A stretch of 64,000 nucleotides of DNA from Mizuhopecten yessoensis. Its lineage: Eukaryota. Below the pieces are notes generated by a model. It saw nothing but the letters and a program-made list of their open reading frames with translations, had not been told where the DNA came from and did no database searches. Location: contig NW_018407700.1 in assembly GCF_002113885.1 (NCBI RefSeq), positions 499,373 through 563,372 of the forward strand, written 5' to 3'. The position numbers and the translations under genes were made by a program. Shown in pieces: positions 1-64,000 of the stretch (the stretch's first letter is position 1; the number at the start of each line of letters is the position of its first letter).

Positions 1-423
1 AACAACTTGTTCTGAATAACCAAAAGGCTCAGGATGTTGATATTTAGTTAGTAGCATATGCTGGGATCAAGGACTACTATGTTTGTTAAAGTGAATGACT
101 TTGACTTATATTCAAGGTCACAGGGGTCAAATTTGTTTAAAATCTTTAAACAACCTCTTATGAATAACCATGGGTCCCAGGATGTTTATACTTTGCAAGT
201 TGCATCCTGAGATGAAAGGCTATACAATGTGTTCAACATAATGACTTTGTTCGACTTTCAATCGCAGGGGTGAAATGTTTTTAAAAAAAATAACAGGGTC
301 TTTTGAACGAATTTTAATCATAAAAACTGATATTTTGCCTGTAGCTTTATTTAGATCACTTTTAAGGTTACAAGTGTGAGTTTAAAACCAGGTGAGCAGT
401 GCAGGCCCATTGGGCCTCTTGTT
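1..423 (+). mobile_element. 3' end of a non-autonomous Helentron/HINE-like element (family A), truncated by the window edge
   Basis: Two diverged ~148-bp core repeats (aacaac..gaataacca...gatgtt...aatgacttt...caggggt.aaat), then subterminal CAGGTGAGC, hairpin GGCCCattGGGCC and terminal TCTTGTT. Confidence 0.7.
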
Positions 424-2606
424 GAAATATTGGTTGATTTTCCCTTTTGAGCCCTACCCTGGCCTCCAGGGTTGGGGTAGGGATCCCAATTTTACAATTT
501 AAAACCATCATCCTCCTCCACGGATAATTCTCACCAAGTAAAAATAATTTCCAACAGAAAATTGTCAAAATATACCCAAAAGTGTTGTTTCCCTATATAA
601 ACTATAGTAAACTTTACCCCCTCCCCAAGGGAGAACGGATAGCTCGGGGGTCCTGAAATTTACAATTGAAATAAAGCCCATGATGATCTTTCCATCCATG
701 TAGAGAAAATGACTGCAATACCTCTGAGTCTGGAGAAAAGATTTTTGAAATATTGGCTAATTTTCCCTTTTGGTCCCCGCCCTGGCCCCCAGGGTTGGGG
801 CAGGGATCCTAATTTTACAATTTAAAACCATCTTCCTCCTCCAAGGATAATTCTCACCAAGTAAAAATAATTTCCAACAGAAAATTGTCAAAATATACCC
901 AAAAGTGTTGTTTCCCTATATAAACTATAGTAAACTTTACCCCCTCCCCAAGGGAGAACAGATAGCTCGAGGGTCCTGAAATTTACAATTAAAAAAAAAA
1001 ATCCTGATGATCTTTCCATCCATGCAGAGAAAATGACTGTAGTATAGGACTCTGAGTCTGGGGAAGAAGATTTTTGAAATATTGGTTAAATTTCCCTTTG
1101 GGGCCTTGCCCTGGCTCCTAGGGTTTGGGTAGGAATCCCAATTTTACAATTTAAAACCATCTTCCTTCAAGGATATTTCTCACCAAGTAAGAATAATTTC
1201 CACAAAAATTGTCAAAATATACCCGAAAGTGTTGTTTCCCTATATAAACTATAGTAAACTTTACCCCCTCCCCAAGGGAGAACGGATAGCTCGGGGGTCC
1301 TGAAATTTACAATTTAAATAAAGCCCCTGATGATCTTTCCATCCATGCAGAGAAAATGACTGTAATACCTCTGAGTCTGGAGAAGAAGATTTTTGAAATA
1401 TTGGTTAATTTTCCCTTTTGGGCCCCGCCCTGGCCCCTAGGGTTGGGGTAGGAATCCCAATTTTACAATTTAAAACCATCTTCCTCCTCCAAGGATGATT
1501 CTGACCAAGTAAAAATAATTTCCAACAGAAAATTGTCAAAATATACCCAAAAGTGTTGTTTCCCTATATAAACTATAGTAAACTTTACCCCCTCCCCAAG
1601 GGAGAACGGATAGCTCGGGGGTCCTGAAATTTACAATTTAAATAAAGCCCCTGATGATCTTTCCATCCATGCAGAGAAAATGACTGTAATACCTCTGAGT
1701 CTGGAGAAGAAGATTTTTGAAATATTGGTTAATTTTCCCTTTTGGGCCCCGCCCTGGCCCCTAGGGTTGGGGTAGGAATCCCAATTTTACAATTTAAAAC
1801 CATCTTCCTCCTCCAAGGATGATTCTGACCAAGTAAAAATAATTTCCAACAGAAAATTGTCAAAATATACCCAAAAGTGTTGTTTCCCTATATAAACTAT
1901 AGTAAACTTTACCCCCTCCCCAAGGGAGAACGGATAGCTCGGGGGTCCTGAAATTTACAATTTAAATAAAGCCCCTGATGATCTTTCCATCCATGCAGAG
2001 AAAATGACTGTAATACCTCTGAGTCTGGAGAAGAAGATTTTTGAAATATTGGTTAATTTTCCCTTTTGGGCCCCGCCCTGGCCCCTAGGGTTGGGGTAGG
2101 AATCCCAATTTTACAATTTAAAACCATCTTCCTCCTCCAAGGATGATTCTGACCAAGTAAAAATAATTTCCAACAGAAAATTGTCAAAATATACCCAAAA
2201 GTGTTGTTTCCCTATATAAACTATAGTAAACTTTACCCCCTCCCCAAGGGAGAACGGATAGCTCGGGGGTCCTGAAATTTACAATTTAAATAAAGCCCCT
2301 GATGATCTTTCCATCCATGCAGAGAAAATGACTGTAATACCTCTGAGTCTGGAGAAGAAGATTTTTGAAATATTGGTTAATTTTCCCTTTTGGGCCCCGC
2401 CCTGGCCCCTAGGGTTGGGGTAGGAATCCCAATTTTACAATTTGGTAGCCTCATCTACCAAGGATGATTCTGACCAAGTTTGAAAAAAATCCATCCACTG
2501 GTTCTTGAGAAGATTTTGATAATGTAAAAAGTTTACACACGCCGGACGACGACGGGCGGAAAGTGATTGGAATAGGTCACTTGAGCAAAGCTCAGGTGAC
2601 CTAAAA
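424..2606 (-). mobile_element. HINE/pearl-like element (family B) carrying ~6 tandem 324-bp units, each a dimer of ~162-bp subunits
   Basis: Period 324 (ttgtcaaaatatacc at 1533 and 1857); short GACG/GAC microsatellite at ~2545; terminal palindrome AGGTCACtTGAGCaaaGCTCAgGTGACCT followed by an A-run at ~2574-2607. Confidence 0.8.
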
Positions 2607-4971
2607 AGATATTAACAGTTTTCTTAGATCCTTCTGCATTGTAAATTAGACACCACTCACTAAAGAAAGTGATATTTTTTACACTAGGAGTTTGATTTCT
2701 GATTTCTGAAAATGTTCAAAGTATGAGCACTTGAAGAAAAAGTATTTTTCTCCATGATGCAAGTCTGTGCAGTGACCAGAATAGAAGATATAATAGTGCC
2801 TTTAAACTCAATGCTCACCTATCTATATAATATGGACAACGTTGAAACAGTTAATGCAGTATCAAGCTCGTCCTTATATGGCCTACCCCTGGCCTTCTCT
2901 TTTCATTAGACTTGGTCATCAGTAGACTTGTTCATTCAAAAAGTGACACAATGTTTAGGAACTAGCTCATCTTTCTGGAGGAAATGAAGTACAGTTATAA
3001 CAAGCTTAAGGGTAATTCCTCCAAGTAAGAACAGCACTGTGGACACTTTCTCATGCACAATGTAGGTGTAACTCACTAGAGAAGCGAGAATATCCATGAG
3101 ACATGCTGTACCTTGACCAACCTGGGTCATCAAAACCAACCAAATAATAACAAAACATGCCGAAAGAATGCAATTTAATATAACTTTAATACGAAGTGTT
3201 ATATGTATTCAAATAAATATACACTAAATAACAAAAGCAAAGAAATGTGGACGGGTTAACCCGATCGTTTATTGATGCACATGACAGTGTGCCCGTGTCT
3301 CACTATGAGGAAAACACCATGTCGATAAAATTGGCACACATTTATGATCAAAAACAAGGAAGAAACGTATCAGCTATGTGACAGGAGGTTTTAAAGGATG
3401 GAGTAAAATCAAACTATTGTTCAGCGAAAAAACCCATTGTCCATAAAACGTAAGAGTAAATTAATTAGAAGTGGCCTGCTGTGCAGGCTCTTGTACAGAG
3501 GTCAGACAAAGGGGCCTCCGAAGGAAGGTTAATGTATTTAATTCTTTTGTTGAGTGATTAAATTTATGGGTGGTTGTAATAGATGAGCCTATAAATATTT
3601 TGGTAACTATTTTTGAATTATCTGGACAAATACTGCAGCACTAGCACACAGAAGCAGATCATGATCAGGAGAGGTTTCCAGGGAGTAAATGATCACCAGT
3701 TTTTTATGGAGTTATATAAGAGGAAACTTCTTATGGATACCAATTAGTTCATTCAATAATGATGAAATGTAAATTACCTTTTTATGATAATTATTGTCTA
3801 GTGTCACACAAATTTTGATGCAAGGCTGACTAACTACAATAAAAATTGTATTTTGATAACATTTCATTTTGTTTAAGAAACATACATGTTGGGATAACCA
3901 AGGCTTATTATGATTGCAATACATTGCTGATTGTGTATAGATTACACTGAATGGAGACATACATCAACATTAATTATGATAACTTAGTTAATACAACTAC
4001 CTAAGACATTCAAATATCAACACTTCATACCGTATAACATGAAACTTTTGCAGTACATATACTTCCATTGTTTTGTTTGTGATGTATTATGAACCGCAAA
4101 TATTTGTCAAGTGAATACTTTTCTCCCATAACCACTATAGGTTTCCTCGCTCTCAGCTCATTGGTTAAACCTGCTACAGTTTGTAAACTTTTCCCGGTAA
4201 CCCACTAGTGATTAACAACCCCGGACCTGTAAGTTATTTCATTGGTCCATCTTTGAATTATGACGTCATGTTACAATCCTTTACATCAGCATCAAAATTC
4301 ATGGCAATTATTTCCCTGATTGGACACAGGAATCGTGTATTTCCATGAGAAACATCTGTTTTTTTACTTTAATAAAAACTTCATGGGAGAAAAAACTTGC
4401 TATGGTTGGATATCATGCGGTAAATAAACACTGTGTCTTTATTTAACTAACTTAATTTAGATTAACATGGTACATTATATATATATTCCAGGACTCATTG
4501 GGGAACCTCTTTGTAATAGATGAGTTTATCTGACTAATTTCAACTTGATCAGCAGACTGCAGGAAATAATGAATAGTTTCATGTTATGCAGTATATACTA
4601 AAGCAAGTAGAAAAGGGCTTAGAAGAATATACACTGTATCTTTGATTGAAGTTGCAAGTCAGCGTAAGAAAATGAGTGTCAATAATCAATGATGTGTATA
4701 TCACAACAATGCGTGTCCTGATGCCATTTACAATAAAACTTTTTCATCATATTTAGAGATAGTGTCTAAGAATGGTCTAGTGTCTGAGAATGGTCTACAT
4801 AAGACAAGTATTTGTCACTACATTCATGTTTTCTGTGTAACATAAACGATATTGAAGGACTGTCAAATTTACATATATACACTACAGATAAGACTTGAAG
4901 ATACAAGCACTGATATCACATTTAAAAAGTCTTTTACTGAATCTTAACGATGTAATGCTGAAGATTTATCA

Positions 4972-7900
4972 CTAGCTGTCTTTTCCTGTGGACAAAAGTT
5001 TGAGAGCTTTTGTTAGGTTATTTATTGCTGTCGTAGAATCCTCGTACTGTATGGCACTACTTGCATATTTACAAAACTTCAAGGCTTTTTGGTACTGGTC
5101 GGCTGTCAGCTGAACTCCAGCTATAAAAGTGGAGAGAAAAACAAATTGATACCATATATATATATTGTAAACAAAACTAAGAGTGCTTTTGTTAGAAATA
5201 TATAGGTAATACAATCTTCAATCTTGTGTCACTATCTTGTGTCACTAAGTTATTTGTCTTCTATCTTGTGCCACTAAGTTATAATTATTTGTCTTCTATC
5301 TTGTGCCACTGAGTTATTTGTCTTCTATCATGTACCACTGAGTTATTTGTCTTCTATCTTGTGCCACTGAGTTATTTGTCTTCTATCTTGTGCCACTGAG
5401 TTATTTGTCTTCAATCTTGTGCCACTGAGTTATTTGTCTTCTATCTTGTGTCACTGAGTTATTTGTCTTCTATCTTGTGCCACTGAGTTATTTGTCTTCT
5501 ATCTTGTGCCACTGAGTTATTTGTCTTCTATATTGTGTCACTGAGTTATTTGTCTTCTATCTTGTGTCACTGAGTTATTTGTCTTCTATCTTGTGTCACT
5601 GAGTTATTTGTCTTCTATCTTGTGTCACTGAGTTATTTGTCTTCTATCTTGTGTCACTGAGTTATTTGTCTTCTATCTTGTGCCACTGAGTTATTTGTCT
5701 TCTATCTTGTGTCACTTGTCTTCTATCTTGTGCGACTGACTTATTCTGACAATGTTATTGTTAATATTGATACATTTTTTATTCAAACATATTCTACTTT
5801 CTGTTCTTTGTCATTGAAATGATATATGATTTATCAAAGGATATCTCTGAAAGATGGTTATAATGTTGATCAAAATCTTTAAAGGGAGATAACTTATCAC
5901 ATTTTTCTTACTTTAACATTTAGTTCTAACCAAGTATTGTCGAATACGTCCCCATTTACGTTTTCATATTGTTATAATCATGTTTATGATTTACAAAAGA
6001 ATTCTATTTTGAAAATGGAATTTTCCAGAACAGAACTTTGTCTAAGATTGGACATACCAGTATTTGAAGGAGGGGTCCAGACTGCTGTTCCTCCCACTGG
6101 CTGCTGTGGCTGTTGGGGTGTAGAGGGGGGAGCATGGGCACCAGGGGGTTGACTACCAGCTGGTGATGGAAGGTTAAGGTTTCCGTAGGAAGGGTTGTAG
6201 TTGCCAGGCTGCTGGGGGGGTGGACCAGGTTGTTGGGGGTATGAAGGTTGTTGGGGTGGGGGATACCCTGGTGCTGGGTCTGGCTGAGTTGTCGGGAAGT
6301 TTGAAGGTCCTGGCTGAGATGTGGACGAGGTCACAGGGGCTCCACCAAAGGCTCCTGAAATATACAATAGCAACACATAGACCAGTGTTCTCCTCAGCAC
6401 TTTTGGATAGCTTGATGGAAAAACAATATCTTTATGCACCTGACACCATGTGGCGAATCTCTTATATCACAAAAAAACAGTGTTAACTACGTCAGAAATC
6501 AATCCATGGCAACCATAGAAAGTGTGTGGTGAAATAAGCAATGCCGACACATTAAAAAGAACATAACTATATCATGCTTCAAAGATAAAAATGTTGAATT
6601 AATTAAGGTTTGGTGAAAACAATTATGTCATGGAAGACAATACAGTATGAAGTTAGACACAAACTCATATTCACAGGCAATGTAAATCTCGAAAATGTTA
6701 TAGGCACGAATCCAACAAAATTTGGTAGTTTCATTGACAAACAATAAAAATAATTGTTCTAACCATTGTTTTCATCGGGTATATTTACCGAGTCTGATCA
6801 AGACAATTTAATATTGATTCTTAAAAGTTAGAGATGTGTATATGTAGCTTGAAATCTTAAGTGACGACTGACATATATGCTGCACTCTTTGATCTATATG
6901 TACTTACCGTCTTCCTCTTCATCCCCTTCCTCCCTCATTGGACCAGGAGTAGGTGTTTCTCCATTCTTAAGACACCTATGTATGTAGGCTGCCTTCCATT
7001 TTGCATACTTTTTATTCTTTTCAATCTGTAATGGAAACAGCATTCATTAATATTTGATAGTATCCTGTTGTAGTATATTGACACATTTTATAAAATACTA
7101 GTATATTACAATTTGAAATTCACACTATATCTAACATCTGTATGGATCAGCATTGATCTGCAGTGAGATTTAGATAACGGTGTTTGGATGGATCAGCACT
7201 GATGGGTTGTGAGGTCTAGATCTACATTACTTGTAGGGACCAGTAGTAATTGTTGTGATTGGCTGTGAGGTCTCTGTAGGGACCAGTAGTGATTGTTGTG
7301 AGTGACGGTGAGGTCTCTGTATGGACCAGTAGTTATTGTTGTGATTGGCTTTGGGGTCTCTGTAGGGACGAGTAGTGATTGCTTTGATTGGTTGTAAGGT
7401 CGTTGTAGGGACCAGTAGTGAGTGTTGTGATTGGATGTGAGGTATCTGTAGGGACCAGTCGTGATTGTTGTGATTGACGGTGAGGTCTCTGTATGGACCA
7501 GGAGCGATTGTTGTGATTGACTGTGAGGGCTCTGTAGGGACCAGTCGTGATTGTTGTGATTGACTGTGAGGTCTCTGTATGGACCAGTAGTGATTGTTGT
7601 GATTGACGGTGAGGTCTCTGTAGGGACCAGTAGTGGTTGTTGTGATTGGCTGTGAGGTCTCTGTATGGACCAGTAGTAATTGTTGTGATTGGCTGTGAGG
7701 TCTCTGTAGGGACCAGAAGTAATTGTTGTGATTGGCTGTGAGGTCTCTGTAGGGACCAGAAGTAATTGTTGTGATTGGCTGTGAGGTCTCTGTAGGGACC
7801 AGTAGTGGTTGTTGTGATTGGCTGTGAGGTCTCTGTAGGGACCAGTAGTGATTGTTGTGATTGACAGTGAGGTCTCTGTAGGGACCAGTAGTGGTTGTTG

Positions 7901-10900
7901 TGATTGACTGTGAGGTCTCTGTATGGACCAGTAGTAATTGTTGTGATTGGCTGTGAGGTCTCTGTAGGGACCAGTAGTGATTGTGTGATTGGCTGTGAGG
8001 TCTCTGTATGGACCAGTAGTTATTGTTGTGATTGGATGTGAGGTCTCTGAAGGACGAGTAGTGATTGCTGTGATTGGTTGTAAGGTCTCTGTAGGGACCA
8101 GAAATGATTGTTGTGATTGGATGCGAGGTCTCTGTATGTACCAGTAGTGATTGTTGTGATTGGATGTGAGGTATCTGTAGGGACCAGTAGTGATTGTTGT
8201 GATTGGCTGTGAGGTATCTGTACGTACCAGTAGTGATTGTTGTGATTGGATGTGAGGTCTCTGTAGGGACCAGTAGTGATTGTTGTGATTGGATGTGAGG
8301 TATCTGTAGGGACCAGTAGTGACTGTTGTGATTGGATGTGAGGTATCTGTAAGGACCAGTGGTGATTATTGTGATTGGACTTGAGGTTTCTGTATGTACC
8401 AGAAGTGATTGTTGTGATTGGATGTGAGGTATCTGTATGTACCAGAAGTGATTGTTGTGATTGGATGTGAGGTCTCTGTAGGGACCAGTAGTGATTATTG
8501 TGATTGGATGTGAGATATCTGTAGGGACAGTAGTGATTGTTGTGATTGGATGTGAGGTATCTGTAGGGACCAGTCGTGATTATTGTGATTGGACTTGAGG
8601 TTTCTGTATGTACCAGTAGTGATTATTGTGATTGGATGTGAGGTATCTGTATGTACCAGTAGTGATTATTGTGATTGGATGTGAGGTATATGTATGTACC
8701 AGTAGTGAGTGTTGTGACTGGATGTGAGGTCTCCGTAGGGACCAGTCGTGATTGTTGTGATCGGCTGTGAGGTCTCTGTAGGGACCAGTAGTGAGTGTTG
8801 TGATTGGTTGTGAGGTATCTGTATGTACCAGTAATGAGTGTCGTGATTGGATGTGAGTCACTGTATGTACCAGTAGTGAGTGTTGTGATTGGATGTGAGG
8901 TATATGTATGTACCAGTAGTGATTGTTGTGATTGGATGTGAGGTCTCTGTAGGGACCAGTAGTGATTATTGTGATTGGATGTGAGATATCTGTAGGGACA
9001 GTAGTGATTGTTGTGATTGGATGTGAGGTATCTGTATGTACCAGTAGTGATTATTGTGATTGGATGTGAGATATCTGTAGGGACAGTAGTGATTGTTGTG
9101 CTTGGATGTGAGGTATCTGTAGGGACCAGTCGTGATTATTGTGATTGGACTTGAGGTTTCTGTATGTACCAGTAGTGATTATTGTGATTCGATGCGAGGT
9201 ATCTGTATGTACCAGTAGTGATTATTGTGATTCGATGCGAGGTATCTGTATGTACCAGTAGTGATTATTGTGGTTGGATGTGAGGTATATGTATGTACCA
9301 GTAGTAATTGTTGTGATTGGATGTGAGGTATCTATATGTACCAGTAGTGAGTGTTGTGATCGGCTGTGAGGTATCTGTAAGGACCAGTGGTGATTATTGT
9401 GATTGGACTTGAGGTTTCTGTATGTACCAGTAGTGATTATTGTGATTCGAGGTGAGGTATCTGTATGTACCAGTAGTGATTATTGTGGTTGGATGTGAGG
9501 TATATGTATGTACCAGTAGTGAGTGTTGTGATTGGATGTGAGGTCTCTGTAGGGACCAGTAGTGATTATTGTGATTGGATGTGAGGTATCTGTATGTACC
9601 AGAAGCGATTGTTGTGATTGGATGTGAGGTCTCTGTAGGGACCAGAAGTGGGGGTTGTGGTTGGATGTGAGGTATCTGTATGTACCAGTAGTGATTATTG
9701 TGGTTGGATGTGAGGTATATGTATGTACCAGTAGTGACTGTTGTGATTGGATGTGAGGTATCTGTAGGGACCAGTAGTGACTGTTGTGATTGGATGTGAG
9801 GTATCTATATGTACCAGTAGTGAGTGTTGTGATCGGCTGTGAGGTCTCTGTAGGGACCAGCAGTAATTGTTGTGATCGGCTGTGAGGTCTCTGTGGGGAC
9901 CAGTAGTAATTGTTGTGATCAGCTGTGAGGTCTCTGTAGGGACCAGTAGTGATTGTTGTGATTGGCTGTGAGGTATCTGTACGTACCAGTAGTGATTGTT
10001 GTGATTGGATGTGAGATATCTGTAGGGACAGGAGTGATTGTTGTGATTGGATGTGAGGTATCTGTAGGGACCAGTAGTAATTGTTGTGATCAGCTGTGAG
10101 GTCTCTGTAGGGACCAGTAGTGAGTGTCGTGATTGGTTGTGAGGCATCTGTATGTACCAGTAGTGAGTGTCGTGATTGGATGTGAGGTATATGTATGTAC
10201 CAGTAGTAATTGTTGTGATTGGATGTGAGGTATCTGTAGGGACCAGTAGTAATTGTTGTGATCGGCTGTGAGGCCTCTGTAGGGACCAGAAGTAATTGTT
10301 GTGATTGGCTGTGAGGTCTCTGTAGGGACCAGCAGTAATTGTTGTGATCGGCTGTGAGGTCTCTGTGGGGACCAGTAGTAATTGTTGTGATCAGCTGTGA
10401 GGTCTCTGTAGGGACCAGTAGTGATTGTTGTGATCGGCTGTGAGGTCTCTGTAGGGACCAGTAGTGAGTGTCGTGATTGGTTGTGAGGTATCTGTATGTA
10501 CCAGTAGTGAGTGTCGTGATTGGATGTGAGGTATCTGTATGTACCAGTAGTGAGTGTTGTGATTGGATTTGAGGTATATGTATGTACCAGCACTGGTCAC
10601 TACATGTATTAGCTATATAGGTGCTTACAGCACTTACATGACCCACTAGTGATTGGCTGTCAGATCTAGATCTATGGCATTTCAATGTACTTAAGTCTGT
10701 TAGTAGGCATGGTTTTTGTCTGTACCTCCAAAAAGTCCATCATTGTTGCATAAATACTATCTTAGAAATATTCTTCAGGAATGTGTTTGCATCAAATTTA
10801 ATATATGTTTGCAAGCTTAAGTAAATTATAAAGCAGGTAGACAGATATTTTTGAGCATTTTCTATTCCTCTTAAAGAATATATATCTAGAATGTTCCAAT

Positions 10901-13900
10901 AAAATGAACTTACATCTTCAGCAGGTTCTCCAAAAACACTTAAAACATCAAACAGCATACCAGAGGAGTAAAAAGATTTCACAACGTTTCTGAAAAATAC
11001 AATTCATTACATCTGAAAAATACAATTAATTACAAAAAAATATAATTTCTATCTTCAATTTTAGCTAACTGATTGTTTCTCTAGACCTATCAACACAGAC
11101 AGGTTTTTTAATTTCTTTGCAGATAAATTTGAATGATCACATTACACATATAAAAAAATTCTTGCAATTGATTCTTCAGTTTTGACTTTCTCTTATCACA
11201 TAGCTACATTGTACTAAGCCAATAACAGACAGGTTGACTGTCCGACTTGACTTACTTGTTAAATCTACCTGCCCTGTCCTCATTGTCAGCAAATAAGAAT
11301 ACTTTGAGGGCATAGTCCTCCACATGGGCCTGACCAACCACCTCATTTGTGATCGCCTCGTCCTGCATTGATGTCTTCATCTACAAATACAATCAGCGCC
11401 ATACTCACGTCAACTTACAAAATGAAAATGAATAATCAAAACATATAGTTACCCGGAGGAAAATTTATTCATGAATCCTTTCAAAATCCCATCCTCATTC
11501 CATGTTGATATGGTATAGTTGTCAAGGTTCGTATACTGTTGAACAAGTTTGTAGTAAGCTCATTAGACTTTTTTATTTTTTTTTATTTTAAGCTCATAAG
11601 ATCTAAAACTTAGGAAACAGATGTCTAGTAAGTCTTATGAGCTTAAAATAAAAAATAAAAATAAAAGATAATAAAAAGTTTTAGATCATAGTTTTATTTT
11701 AATTCATAGTTATCTAAAGCTTGTTCCTATCTGTGCTAAAAACAGTCTGACTGTTCCGTATTCGTTTATAACACATTTGCCTGTATCTTTAACAATTGCA
11801 TTAATAGATAAGCCAAACCGTTTCCATGTACTCCATCAATGCAACTAGGAAACTCCGACAATCAGGAGACTGCCGGTCTATTTCCATACCCTTCTGCATC
11901 GCATACAATCGACCTGAATTGAAAAAAAAATACTTATTTTGTTGAACATTGAAATTACTTATTATATACATGGTATTTTTGCCCCAACCTTCAACCATAT
12001 TCTATTATTTATGGCTGATCATAAGGTGTTTTTTTTCTTCTTTTTTTTCTCTCTCTGAATGGAGTTCAAGTCCTCACAACAGTCAGGATCATATGATCAT
12101 GAGTTACAAACACAGTATTGTTAATCACAGTTATATTTCATATCCTTTTATTTAAGGGAATAAATGTAGCATATTGTGTCACAGCTAGAAGAAAAATACA
12201 TTTCAACTAGAAAACGTCTGTAAGACATAAGCTCATGGATGGGATAGGTCGGGACGGGACGGACTTGGGCAACACTATATAGTATATATCCCCCATTTTA
12301 TGGTGGTGGCATAAAAATGATAAATTCAAGGTTTTCAGAGAGCTAAAGTTGATGCAATTGTTACTCCATGTTGATGCAAAATTTATTACAATTGCAACAA
12401 ACCTTGTTACAAGTGCACACTTTTTTCACATCTTTAATATTAAAACAATATGTTAGTTCAACAATTACAACTCAGTAAATTCTAGCATTACCATGAAAGA
12501 GGGTAGCCAAAGTGTGAGTGTCTGAATGACACATAGGTGTCAACCTCTGAAAGCTCTGAGATCTCCCTCATTCCACATTTCCAATGAGGGAGAAAGTGCT
12601 CGAAACTCGACTGAAATTGCTTTACTCAATTTATCTCTCTCTTTTTGCATTTATATGATGCAGACACCTGTTATGATCATTATACCCTGCAGTAACTAGG
12701 AGATCATTTGACCACAGAATGTAGGTTTAGAGTTTGGGCGAGTTTGGACATGAATGAGGAAGTTTCAAGGGAGATTGGTAAAATTTAGTCAAAATACGGG
12801 AGTCGGCTCCCTCCAAAAGACTAATCTAACCAAAATACGGGAGTCGGCTCCCTCCAAAAGACTAATCTAACCAAAATAAGGGAGTCGGCTCCCTCCAAAA
12901 GACTAATCTAACCAAAATAAGGGAGTCGGCTCCCTCCAAAAGACTAATCTAACAGGTTTGTATTGTATATATGATCACAGTCACCTTTTATCTATGTGCT
13001 AGACTGCTAGAGGGTATTTTCCTTCAACTTAGCTCAATTGATAGTGATGGTCTGGGAAGCAGGGGCCATGGCATGGTTTGATCCTAGCGGAAGCACACAA
13101 TCCTGTTACAAAGGGTGTCTGTGGCACTCCCTGTATAGTGACAGGGAGTTATATATAAACGTTATTTTTTTCCCAACAATTATGATGAAAAATGTTATTT
13201 CAACTTGTACTAATCACTCTTGTTGGCCCCGTTTTTAGTGCACGGAATTCCTTTTTGTGGGAGGAAACCCGAGTACCAGAATAAAAACATGGAAGGTCTT
13301 TTTGTGGGAGGAAACACGAGTACCAGAATAAAAACTATGTGGTTGAGAAGGTGATCGCATACCTTTTCATGCCCAATCAGGGAATCAAATTGGCTGCCTT
13401 GGCGAAAAGCGAGTGCACTACCCACTACATCACCCAGGTAGTTAGAACATCCCCCAGGTACATAAAGTTAGAACTTCACCCAGATAAACATCACCCAGGT
13501 AGTTATAGAACTTCACCCAGGCAGTTAGAACATCACCCTGCAGGTAGTTAGAACTTCACCCAGGTAGTTATAGAACTTCACCCAGGTAGTTATAGAACTT
13601 CACCCAGGTAGTTAGAACATCACCCAGGTAGTTAGAACATGTACATCACCCAGGTAGTTAGAACATCGACCAGGTAGTTAGAAATTGGATGTAGAGGAAC
13701 CGTAGTCAAGGGTAAATACGTTAAAAAAGAGGGGAATAGTGCATTGCAGTAGTTTTCCTGCTTGTAAGATCACAGTTGCCTTCTAGCTTTGCTTCCCTCA
13801 AGCTCAGTGTAGGTACTGTACAGTAGAGCTGCCAATAGGAAGCTGGGAGTCGCTAGTTCGATCCGCGTTGAAAGCACATGTTTTCTTTCATGTGTAACAG

Positions 13901-14865
13901 GAAAGAGAGTAGTGTGCTTCCACCAGGGATTGAACCCCTGATTCTGGACTTTCTAGTTGGATGCTCTACAACTGAGCTAAAGGGAAATTGCCTCTAGCAT
14001 GAAGCTGCCACACTATATTTACGCTTCTCCCTTTTTGAATGTGTTCAGCCTCGAACACCACAACTTAACCTAGCTAGGTTCTAACTCCCTTTCACCACAG
14101 GGAGGACATGTACAACGTTAACAGGCACCATTTTAACAGGAAAGAGAGAAGTGTGCCTCCACAGGGGATCAAATTGACGCCCCGATCTTGGACTTCCTAG
14201 TCGGATGCTCTACCACTAAGCTAAAAGCAAATTCTCTCAAGCATGCAGCTAGAAGCTAGGCAACGTACGTATGTAATCATCATATGTACAACTAAAATCT
14301 TGCCACAAATGCATGTTACACATGCTTATAGTTGCGAAATATGTACAGTGTATGTGTTTATTCGGTATTTTAAAACTTATTCTTTTTTTCTACATATTAT
14401 TTTTCGAAATGTACACAAATATTGAAAAACCAAAAGTTACAGCCAAACTGGTTTTGTTCAAGTCTGATCTCAGTTATCGATGACTCACTATCACCAGCTA
14501 TGATGTTATGATCAACAAATAGTGTAGACGTCCGTCAAGGTAATAGATAAATCATATTAAATCAAGACTAAGAGTACCTGGATATTTTAATTGTATGGAC
14601 TATTTCAGTTTCAAATATGAATTCATTTATTGCATATTTTGGACGGTAACTTTTAAGCAACATAGTATTAGTAGTAGGACCTATAAACTGATAAATGTAA
14701 ATATATATTGTCAGCCATTTGCCGGTACCATTATATGGTCTATACTTCGTTGAAATACTTACAATAGTACGCCACGACTGGATCACGTTTGTCATGTTCT
14801 GTGGCTGTCTTTAGGTAATGCTGTATAGCTTTTAGATTAGCAGGGAGTGGGGGTAAGCTCGACAT
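4972..14865 (-). CDS. VTA1: Vacuolar protein sorting-associated protein VTA1 homolog (ESCRT/VPS4 cofactor), 7 coding exons, ~320 aa
   Basis: Exons (-): 14865-14763, 11913-11819, 11380-11256, 10989-10914, 7025-6908, 6354-6058, 5120-4972; all GT-AG, phases consistent, total 963 nt. Translation MSSLPPLPANLKAIQHYLKTATEHDKRDPVVAYYCRLYAMQKGM...FADNEDRAGRFNKNVVKSFY...KYAKWKAAYIHRCLKNGETP...KFCKYASSAIQYEDSTTAINNLTKALKLL matches the tandem MIT domains and C-terminal VSL domain of VTA1. Confidence 0.97.
5213..5742. repeat. 29-bp minisatellite in VTA1 intron 6 (~18 copies)
   Basis: Unit TTATTTGTCTTCTATCTTGTGYCACTGAG; period 29 (5342 and 5371). Confidence 0.95.
7230..10590. repeat. 43-bp minisatellite in VTA1 intron 4 (~78 copies)
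   Basis: Unit TCTGTAGGGACCAGTAGTGATTGTTGTGATTGGMTGTGAGGTM; period 43 (7273 and 7316). Confidence 0.96.
12791..12953. repeat. 41-bp tandem repeat, 4 copies
   Basis: AAAATAMGGGAGTCGGCTCCCTCCAAAAGACTAATCTAACC; each unit holds a GGGAG-CTCCC hairpin. Confidence 0.9.
13255..13685 (-). mobile_element. Decayed SINE-like fragment followed by a 20-22 bp tandem repeat grown from its end
   Basis: Duplicated gaggaaacccgagtacc motif and tRNA-like end (cagggaatcaaa...gcgagtgcactacccactac); then (CACCCAGGTAGTTAGAACAT)n at ~13430-13685. Confidence 0.5.
13795..14240. mobile_element. Cluster of three degenerate tRNA-derived (SINE-head-like) units
   Basis: + unit at ~13800-13880 (GCTCAGT...AGAGC...GTTCGATCC); - units at ~13913-13980 (TAGCTCAGTTGTAGAGC...GGTTCAATCCC) and ~14152-14225, both sharing the flank taacaggaaagagag.agtgtgc. 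Confidence 0.6.
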
Positions 14866-16759
14866 TGTCACTTGTTTCTCCGACAGATTTAATGCAAAAG
14901 TCAACACTAAGAGAGTTACATTGAAGGGAACTAACTCTTGTCTGCATTTCGACATATGGTATATAGTTGAATTTTGGCAAAACTCCCCACAAAATCACAA
15001 CAATACACACGTAAATGCCTCCTTTTTAGCCATCAAAATATAATAGTTTTAGATTTTAAAACATAATTTTAACTGAAAATCTATATTCGAACTTCGATCA
15101 AAATGACTTCATCACTTGTGTTGTGGTTCAAGAGCATCTACTATAAAGAATTATTCTATGCTTGATTTTGGAGACCGCAATGCATCATTAGTGTCTCTTT
15201 CCTGGCGACTAAACAACATAAGATCACGTAAAACTATTACGCTTGGTAGTGCTTATTTAATCATACTGGAATTTGTTATCATTTTGCTTTTTCCAATGCA
15301 AAAAAAAAGCCTTATAACAAAAACATATTATACCATGTATATATTTAAAGTGCCTAAATATTATTTAATTTTAAAGTTATATTGCATTTTGAAATGCCTC
15401 AGATCGCATCAGAGCACCCAGAATATATTCAAAATTATAAGGTAATAGAAAAGACGTTTTGGTAACGGGTATGATATTTAGCAACATGACTGTCAATGAT
15501 TATCATCCTGTAACTGCGACGTTTTATTATGTATTCTTGTCATATCGTGAAAACGGACCTTTATTATCCTAATTATGTTATCTGTTCAGTACGATGGCCA
15601 ACAATAGCCTGACAAACAGATATGAATACAAATGGTACACAAAGATATTAAAATTCAAATCTTTGTGTACCATGTAAAAGTGTACCATGGTACACAAAGA
15701 TATGAAAGCAGAAATACAATCAACCCGTTGCTTTTGGTACAGAAACATGTGAAACGATCAAACGTAAAGGTTACCAAGTATGACAAATTACACCCTGATA
15801 AGGCTGTCATCACATACAATGAAATGGTATCGCGCGGAATGTCTGTTATTTTGATTGCACCAAATGAGATACCAAACTATTACTTACTCATTTAAATTGA
15901 AGTCAACTGTTCAATATCCTTTACCGAATTTTATAAAAGTTTTACGTTAAAAAGGAAGTAATTTTGGATTATTTTTCTAATACTTACATTTCGAATGTAT
16001 TCTATCCGCTTCAAGTTCTTAAATGAAAGAACCTCCGAATCAGTTGAAAACGCCGACGGGTTCCGTATGGGACAAGGGGACAAAAGGGGACAATCAATTT
16101 AATTACTTCGAAGGATAAATAGTCTACCCTTTTATATTTTTGGGGGGGGAAATACGATGAGCTAGTTGTACGATTCTTTTATAATCTGGATTTCTATCAA
16201 AACAACGGAAATGACAAAAATATACAGATGTTCTTTTTCCCTTTTGGAGACCCTGTCAAGGCCACAATACTTCACAATTGCAACTAACTCTGTTTTTCAT
16301 CAGCAGTGACGTTGTAATTGGGGCTTCACTATTCGGGGTCAGTTCTGGTCACATTGTCCGATAACAACATTCCGATGCTCTGGTGGTACACTTCTTTCAT
16401 ATCTATTTGTACCGTAGGTGATACGAAAAGAAATGAAAAACGTGTAACGCGGTACTAAAAGGAGAGAAGCTTTCATATCTTTTTTGTACCGGGCAAAAGT
16501 GTACCACGGTACAGAAAGATATGAAAATTCAAATCACTTTGCCGGCCGACATCGGCTGTTGGTACATATACATGTGAAAGTAAAGAGGTTTTTTTTATAA
16601 AGTTGGTTATAATCTTTATGTTCCATGATACACTTGTACATGATTACCATCAGTCTTTTGATTTATCGTGAACATCATCTCCCCTCCTGTCTTCTATCAG
16701 TACAATAGACTTTTTCACCCTTTACACCACTATATCGCTTACCAATAGACTGATGGTTA

Positions 16760-17550
16760 CAATGTACCATCGTTCTCTTATCAACAGAGCCTTGTTTTCT
16801 TAGAAAGGCAAGCAGTGATATAAATACCATAGTACATGGTTTTGAACTTTTATTCTAAAAAACCCACACCAAATGCCAAGATAAAATATACTGAGGATGT
16901 TCTGGTTGACAATATCTTTGTTGTGTTCGGGTCAAGATTTCCAAAACGCTGTAGGTACCAATATTCGTATTGGAACAAAATGTGCCCATCTATTGTCCGA
17001 TTTTGTTTTTAATTTTCATGTGAAGCCGAGGACTGGTAGCTTAAAAGTTTCTAAATACTTCAACCTCAAATTAAGATATATCGACGATGCGTTGAAACTT
17101 GTGGGTGAAGTAAAGACGCTACCAATTATCCTTCATCAGCCGATTTCAGAAGTTATACTTATAGCATGACCAATAAATAGGTATGGCTTACTACTAAGAT
17201 GTGCATCCCTTTCCTGGTAGTAAAATAACTACATATAATTATCTGCTTCCGAAACCTTAGGTGTTTACATGTCACACTTGATTCGGTATTGCCGGTTGGC
17301 CCCCAATATCATGCTTTCAGTGAAGGATGTTCTTGTCGAACCATTACGTGTATGGATCACTTCCAGCATGACCTCATTGGGAAGTTTGCTATTACTTAAT
17401 GCCATGGGAGTCGATGTTTTCTTTTATTATTCTCCTTAATGTATCCGCCGTCGCTTTGGATGACTGTCGTGACTTTGGTTTTAACTAGATTTACATGGTA
17501 GTTGTCGTTTATGATGCAGAAGACGTTTACCCTTCCGGAACACTGATCTT
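16760..17550 (+). mobile_element. Highly decayed Penelope-like retroelement RT fragment
   Basis: Relic motifs IGTKCAHLLSDF (cf. MGTNCAPLLADLFL) and RYIDD in ORF 16897-17169; downstream GVYMSHLIRYCR-like segment (cf. GVYISQLIRYAR) at ~17260-17295; 3' tacccttccggaacac motif. Confidence 0.7.
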
Positions 17551-17653
17551 ATTCTTTTTGACATTTCCAAAGATCTCGCTTAAAGGTTTCTTTTATTTAT
17601 AGTTTCGTATTTCTAGTGCATAGTATATGCAGTGAGGTGCTTGACTGCTGGTG

Positions 17654-18803
17654 GACTAGGCTGGCCGTAGCCCTGGTAGGACTAGGTTGGTCGTAGCCTT
17701 GTAGGACTAGGTTGGTCGTAGCCTTGTAGGACTAGTATGGTCGTAGCCTTGTAGGACTAGGTTGGTCGTAGCCCTGGTAGGACTAGGATGGTCGTAGCCT
17801 TGTAGGACTAGGTTGGGCGTAGCCTTGTAGGACTAGGTTGGTCGTAGCCTTGTGGGACTAGGTTGGTCGTAGCCTTGTAGGACTAGGTTGGTCGTAGCCA
17901 TGTAGGACTATGTTGGACGTAGCCTGGTAGGACTAGGTTGGTCGTAGCCTTATATGACTAGGTTGGTCGTAGCCTTGTAGGACTAGGTTGGCCGTAGCCT
18001 TGTATGACTAGGTTGGCCGTAGCCTTATAGGACTAGGTTGGTCGTAGCCTTGTAGAGCTAGGTTGGTCGTAGCCTTGTAGGACTAGGTTGGTCGTAGCCT
18101 TGTAGGACTAGGTTGGTCGTAGACATGAATGACTAGGATGATCGTAGCCTTGTAGGACTAGGCCGGCCGTAGCCTTGTAGGACTACGTTGGTCGTAGCCT
18201 TGTAGGCCTCGGTTGGCCGTAGCCTTGTATGACTAGGTTGGCCCTTACCTTATAGGACTAGGTTGGTCGTAGCCTTATATGACTAGGTTGGTCGTAGACT
18301 CGTAGGACGAGGTTGGTCGTAGCCTTGTAGGACGAGGTTGGCCGTAGCCGTGTATGACTAGGTTGGGCGTAGCCTTGTAGGACTAGGTGGGCCGTACCCT
18401 TTTAGGACTAGGTTGGCCGTAGCCTTTTAGGACTAGGTTGGTCGTAGCCTTGTAGGACTAGGTTGGTCGTAGACATGTATGACTAGGTTGATCGTAGCCT
18501 TGTAGGACTAGGTTGGTCGTAGCCTTGTAGGACTAGGTTGGTCGTAGACATGTATGACTAGGTTGGCCGTAGCCTTGTAGGACTAGGTCGGCCGTAGCCT
18601 TGTAGGACTAGGTTGGCCGTAGCCTTGTAGGACTAGGCCGGCCGTAGCCTTGTAGGACTAGGTTGGTCGTTGCCTTGTAGGATTAGGTTGGCCGTAGCCA
18701 TGTAGGACTAGGTTGGTCGTAGCCTTGTAGGGCTAGGTTGGTCGTAGCCTTGTAGGACTAGGTTGGTCGTAGCCTTGTAGGACTTGGTTGGCCGTAGCCT
18801 TGT
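17654..18803. repeat. 25-bp minisatellite between VTA1 and AIF1 (~46 copies)
   Basis: Unit TAGGACTAGGTTGGTCGTAGCCTTG. Confidence 0.96.
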
Positions 18804-19940
18804 TGCTGGACTTTATTCTCGCATGCTTTACATGAAATACTAGTTTAGGTATAAATTAACTATAGTAGCTAAAGGTTGTGGATTTGTAACGTTATCGAAG
18901 GAATGTTAAAGGCATCTTTCCCTTTTCGATGTATTCTACATACGTTTCAAAACACTTGAGACATGAATTTGTTTCATCCTTTGGACCGTTAGTACCACTG
19001 ACGAGTTCTGAATGGTCCAGATAGCCACCCGGTAAGTAAAATGTGTACATTGCATAACTTTCTGTATTTACATTTCTTAAAAATGCAAAATAATGTATAA
19101 TCATTAACAACTAGTTGTCTGAAAGCAGAGGATTTCTCAAATTCAAATCGCAACCAAAAAAATTCTCAGTTATCTAAAGCATCAGTTCTGTTAAGTGATA
19201 TGAGTTTACGAATTTAGCATGAATTTAATATTACCAATATCCCTCTACTTTTTGTTTAGATTGCGATAGGAATGAGAACTAGATATACTGATACATGTAA
19301 CTATAATAAGTGTATAGGGAAGTTTACAGATTTAGTTATTATACCGTTTGATTGTTGGCAGCCATTAGATGAAATGATTGGCTTGGCATTATAACAGAAA
19401 TAGGGGCAGGTGTTGTGTTTTGAGGAGATCATTAGAGAAAGGAGGCTCTGAAGTAGTGCCCTCCCCCCAATCCCCCTCCCCACCAATCCCCCTCCCCACC
19501 AATGTATTTACAAATTCACCATTGTTAAACTAAACACAGACCACATGTACACGACGGGTTGAATACATGTCATGGGAGGAGTATTTAAAATAATACAGTC
19601 GCCTTGACGAAAATGGGAGCAATTATAAGCGGGATGTGGACTGGTAGTGCTCTCAGCATCAGTAACATGCCCTAGTCGCTAGCTGTCGGGGGTCTGGGAG
19701 CGTAGTTGTCGTCAACAGAGACATGTATTAGGGACATTGTGGTCATGTAAACTCGTGTGAATACATGAAGGAAGTACGTACGTTTGTCGATTCACTCCTG
19801 GTGTGCAAGGCAGACTAGCGGAAGGACGTTCGAGGGGATGAGTTAAACCACTTCAACGATATATCCGATATAAAACCTGTCACAGGAGGAAGGTCGGTCA
19901 TAACCATTCAACGCTCGCTTTACGTATCGATACATTCAAG

Positions 19941-22900
19941 ATGGAAACACCAATACTGGACCCCACAGACCACCAAGGTTAGTAGCCGGAGTTATATATT
20001 TTTTTATCACAGGTTCAGACCCAGAAGCCCATTGATCATTTACCATATACTTCTTAATTAGCTTACTTTTCCAACTGTCATAAACCTTTATGAAAATGTT
20101 CTCAGATTTCAGACCCTGCTAATGTTAACAATCTATGTGTTAAAAGCTGTGAAAATTCGGATCATATGTGAGCGACAATCGCAATAGATTATACTGGAAT
20201 GGTATTCAAATTTCCTGTGTAGTATTGACGCTTTAAGCCACACGGATCTATGCACGTGCCTGTTCTAATCGGGATGCTGATACCATAACCGATAGCGGGG
20301 TTGTGGTTTGAGCAGTTTTACTCTAGTTAGGTTCGAGGACGGGTTCGATCGATAGTAACTCTTGCGACATATATGGCACCGACACACATGGCGGACTATT
20401 TGGTCTGCATATGCTGAGCGATGCATATGTTGTGTGAAATGTTTGATTGTCGAATAACCCTCTTATAACATGAATTAAACCTAGTATGCTCATGCATTTT
20501 ATATGCTGTTACCAATAACTGATGTTACTCAGAATTTTTCTGATTGCTTTTAGACGAATACTATTTCCGGCTTAGCAAGCAAAATAGTTGAATAGCAGGT
20601 ATTTTATTTTGCTTAACGGTAAGCGCTAATAATAATAGAACAAGACGAAACAAATCGCAGCATTGAAGCCGGTTAGATGTTGAAACTTACAAAGGTGGAA
20701 ATATAAATCATGACCTGAAACAGGAAACATATATATAGTATAACAAGGTGAGATGTTAAACCCGTCGAACACAAACGGCTGTATGTCTAAACATATTTAA
20801 AACTATACAGCCGACGGACAACTATTGTGTAAGAATGTTAAAAAACGGAAGGTCTAAAAAATATTTCCGTATATTCAACCATGCGAATCGCAAGACGTGG
20901 CTGGACGTAGCTGGACGGGAGAAACAAGATATGAGTCGTGTAACTAGGGACACGGATGTGAGTAAGGGGAGATGAATATGTGGCAAATAGGATAGAACAA
21001 TCACGCACTCAAAACAAAATGGATACGCCTGTCCAGAATAAGAGAAATGGTGCCATGGATACAGAATAGTTGTTATGGAAAAGGGACGATATAACTAAGG
21101 ACAGAAATGGTAATGAGAGGGACACAGCGGTGTAATGGTAGGGGAATATAGATTGTGTTACGGAGTGTGTTACAACCGGAAGTATAACAGCGGATATGTA
21201 TGTGGACAAGGAAGTACGTATGTAATGGGGAACATCTATTCTGATGTGAGCGTTTGTAAGATGATTTTTTTTCGAAAAAAAAAGTAATTCTCGATAAAGA
21301 ATAGAAATAAATTTGAATAAATACCCCGATCAAAAATCTATCTCTCGAATCTACTAGTACGTACATTGTATATATCCTCCCTTACATAAACCCTACTTCC
21401 AGATGACATGGAATCCTCTTATTACACGCTCCATATTGCCTATTACGCATCCCGTACTTCTGTGTCTAGATTGTTGTGTTTTAGAAGCAGTAGCCATACG
21501 TTCTTTCTCTGCCCTTATACTATAAAGCCAAAGATAATGGGGTATTTTTAAAGACAGGTACGCTTCAATTCTGTGTCGTACACGATACATTGTCCAACAG
21601 ACGTCAACAGAAAGGTTTTTCTTTTATGAATCCAATCCCGCACGTGCTTCTTTTACGCATGGATACGTGTAATATACCAACAGAAAAAATGTAATGATTA
21701 CAAACCGAGATATATTTGTCCCTAAAGAAACCATCAGATGGATACTATCATATGTCTGAAAGGAGTTTGTTCATCCTTTCAGACTGTTTTGTTTTAGATT
21801 CAACGCAAATATTTGATACATATACATCAAAACTAATAACGGTCTAATATTTCTCAAAAAGTGTGTTATCTCTATAAAACTGTTTCCATGTATACATATA
21901 CTAGTATTATGTGTGTATTTACCTGATTTGTCGTTACAGGTGGAAAGGCGTATGGCATGCTAATGGAGGAGAAAGCCAAACTATTGGGGGAAATTAACGA
22001 GGTAGGGCGGATATCTGCTATAGACATACATCTAATGTAATAGTGCGGATATCTGCTATAGACATACACCGAATGTAATAGTGTGGATATCTGCTATAGA
22101 CATACACCTAATGTAATAGTGCGGATATCTGCTATAGACATACATCTAATGTAAAAGTGGGGTTATCTGCTATACACATACATCAAATGTAATAATGCGA
22201 ATATCTGCTATAGACATACACCTAATGGAATAGTGCGGATATCTGCTATACACATACATCTAATGTTATAGTGCGGATATCTGCTATAGACATACATCTA
22301 ATGTAATAGTGCGGATATCTGCTATAGACATACATCTAATGTAAAAGTGGGGTTATCTGCTATACACATACATCAAATGTAATAATGCGAATATCTGCTA
22401 TAGACATACACCTAATGGAATAGTGCGGATATCTGCTATAGACATACACCTAATGTAATAGTGCCGATATCTGCTATAGACATACACCTAATGTAATAGA
22501 GCGGATATCTGCTATAGACATACATCTTGCAAAAGTGCGGATACCTGCTATAGACATACATCTAATGTAATAAGGCGGATATCTGCTATAGACATCTAAT
22601 GTAATAGTGCGGATATCTGCTATACACATACACCGAATGTAATAGTGTTGATATCTGCTATAGCCATACACCTAATGTAATAGTGCGGATATCTGCTATA
22701 TACATACACCTAATGTAATATTGCGGATATCTGCTATAGCCATACATCTAATGTAATAGTGCGGATATCTGCTATAGACATACATCAAATGTAATAAGGC
22801 GGAAATCTCCTATAGACATACACCTAATGTAATAGTGTGGATATCTGCTATAGACATACATCTTGCAAAAGTGCGGATATCTGCTATAGACATACATCTA

Positions 22901-25900
22901 ATGTTATAGTGTGGATATCTGCTATAGACATACACATAATGTAATAGTGCCGATATCTGCTATAGACATACATCAAATGTAATAAGGCGATAATCTGCTA
23001 TAGACATACACCTAATGGAATAGTGCGGATATCTGTTATAGGCATACATCTAATGTAATAGTGGGGATATCTGCTATAGACATACATCTAATGTTATAGT
23101 GTGGATATATGCTATAGACATACACGTAATGAAATAGTGCGGATATCTACTATAGCCATATACATCATGTAATAGTGCCTATATCTGCTATAGACATACA
23201 CCTAATGAAATAGTGCGGATATCTACTATAGCCATATACATCATGTAATAGTGCAGATATCTGCTATAGACGTACACCTAATGTAATAGTGCGGGTATCT
23301 GCTATAGACATACACATAATGAAATAGTGCGGATATCTGCTATAGACGTACACCTAATGTAATAGTGCGGATATCTGCTATAGACATACATCTAATGTTA
23401 TGGTGCGGATATCTGCTATAGACATACACCTAATGGAATAGTGCGGATATCTGCTATAGACACCCACCTAATGTAATAGTGCGGATATCTGCTATAGACA
23501 TACATCTAATGTAATAGTGCGGATATCTGCTATATACATACACCTAATGTAATAGTGCGGATATCTGCTAAAGACATACATCTAATGTAATAGTGGGGAT
23601 ATCTGCTATAGACATACACCTAATCGAATAGTGCGGATATCTGCTATAGACATGCACCTATCTATAGTGCGGATATCTGCTATAGACATACATCTAATGT
23701 TATAAGGCGAATATCTGCTATAGACATACACCTAATGGAATAGTGCGGATATCTGCTATAAACATACACCTTATGTAATAGTGCGGATATCTGCTATAGA
23801 CATACATCTATTGTATTCGTGCGGATATCTGCTATAGACATACACCTAATGGAATAGTGCGGATATCTGCTATAGACATACACCTAATGTAATAGTGCAT
23901 ATATCTACTATAGACATACATATAATGTAAAAGTGCGGATAACTGCTATAGACATACACCTAATGTAATAGTGCGGATATCTGCTATAGACATACATCTA
24001 TTGTATTCGTGCGGATATATGCTATAGACATACACCTAATGGAATAGTGCGGATATCTGCTATAGACATACATCTATTGTATTCGTGCGGATATATGCTA
24101 TAGACATACACCTAATGGAATAGTGTGGATATCTGCTATAGACATACACCTAATGTAATAGTGTGGATATCTGCTATAGACATACATCTAATGTAATAGT
24201 GGGGATATCTGCTATAGACATACACCTAATGTAATAGTGGGGATATCTGCTATAGACATACATCTAATGTAATAGTGGGGATATCTGCTATAGACATACA
24301 TCTAATGTAATAAGGCGGATATCTGCTATAGCCATACATCTAATGTAATAATGTGGATATCTGCTATAGACATACACCTAATGTAATAGTGCGGATATCT
24401 GCTATAGACATACATCTAATGTAATAAGGCGGATATCTGCTTTAGACATACACCTAATGTAATAGTGTGGATATCTGCTATAGACATACATCTAATGTAA
24501 TAAGGCGGATATCTGCTTTAGACATACACCTAATGTAATAGTGTGGATATCTGCTATAGACATACATCTAATGTAATAGTGCGGATATCTGCTATAGACA
24601 TACATCTAATGTAATAGTGCGGATATCTGCTATATACATACACCTAATGTAATAGTGGGGATATCTGCTAAAGACATACATCTAATGTAATAGTGGGGAT
24701 ATCTGCTATAGATATACACCTAATGGAATAGTGCGGATATCTGCTATAGACATACATCTAATGTAATAGTGGGGATATCTGCTATAGATATACACCTAAT
24801 GGAATAGTGCGGATATCTGCTATAAACATACACCTAATGTAATAGTGCGGATATCTGCTATAGACACCCACCTAATGTTATAGTGCGGATATCTGCTATA
24901 GACATACATCTAATGTAATAGTGGGGATATCTGCTATAGACATACACCTAATGTAATAATGTGGATATCTGCTATATACATACATCTAATGTAATAAGGC
25001 GGATATCTGCAATAGACATACACCTAATGTTATAGTGCGGATATCTGCTATAAACATACATCTAATGTTATAGTGCGGATATCTGCAATAGACATACATC
25101 TAATGTTATAATGCGGATATCTGCTATAGACATACATCTAATGTTATAAGGCGGATATCTGCTATAGACATACACCTAATGTAATAATGTGGATATCTGC
25201 TATATACATACATCTAATGTAATAAGGCGGATATCTGCTTTAGACATACACCTAATGTAATAGTGTGGATATCTGCTATAGACATACATCTAATGTTATA
25301 GTGCGGATATCTGCAATAGACATGCATCTAATGTTATAATGCGGATATCTGCTATAGACATACATCTAATATTATATGGCGGATATCTGCTATAGACATA
25401 CATCTAATGTAATAAGGCGGATATCTGCCATAGACATACACCTTATGTAATAGTGTGGATATCTGCTATAGACATACATCTAATGTTATAAGGCGGATAT
25501 CTGTTATAGACATACATCTAATGTTATAAGGCGGATATCTGCTATAAACATACATATAATGTTATAAGGCGGATATCTGCTATAGACATACATCTAATGT
25601 AATAAGGCGGATATCTGCTATAGACATACACCTAATGTTATAGTGCGGATATCTGCTATAGACATACACCTAATGTAATAAAGATATTTCAGTAAGTTGA
25701 GACTTTCATGTTAGTGTACGTACATATTGAGCTATGATGAAAACTTGCTTAACATCATATATAACAGAAACGAACTCAGTATTTAATTAAAAGTATCGCC
25801 TTTTACAAAAAACTGAAATAGATACGTTCGAACATACAGTTATTTGGCGTTTGTATCATTGTCAACTTGTAGTCATTACATGTTTTTGCAACGTTTTAAA

Positions 25901-28900
25901 AAAGATACTACTCAGATTAAAATGTGTCAAATTAACCTCATTATTAGTCACTAGGGATGCTTAATTGGAACATGGTGACATCGTAGACACACGTGAGCTC
26001 AGACATGTACACATCCTGGAGCTGAGTGTTGTTATACCGTGCTTCACCTAGTATGTGTTTCACAGGGAAACGGGTACTTGTAATGAAGGACAGAAAGGGA
26101 AGTCGTTATACAGACTCGATGAAACAATATTAAAATTCAAGTACTCATTAAATGCGTAGACAAAACGGACTTATCTTAACCTTGTTTTTAGATAAACTGT
26201 AGTTGTTTTTACATGTACAGCGATGAATGTCATACAAATTTCTCTAAGTTCCTTGCACGCGTAGATCTAGAACAGGAAATGTTTAGTGCATCAATTAACA
26301 TTCCCCTAATGGTCGTACCATAATTGACAGATGTGTCTATTTTAGGAACAACGTCATCCATATCGGTATAAGCGATATCTGTAGCTCATTTTTCTATTGA
26401 TTTGAATGAATATCGAATGTATTTAAATTTTTGCCGTTATCTACCAAGAGCTGCCTATATATAATCATATTTAAAGTGCGTAAACAATATATAGAAAGAC
26501 ATAGACGTAGAAAAAAATAAGATGAAGTCCTTGAATTCGAAAGTTCTTCTAATGCCTTGAATACAGTGCTAAATGGGTAATAATTACTGTATCTCTCTGA
26601 AATACAAGTAAATTGGTAGCCCGACTGTTCTATAGTGACAATCCTCGAGATTCCAGAGGTTACGCTCACGTACGTTTTCTAAAGACGTAAAAGAGCGTAG
26701 ACTCTGGAATTTCGAGGATGTGAAGTAGCAGCTTGGAACAATTTAGGAAATCTATCCATCATACATCTCTATCAAAAACTTGCGGTAATCCGAAATGTTC
26801 CCCACCGCCCGTTCATGAAAATTGAACTTTTTTCTCTCTCGATAACTCAAGATACTAAGATGCGTTTTAAAAGGGACATTGGATTCTTCCATGAGATTTA
26901 CACAGGACAAAAATTGCACACGTGTTTTGGAATATATCAAAAAGTCTGTTCGCATCAAAGTCGCTGAGTATTGTAAGCATTTGTCAGGAAGCAAGCGTTG
27001 ACGAGGTACATTTATGTACGGGTAATCAGGCTCTTTGATATGAAATGAGATTACGTACTGCACACGTACGCCATACTAGACACAGTTGTATCAAATGTAT
27101 GGTAGAATCAAACCATTTCTGTTCGATTTTACAGGAATTTAGGAACGACGATACCTATAAAGACGTCGAGGATTTGAATGAAAAACTCAACAGTTACAAA
27201 GGTCAGTCCAAAGGTCAAACGTTCGAGACGAACACACCGAATGCTAATATGATAAGGGTCAAATGTGAAAAAGTCGAAAGAAGTCAAGGGTATGGGACAA
27301 AGAAAATATATACAAGGAAAAATGTGCATGTTACTCCAATGTGATCATACCGACGTGGATGTTTAAAAAACGTTCAATAGGTTTATTTACATTCAGAATA
27401 TATATTTGTGATCATAATGTTAGTATTTCCTAATATCTGAGGTATCGACGTTTCTCAGTCAGTGCAAACGACGTTCCTGGAACAGCATAACGTCATCGAA
27501 ACTATTTGAAATGGAGAAGCTAGTTTTTTAAGCAGGAATGTAAATATACGTAAATCAAAAGCTTTGGGTATTTTCACTGAATAAGACAATAATCATGTTA
27601 TATATATAAGATCTGTCATTAACTCCTATTTCTCACTTAAATGTATGCATTACTGTTTTGTCAGGAATAAATAATATGTACATTTGCTCACAATCGTTAT
27701 TTCTCTTTATTGCAGAGAAGTTCATGGAATTCGATCTTGACAACTCTGGAGACATAAGTATGTTATAAGTGGGATTTCATACATTCATATAGGCAGAGAT
27801 TTGAACATATCGTTGCGATTGATTTATGTAAAATGAATTAAAAAGGTTCAATGATCAAACAATAAAATATGTACGGTCATATACTTTTCATGATTTTTTT
27901 TAACAGACACATCGATCGGGTCAATATATATATATACAATTTCCATACATATCTGTGCCCCATGTAAGAAATCAGACATATGGGGATGTGATGTCTTGGG
28001 TGGTATTCCGGTTCATGACCCCTTGGATATACATATAATTTGTCTTTATATTCCTCCCCTATCAACATAAGGATTAAATGGCATTTTAATGTTCATACCG
28101 GCATAAACATTGGAAAGTACTGTACAGTAGAACATTCACATTTAGAAATATATAGTTATTATGGATGTAAATATAGGTATTCATTTATATAGTCTGTGTC
28201 GTCAATGCAAACGAGAACCAGGAACAGCCTAACGTCACTTAAATGTTTACATTTTATGGTTGTCTCACGTTTTTCGAGGCAAGAGTAGCTTAAAAAAGGC
28301 GCTATACAATATAATTGCATCTATAACCCAATGAATGCAAAGTTCTCTGGTAATGCTTGTAGAGGAACATACACATTAAATACCGTAGTTGTTGCCTGAT
28401 AATCATCGATCATGAGACTGCTAAAATAATAAACTGAAAGAGTTTAAACCAATGTATCTCTGTGCTACAGACTACATGGGGCTGAAGTTGATGCTGGAGA
28501 AACTGGGTTCCCCTAAAACACATAAGGAGATACTTAAGATAGTATCGGAGGTGGACACAACGGAATCTGGTACCATATCCTACAAAGAGTTCCTGTGGAT
28601 GATGTTAGGAGGCAAGAACTGTATCCTTAGATTGTAAGTATACTGAATAATGTAAATAAAGGTCATGTGTTAATACACCGAGTTATATAAATATAGTTCA
28701 TATGAACGATGTGCAAGTTTACCGTAAATACATGTAACGTTCCTGTGTAATATGTCTGAGCATATTGAGCAAGTCCTGTCAAATTGTAACCAAATCATTT
28801 TGGTTCTAAATATCAGATGGACGAAATATTTCATTAGTTTGTCTTATTTTTACCATTACACAAGTTGTCATTGCAAACACGAGCAATTGCGGTATAAACC

Positions 28901-29227
28901 ACATTTGTAGAAAAATGCCTACCTACATCTAGTCTACTAGAATAGCAAAGGCGGAAATAAAGTTTGGACAATTATACTTGACGTTGTATATATAGAGGAA
29001 TATATTTTCCCTGGTATCATCTGACGCTGGTTTATTAATGGTCAAAGTTATAAGATAGTTTTGCTTTGTCTAAAGTGTGCCAAATTATGACAACTATACA
29101 CCATACAAACGGTTCACGTGATCAATATATGGACTATTTCAGGATACTGTTTTTCGAGTCGGTTGGACAGGAGGCGCCGAAACAAAAGGGTGTTGCACCG
29201 CCCCGTACTATAGACTCTCTGCCGTAA
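19941..29227 (+). CDS. AIF1: Allograft inflammatory factor 1-like EF-hand protein, 6 coding exons, ~151 aa
   Basis: Exons (+): 19941-19977, 21940-22001, 27135-27201, 27716-27757, 28471-28633, 29143-29227; GT-AG, total 456 nt. Translation includes [66 protein letters not shown] and ends IDSLP*, all characteristic of AIF1/AIF1L. Exon 1 is the least certain. Confidence 0.93.
22007..25680. repeat. 38-bp minisatellite in AIF1 intron 2 (~97 copies)
   Basis: Unit GCGGATATCTGCTATAGACATACAYCTAATGTAATAGT; period 38 (22007 and 22045); starts 5 nt after the exon 2 end. Confidence 0.97.
26639..26720. mobile_element. Degenerate ~82-bp palindromic MITE-like element
   Basis: Arms caatcctcgagattccagaggttacgctc / gagcgtagactctggaatttcgaggatg; no clear TSD. 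Confidence 0.6.
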
Positions 29228-29699
29228 CACCAGACGCTGATACATCACTCCGAGCTGGGGATCGCTATTTGAACAGATATTAGCCAATATCATTTATACA
29301 AAGTCTTATGTGTTCATAAGAACTAACGTTCTAATAATCTAGCATATTGTTTAACGGATGTATATTTTCTGGAAGTCTTTTCAATAACTCCTAAAAGCAT
29401 ATTGGAACAAGTTTGCAAACATTCGCTTTCCAGTCGATACCTCTATATAAATGTACTTCCTCCAAATACAATATCCGCATTTAGTTACATTGTAAATATC
29501 AGGTCACTGACATTCATCACCCTTTTAATTGACATATGAAAGTATACACAACATGTATAGTAATAACATTGTACTAATAAAACCTTCTATGTTCTAATCC
29601 GACACTAATAAATATACTTATGTTATAAAATATACTTTTTTTTTGCGAAAAACCAACGTCACAATTTACGTTTTCTTTTTCTATGGCTAATTAAGGTGT

Positions 29700-31375
29700 T
29701 CACAGGGCTACCCTGTATGTGTATACACAGGGCTATCATGTACATTGTAACTGTATGTGTATACACATGGCTACCCTCTACAGTGTAACTTTATGTGTAT
29801 ACACATGGCTACCCTCTACAGTGTACCTGTATGTGTATACACATGGCTACCCTCTACAGTGTAACTTTATGTGTATACACATGGCTACCCTCTACAGTGT
29901 AACTTTATGTGTATACACATGGCTACCCTCTACAGTGTAACTTTATGTGTATACACATGGCTACCCTCTACAGTGAAACTGTATGTGTATACACAGGGCT
30001 ACCCTGTACAGTGTAACTGTATGTGTTTACACATGGCTACCCTGTACAGTGTAACTGTATGTGTATATACAGGGCTATCATGTACATTGTAACTGTATGT
30101 GCATACACATGGCTACCCTCTACAGTGTAACTGTATGTGTATACACATGGCTACGCTGTACAGTGTAACTGTATGTGTATACACAGACAGGGCTACCCTG
30201 TACAGTGTAACTGTATGTGGATACACATGGCTACCCTGTACAGTGTAACTGTATGTGGAGAATTGTATGGGTTTTTATATTGTTTTTTGTTATGGATACA
30301 ATCTGTTATACAGGTTTGGGTTTTAAATATATTATATGTTTATAAACGCTTTCTTCTAAATTCAAATGTTATGTCTTGTTTGATAAGGGGAAAAGTACAC
30401 CAAGGGAGAGATAATTTCAACATAGGCGGTATTGGTTCCGGGCTACGGAAGTTTTTACCCCCGTTCTACTGGTGTTACAGAGTATACACATGGCTACCCT
30501 GTACAGTGTAAATGTATGTGTATACACAGTCAGGGCTACCCTGTACAGCGTAACTGTATGTGTATACACATGGCTACCATGTACAGTGTAACGTTATGTG
30601 TAGACACAGTCAGGGCTACCCTGTACAGCGTAACTGTATGTGTATACACATGGCTACCATGTACATTGTAACTGTATGTGTATACACATGGCTGCCCTCT
30701 ACAGTGTAACTGTATGTGTATACACAGGGCTACCCTGTACAGGGTAACTGTATGTGTATACACATGGCTACCCTCTACATTGTAACTGTATGTGTATACA
30801 CATGGCTGCCCTCTACAGTGTAACTGTATGTGTATACACATGGCTACGCTGTACAGTGTAACTGTATGTGTATACACAGACAGGGCTACCCTGTACAGTG
30901 TAACTGTATGTGTATACACATGACTACCATGTACAGTGTAACTGTATGGGTATACACAGTCAGGGCTACCCTGTACAGTGTAACTGTATGTGTCTACACA
31001 TGGCTACCCTGTACAGTGTAACTGTATGTGTATACACAGTCAGGACTACCCTGTACAGTGTAACTGTATGTGTATACACATGGCTACCATGTACAGTGTA
31101 ACTGTATGTGTATACACAGTCAGGGCTACCCTGTACAGTGTAACTGTATGTGTAGAATTGTATGGGTTTTTATATTGTTTTTTGTTATGGATACAATCTG
31201 TTATACAGGTTTGGGTTTTAAATATATTATATGTTTATAAACGCTTTCTTCTAAATTCAAATGTTATGTCTTGTTTGATAAGGGGAAAAGTACACCAAGG
31301 GAGATAATTTCAACATAGGCGGTATTGGTTCCGGGCTACGGAAGTTTTTACCCCCGTTCTACTGGTGTTACAGAG
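29700..31375. repeat. 38/42-bp minisatellite with a duplicated ~225-bp non-repetitive block
   Basis: Unit GGCTACCCTGTACAGTGTAACTGTATGTGTATACACAT; block agaattgtatggg...ggtgttacagagt at ~30259-30483 and ~31154-31376. Confidence 0.93.
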
Positions 31376-32398
31376 TTGCAATACAACATGGATGGGTGTT
31401 CTTGATTTCGTTTATATCAAGATTTCTTCTTCTGTAACTGACACAATCACTCCCAGTGATCAAAGATCAGCACTGTCTGATTACACGTGCATGCAGATTG
31501 ACAGACACATGTGGCACGACTGATCATACATATTAGCGGAGACCGACAAATTAACCAGTGAAACACAACAAATAACATGTAAACTTTTCTGGAAAGTGCA
31601 TCTTTCACTCGGAGAATAGATTGAAATCAACTTGCAATACAACGCTTGAGTATACACAGGTCGAGTTGGCTATTGGTAATGCTCACTTGGGTACATCGCC
31701 AGGGAATACGTATATATTAGCAAATTTATGAAACAACCAAATCCAACATTGATACTTAATATTCACGAAAATGTTCTCCGGATTTGGAACTGTTACGACA
31801 CTAGCTTTTCAGGACAGCGTAATTCAAGGACGAGTGTTTCCCGAAGCCCCAAAAAACCTCTGGATCCGCCACTGGGCTTTGAAGTCGGGCGTCTCTCCTT
31901 TGTAATCTTCAAAGGACAGGTATCAGCCTAGTGAGATTGGTCAGGTTTTTTTAGAGAGCGAAAGTGAGTGTAACCCCTGGTTATCGAGGATACAAGAATT
32001 GTGGGTGTGGCTTCTGGAACAACTGAGAATGACTGTGATGCATTTCGCTTCTTTCCCGTAAAAAAATAAAAGAAGTTATGAATAATGTGTTACATATGTA
32101 TTTCTCAATAGCGCATTTTCTGGAGCGGCTTGGATACTCCGATAATAGCAAGGAGTACAATATGACGTCACAAGAAGAAGCTCTCGTTCGTTCCCTGTAT
32201 GGAGAAATATGATATTCCAGAGTTTTGTTAGCCGCGTGTCACAGCACTGAATTATGCGAACTTAACATTTTTAGAAAAATAATCAGTTCATTTATGTCAC
32301 CTTTTAAACATGTAAATGCAGAAAACCATAGACGGTAAACGTGTTACAGCACTCTTAGGTCATTTCGTTTAAAGTAACTTTGGCCTCCTCAGTGGTAC

Positions 32399-32430
32399 CA
32401 CGGACTTAGATAACACTATCTAATTCCGTG
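32399..32430. mobile_element. 32-bp hairpin micro-element with 7-bp TSD (GTGGTAC)
   Basis: gtggtac[CACGGACTTAGATaacactATCTAATTCCGTG]gtggtac. Confidence 0.8.
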
Positions 32431-34152
32431 GTGGTACTAAAGGTGAATAGAAAAAAACATGTCTAAAACGTTCCAAAACTTATGGTATATAGAAAATATT
32501 GTGAAAGGAGAAATGTCCCCAAACACTCTTATAACATTACTTCCTTTTTCCGATGACACAAGCACGTGTATGTAGTGTTACTCTAAGAGCCTATCCATTC
32601 ATCATTCATCAGTCTTGAATCTTACTGACTTTCGCAAAAACAAGGAATTGTAGTGTAGTGCAGTACAAAAGAAATGATAATTTAAAGTACTGGAAGGTCC
32701 TCCCAAGTGCGACGTCACAGTCCGGATCGTATTTTGAATATTTGTTTATATTGAGAGCACTTACCAACAAGTCCTATAAAGAAACAGTTAACACCGGATA
32801 CCACACTATTGTATAACTTACAGACCATATGAGCTAAAGAAAATAACATACACATGTCAACGCTATGACAAATAATTTATCGTATTTAAACAGCAACATT
32901 CTGACATTATTATGAATCATTTACATAAATCGTTTTAGATAAATAATAACACATGAAATCTATGTATCAAAATTCTAAGTCATTCGCACGCCATGATACC
33001 ATTGTTGAAATAGTCCAATCACAGTATCAATGTTGTATTTCCGCTTTTGTATCAAAATTTGTTCTAGTTGCTCTTTTGTATTATCAGTCAAATAATACTA
33101 GATGACTCTTTCCTCCATTGTCCGATATCACGGAAACCATATTTTGTAACTAAACAATAAATCAATACTTTACAGTGCGTGTTTGTGAAATATTACTATA
33201 ACAAACCATGTATCCAAGGAAGGAGAAACACTTCAGGGAAATTAAACAAACATGTTATCTTTATCTTACACACCTCAATCATGTAAGGGGGCAAACATGT
33301 TTCAACATCATTTACATGTATCAGATGAAAGGCTGTCAAACTAATAACATTTTGAAAATATTTGGAAGTAGTGCCTATGGGTCAAAGCGACATAATATGG
33401 TTTATGGTTTTACATATCTCTGGTTAGTACTAGCAATGATACTGATCCTAATATACATACACAAATGTAAGTACATGTATATTAACACATTAATGAGGTA
33501 TTAACAGTGACTTTAATTAATTCAGAGAGTAGCTCTTTCTCCCGTACATGCATGTGTCAACTCTAGGATCCCTGCAGCATGGTCGTCGCGATAATGAAGC
33601 TTTCTGGCGGCGAGCGTTTTTTTTAATATATATTGCGTCATCAGAGGTAGAGGAGGCCGGGTATTAATATTGGTACTAGTCGTCGACATGTCAGTAGTTT
33701 AAGGAAATTTTGTATTCAACAAGGTTCAAGAAGACCCCTAAATGAGCTCACAGTTACCCTAATTTCAACCCTATAATTAGTCATATTTAAAGACACCAAT
33801 TAAACATCATAATTCAGATGTGTAATTTAGCAACATTTACTTGTTTAACTTAAATAGGCTAGCTAAGTAATTTGTTATTCAGGCTTATGTCAGCCTTCAT
33901 GAAACCAAGAATAAATAAAGGAAAGATTTATGTGACCTTCGAAAAATCACAGAGAAAAAGATCATGCGTTTCTGTAGTATCTTCTGCTTCATCCCTACCA
34001 CTTGTCATGTAAATCTGAGGAACGACACATAAACGGTGAGAACTGTGGTAGTGACATTGAAGCCACAAGGCACATTAATAAGAATAGCCAAAACAAAATG
34101 ACCTTCAAATTACACTAATAAGTAAATTATTTCCCAATGAAATCATGAACAT

Positions 34153-34325
34153 TTTGCGTATTGCAGAGTTATCTGCTCTTGGTAGCAGGTATTGATTGTT
34201 ATGTCATTTGTTTGTGAGAGTAACGTCATCAAACTTTGAGAAAACGACGTAATTTTCTCACACAAACCAATGACATAACAATCAATACCTGCTCACAAGA
34301 GAAGCTAACTCTGCAATACGCAAAG
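34153..34325. mobile_element. Palindromic MITE (~170 bp)
   Basis: Arms tttgcgtattgcagagttatctgctcttg..gcaggtattgattgttatgtcatt / aatgacataacaatcaatacctgc..caagagaagctaactctgcaatacgcaaa. Confidence 0.8.
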
Positions 34326-35586
34326 ACGGAATAGGCTTCATCAACCTGTATCTCTCAAAATTGTGATATTTAAAACAAGCCCTTGAACAGGAGTCAACTG
34401 CTACATGTAAACACCACAGGTGGTAGAAACAATGTTGCTGTCAAGAAAGGGAAAATTCATGATTTGGAAATCGAATTTGTTGTGCTTATTGTACAGATTA
34501 ATGGAAAGCTGTCAATGTAGGTTATGTTAGCAAAGATCAACATCAGTGGCTGATAAAGTTGCAATGTTTGTGGCAACTTTGAACCATTTCTGGCAAACTG
34601 ATTTGACAGCGGAAAGCTTTGAACTTCTGTATGTGCTGACCATTATTATTTGTGTCTTTGAGTTCAAAGATCATACTGAAGTGTGTTGACACATGACTGA
34701 CATCAATTTAGCTGGTCAGCTTAACATGTACATTAAATGTACCTTACTGGAAGTCGGTGGGATTATTATCAGACAACTTCTTTTAAGCCTGGAAGGTGGG
34801 TGAAATGATGGTAGGGCTTAATCACCAGGCATCTGTAGGGTTTTAACATTGTACATAGCGAGTTTCAAAGGATAACATTAAAGAATTTCTTAGTCCTCCA
34901 AACCTGCCGTGTGCTTTCTCCACTAACTTATAATTAAGTACAGGTGTATTAGTACTTTTCCTTTCACAACTATTGCAGCTGTTTTAAATGACATGATCAC
35001 TGAATATCATAGTCAGTATGCTAACCTTTTTTTTAATCATTTCTAAATTCAGTAGAAGGTCACAATCACAACAGCATGAGGACAGGTTGCTTTAATTTAT
35101 TAAATATCTGTCAACCGGATTCGCCCTTTGGCGGGCTTCTTCAGGACCTTCACCTTCACATTTCTAAATTCTGGTTCATTATTCAATTTAACTGAACGTC
35201 AAAATGTCTATGTAAAGACAACTGATAAGCTATCGGGGAAAAAATAGAACAATACATATTAATACATTTAATAATTTGTTCATCATACAGAATATTGACA
35301 AACAAACGTACCTAATAAAAAACATTTACACCACAGCTTCAGTCGATAACGAAACAACGAAATGTGATTCTTTTAAACACTCACTACAAACATAATCAGC
35401 CATGATACTTCTTTAACATGAACTTTTACAGTAATTGATTCAGCTCCAGTCAATAGCCATAACAAAGTTGATTGTTTATGCCTCAATCCACACCAATTTC
35501 TACAAGACTATGACTGTCAGTCCACTCTATAAAGATCGCATGCATATATTCCATACACATATTTCATTTGCTCAAAGTACAGGTCA

Positions 35587-38500
35587 CTACATTAGGCGTT
35601 CATTATTAGACAGGTAGACTTCGTCATGATTGATGGAAATCTTCTCTGGAGGAATGAGTGCTGCTGCCACATTTCTCCCCTCTATGCTCAACATGTTGAA
35701 GAGACCACAAGCCTGTTCCTGTAACAGATTATAAAATCACATGATAAAGAGACCACAAGCCTGTTCCTGTAACAGATTATAAAATCACATGATAAAGAGA
35801 CCACAAGCCAGTTCCTGTAACAGATTATAAAATCACATGATAAAGAGACCACAGGCCTGTTCCTGTAACAGATGATAAAATCACATGTTAAAGAGACCAC
35901 AGGCCTGTTCCTGTAACAGATGATAAAATCACATGATAAAGAGACCTCAAGCCTGTTCCTGTAACAGATGATAAATCACATGATTAAGAGATCACAGGCC
36001 TGTTCCTGTAACAGATTATAAAATCACATGTTAAAGAGACCACAGGCCTGTTCCTGTAACAGATCATAAACTCACATGTTAAACAGACCACAGGCTTGTT
36101 CCTTTAACAGATGATTAAATCACATGTTAAAGAGACCACAGGCCTGGTCCTGTAACAGATCATAAAAGCACATGATAAAGAGACCACAGGCGTGTTCCTG
36201 TAACTGATTATAAAATCACATGTTAAAGAGACCCCAGGCCTGTTCCTGTAACAGATCATAAAATCACATGTTAAACAGACCACAGGCTTGTTCCTGTAAC
36301 AGATGATTAAATCACATGTTAAAGAGACCACAGGCCTGTTCCTGTAACAGATCATAAAAGCACATGATAAAGAGACCACAGGCCTGTTCCTGTAACTGAT
36401 TATAAAATCACATGTTAAAGAGACCACAGGCCTGTTCCTGTAACAGATTATAAAATCACATGATAAAGAGACCACAAGCCAGTTCCTGTAACAGATTATA
36501 AAATCACATGATAAAGAGACCACAGGCCTGTTCCTGTAACAGATGATAAAATCAAATGTTAAAGAGACCACAGGCCTGTTCCTGTAACAGATCATAAAAT
36601 CACATGTTAAACAGACCACAGGCTTGTTCCTGTAACTGATTATAAAATCACATGTTGAAGAGACCACAAGCCTGTTCCTGTAACAGATTATAATATCACA
36701 TGATAAACAGACCACAAGCCTGTTCCTGTAACAGATGATAAAATCACATGTTAAACAGACCACAAGCCTGTTCCTGTAGGGGCAGGAATTCCAAGTTTAC
36801 AATGTGATACCATCATCCACCAAAGATGATTCTGACCAAGTAAAAATAATTTCCAACAGAAAATTGTCAAAATATACCCAAAAGTGTTGTTTCCCTATAT
36901 AAACTATAGTAAACTTTACCCCCTCCCCAAGGGAGAACGGATAGCTCGGGGGTCCTGAAATTTACAATTTAAATAAAGCCCCTGATGATCTTTCCATCAA
37001 TGCAGAGAAAATGACTGTAATACCTCTGAGTCTGGAGAAGAAGATTTTTGAAATATTGGTTAATTTTCCCTTTTGGGCCCTGCCCTGGCCCCTAGGGTTG
37101 GGGTAGGGGAATCCAATTTTACAATTTGGTAGCCTTATCTACCAAGGATGATTCTGACCAAGTTTGAAAAAATTCCATCCTCTGGTTCTTGAGAAGAAGT
37201 TGATAATGTAAAAAGTTTACGCACGCCGGACGACGACGGATGGAAAGTGATTGGAATAGGTCACTTGAGCAAAGCTCAGGTGACCTAAAAATCACATGTT
37301 AAAGAGACCACAGGCCTGTTCCTGTAACAAATTATAAAATCACATGATAAACAGTCCACAAGCTATTCCCCCCTTGGGCTGATTTTCCCTTTCTCATCCC
37401 GAAAAGGGGGAGTAATAAATACTATCAATCGGTAAAAACGTGTCCATGGTAACAGAAAAGCTTAACTTTCCAAGGTACATGTATGTACAACAGCCAGGGA
37501 TACACAACTTGAATATGTTAGAAAAATACATCAGACATTTTTTTAATACTTACTGTGGGTAAAACTTCTACGTTGATTCCCTTTGACCTCAGGAATAAGT
37601 GAACATCAGGTTTTAACTGGTCTATTTCCATACCCTTACCAATTACCAACATATCTGAAATTATAAAATACTTATGTTTTAGCTAACAAAATCTTACACA
37701 GTCCATCCTTTTTTTTCAATAGCCTGTGTTTTAATTTGTATCTTAAAAATTCAAATCTTTGATCATATAACCACCACATTCTGCAGTGATACACTAGCAG
37801 GTACCCTTGTCATACCTTTTGTTGATTTGCTCATGTAATAAAAATCATTGTGAAATCAGAATTATGACAAAAACAAGGAACTAGATGATTGATTTTAGGA
37901 TGGCATCTGATAAAGGACCACACATCGGGTTGATAAATGTACACACAAGATTGATAAAGGTCCACACATAAAACTGATAAAGGTCTACACATAAAACTGA
38001 TAAAGCTCCACACATAAAACTGATAAAGGTCCATACATAAAACTGATAAAGGTCCACACACAAGATTGGTAAAGGTCCACACATAAAACTGATAAAGGTC
38101 CATAATAAAACTGATAAAAGTCCACACATAAAACTGATAAAGGTCCACACATAAAACTGATAAAGGTCCACACATAAAACTGATAAAGGTCCACACATAA
38201 AACTGATAAAGGTCCACACATAAAACTGATAAAGGTCCACACATAAAACTGATAAAGGTCCACACATAAAACTGATAAAGGTCCACACATAAAACTGATA
38301 AAGGTCCACACATAAAACTGATAAAGGTCCACACATAAAACTGATAAAGGTCCACACATAAAACTGATAAAGGTCCACACATAAAACTGATAAAGGTCCA
38401 CACATAAAACTGATAAAGGTCCACACATAAAACTGATAAAGGTCCACACATAAAACTGATAAAGGTCCACACATAAAACTGATAAAGGTCCACACATAAA

Positions 38501-41031
38501 ACTGATAAAGGTCCACACATAAAACTGATTAAGGTCCACACATAAAACTGATAAAGGTCCACACATAGAGATATTACTGGTATGTAAACTCTGAAGATAA
38601 TGATTTGCTTCACAAATAATGTTGAATAGATAGTTTTCTGAGTAACTAAAACCAGCATGTAATCATAAATGGAAAGTCTTTGAATACACATGCAGTTATC
38701 AGGGGAATACCTCCAGAAAGTGGTATGTAAAGTATTGTGTTTGTATTGTGTAGATTAAGTCTTTATCTTACCTAATTTTGGTTCCAGTAAACTGAAGAGT
38801 ACAAGACTGTGTTTATCTATATGTTGTGCTGACTTCACCTGCAGAAAGAACAGTTTAGATAAAGCCATCCATATTATATACATACTAAAATAATAACACT
38901 ATTACACAGCCTATAAGGGTTAGTTATTTAGAAAATAATACAGGAAGTCATTATAACGGGTGAAAAAACATGAATTAATTAAATTTTTCGCAGTCAGTCT
39001 GCCACTTTTTTTAATTATAATGAGGTTGAGGTCGGTGCATGCCGAGACCCGTGGTGTGATTGGCTGGAAGCGCAGCTATTTTTTCGCTAAACCAACCAAC
39101 ACTGCATGTTTCAGCACGCGCTGACCTCAACCTCATTAATATTAAAAAAGTGGCAAGCTAACTTCAAAAAACTTTGAATGTCTGAAATGGTTTTTTTTTT
39201 TGGAGGAAACAGAGTTCATGTTTGCTTAAGGAGAATACATTTTAAGTGCATCTAGGAGGTTTTTAAAAGAAAACTTATCCATGTTTCCAAAGGTACTAAG
39301 CATTTTCCCACAGATCAACTAGAAATGTTGTTTTTGACGCAAAAAAGTTAGGTAGTGTCGACATTTAGATCTTTCCTCCATTCTCATATATGTGATCATT
39401 GGGGGTGTCATTTATACCGAAAGTTGATCTAAACCCCTAAAAGATGTAAAACTACTCTGAACACCTTAGTTTAGATCAAAATATAGCTGTAACAAATTCT
39501 CAGGTCCCTGTGGCTATAACTAATCACTGTAGCATATTTTTAAAAGTTTGGACAGAAAGCCTTTGCATGATCATTTTAATAGATTCATCCTCTAGTTAAT
39601 CTTGTAATGACAAATCAATTTACCATGTTGAGTGGGAATGAACAAACAGTCTTAAAACTATTTGCATTTTTATTCCCTTAATGCTGACGTTCACCTGTAT
39701 ATGGACTGTCTGACAGAGAAATGTGTCAATTACATGTACATAACCGCCTGCTTCTTTGTTGCAATGGGATAATGATTTATTTCAATGACTGAGAGTTACG
39801 TATTTGTTAAGAGTTAAATTATATTTTTTTACACAATTAAAGTTAACAAATTTAATGCTTCTATGATATTACATTATTTTTATTACCGGTTACTCTTATT
39901 TCATTTATTAACGCATTGACATCTATGTAGTGGGATATTTTCAACTCAATATTCTGGTTTGAACATGAACACAGTGTATGTTAACCGTCTACTTTTCATT
40001 TGTTTCCTGATTCTTTAGTATTTGGAGTCTTACATTCCAGTGGAGCACAGTGTGAGGGAACAGAACCACCGGTCCGATCACTTGGATGCCTGGGCTGACT
40101 TTGAATCCAAGGTTACTGTAGCTAGACACAATGATGGAGTCCTGATCAAGGTCAAACATTGACCTCATCTTACTCATAGCATAATCTGCTCGTTCAAATT
40201 CGCACATGCCTCTCACTGTAGCACTAAAACATGAGACAAAATTGCATTTGATATCATCCAGAAAACAAAATAGGGTGTTTCAATTCCAAGATTCCAGTTC
40301 AACAATGTTTTTTGCATAAGAATAGAAATAGTAACATGCACTTATAAATACCGACAACTCAATAACGTAACTTAATTATGCCCGCTGGTATTTTCAATGA
40401 ATCACAGGTACTAGCCTCGTCTGTCAATTCACCTATACAATCATATTATAGTTGTATTGACAGACGAGGCTAGCCTAGCACCACAGGAGCCTGAAGTTCT
40501 GTCAATAATGAATAATAACATCAATACATTTTTTTTTTACCTATACTATGCATATCCTGTCCCTGACTATGCTTAAAAAAAATAAGCATATTATAGTTTT
40601 TCATTTTTTTGTATTACTGTTATTATTCATTATTGACAGAACTTCAGGCTCCTGTGCTAATACATGTGAATTAATCTGTTTGGTGAAGAATGTATAGTGC
40701 TTCAACAGGGTATTCACCTAGGCCTGCGAACCCCAGATTCCCAGTCCGTCGCTATACCAATATTGGGCAAGGGCACACTTAAGCTTGTATAAAACGTCTC
40801 AACAGCACACATAACTCTTACAATCTTATTTGACATTCAGCAATCCTGGATCGATCTCTGACAAGAATAGAGTACTGTACTATCTAAGTCAATGATTTCT
40901 CCAACTAAATAGAGGATTCGGATTCATGACAGGATCGTATACAAAACAGGTTAGATTGGGGAGAATACTTACCTGCTACGAGGCATTAGCCTCCGACAGA
41001 AGTGCCCCAGTGCTAGGCTCGTTTTCAACAT
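35587..41031 (-). CDS. NDUFAF3: NADH dehydrogenase complex I assembly factor 3 (DUF498/Mth938-like domain), 5 coding exons, ~182 aa
   Basis: Exons (-): 41031-40973, 40223-40034, 38838-38772, 37654-37554, 35718-35587; GT-AG, total 549 nt. Arg-rich presequence-like N-terminus, then SYSNLGFKV...IGPVVLFPHTVLHWNV...LFSLLEPKLDMLVIGKG...GINVEVLPTEQACGLFNMLSIEGRNVAAALIPP. Confidence 0.93.
35690..36778. repeat. 48-bp minisatellite spanning the NDUFAF3 intron 4/exon 5 junction (~22 copies; resumes at 37288-37355)
   Basis: Unit GAGACCACARGCCTGTTCCTGTAACAGATKATAAAATCACATGWTAAA; period 48 (35701 and 35749). Confidence 0.96.
36779..37287 (-). mobile_element. Second, truncated copy of HINE family B inserted in the 48-bp satellite
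   Basis: Near-identical to ~2140-2605, including one 324-bp unit, the GAC microsatellite and the terminal AGGTCAC...GTGACCT palindrome. Confidence 0.9.
37905..38566. repeat. 23-bp minisatellite in NDUFAF3 intron 3 (~28 copies, nearly invariant core)
   Basis: Unit AAAACTGATAAAGGTCCACACAT. Confidence 0.97.
38985..39170. mobile_element. Inverted-repeat MITE-like relic
   Basis: tgccactttttttaattataatgaggttgaggtc ... gacctcaacctcattaatattaaaaaagtggca. Confidence 0.65.
40411..40657. mobile_element. Two adjacent palindromic MITE-like elements (40411-40473 and ~40482-40655) in NDUFAF3 intron 1
   Basis: ctagcctcgtctgtcaat...attgacagacgaggctag; and ~39-bp TIR cacaggagcctgaagttctgtcaataatgaataataaca...tgttattattcattattgacagaacttcaggctcctgtg. 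Confidence 0.75.
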
Positions 41032-42315
41032 GCTCTCTCTCTCTCAATCTGTCCACAGTTTCATAACGGGAGTGATCCCCCTTGGACACAATTAAGTTGG
41101 ACCCGAAGCACGGTAACAAATATCCGAACAGCAAAGTTGCGAACAAGTGGGTTTTTGTAATTTTATTTTATTTTGTGTATGGGAAATTTGTCCATGATCG
41201 GTCTTCATGCATATTTGTGCAATCAAGTTTCCATAAAGAATAAAAGATATTAAGACATGCCACTCAATGCAATCATACAGATATAATATTTATAGGCTAC
41301 AAAAGAAACTGTCGCAGATAGGATTTTAGCCCACACATTTTTTTGATTTCTTTTTTAAAGTAAACATGATTTATTTATCAAAAAGAAACAATTCCTTATA
41401 TCTGAACAATTTTTTTTTTTTTTTTTTTACTCATTTGGCCTACAGGTCGCACTTAAATCATTAGAACACGTAGACATGGAAAGCATATACTTTCTATCAA
41501 TTTGGTTTTGTCATAAACGCGAACGTAGATCACTTGAAAAGCAGGTGCATACGTGAACAACCAATTTATGTCTATAGTGTTAATCAAAATGTCACTGTCA
41601 CGAACAAATGTGAATAATATGATAGTTTAAAATAATTGTTTCGTTGAATTTTGCTTTAGATGTCGGCTGAATCGGGATACGAAAATGAAAATGGCCCTTC
41701 CCCACTTCATGATTTTTTTTCTCCATTTCACTTAAAATCAGTAACATGCAAGTATATTTGTGTGGAATTGGCAAATATTTTTCTCTCTGATGTGTATTGA
41801 AATATATAAAACAGTGTACCGGTCTGAGGCATTAATTGCCTACTCCGTTCAACAACAATTAAAATATATTTTTTACAACATCTTTATAAATAAGTAAACA
41901 GATTCCCCAAACCCAAGCACAAACAAATATTGCTTCATATTAATCTATGCACATTTTTTCAGAAAAGAAACAGGTTTCCAAATATACGTGAAATTCAAAA
42001 GATGCTCTAGTTAGTGATATTCAATTCAACTAGGCTTCACAACATTGGTTTTGAGACGAAACCGAAGTACTCGGATAAAACCCACGTGGTCACTTTATTT
42101 TTGATTTTTGCAGCAGATATTAATTGATTGATGCCCTACACCATTCATTTTGTTGCAAGAATTGTCGTGGCTTCAAGTTTAGGTCTACTCATTCAGGCAT
42201 TGTCTACAACATGCTTACTTTAATGAAACTGAATTTCACAAAAGTTGTTGACTATATGTGAATGCAAACACTGTGGAAGTTCACCTGTTGTCAGTGTAAT
42301 GTGACGGTGGAGTGT

Positions 42316-42390
42316 CAATCGCAACTTCTCGGCCAATTCCGGCTAGGCGCGGAATATGCCTAGCCGGAATTGGCCGAGAAGTTGCGATTG
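42316..42390. mobile_element. 75-bp perfect hairpin MITE with 10-bp TSD (GGTGGAGTGT)
   Basis: 33-bp perfect arms CAATCGCAACTTCTCGGCCAATTCCGGCTAGGC, 9-nt loop; direct repeats at 42306-42315 and 42391-42400. Confidence 0.88.
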
Positions 42391-43544
42391 GGTGGAGTGT
42401 CACACTAACATCCTGTAATTAATGACGTCGTTTCCAGTGAGCTGGCTCTTTAAAGTTACATGTACTGTTAAACCACAAACAAAAGTAGATACTAAAAAAT
42501 ACTTTGAGTGTGCACAACACATATACATACTGTCTTCTCTCCTGAAGGACATGTACAGTAATTTGATGATATACAATCTAAATGTTATATTATGTTTGTA
42601 ATTCATTAGGTGACCATTATTCGACGGCATTATAGGCCCTTGAGTCACTAAAATATTTCAAAGAGTAAGAATTCAAAAAAAAAAATGTGATTTATAACAA
42701 CAATTTTGTGCCAAAATGGTAATAACTTCTATGTTAAATGTTCAGAGGGGAAGAAACTGAAAAAGAGTTTAATATGATTCTACTTCAGAGATCCTTCCAT
42801 TTGACAATGACAATATACCATGGAAGTATTTAAAACCTAAATGAAAAGTTTAAAGAAAGGTTCATGGTTAAAAAAAGGAAGATACGTTGGTATATATTGC
42901 TATATAGCAGGTAGGTTATTTCAGCTAATATTACTACATTTTTGTTTTACCTTTTTTAAGTTTTTGTAGTTACAAAAATGTATGGTGTTCAGCAGGCACG
43001 GGTACCGTTAGCATTATTCATTGTGTATTTTCCCCTGGTAAGAATGTTCTCTGCGGATACATTAACATTTAATTTTTAACAATCATCAATAGTATCGTAT
43101 CAAAGCAGACCTACATGTAGCCTTATACACTTTACCTTGTTAACTCATTAACTCCAGAAACTATCAAAAACTACGATTCAGTGAAACAAATGATAAAAAA
43201 TGCATTACTTCCCAAACACCATTTGTTGTTATACCCGGGTAAGTATACGAAATATAACTGATATGTGATTTCCATAATATCTTATTAGCATTATATAAAA
43301 ATAAGAACGGCTAATTCCTTTTTTTTTCAAAAATTATTTCTGATTCTTTGAGAATTATATGTTGACAGAGGGTAATGGAAATAAACATGATATTTTCCAA
43401 ATTCTCAGTCACCTTTTCATATTTTTTTTATGGGGATACTAAACATATTTTAAAACGCTTGTACTTGAGGTTTTAGTTACAATTTCTGAATTGAATATTA
43501 ATTGATTAACAAAATACCCGTTTGCCAAGCCTTTAAGCCCACCA

Positions 43545-43950
43545 TCATCAGATGAATCGGATAAATAAAATGTCCAACAGGCGGCCATCTTGGATTTTGA
43601 CTGAATGTTTGTTATCGCTATTTTTCAGGAAGTACTGGAGGGATCTTTCTCAAATTTAATATGTAGGTTTCCCTCGGTCTTTTGTTGTGCATGTCTCAAT
43701 CTGATTAAAATAATATCATACGTTCTCTACTTGATACGTAGAGAACGTAGGATATGATTTTAATCAGATTGTGCATGTCTGCTTTTGAGACTGATCGGAT
43801 AAACAAAATGGTTGACTTGCAGCCATCTTGGATTTTACAGTTAAGGTTTGTTATTGCTCAGGAAGTACTGAATGGATCTTCTCAAATTTGATATCTAGGT
43901 TTTCTCTTGGTCCTTAGTTGTGCATGTTTCAATTTGAGAGTGATCATACA
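43545..43950. repeat. Diverged ~160-bp core repeats of a HINE-like element, interrupted by a 75-bp hairpin
   Basis: atcggataaa.aaaatg...gccatcttggatttt...caggaagtactg...gatctt.ctcaaattt occurs twice. Confidence 0.65.
43697..43771. mobile_element. 75-bp hairpin MITE with 9-bp TSD (TGCATGTCT)
   Basis: 34-bp arms with 2 mismatches, starting CAATCTGATTAAAAT; 7-nt loop; direct repeats at 43688-43696 and 43772-43780. Confidence 0.85.
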
Positions 43951-44189
43951 AAACAAGACGTATACTGTACTAGTAAATATGTGAAACAAGAAACTCACTT
44001 TGAAGGTGTAGTAATTTACATGTATATACAGCAGTATGAAGTTTAGATCAAAAGTTACCTCAAGGTGCATTGACTGTTTACATGCCTCATTCAACAATTG
44101 AGAGAAGAGAATGGAAAAGATAGAACTGGCATACAGGTAGTACTTATGAAGCGTGGTTCATTTAGGTTTAATATATCCGTGTTAAGGAA

Positions 44190-46645
44190 ATGGATACATG
44201 TAAATACTCTCAGTAAACCAGGTATCAGCTGCCATTAAAAAATAAAACAATATCGTATAAACTCGTATAATCCCTGTACGAGGACCTTGGCAAGTCTTCA
44301 GCACCTTGGCATTGCACAAAATGCCAAAGGCCAAACTTCTCGCAAGTACCATATGACAGGAATTGCAGTTCATTCAGCCAGTGTGAGTCATCGGTTATTT
44401 AAAACTCTATTCTGGGCTCTATAGGTAGTCCAACTGCTAGGTCATCCCCAAAGCGACCAGATACTAACCAATCCAACAAAGATGCGAACAACAAAAGCCC
44501 AGGCAACCGCTCACTCGTGATCAATTTTCAGTCAATAAGGAACAAGGCAAATGAACTTGAAGTTCTGTTAGACACAACAAACCCTGATATAGTCTTTGGA
44601 ACCGAAACATAATTGATATTGGAGACTTTTCATCGGAAATCTTCCCAGATTCATATACCGTGTATCGTAGAGACAGAGGATCTGATAATCATGGAGGTGT
44701 CTTGATAACTACACAGGGGGAAATCTACAGAATCCATTTGTGTTAAGATCAATTTACCAAACAAAACCCCCTTAATCGCCAGTTCATTTTACAGACCACC
44801 ACAAACTGACGACACATATTTGGAGGATATATAACATCATGGAGTTATCCGAACTTCGGAAAGCTCATCAAAATGCATTCTTCTACATCGGTGGAAATTT
44901 CAACCTTCCAGATATAGACTGGAAACCACCACAGTAAAGGGTAAAAACTATTTGACCAAACTTAACGAGGGAATCATCGCTATAAGCGACGATCTTAGCC
45001 TTGCTCAGTTAGTAGAGTTTAGTAATCGTTCTTTGTGACTCTAACTTAAAACCACTGAGACCTACAAAAGAAAAGAACATGTACCAACAAAACAGACATC
45101 TAGTAACGTCTCCTGACGACTGGAGGGACGCGGCCATTGCTCCCATCTTTAAGAAGAGGACAGACATCAAGCAGCAAATTATAGACCCGTCTCTCTCACA
45201 TCGGTTACCTGCAAGGTGTTAGAACACATAATCCATAGCCAGATAATGGATCACTATGACCGACTTGGGATACTTGCAGACCAACAACACGGATTCAGAA
45301 CAAGACGATCCTGTGAATCCCAACTTATAATCACAGTAACCAGCACAGCCAAGACCATCGCTAAGGGGGAGCAAGTAGAAATCATCTTACTTGACTTCTC
45401 CAAAGCTTTTGACAAAGTACCTCATCGGAGACTGTTACACAAATTAAATTATCGTGGGGTACGAGGAACCACACATCATTGGATCCAGTATTTCCTATCT
45501 GGGAGAACTCAGCACGTCAATCTGGAGGGAATTGCATCCACCCATGTTGATGTTATATCCGGCGTCCCCCAAGGAACAGTCCTCGGGACGCTGCTGTTCC
45601 TGACCTATATATTAATGACTTGCCTGAGTACACGAAATCAGAGGCACGTCTCTTCGCAGATGATTGCTTGCTATACAAGAGAATCTCCAACAAGTCAGAT
45701 GCAGCATCTCTACAAGAGGATTTGTCATCATTACAGACTTGGGAGCAGCAGTGTCAGATGGAGATCCACCCCCAAAAGTGAACAGTCATCCACGTCACCA
45801 GCAAGAGGCATCCCATCAAACACAATTACAAACTTCATGGCCACATACCTCGAGTCGGTGAGCAGCGCAAAGTACCTCGGTGTCACTATTAACCATCAGC
45901 TGAAGTGGGGAGAGTATATAAGCAACATCAGGACCAAGGCCAATACGACCCTAGGCTTTATACAGAGGAACCTGCGTCAGTGCAAACCTCAAGTGAAAAC
46001 AGTAGCCTACCAAGCCATGGTCAGGCCCACCATTAAATATGAAGTCAGTACCGTATGGGACCCCCATCATCAGAACCAGATGGGACAACTCGAGGGAATA
46101 CAAAGGAGAGCTGCGAGATTCGTCACCAGGGACTATAAGACTAGATCCCCAGGATGCGTGACCAAACTGATACACCAACTTCAGTGGGAAACCCTCGAGG
46201 AACGCCGCAGAACATCCAGGCTGATCATGTTTTTCAAGATCGTGCATGATCTCATTAACATCAATGCTTATAAACAACTAACACCAGGGGACAGCAGAAC
46301 GAGGGGAGCATTGGAATTCCAAGGACCATCAACAGGCAGATATGTATACAAATAGTCATTCTACCCAAGAACCATCGGTGACTGGAACAGGCTACCACCA
46401 TCAGCCAGGGAGGCCACTACCATTGAGACCTTCCGCATGCAGCTGAACTCTATCCAAGCTGCATGCCCCAGTAGGCAGTAGAGGGATTTTTTTTATTCTA
46501 TCACGGACTTAGATAACAATCTAATTCCGTGATTCTATTAATTGTAAATAACGCCTTAAAGTTTTTTTAGCCGCCTTGAGCTGCGCCAGTGCTAAATTTA
46601 CCCTCAGGGATGAGGCCAGCACTTCACTAGGAAGAAGAAGAAGAA
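44190..46645 (+). mobile_element. Decayed CR1-group non-LTR retrotransposon (AP endonuclease + RT), internally deleted and frameshifted
   Basis: EN motifs INFQSIRNK, PDIVFGTET, YRRDR..HGGV, FYRPP, GNFNLPDIDW (~44520-44925); RT motifs NYRPVSLTS, QHGFR, DFSKAFDKVPH, SGVPQGTVLG, FADDCLLY (shifted frame), KYLGV; (GAA)5 tail at 46631-46645; possible Cys-rich ORF1 remnant (WHCTKC) near 44305. Confidence 0.92.
46502..46531. mobile_element. 30-bp hairpin micro-element with 7-bp TSD (ATTCTAT), inside the LINE 3' UTR
   Basis: attctat[CACGGACTTAGATaacaATCTAATTCCGTG]attctat. Confidence 0.8.
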
Positions 46646-46864
46646 TAAAACTTACAAAAGGTGACGCCGGTATCGCTTAGAATATCATAACAATACATGT
46701 ATGTCATTTCATGTTTATTTGGACCCATGTTGTCATAATATGATGCATCAAAAAGCCATCGTAGGACATTTTGCAACTGCATTGTCCTTTGATCTACTGT
46801 ATATATAACTTGAATGGCAGAATGTTATAAATTTAAGTACATGCCTGTTCTAACCCCAATTCAT

Positions 46865-47205
46865 TTGGTTTGGATTGGATTTATTGTTTAACGTCCTATT
46901 AACAGCTAAGATCATTTTAGGACGTGCCTCTATGTGTGTATGTGTGCTGGAGACAGGATATGTGCTTCCTTGTGATATAGCGTGGGTCTCATACCGACTG
47001 TATCGTGCAATCTCACTGAAATAACATGGCGAAGGCACACAGCACAGCAACCCGCCCGGTCACACTATACCGACAACGGATGAACCAGTTGTTGCCATTG
47101 CACTAAACGCTGAACGTTAAGCAGGGAAATAACAACTACCATTTTTTAGGACTTTTGTATGTCCCGGCATTGGTACAGAACCCATTGCCTCCTCACCTGG
47201 GCGAA
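46865..47205 (-). mobile_element. Decayed tRNA-derived SINE with a conserved central domain
   Basis: (TTTGG)-like tail + tgtttaacgtcctattaacagc; cccgcccggtcacactataccgacaacgg; actaccattttttaggactttt.gtatgtcccggc...gaaccc, the layout of widespread molluscan SINEs (family assignment from memory, unverified). Confidence 0.65.
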
Positions 47206-48554
47206 CGTTCAACATTAAAACCAAAAGTGAGGTATTGCCAAGCCAGGAAATAAAAGGTAGTCAGAAGTAGAAAGAAATATAAAGATCCTAAATATTGGTC
47301 GCTTTCGTCTTCAAGTAGAGGGCTCAAAAGCAAATCCCCAATATTCTGCAGGGGGTTCCCCACATCAGTCGCCTCTTACGATACATGCCGTGGGTAACAG
47401 CAGATTTATTCTTTTCTCGCTCCCCGACCTGCAGGGCTGATTTGTGTCATCTTTATACACTACAATATAAACTATAAACAACGACACCTTTGTTCCACAT
47501 GTTTATTATATGTTCAATACAACCAATGCACTGATAAGGATGTTAACATGACAATATAGTTCTAAATCTGAACCTCAAAACAGTCTTTATGTAGCGTATT
47601 AAATTGTTCTCTTCTCTCTCTCCATAATAATGACTACAACATTATATCAACCACATTTAAAGTATGTAAAACATCAACATTAAGCAGTCACATAAAATAT
47701 GCGTCTCAGATTTTAGCAAAATGGAAATTGATACAAACATCAGTAGGTAATTATCCATAGGCACTGTACACAGTTAGTTCTCTCCCATCACATGGACAAC
47801 ATTTACAAGCCAAAATACAACAGTACTCTAAGAATACAGTATTTGAAATGACATAACTACATAAATGACAAGAACTGTCCATCTTCAAGAGCTTTATACA
47901 GACACTTAATGATCTAATCTATAATTAATTTGTTTGCCTTCCAGGATCCAGGGAAGACTGAGATGATTGACACTTATATATGTATATGTCTATATGAGTT
48001 CATTTTTTTATCATAGTACATACATGTATGCAAAGCTAATATCACTTTACCATATTCTGATATAAAGGTTATCTTAATTAATCATAAATGTTTCTGAACA
48101 ACAAACCTTTTGTATTGACAATATAACCATGCCTTAATTCTTGTACATATGTAAGAGGGTAATATTTTAATTTACAATGTCAGCAATAAAAACAAGAACG
48201 GTTTGGTAGTGATTCACTTAAGCATTAAATCAAAAATCTGAAAATGGATGTCATTGTCAATTTCTTTTGTTCTAGTACATGTAGCTCTTATTTCTGTGCA
48301 AGTAAAAGAATATGCTTTTGCTTTCACAATAATCCATTTGGATGTAAATAAACAAAGGATGCAAAATTATGCAAGTAATAGAAGTATCTATATTGTGAGA
48401 GTAAAGAAAATATTGTAAAGAAAATTAAAAACAATTGAGATATATCTTCCCTGAATATTTGCTTTTTATTCCATCCTCCATAGAAAGTATAACAATTATT
48501 TGTAAAATTGGACAAGAAGAAATAATTTATATCTATGAAATTGTGTGCTCTTTG

Positions 48555-48672
48555 TACGAAAGCCTATTAGTGTCATTTTGAATAGCATTTTTTTTTTATC
48601 TCGTTAAAACGCAATAATTATGGCCTATAGAGATAAATAACGCTTTCCAAATGACACCAATAGGCTTTCGTA
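48555..48672. mobile_element. ~118-bp palindromic MITE-like element
   Basis: tacgaaagcctattagtgtcattt ... aaatgacaccaataggctttcgta. Confidence 0.65.
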
Positions 48673-49397
48673 TCTTGGTAATGATTTTACATCAATATAA
48701 AAGATGCATGTATTTTAGATCAAGTTACAACACAATTGCTTGATATTGATTCATCAGCGTGTTCTTGTACAGATTTTGATTTTTTTCAGATGAATACATG
48801 TTGTAAATTACCAACTACATTAAGTTGTTTAGTACTTGATATGTTAATCATGAAACAAATTTTTATTTACCTAATATTTATAATAAGTAGTTTTGTGTCT
48901 ACTTCATTAAAGTTTACAATAATAATGAAAAAAAGGTTCATGTAATATTTAAAGGTATACAGACGTCAAAAAGAACTAGGTCAAAAATTGTAACTTTTAG
49001 AGCTAATGAGAAGTAAATCTAAGGGTTCCTAAAGAAATGTGACATTTAACAATAAAAAAATGAACAGTATGATATGCACATACACTGAGAAATGAATACA
49101 TACAGCATTGAGTGAGAATACGATTGTATATAAATGAACGAACACAAGGTACATACATGTAGGCACTTTCACAAAGTTTGCTGAGATGTTAATTATTTGA
49201 AATATGAATGCAGCACAATTACCCCCATAAGAATGCAGGCAACACTCATTAATGCTAGATAAAGACGATGAATCAGAAAATATATTATTTTAATGATAGA
49301 ATGTTTCCATAATAAATAAAGAGTATATATTTCATAATGCAAGGTGGGACAGGAATATCAGTAGAGGTCACATATAAATCTTCTCTTCCTGCTCTTC

Positions 49398-51477
49398 TCA
49401 GTCCATGTTCCACTGAAAAGAGAAAAACCCATGAACAATTTTGAAGAAATATTACATGTTTTTATTGACATTTAGATAAGAATTGTCCTGATACCTATTA
49501 CTCTGTAGAAGACTGTAAGGACTATGGCAGACTACAACCTGTAATGAGAGATTGGAGATCAAAAGAAGAAACATCACATGTCCTGAGAGATCATCTGAAG
49601 AAACATCATATGTCCTGAGAGATCATCTGAAGAAACATCACATGTCCTGAGAGATCATCTGAAGAAACATCACATGCCCTGAGAGATCATCTAAAAACCA
49701 TCACATGCCCTGAGAGATCATCTAATAAGAGTCCTGTATCGCTCAACTGGATAATAAAGCAACCATGGTAAATTATTCTTATTACATAAAATCCCTCCAA
49801 TGGTACAGAAGAAGAAAGATTTAAAAGATTTAAACCTCGAATTTCCCTATTGGGCCCTGCAACTCTAAGCACCCAGAGGGTCCTCACCCTTCCTTTATAC
49901 AAAACTGAGTCCCCTTGGCCCAAGAATGCCCCAGACAAATTATGGATGAAATCCCTTAATCCCTATTGAAGCAGAAGGATTTCAAAGGTTTTTACCTCTA
50001 TTTCCTCTATTGGGCCCCACCCCTCTGCCACAAGGAGGGCCACACCTACCGTTTATACAAAATTGAGTCCCCTTGGCCAAAAGATGCTCCGACCAAATTA
50101 GGATAAAATCCCTTTATCCCTACAGTAGAAGATGGATTTTCAATACAATTCCAAAGTATTTTATTGACAAAACATCTATAATACAAATAGATAAGTTGTA
50201 TACATTAAAGAAGATGTTAGAACAGTATTGACAAAAGAATCAGACAACAGGCTATGCCTATATCAGTCTTCTTCTAATCTAGCTTAAACCTAAATCCATG
50301 GCAATGAAAACACTTGATAAATTAAGTTAGTTGTTTTAAATTTAAATCCTTCCAATAACAACTCGTATTCGACAATATTTCAAGAAAATTCTCACAGAAT
50401 TTAATGAGATAACATACTTTAAGATTTCCATTTCCTCCTCCTCCCATTCTGGCTCTTTTATTCTCCTCTTCCTCAAGTCTTTGTTGAGCTTCTTGTTTCC
50501 GCTTGACTGATGCAGGGTCCTTGATTCCTCGGTTGGCTGCATTACCTTGTCTTTTCAAGGCTGCATCTGCCATCTGCTGACGTCTTAATTCCTTAATTAA
50601 CAACATCAATATTCATCAAATGTATTTATCATATGATCTATATAAAATTTCAATATGCAACATACACACTGATTGTGAATTGTTGGAGACTATGTCAGTA
50701 TGTGTAAAATTGATACATGTATATTTCCATCAGATACTTCTGGGGTATATGTGATCATGCACCTTTTAACTCACCGTTGTCGACATCAAACCAGTAATCT
50801 ACGACTACTATTGATTTGTTAATGTAGTAGGACGAGAAATAGTGATGAAGATAGTGCGGTCGCTGGGGCTCGAACCCATGACCCTTGGCTCTCCAGCCTG
50901 ATGCTCTACCGCTATTTATTTAATTAGCTTCAGAAGGGAAATTCCATACAGCTGATGACGCTTGTAAGGCAACCTAATTAATCCACATCTTTTACATTAA
51001 TACAGCATTAATTCCTGCTCTAATTGCATGGCCCTTACCATACATGTTTTTCTATATACACATAAATGGGCCAAATGGCATTGCCATATCATTTTTTTAT
51101 CATCATTATTTACATTTCATGTATTTCCACATTTTTTCACTCAATTTATATTTGTTTTGCTGCATATATCTGCCTATGAAATACATGCGTCTGTGTTATA
51201 ATTGGTTAAAGAATAATCCATCAAACAATTGAAATAATGCCTTAACATTTGGCAAAATAAATGGGAAGTGATCCAATGATGATAAACTGAAATGACAAAA
51301 AGAAGGCTGACTTTAGTCAAACAGAAAGTAGAACACATGAAATTTCAGCCGAGATATTTTCTAATTTACAACGGGACACCATGCGCAAAACGCTGATTAT
51401 GTGACACTTACACGTGTCTCATCATCATCGCTTGAAGATTCGGGTCCTCCTTCGAAGCACGAATAGCAAATGCCCAT
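49398..51477 (-). CDS. SVIP: Small VCP/p97-interacting protein, 3 coding exons, ~84 aa
   Basis: Exons (-): 51477-51412, 50591-50418, 49412-49398; total 255 nt. MGICYSCF N-terminus (myristoylation Gly plus Cys), VIM motif RQQMADAALKR (R-x5-AA-x2-R), RGIKDP, C-terminal LKWNMD*. Confidence 0.92.
49555..49725. repeat. 32-bp tandem repeat (~5 copies) in SVIP intron 2
   Basis: Unit GAGATCATCTGAAGAAACATCACATGTCCTGA. Confidence 0.9.
49785..50140. repeat. Two diverged ~158-bp core repeats related to HINE family B-type units
   Basis: ctattgggccc...tttatacaaaa.tgagtccccttggcc...caaatta.ggat.aaatccctt repeated. Confidence 0.7.
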
Positions 51478-52012
51478 TCTAAAGGTTTTGACCACCCGTT
51501 TTGACAGATAGGCAATTGTATGTGATGTAAGCGACCCAAATTACGCATAAAAAGGAACGATAATATAACTAGATAACGAATTAGGTGACCTAAGGATATC
51601 TTAACAATGATAACTAAAAACTGTAGAAAATTAAACTTAATGAAGGATTATAGCAAAGTGACAACAGCACCAAAATAATGATACATGTGATACTTTTTCC
51701 GTTTCCGTAATATGTGCAAACTTTAGTATCGCTGTCTAAAAGCCGCTTATGTGTCGTCAAAGACAACAAATATTTTCTGTTTTGCAGAGACTTTTGGGTC
51801 CCCATAACCTAGACACCCTTTGGGAAACGTTAGCATGCAATATTTTGAGAAAACTATACTCTAGAGATAATTGTGTTTGTACTCCAAAAACACAACTGGT
51901 GAGTGAGCAACATGTGTGTGTTATGTTTGTGACTGCAGACTGCAGTGACTCGATCGATCTACTATAGGCGTATAGCTAGTAGCTAGATAGGCCTAACATG
52001 TGTCCCGTTACA

Positions 52013-52405
52013 CAGGTCCAGTACACCCTGCCGATTGAGCTATATAGCTGTAAAGACCTATAATAGCTCTATTGACCTATTTGAAATAGGTCTTTTGAGC
52101 TATTTACATGTGATTTTCCTTTTTAGGAAATATAAGTATCCTTTTTAAAAAATAATGATGTAAAAAAATTGGAATTTTTTCATTTATGAAAAAAGAAAAT
52201 TAACATCTAACTGTATGCTTTTATAGTCAATAGTAACATAAACCTTATTGTTTTATGCGACTTTGATTTAATTTGATTAAGAGAATTAAAATCTGAGAAT
52301 ATATAGCTCCATGCAGCTATAATTTACAATAATTGATGTAGCTATATAGTCTTTATACATGTAGCTACAAATGTATATAGCTCAATCGGCAGAGTACTGG
52401 ACCTG
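52013..52405. mobile_element. 393-bp TIR element with apparent 5-bp TSD (TTACA) between SVIP and INSC
   Basis: ttaca[CAGGTCCAGTACaccCTGCCGATTGAGCTATATA...TATATAGCTCAATCGGCAGaGTACTGGACCTG]ttaca. Confidence 0.8.
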
Positions 52406-52479
52406 TTACAATGTGTGTCCTGTGAAATGTGTTGAGGAGATGGTTAAACCATTGACTTAGATTAAGTCCGGTGTTAAAC

Positions 52480-52511
52480 CACGGAATTAGATTATGTAAT
52501 CTAAGTCCGTG
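52480..52511. mobile_element. 32-bp hairpin micro-element, inverted orientation, with 7-bp TSD (GTTAAAC/GTTGAAC); degenerate tandem copy at 52450-52472
   Basis: gttaaac[cattgacttagattaagtccggt]gttaaac[CACGGAATTAGATtatgtaATCTAAGTCCGTG]gttgaac. Confidence 0.75.
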
Positions 52512-53219
52512 GTTGAACGTATTATATCACGCAGCGAAAACCGTAATTCTGATCATGTATGACTGGAGTATATATCAAATAAAAGTAATGATTAATATCG
52601 TTTAATTTGGCAAGTACTAGGCAAAGGGAATTATATCTTGAAAATGAAAGGTGTTGCCCTTTGTCATAAAGATTACTCTTAAAATACTGAATGACATATA
52701 CTTCGACTCATTTTGATGCAGAGCCTCCGGGGCCAAAGGGAACTAATGTTGTAACAACTTATGCAAATGAAAGGAGTCACCCTCCCCTAGGACTTAATTC
52801 TCTCTGGATCAAAAGGCATGTAACAGAACCCACTGTAGCAATTAAATTGAGAATAATCTCAAAATACTACTTTTAAGTAAAGATAAAGGGATATCAAAAC
52901 CTGCTTCATATTAAGCATATTCTTGACCATAGAATATCAAATGTTGTCGCAGATACATGGAGCCTTGAAAAATAATGGCACCAAAATTTTAGAAGACTGT
53001 ATAAAGTAACATCACTGAAATATAATATATTCTATAATCACAACAAATTCATTAAGTTTATTTTCCATATTTGAATTTTATTTTAGGTATCAAATACCCA
53101 TATACTGTACAGGCAACTTTCCATGTCACTATAGATCGTACATGTACATACAGGTATCCATGCCGGTCCATTGGTGTGGAAGAGACTGATTGTGGTACAA
53201 CATGCTGTAAAGAGGCATC

Positions 53220-56200
53220 ATGTTGCGGTACAGTGTCAAAAAGAGGTAAGATAAGAGATTTGATAGATGAGGATTATTATGTACACCTCGATCCTTGTGT
53301 ATATAGATCACATGTACCCTGCTGGTAATATAACTGATTAAATTAATTAAATCCCATATGTAGGTACATGTATCCGTATATACAGTGTATGTGGGATATA
53401 TAGAATCTTTCACCCCCTTGGGGATGAATTATTATTTTTTCTGTTGACCCTGTCATATACATTACAAGTTCAATGCATTGCTGTCCCAACGTTGATGCAT
53501 TGTTACGGGCCTTGAAACAGTTGTAATGAATTGGGTACCCCCCACCCCCTGTCTGAACCTTCGGGTGAGACAAGGATATAAAATAAAAAGGGATATTCTA
53601 CCCAAGGTTAGAATTTCCAAATCCCAAATATTTAGAAATGAATAAAAACAAACTAAGATCATATTTGGAAAGAGCAGAAAAAAGTATGATATGCCAATGG
53701 TATACCTCAAATTTAAAGATCAACGCATGACATTCAGGGCAAGCTTGTACAATAACACTTAAGTTCCAGGGCCCACTTGTATAAAACATCTCAAAGTTAA
53801 GGAAAATCTCAAGCAATGTATTGTCTATGGGAAATCTAAGACTTAAGGAAATCTCAAGAGTTGAAATCTTTTATACAAGTGGGCCATGATCATGAGGTGG
53901 TGTCACTTGTTGGCAAGATTATCACAGTCAGTCAAATGATGGTTTGACAGGTTTATTGATTGTGAGGTCATGATTAATACAATGCTGTCATCTGATTGTA
54001 ACAGGTCACTGAGTGCACCATGTGTGATGTACGTATTCCACAAAAGTTTTATATGGGACATGTTAAGTAAGAGTTTTTTCAATGTAATTTCTGCACAGAT
54101 CAGACAGCTGGAAACTCATTGTTTAAGTTAAAAGAGAAATATTGGGATATACATACCAGTTTTAACCTTGTCCACACAATACTTCTATCTATTTTTATTT
54201 TTTTTGACAATGCTAGGGAGAAATTCATATTTGAACATGCTTTCTTTTTGACAGTGCTAAGGAGAAATTCATATTTGACCCTACTCAGCAATGGTTGTCT
54301 GACATCCGCTGGTCAACAGAAACAGAATGTATGAGTGTTCTACAGGGAAAGTCTCTCCTCACAGAGATGGACAAGTACAGCCTTAATGCCGCTGTTGTTA
54401 AAAGTAGGTAAATTAAAAACATGTTATAGGGAAATAGCATATGTGGGGATGACAATTTTGGAGTCTTGAATTCAATAGCAAAGAAGATGCTAAATTTAAC
54501 TTCAATTCAGTGTGTTACATTAGCTGTGTAATGAGTTTATAAGAATGTGTTTTGCATTACTGAAAGAGTTGCAAAGTAAAGTATTAGCTGTATAATCAGT
54601 ATATTTATGCATTTTTTTTAATTAGGGCTATGTTATTTTGCGTTTGATTGAGGATATTGGTATTAGTGCCGTGTAGAATTCACAAAAAAACAGGTTTTCA
54701 TTACATTTCTAGTGCTGTTGTGTAAAACCTTTGCACAATCAGCTGATCAAACTGGTATATAGACTGGTCAGTAGAGTGAAATCATATGATGAGTAACAGT
54801 ATGTGTTAACTAACCCTTGTCACATCACAGTCATATAATTTATTGGTTAACTGGATTTGAAAAAAGTGACCTGAATATAGTAACCAGACTACTATGTTTT
54901 CAATAAAACTTAAAATACCTTATAAATTTACCTACCTGTGCATGTGTATGAATTTACCTACCTGTGCATGTGTCATTGCGTTGGGATTTCAATGCCTTCT
55001 AGAATTATGAGCCTTGATTGAATCATCTGTCTATTTAGACCTCCTAAAGAACAGCACTGATTTTAAAATAACTTTGCAAATATCTAACTCATCATATGCA
55101 TGTGTTAAGGATATGCTGTTTGATGTTCTGTTTGAATAGTAAGTATGACCCTTCATGTTACCATGCTCACCACATTAGTTATAATTACTTCAGTAATACA
55201 ATGTAGGTATATGTTAGTATATGTTTCATTAACATACCGTTTTATCAATGTATCATTTTGTTTCCTCAGATGGAATTGACACAATACGGGACGATTCTCA
55301 TCACATCAGCAATGAGTTCACTAAATTATTCAAGTGAGTTATCAACACTGATCAGCTGCCTGTTGATGTTGTGTCAATCCAATTGGGATATTTCCTGTAT
55401 GTTCATATACTTTACCTTTGCCTTGATACTTAAAAAAAATGCTTTTATTCTTTGCTTTTTACTTCATTAGAAATAATCTTATTCTAGGAAATATTTTATA
55501 AGTTGAGCATACACTGTACATTTATGATTACCATTTAACAATTAAGGAGATTCAGATTAATTTTGTCTCGACTATTCCCTTAAAAACGATTGTCATTTGT
55601 ATATTTCCGTATTTAATTATCATTTCTGATTTATAGGTATGTAGAAGCTGAGAAGTGGTCAGCTGTACGGTCATTGGTAATTCAACTCACCTGTCACATC
55701 AGGTCCCTCATCCAGGAGTGTAACTTGTCCTTGCCTGACCCACCCTCGTATATACTAGAGGTAGATTGAACTTAAATGATCTTATTGTTTTTGATCTGCT
55801 CGTAACAAATTTCAATTACTGTTGCTGTATAAATCCATTTGAGGGTTATGGCTTATATGAGTATGAGTTGGTGAGGGGACAGCAAATTAGGAGACACTTA
55901 CATGTAATTATAAATTATACTTTATTTAAATGAAATGCCCTGATGTATGGAATAACATGTTTTTAACCTTAAGTCTTGGTGTATATACTGTTATACAAAT
56001 GTACTGTAATTCTTCGATTTTGACATTTTCTACTTTTTCTTTCTTCATTGTACAGCAACAAGAAACAGTGATGGGTGAATGTGCGAAGTTGGCTCAGCAG
56101 GTTGACAGGTAAGGTGTTCTCTGTATCCTATCAGAATCAGTATGATATTCATCTTATTCCAACACTTAAATAGTACTACAATACCAGAGTATTTGAAATT

Positions 56201-59200
56201 GTAATCAAGCCATCTTCCATCTTCATAAGGATATACATGTTAACGAAGGAAACTTTTTTCTTGGGAACAGATAGTTCTGTGTATTTCTACTATTAATTAC
56301 TTTTTATGTTCCTGTACATTTAAACAATATTTTTTCGTAACTACTGTTACATATACATACTTGTACTACTAAAATAATTTTGAGACAAATGATTTTGTAT
56401 CTCAGATAATTTATATTGAATAGGAACTCTGTGTATTTCTACTATTAATTACTTTTTATGTTACTGTACATTTAAACAATATTTTTTCGTAACTACTGTT
56501 ACATATACATACTTGTACTACTAAAATAATTTTGAGACAAATGATTTTGTATCTCAGATAATTTATATTGAATAGGAACTGCAGGAGTATCAATAAGTTT
56601 TTCATTTATGAATTTGCAAATTTTAATTATGTCTTGTTGGAAATGTTTTGATCAAATTAACATCAGAGGGGTGCATGTTGTTTTACCAGAAAAAGTAGTA
56701 CTTCAAAGGATGACCGGACACCACCTAAAATTCCAGTCACTAACCAACTGACATTCCTAGGTCAAGCATTTAGTCGCCTGGTAGACCTTGCCCTTGGACA
56801 TTTATTACAGGTATATATATATGTTGTGTCTGTGAGTTGTCTTGCTAATGCAGTTGTACATGATGATGTGTAAAATAGTTGAGAATGAGCTATTTATAGT
56901 TGATCATTACATAACAAGGACTGATCAAAATGTTTTTTATTAAGAACGATCAAACAGTTGATAAATTGAGCTGTCTGGTTTTACATTAACAGAAGGTGGT
57001 GGAGACCCTTGACGAGGCCAATAATCCTGTGACATTGTCCAGTGCACTCGGGACAGTGGTCAGTCTAGGGCTGGAAGGAGAACACATGTGCTATATCTTT
57101 GCTAGGGTAAGGTGTTCTGTTCAGGATCACTCCTATAAACACCATTTGTACTAGTTTTTTTTCAGAAACACAAAGCAACACATTTTTAGTATATTTGTGG
57201 TGTTAAGGTTTTCTTCATAACACCATATGTACAAAGGAACATAAATACAATATTTGCCAGGGTAAAATCAGATCCACAGGTACATGAACCAGGAAAAATA
57301 AATAAGAAGAAGTTTGCAAGAATATCGGGGGTGACCTTTGGAACATGAACAATTTCTGACTCTTGTACCATGATTATCTTTAAAAGATTAAACATAATAG
57401 TTTTGAATCTTTATATGAAATAAATGTATAAGTATTCTGTGCTTTCTACCTAAAAGGTGTTTTCATATAAAATCAGTATTTATATAAATTTATGTTGGTG
57501 ATTACTTTGTATAGTAGCAGTATGAAGGTTTCTGTATAAAACATATGAAATGTTATACATTTGTACATTATATACTGGCTATGTGTGTTTCAGGAGGGAG
57601 GTGTGAGGGCATTACTGGACATCTGTCGGACAGAATCTTTGAGCTTCATACATCCACAGACCCTGAGAGCCCTAGCCACCATCTGTTGTGTAGCAGAGGG
57701 AATATTTGAAATAGAAAAGGTCAGTATCACGGAAAATAGTCATTGCTTTTCTGGATAAATTAGGTTCAATGATGGAATGAAAATTGATAACTTTCTGTTA
57801 GTCCGGTAACCTGTATACAATTTGGAAACACTACTACAATATATAGCTTTCATTCACTGCCAATACATGTATATATACTTTGACAGGAGGGAGGTGTGGA
57901 GTGTCTAATGGACATCTTATGTGACTATTCTGGTGGTGAGAAGGTACGAGGCGAGGTGGCAGGGGTACTGGCACAAGTTACTTCCCCTTGTCTTGAAAAC
58001 TTCCAGCAGTTGTCGGGCCTGGTAGAAAACTTGGATGAAATTTTACGGGCATTGATCGGTATGTCATTTATGAGGGCATTCTGTAACTCATTCTGCTTCA
58101 GATATTATTTTGTGTGTGGAACTATACCAGGATAAAACAAACTAGTTTTTATTATTTGTTTTTAAATTTGTGTGATTGGCGTTTTTGTTTTTACAAAAGT
58201 GGCTTTGTTGTACATGTATTTGAGTTTGTTGGTAAAATTTGTATTACAGTGTTTAAATTGCATAATGATCTTAAATTTCAATTGCAAATCTTGTAAGTTT
58301 ATTTAATGTTTCAATTTGTATAAGAGCTGTTCCAGATATGAATATATGAATTTTGGCTAGAGTTGTCAGGGAAGCACTTATTGATTGAAACTTGTTTGTC
58401 TCTTAGGTTTATGTGCCAACACTCTTTCCCATGAAGTATTTCTGTTGGCATCGGCAGCTATTGCAAACATCACGTTTATGGACAGCATGGCATGTGATAT
58501 TCTGCTCAAGTATGATGCCCCGCGTGTTCTCATCCAGTCATGCGGTACCAGTGTGGCACAGTCTCTCTTCGCGAAGGACCAGGTGTGTTTGTATATGAAT
58601 TTGCCATTTATTGACAACAAAAGAATATTTACAATCAAAACGCGTCAGGTAGTAAACCATACTTTATCCTGCCTTTCCAAAATATGTTCTTGGTTAATTT
58701 GCATGCTAACTGGAAAATCTATTATTATTTATTGTTGTATTGGCAATGTCATTGTCCGTTTGTCACCCTTTCTGGATGAGAGGTGAGAGAAAAAAGTCAA
58801 TCATTATGTAGGTATAGAAGATAGAAAAATTCAAACTTTGAGGGTAGAATTCAGGCTTTGAACTGATGCTGAGGTTCTGAACCCAGATTCAATACCTAAG
58901 GGTGGAATTTCCCTATCTATCATACATGTACCTATGTTTGATAGAATCTACTAGTTATGTCACATACGAATTGTTATATTTAATAGATTCATTAAATAAT
59001 CTATACATCTGTTTTAGGTGGCAACAGTCCTAGCCAATATGGTTGCTGTTGACAACTGTAGACAGTGCATTATAAATAGTGGTGGCCTTGACCTTTGCCT
59101 ACAGTTGCTACAGGAACGACCTTTGACCTACAAATCTTCAGCAGAGATTGCTGCCTGTGAAAGGGTTCAGCAGAAGTCAGCCATTGCCCTGGCCAGACTC

Positions 59201-60336
59201 TGTAGAGAAGAAGAGATTGCCCAAATTATTGTAGAAATGGAAGGTAGGTTTTTAAAAAACCCTGCAATGAAGTGAAGGCTGAGCCTCGTTTCAATGCTGA
59301 ACTGTATCTGAGTCAAGTATGTACTATTTCTGTTACAGTGGAAGAAATAATCTGTTTAACATATAAATCATGCTCATATAGTACTGTATGTTGAAAGATT
59401 GTATTTCACTGCAGACAGTTTATGTTTGATATTGATGATGCTATGTAAATCAGGTACCCAAACACTACACTCAAAATAGAACAGTAAACATGTTCAGACC
59501 TTTAGTTATGAAATGATGAATTCCACTGTCATGAGCGTTTCCGTGGTTACTGTAGGTATACCCCGCCTGGTGGAGCTTTGTAGGAATAAAGGGGAAAGAA
59601 ACAACAGTGATGCAGTATTAGTGGCCTGTCTGGTGAGTTAAGAAATGTCTGGTACAATTGTTTTGAAATTTTCAAGTTCTGTGCACCCTGGAAATTGTCA
59701 AGACAAAATTGAAGGCACACAGTTAGCTATTTTATTGGTTTCATGTGAAAAAACCTGACTAATTGCTAGGCTGGGACCTGTCCTTGGAAGATTACTGAGG
59801 AATGATGCCAGACTTCAATCCATTACATTTTACCGTTATGCTGCTAAGCGATTCTTTTTATGTACATCATAGGATCAAAGTAATCTACTTGTATCATCTA
59901 CAAGGTGTTGTGTACAGAGCCTTTAATTGTATCATGACATATACCAGGGGTGCAGAGAACTTAAACGAGCTGAACCCCTAGAGTATCAAAGATTGTGTAT
60001 CATTCTGGCTTTAGATCTCAATTATTTATGTTAAATTTCTTAATTCATCAAAACATTTGAAAACAAATTTGATAACATACCTTCCATTATTTTTGGTTTG
60101 CATTAACGTTGACAAAAGTATTTGTATACATTTGTAATGATTTATATCTAAATAAAATAAAAAGTTTGATGATATAATGTACATGACTAATTTTTGTATT
60201 TCAGGCTGCCCTTAGGAAGGTGAGTGCTCTATACAAAACAGAAAATATCATTGATATTGATTTTAAACAACTGATTCAGCCACGGCTCATGGATTCTTTT
60301 CTCATATGTACAAATACTGATGAGAACTTTGTATGA
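53220..60336 (+). CDS. INSC: Protein inscuteable homolog (spindle-orientation adaptor, ARM repeats), 13 coding exons, ~519 aa
   Basis: Exons (+): 53220-53245, 54255-54403, 55270-55333, 55637-55760, 56056-56108, 56690-56810, 56993-57106, 57594-57719, 57887-58058, 58407-58582, 59018-59243, 59556-59632, 60205-60336; GT-AG, total 1560 nt. LGN/Pins-binding segment QWLSDIRWSTETECMSVLQGK, LTCHIRS, EVFLLASAAIANITF, ACERVQQKSAIALARL, ERNNSDAVLVACLAALRK and PDZ-binding C-terminus ENFV*. First coding exon is least certain (in-frame TAA just upstream of the ATG). Confidence 0.94.
53770..53885. mobile_element. 116-bp PIF/Harbinger-like MITE, copy 1 (INSC intron)
   Basis: TIR GGCCCACTTGTATAAAA...TTTTATACAAGTGGGCC; near-identical to 62440-62555. 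Confidence 0.8.
56276..56580. repeat. 152-bp near-perfect tandem duplication in an INSC intron
   Basis: tctgtgtatttctactatt...gaataggaact at 56276 and 56428. Confidence 0.9.
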
Positions 60337-61569
60337 CAGCTGGCAATTGGTGAATCACCCTCGCTTACAATGATATTTCTTGCAGTATTCAGAATTGCTG
60401 ACTGACACCTGTGTATGGCTACTGTGTTTACAGGGCATGATGGAAATGGTCTTATATGGATACTGGATACATAGTTTATATGAACATGTTCAAATATCAG
60501 ATTCAGTATCAGGTTTGTAATAAAAACTAAGGCATGCATTTGCAGAAATGAAAATAACTAGAACCAATATTAGTCTAGGTATGCAAACATATATATGATG
60601 TATACACAGTTAAGGGTGAAAATAAGTGATGATCCTCTAGGATCACATGGTTATAGTTAACCTCTTTATACTGCCACTTATATAATTTGGCCACGTCAAA
60701 TCAAACCCCTTTTATAATGCCAAAACGTTTGCTGTCTAATTGGTATTGCTGAAATGGGGATTTACTATATGTTTAGAAAATATTCATTGTGTAAAAGCTA
60801 GAAATTTACATTGATTAATAATATAAAAGGGAAATGACTTTAACTGTGGTACTATTTTCTCAAAACATCTACCCACAGCATTGCCGTTGTGTTATATAGT
60901 CACAACAATTTTTAAATACATGTTGTAAAATTGAATTACCACAAAAGTATATGATTTTAATGTCATTTTAGTTTTTTATACCATAAAATCTTTTTATAAT
61001 GTAGTATTATTATCATATATCCTACCATTTATTTTGATTATGTTTAAATGTCTGTAGCCGTGTAGAGATTATTATTTGATTCTGCATAGATAATTTTACA
61101 CCATGGATGGAACAATGCGATAAATCGTGTGGATTTAATCATTAATCATAATCCATTAAATATATTCTGGTACAATTGTACCAGTATTTTGTTTATCTAG
61201 TTCAAATTAATTTGATTGTTATTCCATTAGGATAAGGTATTTCAGTTTACCTCCACCTAAACGGATAAGAGTGCTTGATCAGTTAAAATGTCTGACTCTA
61301 AAACCCATAGTACATTGTAAAGTGATTAAGGTAAACATTCACTGTGATTATTAAGTTAAGAATGGTATGTTTTCTGAATCAACCCATCAAGATTATCTTA
61401 ACAATGTTGGCCTCTCAAGATAGATACACATACAAAACATGTCAATTTCACTTGGTATGTGGACGAACTTGTTGCCAATTACTCGTGTAATACGTCATAG
61501 AATTTCACAAGTAAGACCTCATTTATTACTCTTGCTTAACATGAACATGATGCCTTTATAAGAGAAACC

Positions 61570-61955
61570 TGGATAGAATATGTTATATAGGACACAATGT
61601 GTGTTATATAAGACATAAATTATGTCTTATATAATATACATTGTGTCTTATATAACACACATTGTATTCTATATATTACACATTGTATCTTATATAATAT
61701 ACATTGTATCTTATATAACATAAATTGTATCAAATATAACATAAATTATGTCTTATATAACATACATTGTGTTATATTTGATACAATTATTTGTGTAAAA
61801 TATAGAATACAATGTATGTTACATAAGACACAATGTATGTTATATGAGTACGATGTATGTTATATAAGATACGATGTGTGTTATATAAGATACGATGTAT
61901 GTTATATAAAACACAACGAATGTTATATTAGATACAATGTTTGTTATGTAAGACG
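61570..61955. repeat. ~22-bp repeats in both orientations (foldback/MITE-like)
   Basis: (TTATATAAGAYACAATGTRTG)n and its reverse complement (CAYACATTGTRTCTTATATAA)n. Confidence 0.75.
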
Positions 61956-62439
61956 AATGTTTGTATGTTTTGACTAATTAAAAATAAACATTACATGAGT
62001 GACCTTGTGTCGGGAGGATAGATGTGCTGTCAAAATATAACATTTAAGATAAACAAAATCAAGGAAGGATTCACCAAGATTAGGATATGAGGAGTATGGT
62101 GTGTAAATTTCATTTTTGGAATTCATTTATTAATTGCTTAGTCAATTTACCAGATAGCAGTATTTTTCTTTGCGGTGTTATTCTATCCTTCAACCAAGGA
62201 AGAATGATTGGCACGTAGAAAGATTGAGAGATGAACATAACACGGACATGTGATTACATCTATGACATTGGGTGATAGATGCAGACTCAGCAGTATGTCA
62301 GAAATGCTTACTTACATGTTATCTGATACTTAATTGAAATATATATGTTCTTCAGGAAATCAGTCAAACTATAGTCAAAACCTATCAGTATTTTGCCTAT
62401 ATTGATTTTATATGTTTTTGAGATAACTTGTGAGCACTG

Positions 62440-62555
62440 GGCCCACTTGTATAAAACATCTCAAAGTTAAGGAAATTCTCAAGCAATGTATTGTCTATGG
62501 GAAATCATAGACTTGAGGAAATCTCAAGAGTTGAGATGTTTTATACAAGATGGCC
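62440..62555. mobile_element. 116-bp PIF/Harbinger-like MITE, copy 2
   Basis: Same TIR and interior as 53770-53885; flanks CTG/CAG (CWG-type target). Confidence 0.8.
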
Positions 62556-64000
62556 CAGGTGTAGTACATTACAAACTGCCAGATATTCGTAACAAGGTGT
62601 CATAATAACCTTCTCAAACGTGACTTTTTATATGTCAAAGATAACCATTCAAAAATGTTTCTGTGTCAGTTATGATGTATGTATTTCTGTTCATAAAATG
62701 AATTGCCAATTTTACATTCCATAAAAATTGTGATCAATTGTAAAAAATATCAAAAAGTGTATAGGAATTTGTCACTGAAAGTGCTATTGATATTTTATTT
62801 ATGTATATGAAGACATTGTATTCTTTGATGTTTTGGAAGTGTTGTAAAATATGAAGAGGTGTCTTACATGTACCTGTATGTAAAATACTCAAATAAAATA
62901 AGTTGATTAAGGTTGCAATTTGTAACCAAAACTTCATTAAGTTGATTTAAATGATCCCTTGAACAGGAGAAATATACAAGTATATAAATATACACCAAAT
63001 CTTTACAGGGAGAAAATACAGTCATTGAGTCAATTTGACCTTAATCTGATAAAGGTTTGATCCGTATTAATGTTGACGGCATTATCATAAAGTGTTCATG
63101 TTTTATTGTGATAATCTTATCAGTTTAAAACATTGTGATTATGATTTTGAAGCATTTGCATGCCTTTAATAAGAACTTCAGTAGGAAATATCAGTGAAGA
63201 CGATTTTGCCGAGAGATATTCCATATATGATATATGGTGGGGGAAAAGGGTACAGGGCAGTAATTACAAATGATAACATGTATTGGTGATGCTTCTCTAC
63301 ACACTCGCCCCATGTATTGTTTATTTTAGCAAAGCCTTAACTTTGTTGTTTCTGAAATACATGTACATTGCATATAAAAACCTTCCAGTTACATAAAAAT
63401 CACTGTGATTACATCGTTATGAAGATATATAAAAACTCTTTATCAATTTTTATTTCAATTGTTAATATAAATGTTAAAAAAATATTTTTACACACCGATA
63501 AAATATGATTTGTTTCTGTAATAATATATTTGATATCTGAATCAAATATAATGTAATACATAAGCTGCTGAGGTTTATGTCATCAAGTAGGGCAGTAGAC
63601 GGGAATGTTGTCTAGTCTTAGATTTGTCGGACAAGTATTCCCACACAGTGCTATCATGTCAGCCTCACCTTTCAGTTTTGTTTATTCGTTGTTTTCTAAA
63701 ACGTTCTAGATAACGTTTATGCACAGTCCATCTGAATTCATGCTGAAAGCACAAGATCTATTTATAATATGCAAATTGTGATTTTCATTTTTGCTAAAAG
63801 AATATCAAGCTTATATATGATCGTAATTTTCTTTTCGTGTTAAATAGGTGGACGGAGTCTAGAATTCACTATACATATATACTTTTGAAGCTGTAGATCT
63901 GCTGAGCTATAATTGAGATTTTACGCTTACGTAAGTCTTAATGTCATTTTGTCATGTATGTTGTGTTTAACACGACACTTCAATGTCATGACGTCAAGTC

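Follow-up and report, generated by a model that had tools for sequence, protein, structure and literature searches.

Short hairpin units of the Mizuhopecten yessoensis genome as probable excision footprints of a P-superfamily transposon

Short hairpin-like units flanked by 7-bp direct repeats are dispersed through the genome of Mizuhopecten yessoensis, and each of them is very probably the footprint left at a donor site when a cut-and-paste DNA transposon of the P superfamily excised. An excision footprint is a known kind of object; here such footprints make up an unusually large fixed archive, which points to a 17-nt stagger outside Drosophila. The initial annotation of this DNA had pointed to the P superfamily, and rightly so: an enzyme of this superfamily is supported by the 7-bp target-site duplication (TSD), by a palindromic GT...AC target and by a 17-nt boundary within the transposon ends, independently of the candidate gene on contig C2226 that is described below.

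Units in the window

The window (the whole stretch of 64,000 nucleotides that was analysed) holds three clean units and one degenerate unit, all between 7-bp direct repeats, which amounts to four scars in 20 kb (Table 1). The three clean units had been picked out in the initial annotation, and their coordinates, arms and duplications were all reproduced. The 13-nt arm pattern had 10 matches in the window (≤2 mismatches) versus 2.55 expected, a number reached in 0 of 100 shuffles, and the 10-nt core of the arm had six exact matches versus 0.34 expected. One further arm-like match, at window 40882–40894, had no second arm and was taken for chance. The degenerate unit and the inverted clean unit adjoin each other in a single locus with the order TSD-scar-TSD-scar-TSD. 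Palindromes made of two left ends exist both in the window (52450–52472) and on another contig (C7:130224–130250).

Table 1. Coordinates and anatomy of the units in the window, and of two complete long copies of the parent family
Feature	Location	Strand	Description
Left TSD copy	window 32392..32398	.	GTGGTAC; fits the GTwwwAC target motif
Excision scar, 32 bp	window 32399..32430	+	17 nt left end + 2-nt filler CT + 13 nt right end
Right TSD copy	window 32431..32437	.	GTGGTAC
Left 7-bp duplication copy	window 46495..46501	.	ATTCTAT
Excision scar, 30 bp	window 46502..46531	+	17 nt left end and 14 nt right end, joined at 1-nt microhomology
Right 7-bp duplication copy	window 46532..46538	.	ATTCTAT
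Target copy 1 of three	window 52443..52449	.	GTTAAAC
Degenerate older scar, 23 bp	window 52450..52472	.	CATTGACTTAGAT + TAAGTCCGGT; both arms of left-end (GAC) type
Target copy 2 of three	window 52473..52479	.	GTTAAAC; common to both adjoining scars
Excision scar, 32 bp, inverted	window 52480..52511	-	13 nt left end + 4-nt filler TACA + 15 nt right end
Target copy 3 of three	window 52512..52518	.	GTTGAAC; one substitution
Complete long copy, 3398 bp	C5434:176856-180253		TSD GTATTAG
Complete long copy	C5410:78814-80725		TSD ATCATAG; assembly gap inside

DNA folding returned each clean unit of the window as a hairpin of 13–14 bp with one mismatch (z −7 to −8). Stable DNA hairpins of this kind would suit a palindrome selected by the host, such as a protein-binding site or a small-RNA hairpin, that had spread by another route. 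The arms are, however, identical to transposon termini and asymmetric, the "loops" vary, and the units bear both TSDs and the target motif of a transposase; we give such an origin scarcely any credit. If the units are excision scars, their hairpin look follows from the two transposon ends being inverted repeats.

Empty sites were sought through paralogues. A paralogous stretch on contig C4751, corresponding to window 46200–46646, is 38 bp shorter across the 30-bp scar and may be an empty site for it. In the same search, the flanks of the 32-bp scar on the plus strand were unique, and those of the inverted scar touched an interspersed repeat of ~270 bp that ends short of the scar, so that neither locus offered an informative comparison.

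Parent family, junctions and the 17-nt limit

Across the genome searched (~988 Mb in 82,659 contigs), arms separated by a gap of 2–10 nt were found 614 times, with 0 for the reversed-pattern control; the search pattern took at least 13 exact bases per arm, leaving older scars and shorter retentions outside this count, and the count likewise leaves aside scars that carry the TCTATTC variant of the right end. With at least 614 two-armed units genome-wide, the high copy number that had been expected from the window alone is borne out. Only 83 pairs of arms had a gap of 11–41 nt, many of them nested or tandem composites. In all 50 of the 50 distinct two-armed units listed, a GAC-type left end was paired with a GAA-type right end. 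Left ends were also clustered: by eye, ~20 of the first 100 listed had a neighbour within less than 10 kb, as compared with ~2 for a uniform scatter.

Flanks and junctions were analysed in 57 distinct units, a sample biased by the inclusion of 30 loci (L016–L045) from the rarer long-gap class; the genome-wide counts are free of this bias. A perfect 7-bp duplication was found in 33 of the 57 units and one with no more than one mismatch in 44. Perfect repeats of other lengths were rare, with none at 4, 5, 6, 9 or 10 bp and two at 8 bp. A genome-wide pattern search had been proposed for the distribution of duplication lengths, and the dominance of 7 bp among these distinct units upholds the original reading of the duplications as a real integration signature. 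The target motif is palindromic, T-nn-GTwwwAC-nn-A, and extends past the duplication, with T at −3 in 38 of 44 scars (binomial P = 1e-13) and A at +3 in 29 of 44 (P = 5e-6); 24 long elements show the same motif in their left flank. The constant 7-bp TSD together with the palindromic target motif points to integration by a transposase with a constant 7-bp stagger.

Turned so that the GAC arm comes first, every unit starts like CACGGACTTAGATA[A/G]CA... and finishes like ...TCTAATCTAATTCCGTG; the middle differs from copy to copy. Extension of the left end from the longest units yielded a 21-nt left end with ~67 matches (≤1 mismatch), most of which run on into common internal sequence of more than 1.5 kb. 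The left end of this family begins CACGGACTTAGAT..., and the parental ends read CACGGACTTAGATA[A/G]CAGGGATTGGC... (left) and ...CCCTCTAATCTAATTCCGTG (right), forming an imperfect terminal inverted repeat (TIR) of ~21 nt. The family comprises at least 40 long copies, with paired left and right ends 1.9–11 kb apart on one contig. The 3398-bp copy (Table 1) contains no open reading frame (ORF) longer than 82 aa and is therefore non-autonomous. The small units keep the left/right asymmetry of the parent (GAC vs. GAA; AACA vs. TAGA) as well as its AAC/AGC polymorphism. Because the long copies share with them the ends, a TSD of 7 bp and the target motif, the small units evidently consist of the terminal bases of an ordinary transposon family. 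Runs of N in the assembly lie within several of the sampled loci (L060, 1812–2805; L080, 2880–4001; and others) and were kept unaltered.

Retention in the 57 units was taken as the longest match to the parental left end counted from the start of a unit, and the longest match to the parental right end counted back from its finish. On the left, 13 nt were retained in six units, 14 in one, 15 in 11, 16 in 10, 17 in 25 and more than 17 in four; on the right, 13–16 nt were retained in 30 units, 17 in 20 and more than 17 in seven. The mode is thus 17 nt at both ends, and exactly 17 + 17 nt are retained even where the filler between them is 14 nt of unrelated sequence. Exact genome-wide string counts gave the same limit. 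The left end was found 2579 times at 13 nt or more (control, 32), and the left and right ends were found 1095 and 1006 times at 16 nt or more, 787 and 682 times at 17 nt or more, and only 77 and 93 times at 18 nt or more. The step from 16 to 17 nt is kept by ~70% of ends and the step from 17 to 18 nt by 10–14%, about half of the ends that pass 18 nt being those of long elements. Judged on these sequences, base 17 is a physical boundary at both ends.

This limit bears directly on whether aborted gap repair could by itself have produced the units as extreme internal deletions, through synthesis-dependent strand annealing that used a sister copy, either at the insertion site or ahead of transposition, and without a dedicated cut at 17 nt. 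Incomplete gap repair is known to give rise to internally deleted P-type elements (PMC4168063, PMC7776569), and a few units do hold 19–23 nt of one end. Gap repair, however, predicts a smooth, broad spread of lengths, whereas at both ends the counts fell 7- to 10-fold from 17 to 18 nt, and few units fall between 45 bp and the kb-sized elements. We regard this explanation as very unlikely. The fallback suggestion of the initial annotation, a uniform internal-deletion scar of a larger element, came closest to our reading; the units are not uniform, though, and appear to mark sites that the element left rather than deletions that transposed.

Nor are the units of constant structure with a loop of 4–6 nt, as had first been described: they range from 26 to ~48 bp, and the apparent loop is the variable junction of two transposon ends. 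Among the 57 units, 16 are joined at microhomology of 1–3 nt, 11 are blunt and 30 carry fillers of 1–31 nt. Templated fillers copy the adjoining end (e.g., ...AACA-CGGACT-TAATC...), and slippage repeats of ATCTAA were also seen. In one 61-bp case (L036), one scar is nested in another and has GATAATC as its own 7-bp duplication. Four junction types were seen at least three times in this sample, three of them being microhomology joins (27, 30 and 31 bp). Types with 23 + 17 nt (40 bp) and 17 + 20 nt (37 bp) recur at no fewer than four independent loci each and have no microhomology. A simple model of excision does not predict these two types, which could arise by templated synthesis of a few nucleotides before joining or from a second cleavage register.

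Families of miniature inverted-repeat elements (MITEs) consist of homogeneous copies of a master element, typically longer than 50 bp. The units studied here are like MITEs in having TIRs and a TSD, in being non-coding and in their many copies. Unlike MITEs, they measure 26–48 bp and each has its own junction; instead of homogeneous copies of one master sequence moved in trans, we found junctions that vary in sequence and length between copies, and the units are more aptly regarded as scars.

A self-mobile micro-MITE, in which TIR-only units of 26–40 bp were themselves excised and re-integrated by the transposase, would account for the high copy number. It would agree with the excess of small units over long elements (~10–30 to 1), with the recurrence of the 31-, 30- and 40-bp junction types at different loci with different TSDs, and with the proper TSD and target motif at every copy. 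Against it, the different junctions number in the dozens where a small set of masters, or a single one, would be expected, and the unique fillers and the templated insertions are products of repair; moreover, nothing about mobility would impose a limit of 17 nt at each end. Arms of 13–17 nt would also be without the internal sites, past the 31-bp repeat, to which the Drosophila P transposase binds (PMC7776569). As to recurrence, three of the four types seen at least three times join at microhomology, and identical junctions from experimental excision of the Drosophila element P{wa} have been recovered independently up to 14 times (PMC2895639). Because experimental P junctions recur in this way, recurrence here is expected from repair and amplification is unnecessary. 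We consider the micro-MITE reading highly improbable, and the self-moving, TIR-only micro-transposon of the initial annotation, perhaps moving as a hairpin, likewise finds no support, given the non-uniformity of the units, their end-joining junctions and retention that stops at 17 nt at both ends. There is at most a slight chance that the units with 17 nt per end, or a subset of them (the 40-bp 23 + 17 and 37-bp 17 + 20 types), are still transposase substrates that move as minimal TIR-only elements; if so, they would be the smallest eukaryotic transposons known.

Excision model and comparison with known systems

In the excision model that we favor, the parent element would insert at a T-nn-GTwwwAC-nn-A site and generate the 7-bp duplication. 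On excision, transposase cleavage would fall at the element boundary on the 3′ strand and 17 nt inward of it on the other, so that each flank would retain its own copy of the 7-bp duplication and a 17-nt 3′ tail of outermost transposon bases. Host end joining would then trim the tails, anneal them at 0–3 nt of microhomology or fill them in, and ligate them, some fillers being brief duplicates of nearby sequence, in the manner of polymerase-theta-type joining. In the expected product, the two TSD copies enclose as many as 17 nt from the left end and as many from the right, with a variable junction between them. Clusters of scars and double scars with a common target copy would reflect local hops and repeated insertion at one target, and the double scars (window 52443–52518 and several elsewhere) fit re-insertion into a retained target motif. 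We infer how the strands are cleaved from the sharp fall in retention past 17 nt and from its agreement with the Drosophila P element.

In Drosophila, P transposase cleaves at the element boundary on the 3′ strand and 17 bp within the inverted repeat on the 5′ strand (PMC7776569, PMC10983969); for this 17-nt staggered cleavage, PMC7776569 cites Beall and Rio 1997. The donor flanks are thereby left with 17-nt non-complementary 3′ tails. Repair junctions of P{wa} are composed of the 8-bp duplication, up to 17 nt of one end, a junction with microhomology, a blunt join or a templated "T-nucleotide" insertion, up to 17 nt of the other end and the 8-bp duplication again (PMC2895639), and the P element hops locally, over ~50–150 kb (PMC7776569). 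The units studied here are like Drosophila P footprints in their TSD, in the limit of 17 nt per end, in their microhomology of 0–3 nt and short or templated insertions, in their recurrent junctions and in the local hopping proposed for the parent. They differ in the length of the duplication (7 bp vs. 8 bp in P) and in their ends, which are unrelated (CACGGAC... vs. CATGATG... in P). In contrast to the P{wa} products of laboratory crosses, they appear as old scars fixed in the germline, with at least 614 two-armed units and ~2,580 one-end remnants.

Other members of the superfamily share some of these features. Galileo, like 1360 a Drosophila element of the P superfamily, has a 7-bp TSD with the consensus GTANTAC inside a longer palindromic motif, and its transposase has P-superfamily catalytic domains (PMC4168063). 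The family described here is like Galileo in its 7-bp TSD and palindromic GT...AC target; the TIRs of Galileo are very long and foldback-like, unlike the imperfect TIR of ~21 nt in this family, and PMC4168063 reports no archive of genomic footprints for that element. Zebrafish Pdre2/THAP9 and mollusc THAP9-like proteins are, like the presumed enzyme here, P-like transposases, and the TIRs of Pdre2 are also short (13 bp), but its TSD is 8 bp rather than 7 bp. No cleavage stagger is stated for zebrafish THAP9 in PMC10983969.

The 17-nt stagger is the oddest part of P-element chemistry and, in the literature compared, is described for the Drosophila enzyme only. A step at exactly 17/18 nt on either end, seen across thousands of fixed scars in a distant P-like family with a 7-bp duplication, argues that the stagger is ancestral to the superfamily. 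The excess of scars over surviving elements (at least 10 to 1) suggests that element-losing end joining commonly ended excision in this family. The scars also record how end joining turned out in the germline of a non-model animal, with microhomology use, blunt joins and templated insertions, and this collection can be set directly beside the polymerase-theta data from Drosophila. For genome annotation, they indicate that short palindromes with TSDs should not be named MITEs before the heterogeneity of their junctions has been checked.

Candidate transposase

The initial annotation had also proposed a search for long elements with the same ends that encode a transposase. Long copies were found, but in none of them was a transposase gene seen between both family ends. 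At least 25 loci of the genome match the P-type RNase H N-terminal domain, and one of them, on contig C2226, lies inward of a right terminus of the family. This terminus, with 18 nt matching exactly, forms the end of a 976-bp stretch of 95% identity at 8506–9482. The Pfam match (12964–13140) falls within a 629-aa open frame that would extend to ~11.3 kb, the contig having been read from base 12000. The P-type gene is situated ~2.8 kb or less inside the family's right terminus, with ~1.9–2.5 kb between the terminal match and the ORFs, and the opposite end falls in a run of N.

The ORFs on C2226 contain PF21787 and PF21788 (TNP-like RNase H, and a GTP-binding insertion domain typical of P transposases). 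One of them matches the Drosophila P transposase 6P5A (E = 4e-9), and the nearest named relatives are mollusc proteins annotated as THAP9 or P transposase (57–64% identity). At ≥90% identity, this transposase occurs at only two other loci, both decayed; one of these, a 90%-identical copy on C660, is located 11.5 kb from a left end of the family, in the same relative orientation. Comparison of the C2226 transposase region with the sampled non-autonomous copies revealed no DNA similarity. The case for the C2226 P-type transposase as the presumptive enzyme of the family is strong but circumstantial.

Two other P-type transposase loci, C76738:671410 and C5526:70634, had no CACGGA-type ends around them, and an apparent 1059-aa ORF at C5526 was rejected, as it runs through an N gap. 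A tblastn search of the window returned no P transposase. The sole signals were a 126-bp DNA match of 74% at window 33721–33844 and a weak tblastx match at that place.

P-type transposases of the genome

The whole assembly (G000) contains at least 25 P-type (THAP9-like) transposase loci (e.g., C4995:2027846, C201:513278 and C5342:71701), which represent several distinct transposase lineages, with open frames of 590–770 aa in some. At neither of the two P-type loci inspected (contigs C76738 and C5526) were CACGGA ends found, so the same genome also holds other P-like families or domesticated genes. Within the window, a 126-bp stretch 1.3 kb from scar 1, one of the proposed excision footprints, showed 74% identity and a weak tblastx match to L080:1912–2037, which lies shortly downstream of the part of the C2226 transposase locus that encodes the GTP-binding domain. 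The stretch is a possible remnant of an eroded P-like sequence.

Unusual structures among the proposed footprints

Two junction types recur, each at several independent loci with differing target-site duplications (TSDs) and no microhomology; simple end joining of 17-nt tails leaves both unexplained. Two palindromes carry left-end (GAC) type sequence in both arms, rather than one left and one right end. At locus L036, one 27-bp footprint is nested in inverted orientation within another and is bounded by its own 7-bp duplication, GATAATC; the nesting preserves a record of two insertion–excision cycles. The genome-wide arm-pattern match list also revealed a tandem array in which each repeat combines a 27-bp-type scar with the corresponding 7-bp target, with targets alternating between ATTGAAC and ATTGTAC and a period of ~32/64 bp; it appears to be a small satellite seeded by a footprint.

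Locations of the features described
Feature	Location	Details
40-bp junction type	L054, L058, L067, L071	23 nt left end + 17 nt right end
37-bp junction type	L020, L041, L042	17 nt left end + 20 nt right end
Left/left palindrome	window 52450–52472	
Left/left palindrome	G000:C7:130224–130250	
Nested footprints (L036)	G000:C2573:389066–389126	
Tandem array	G000:C4918:143377–143825	
Candidate P-like remnant	window 33721–33844	
379-aa ORF, reverse-transcriptase domain	window 45216–46355	RVT_1, E 1e-13
Paralogue	C4751:210610–211018	83% identical
Interspersed repeat	window 52141–52415	~270 bp, SINE-like in size

Surroundings of the proposed scars in the window

The reverse-transcriptase ORF lies directly upstream of scar 2, which appears to be absent from the paralogue on C4751. 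The interspersed repeat, with 666 first-look candidates across the genome at ~82–84% identity, stops ~30 bp short of the double scar.
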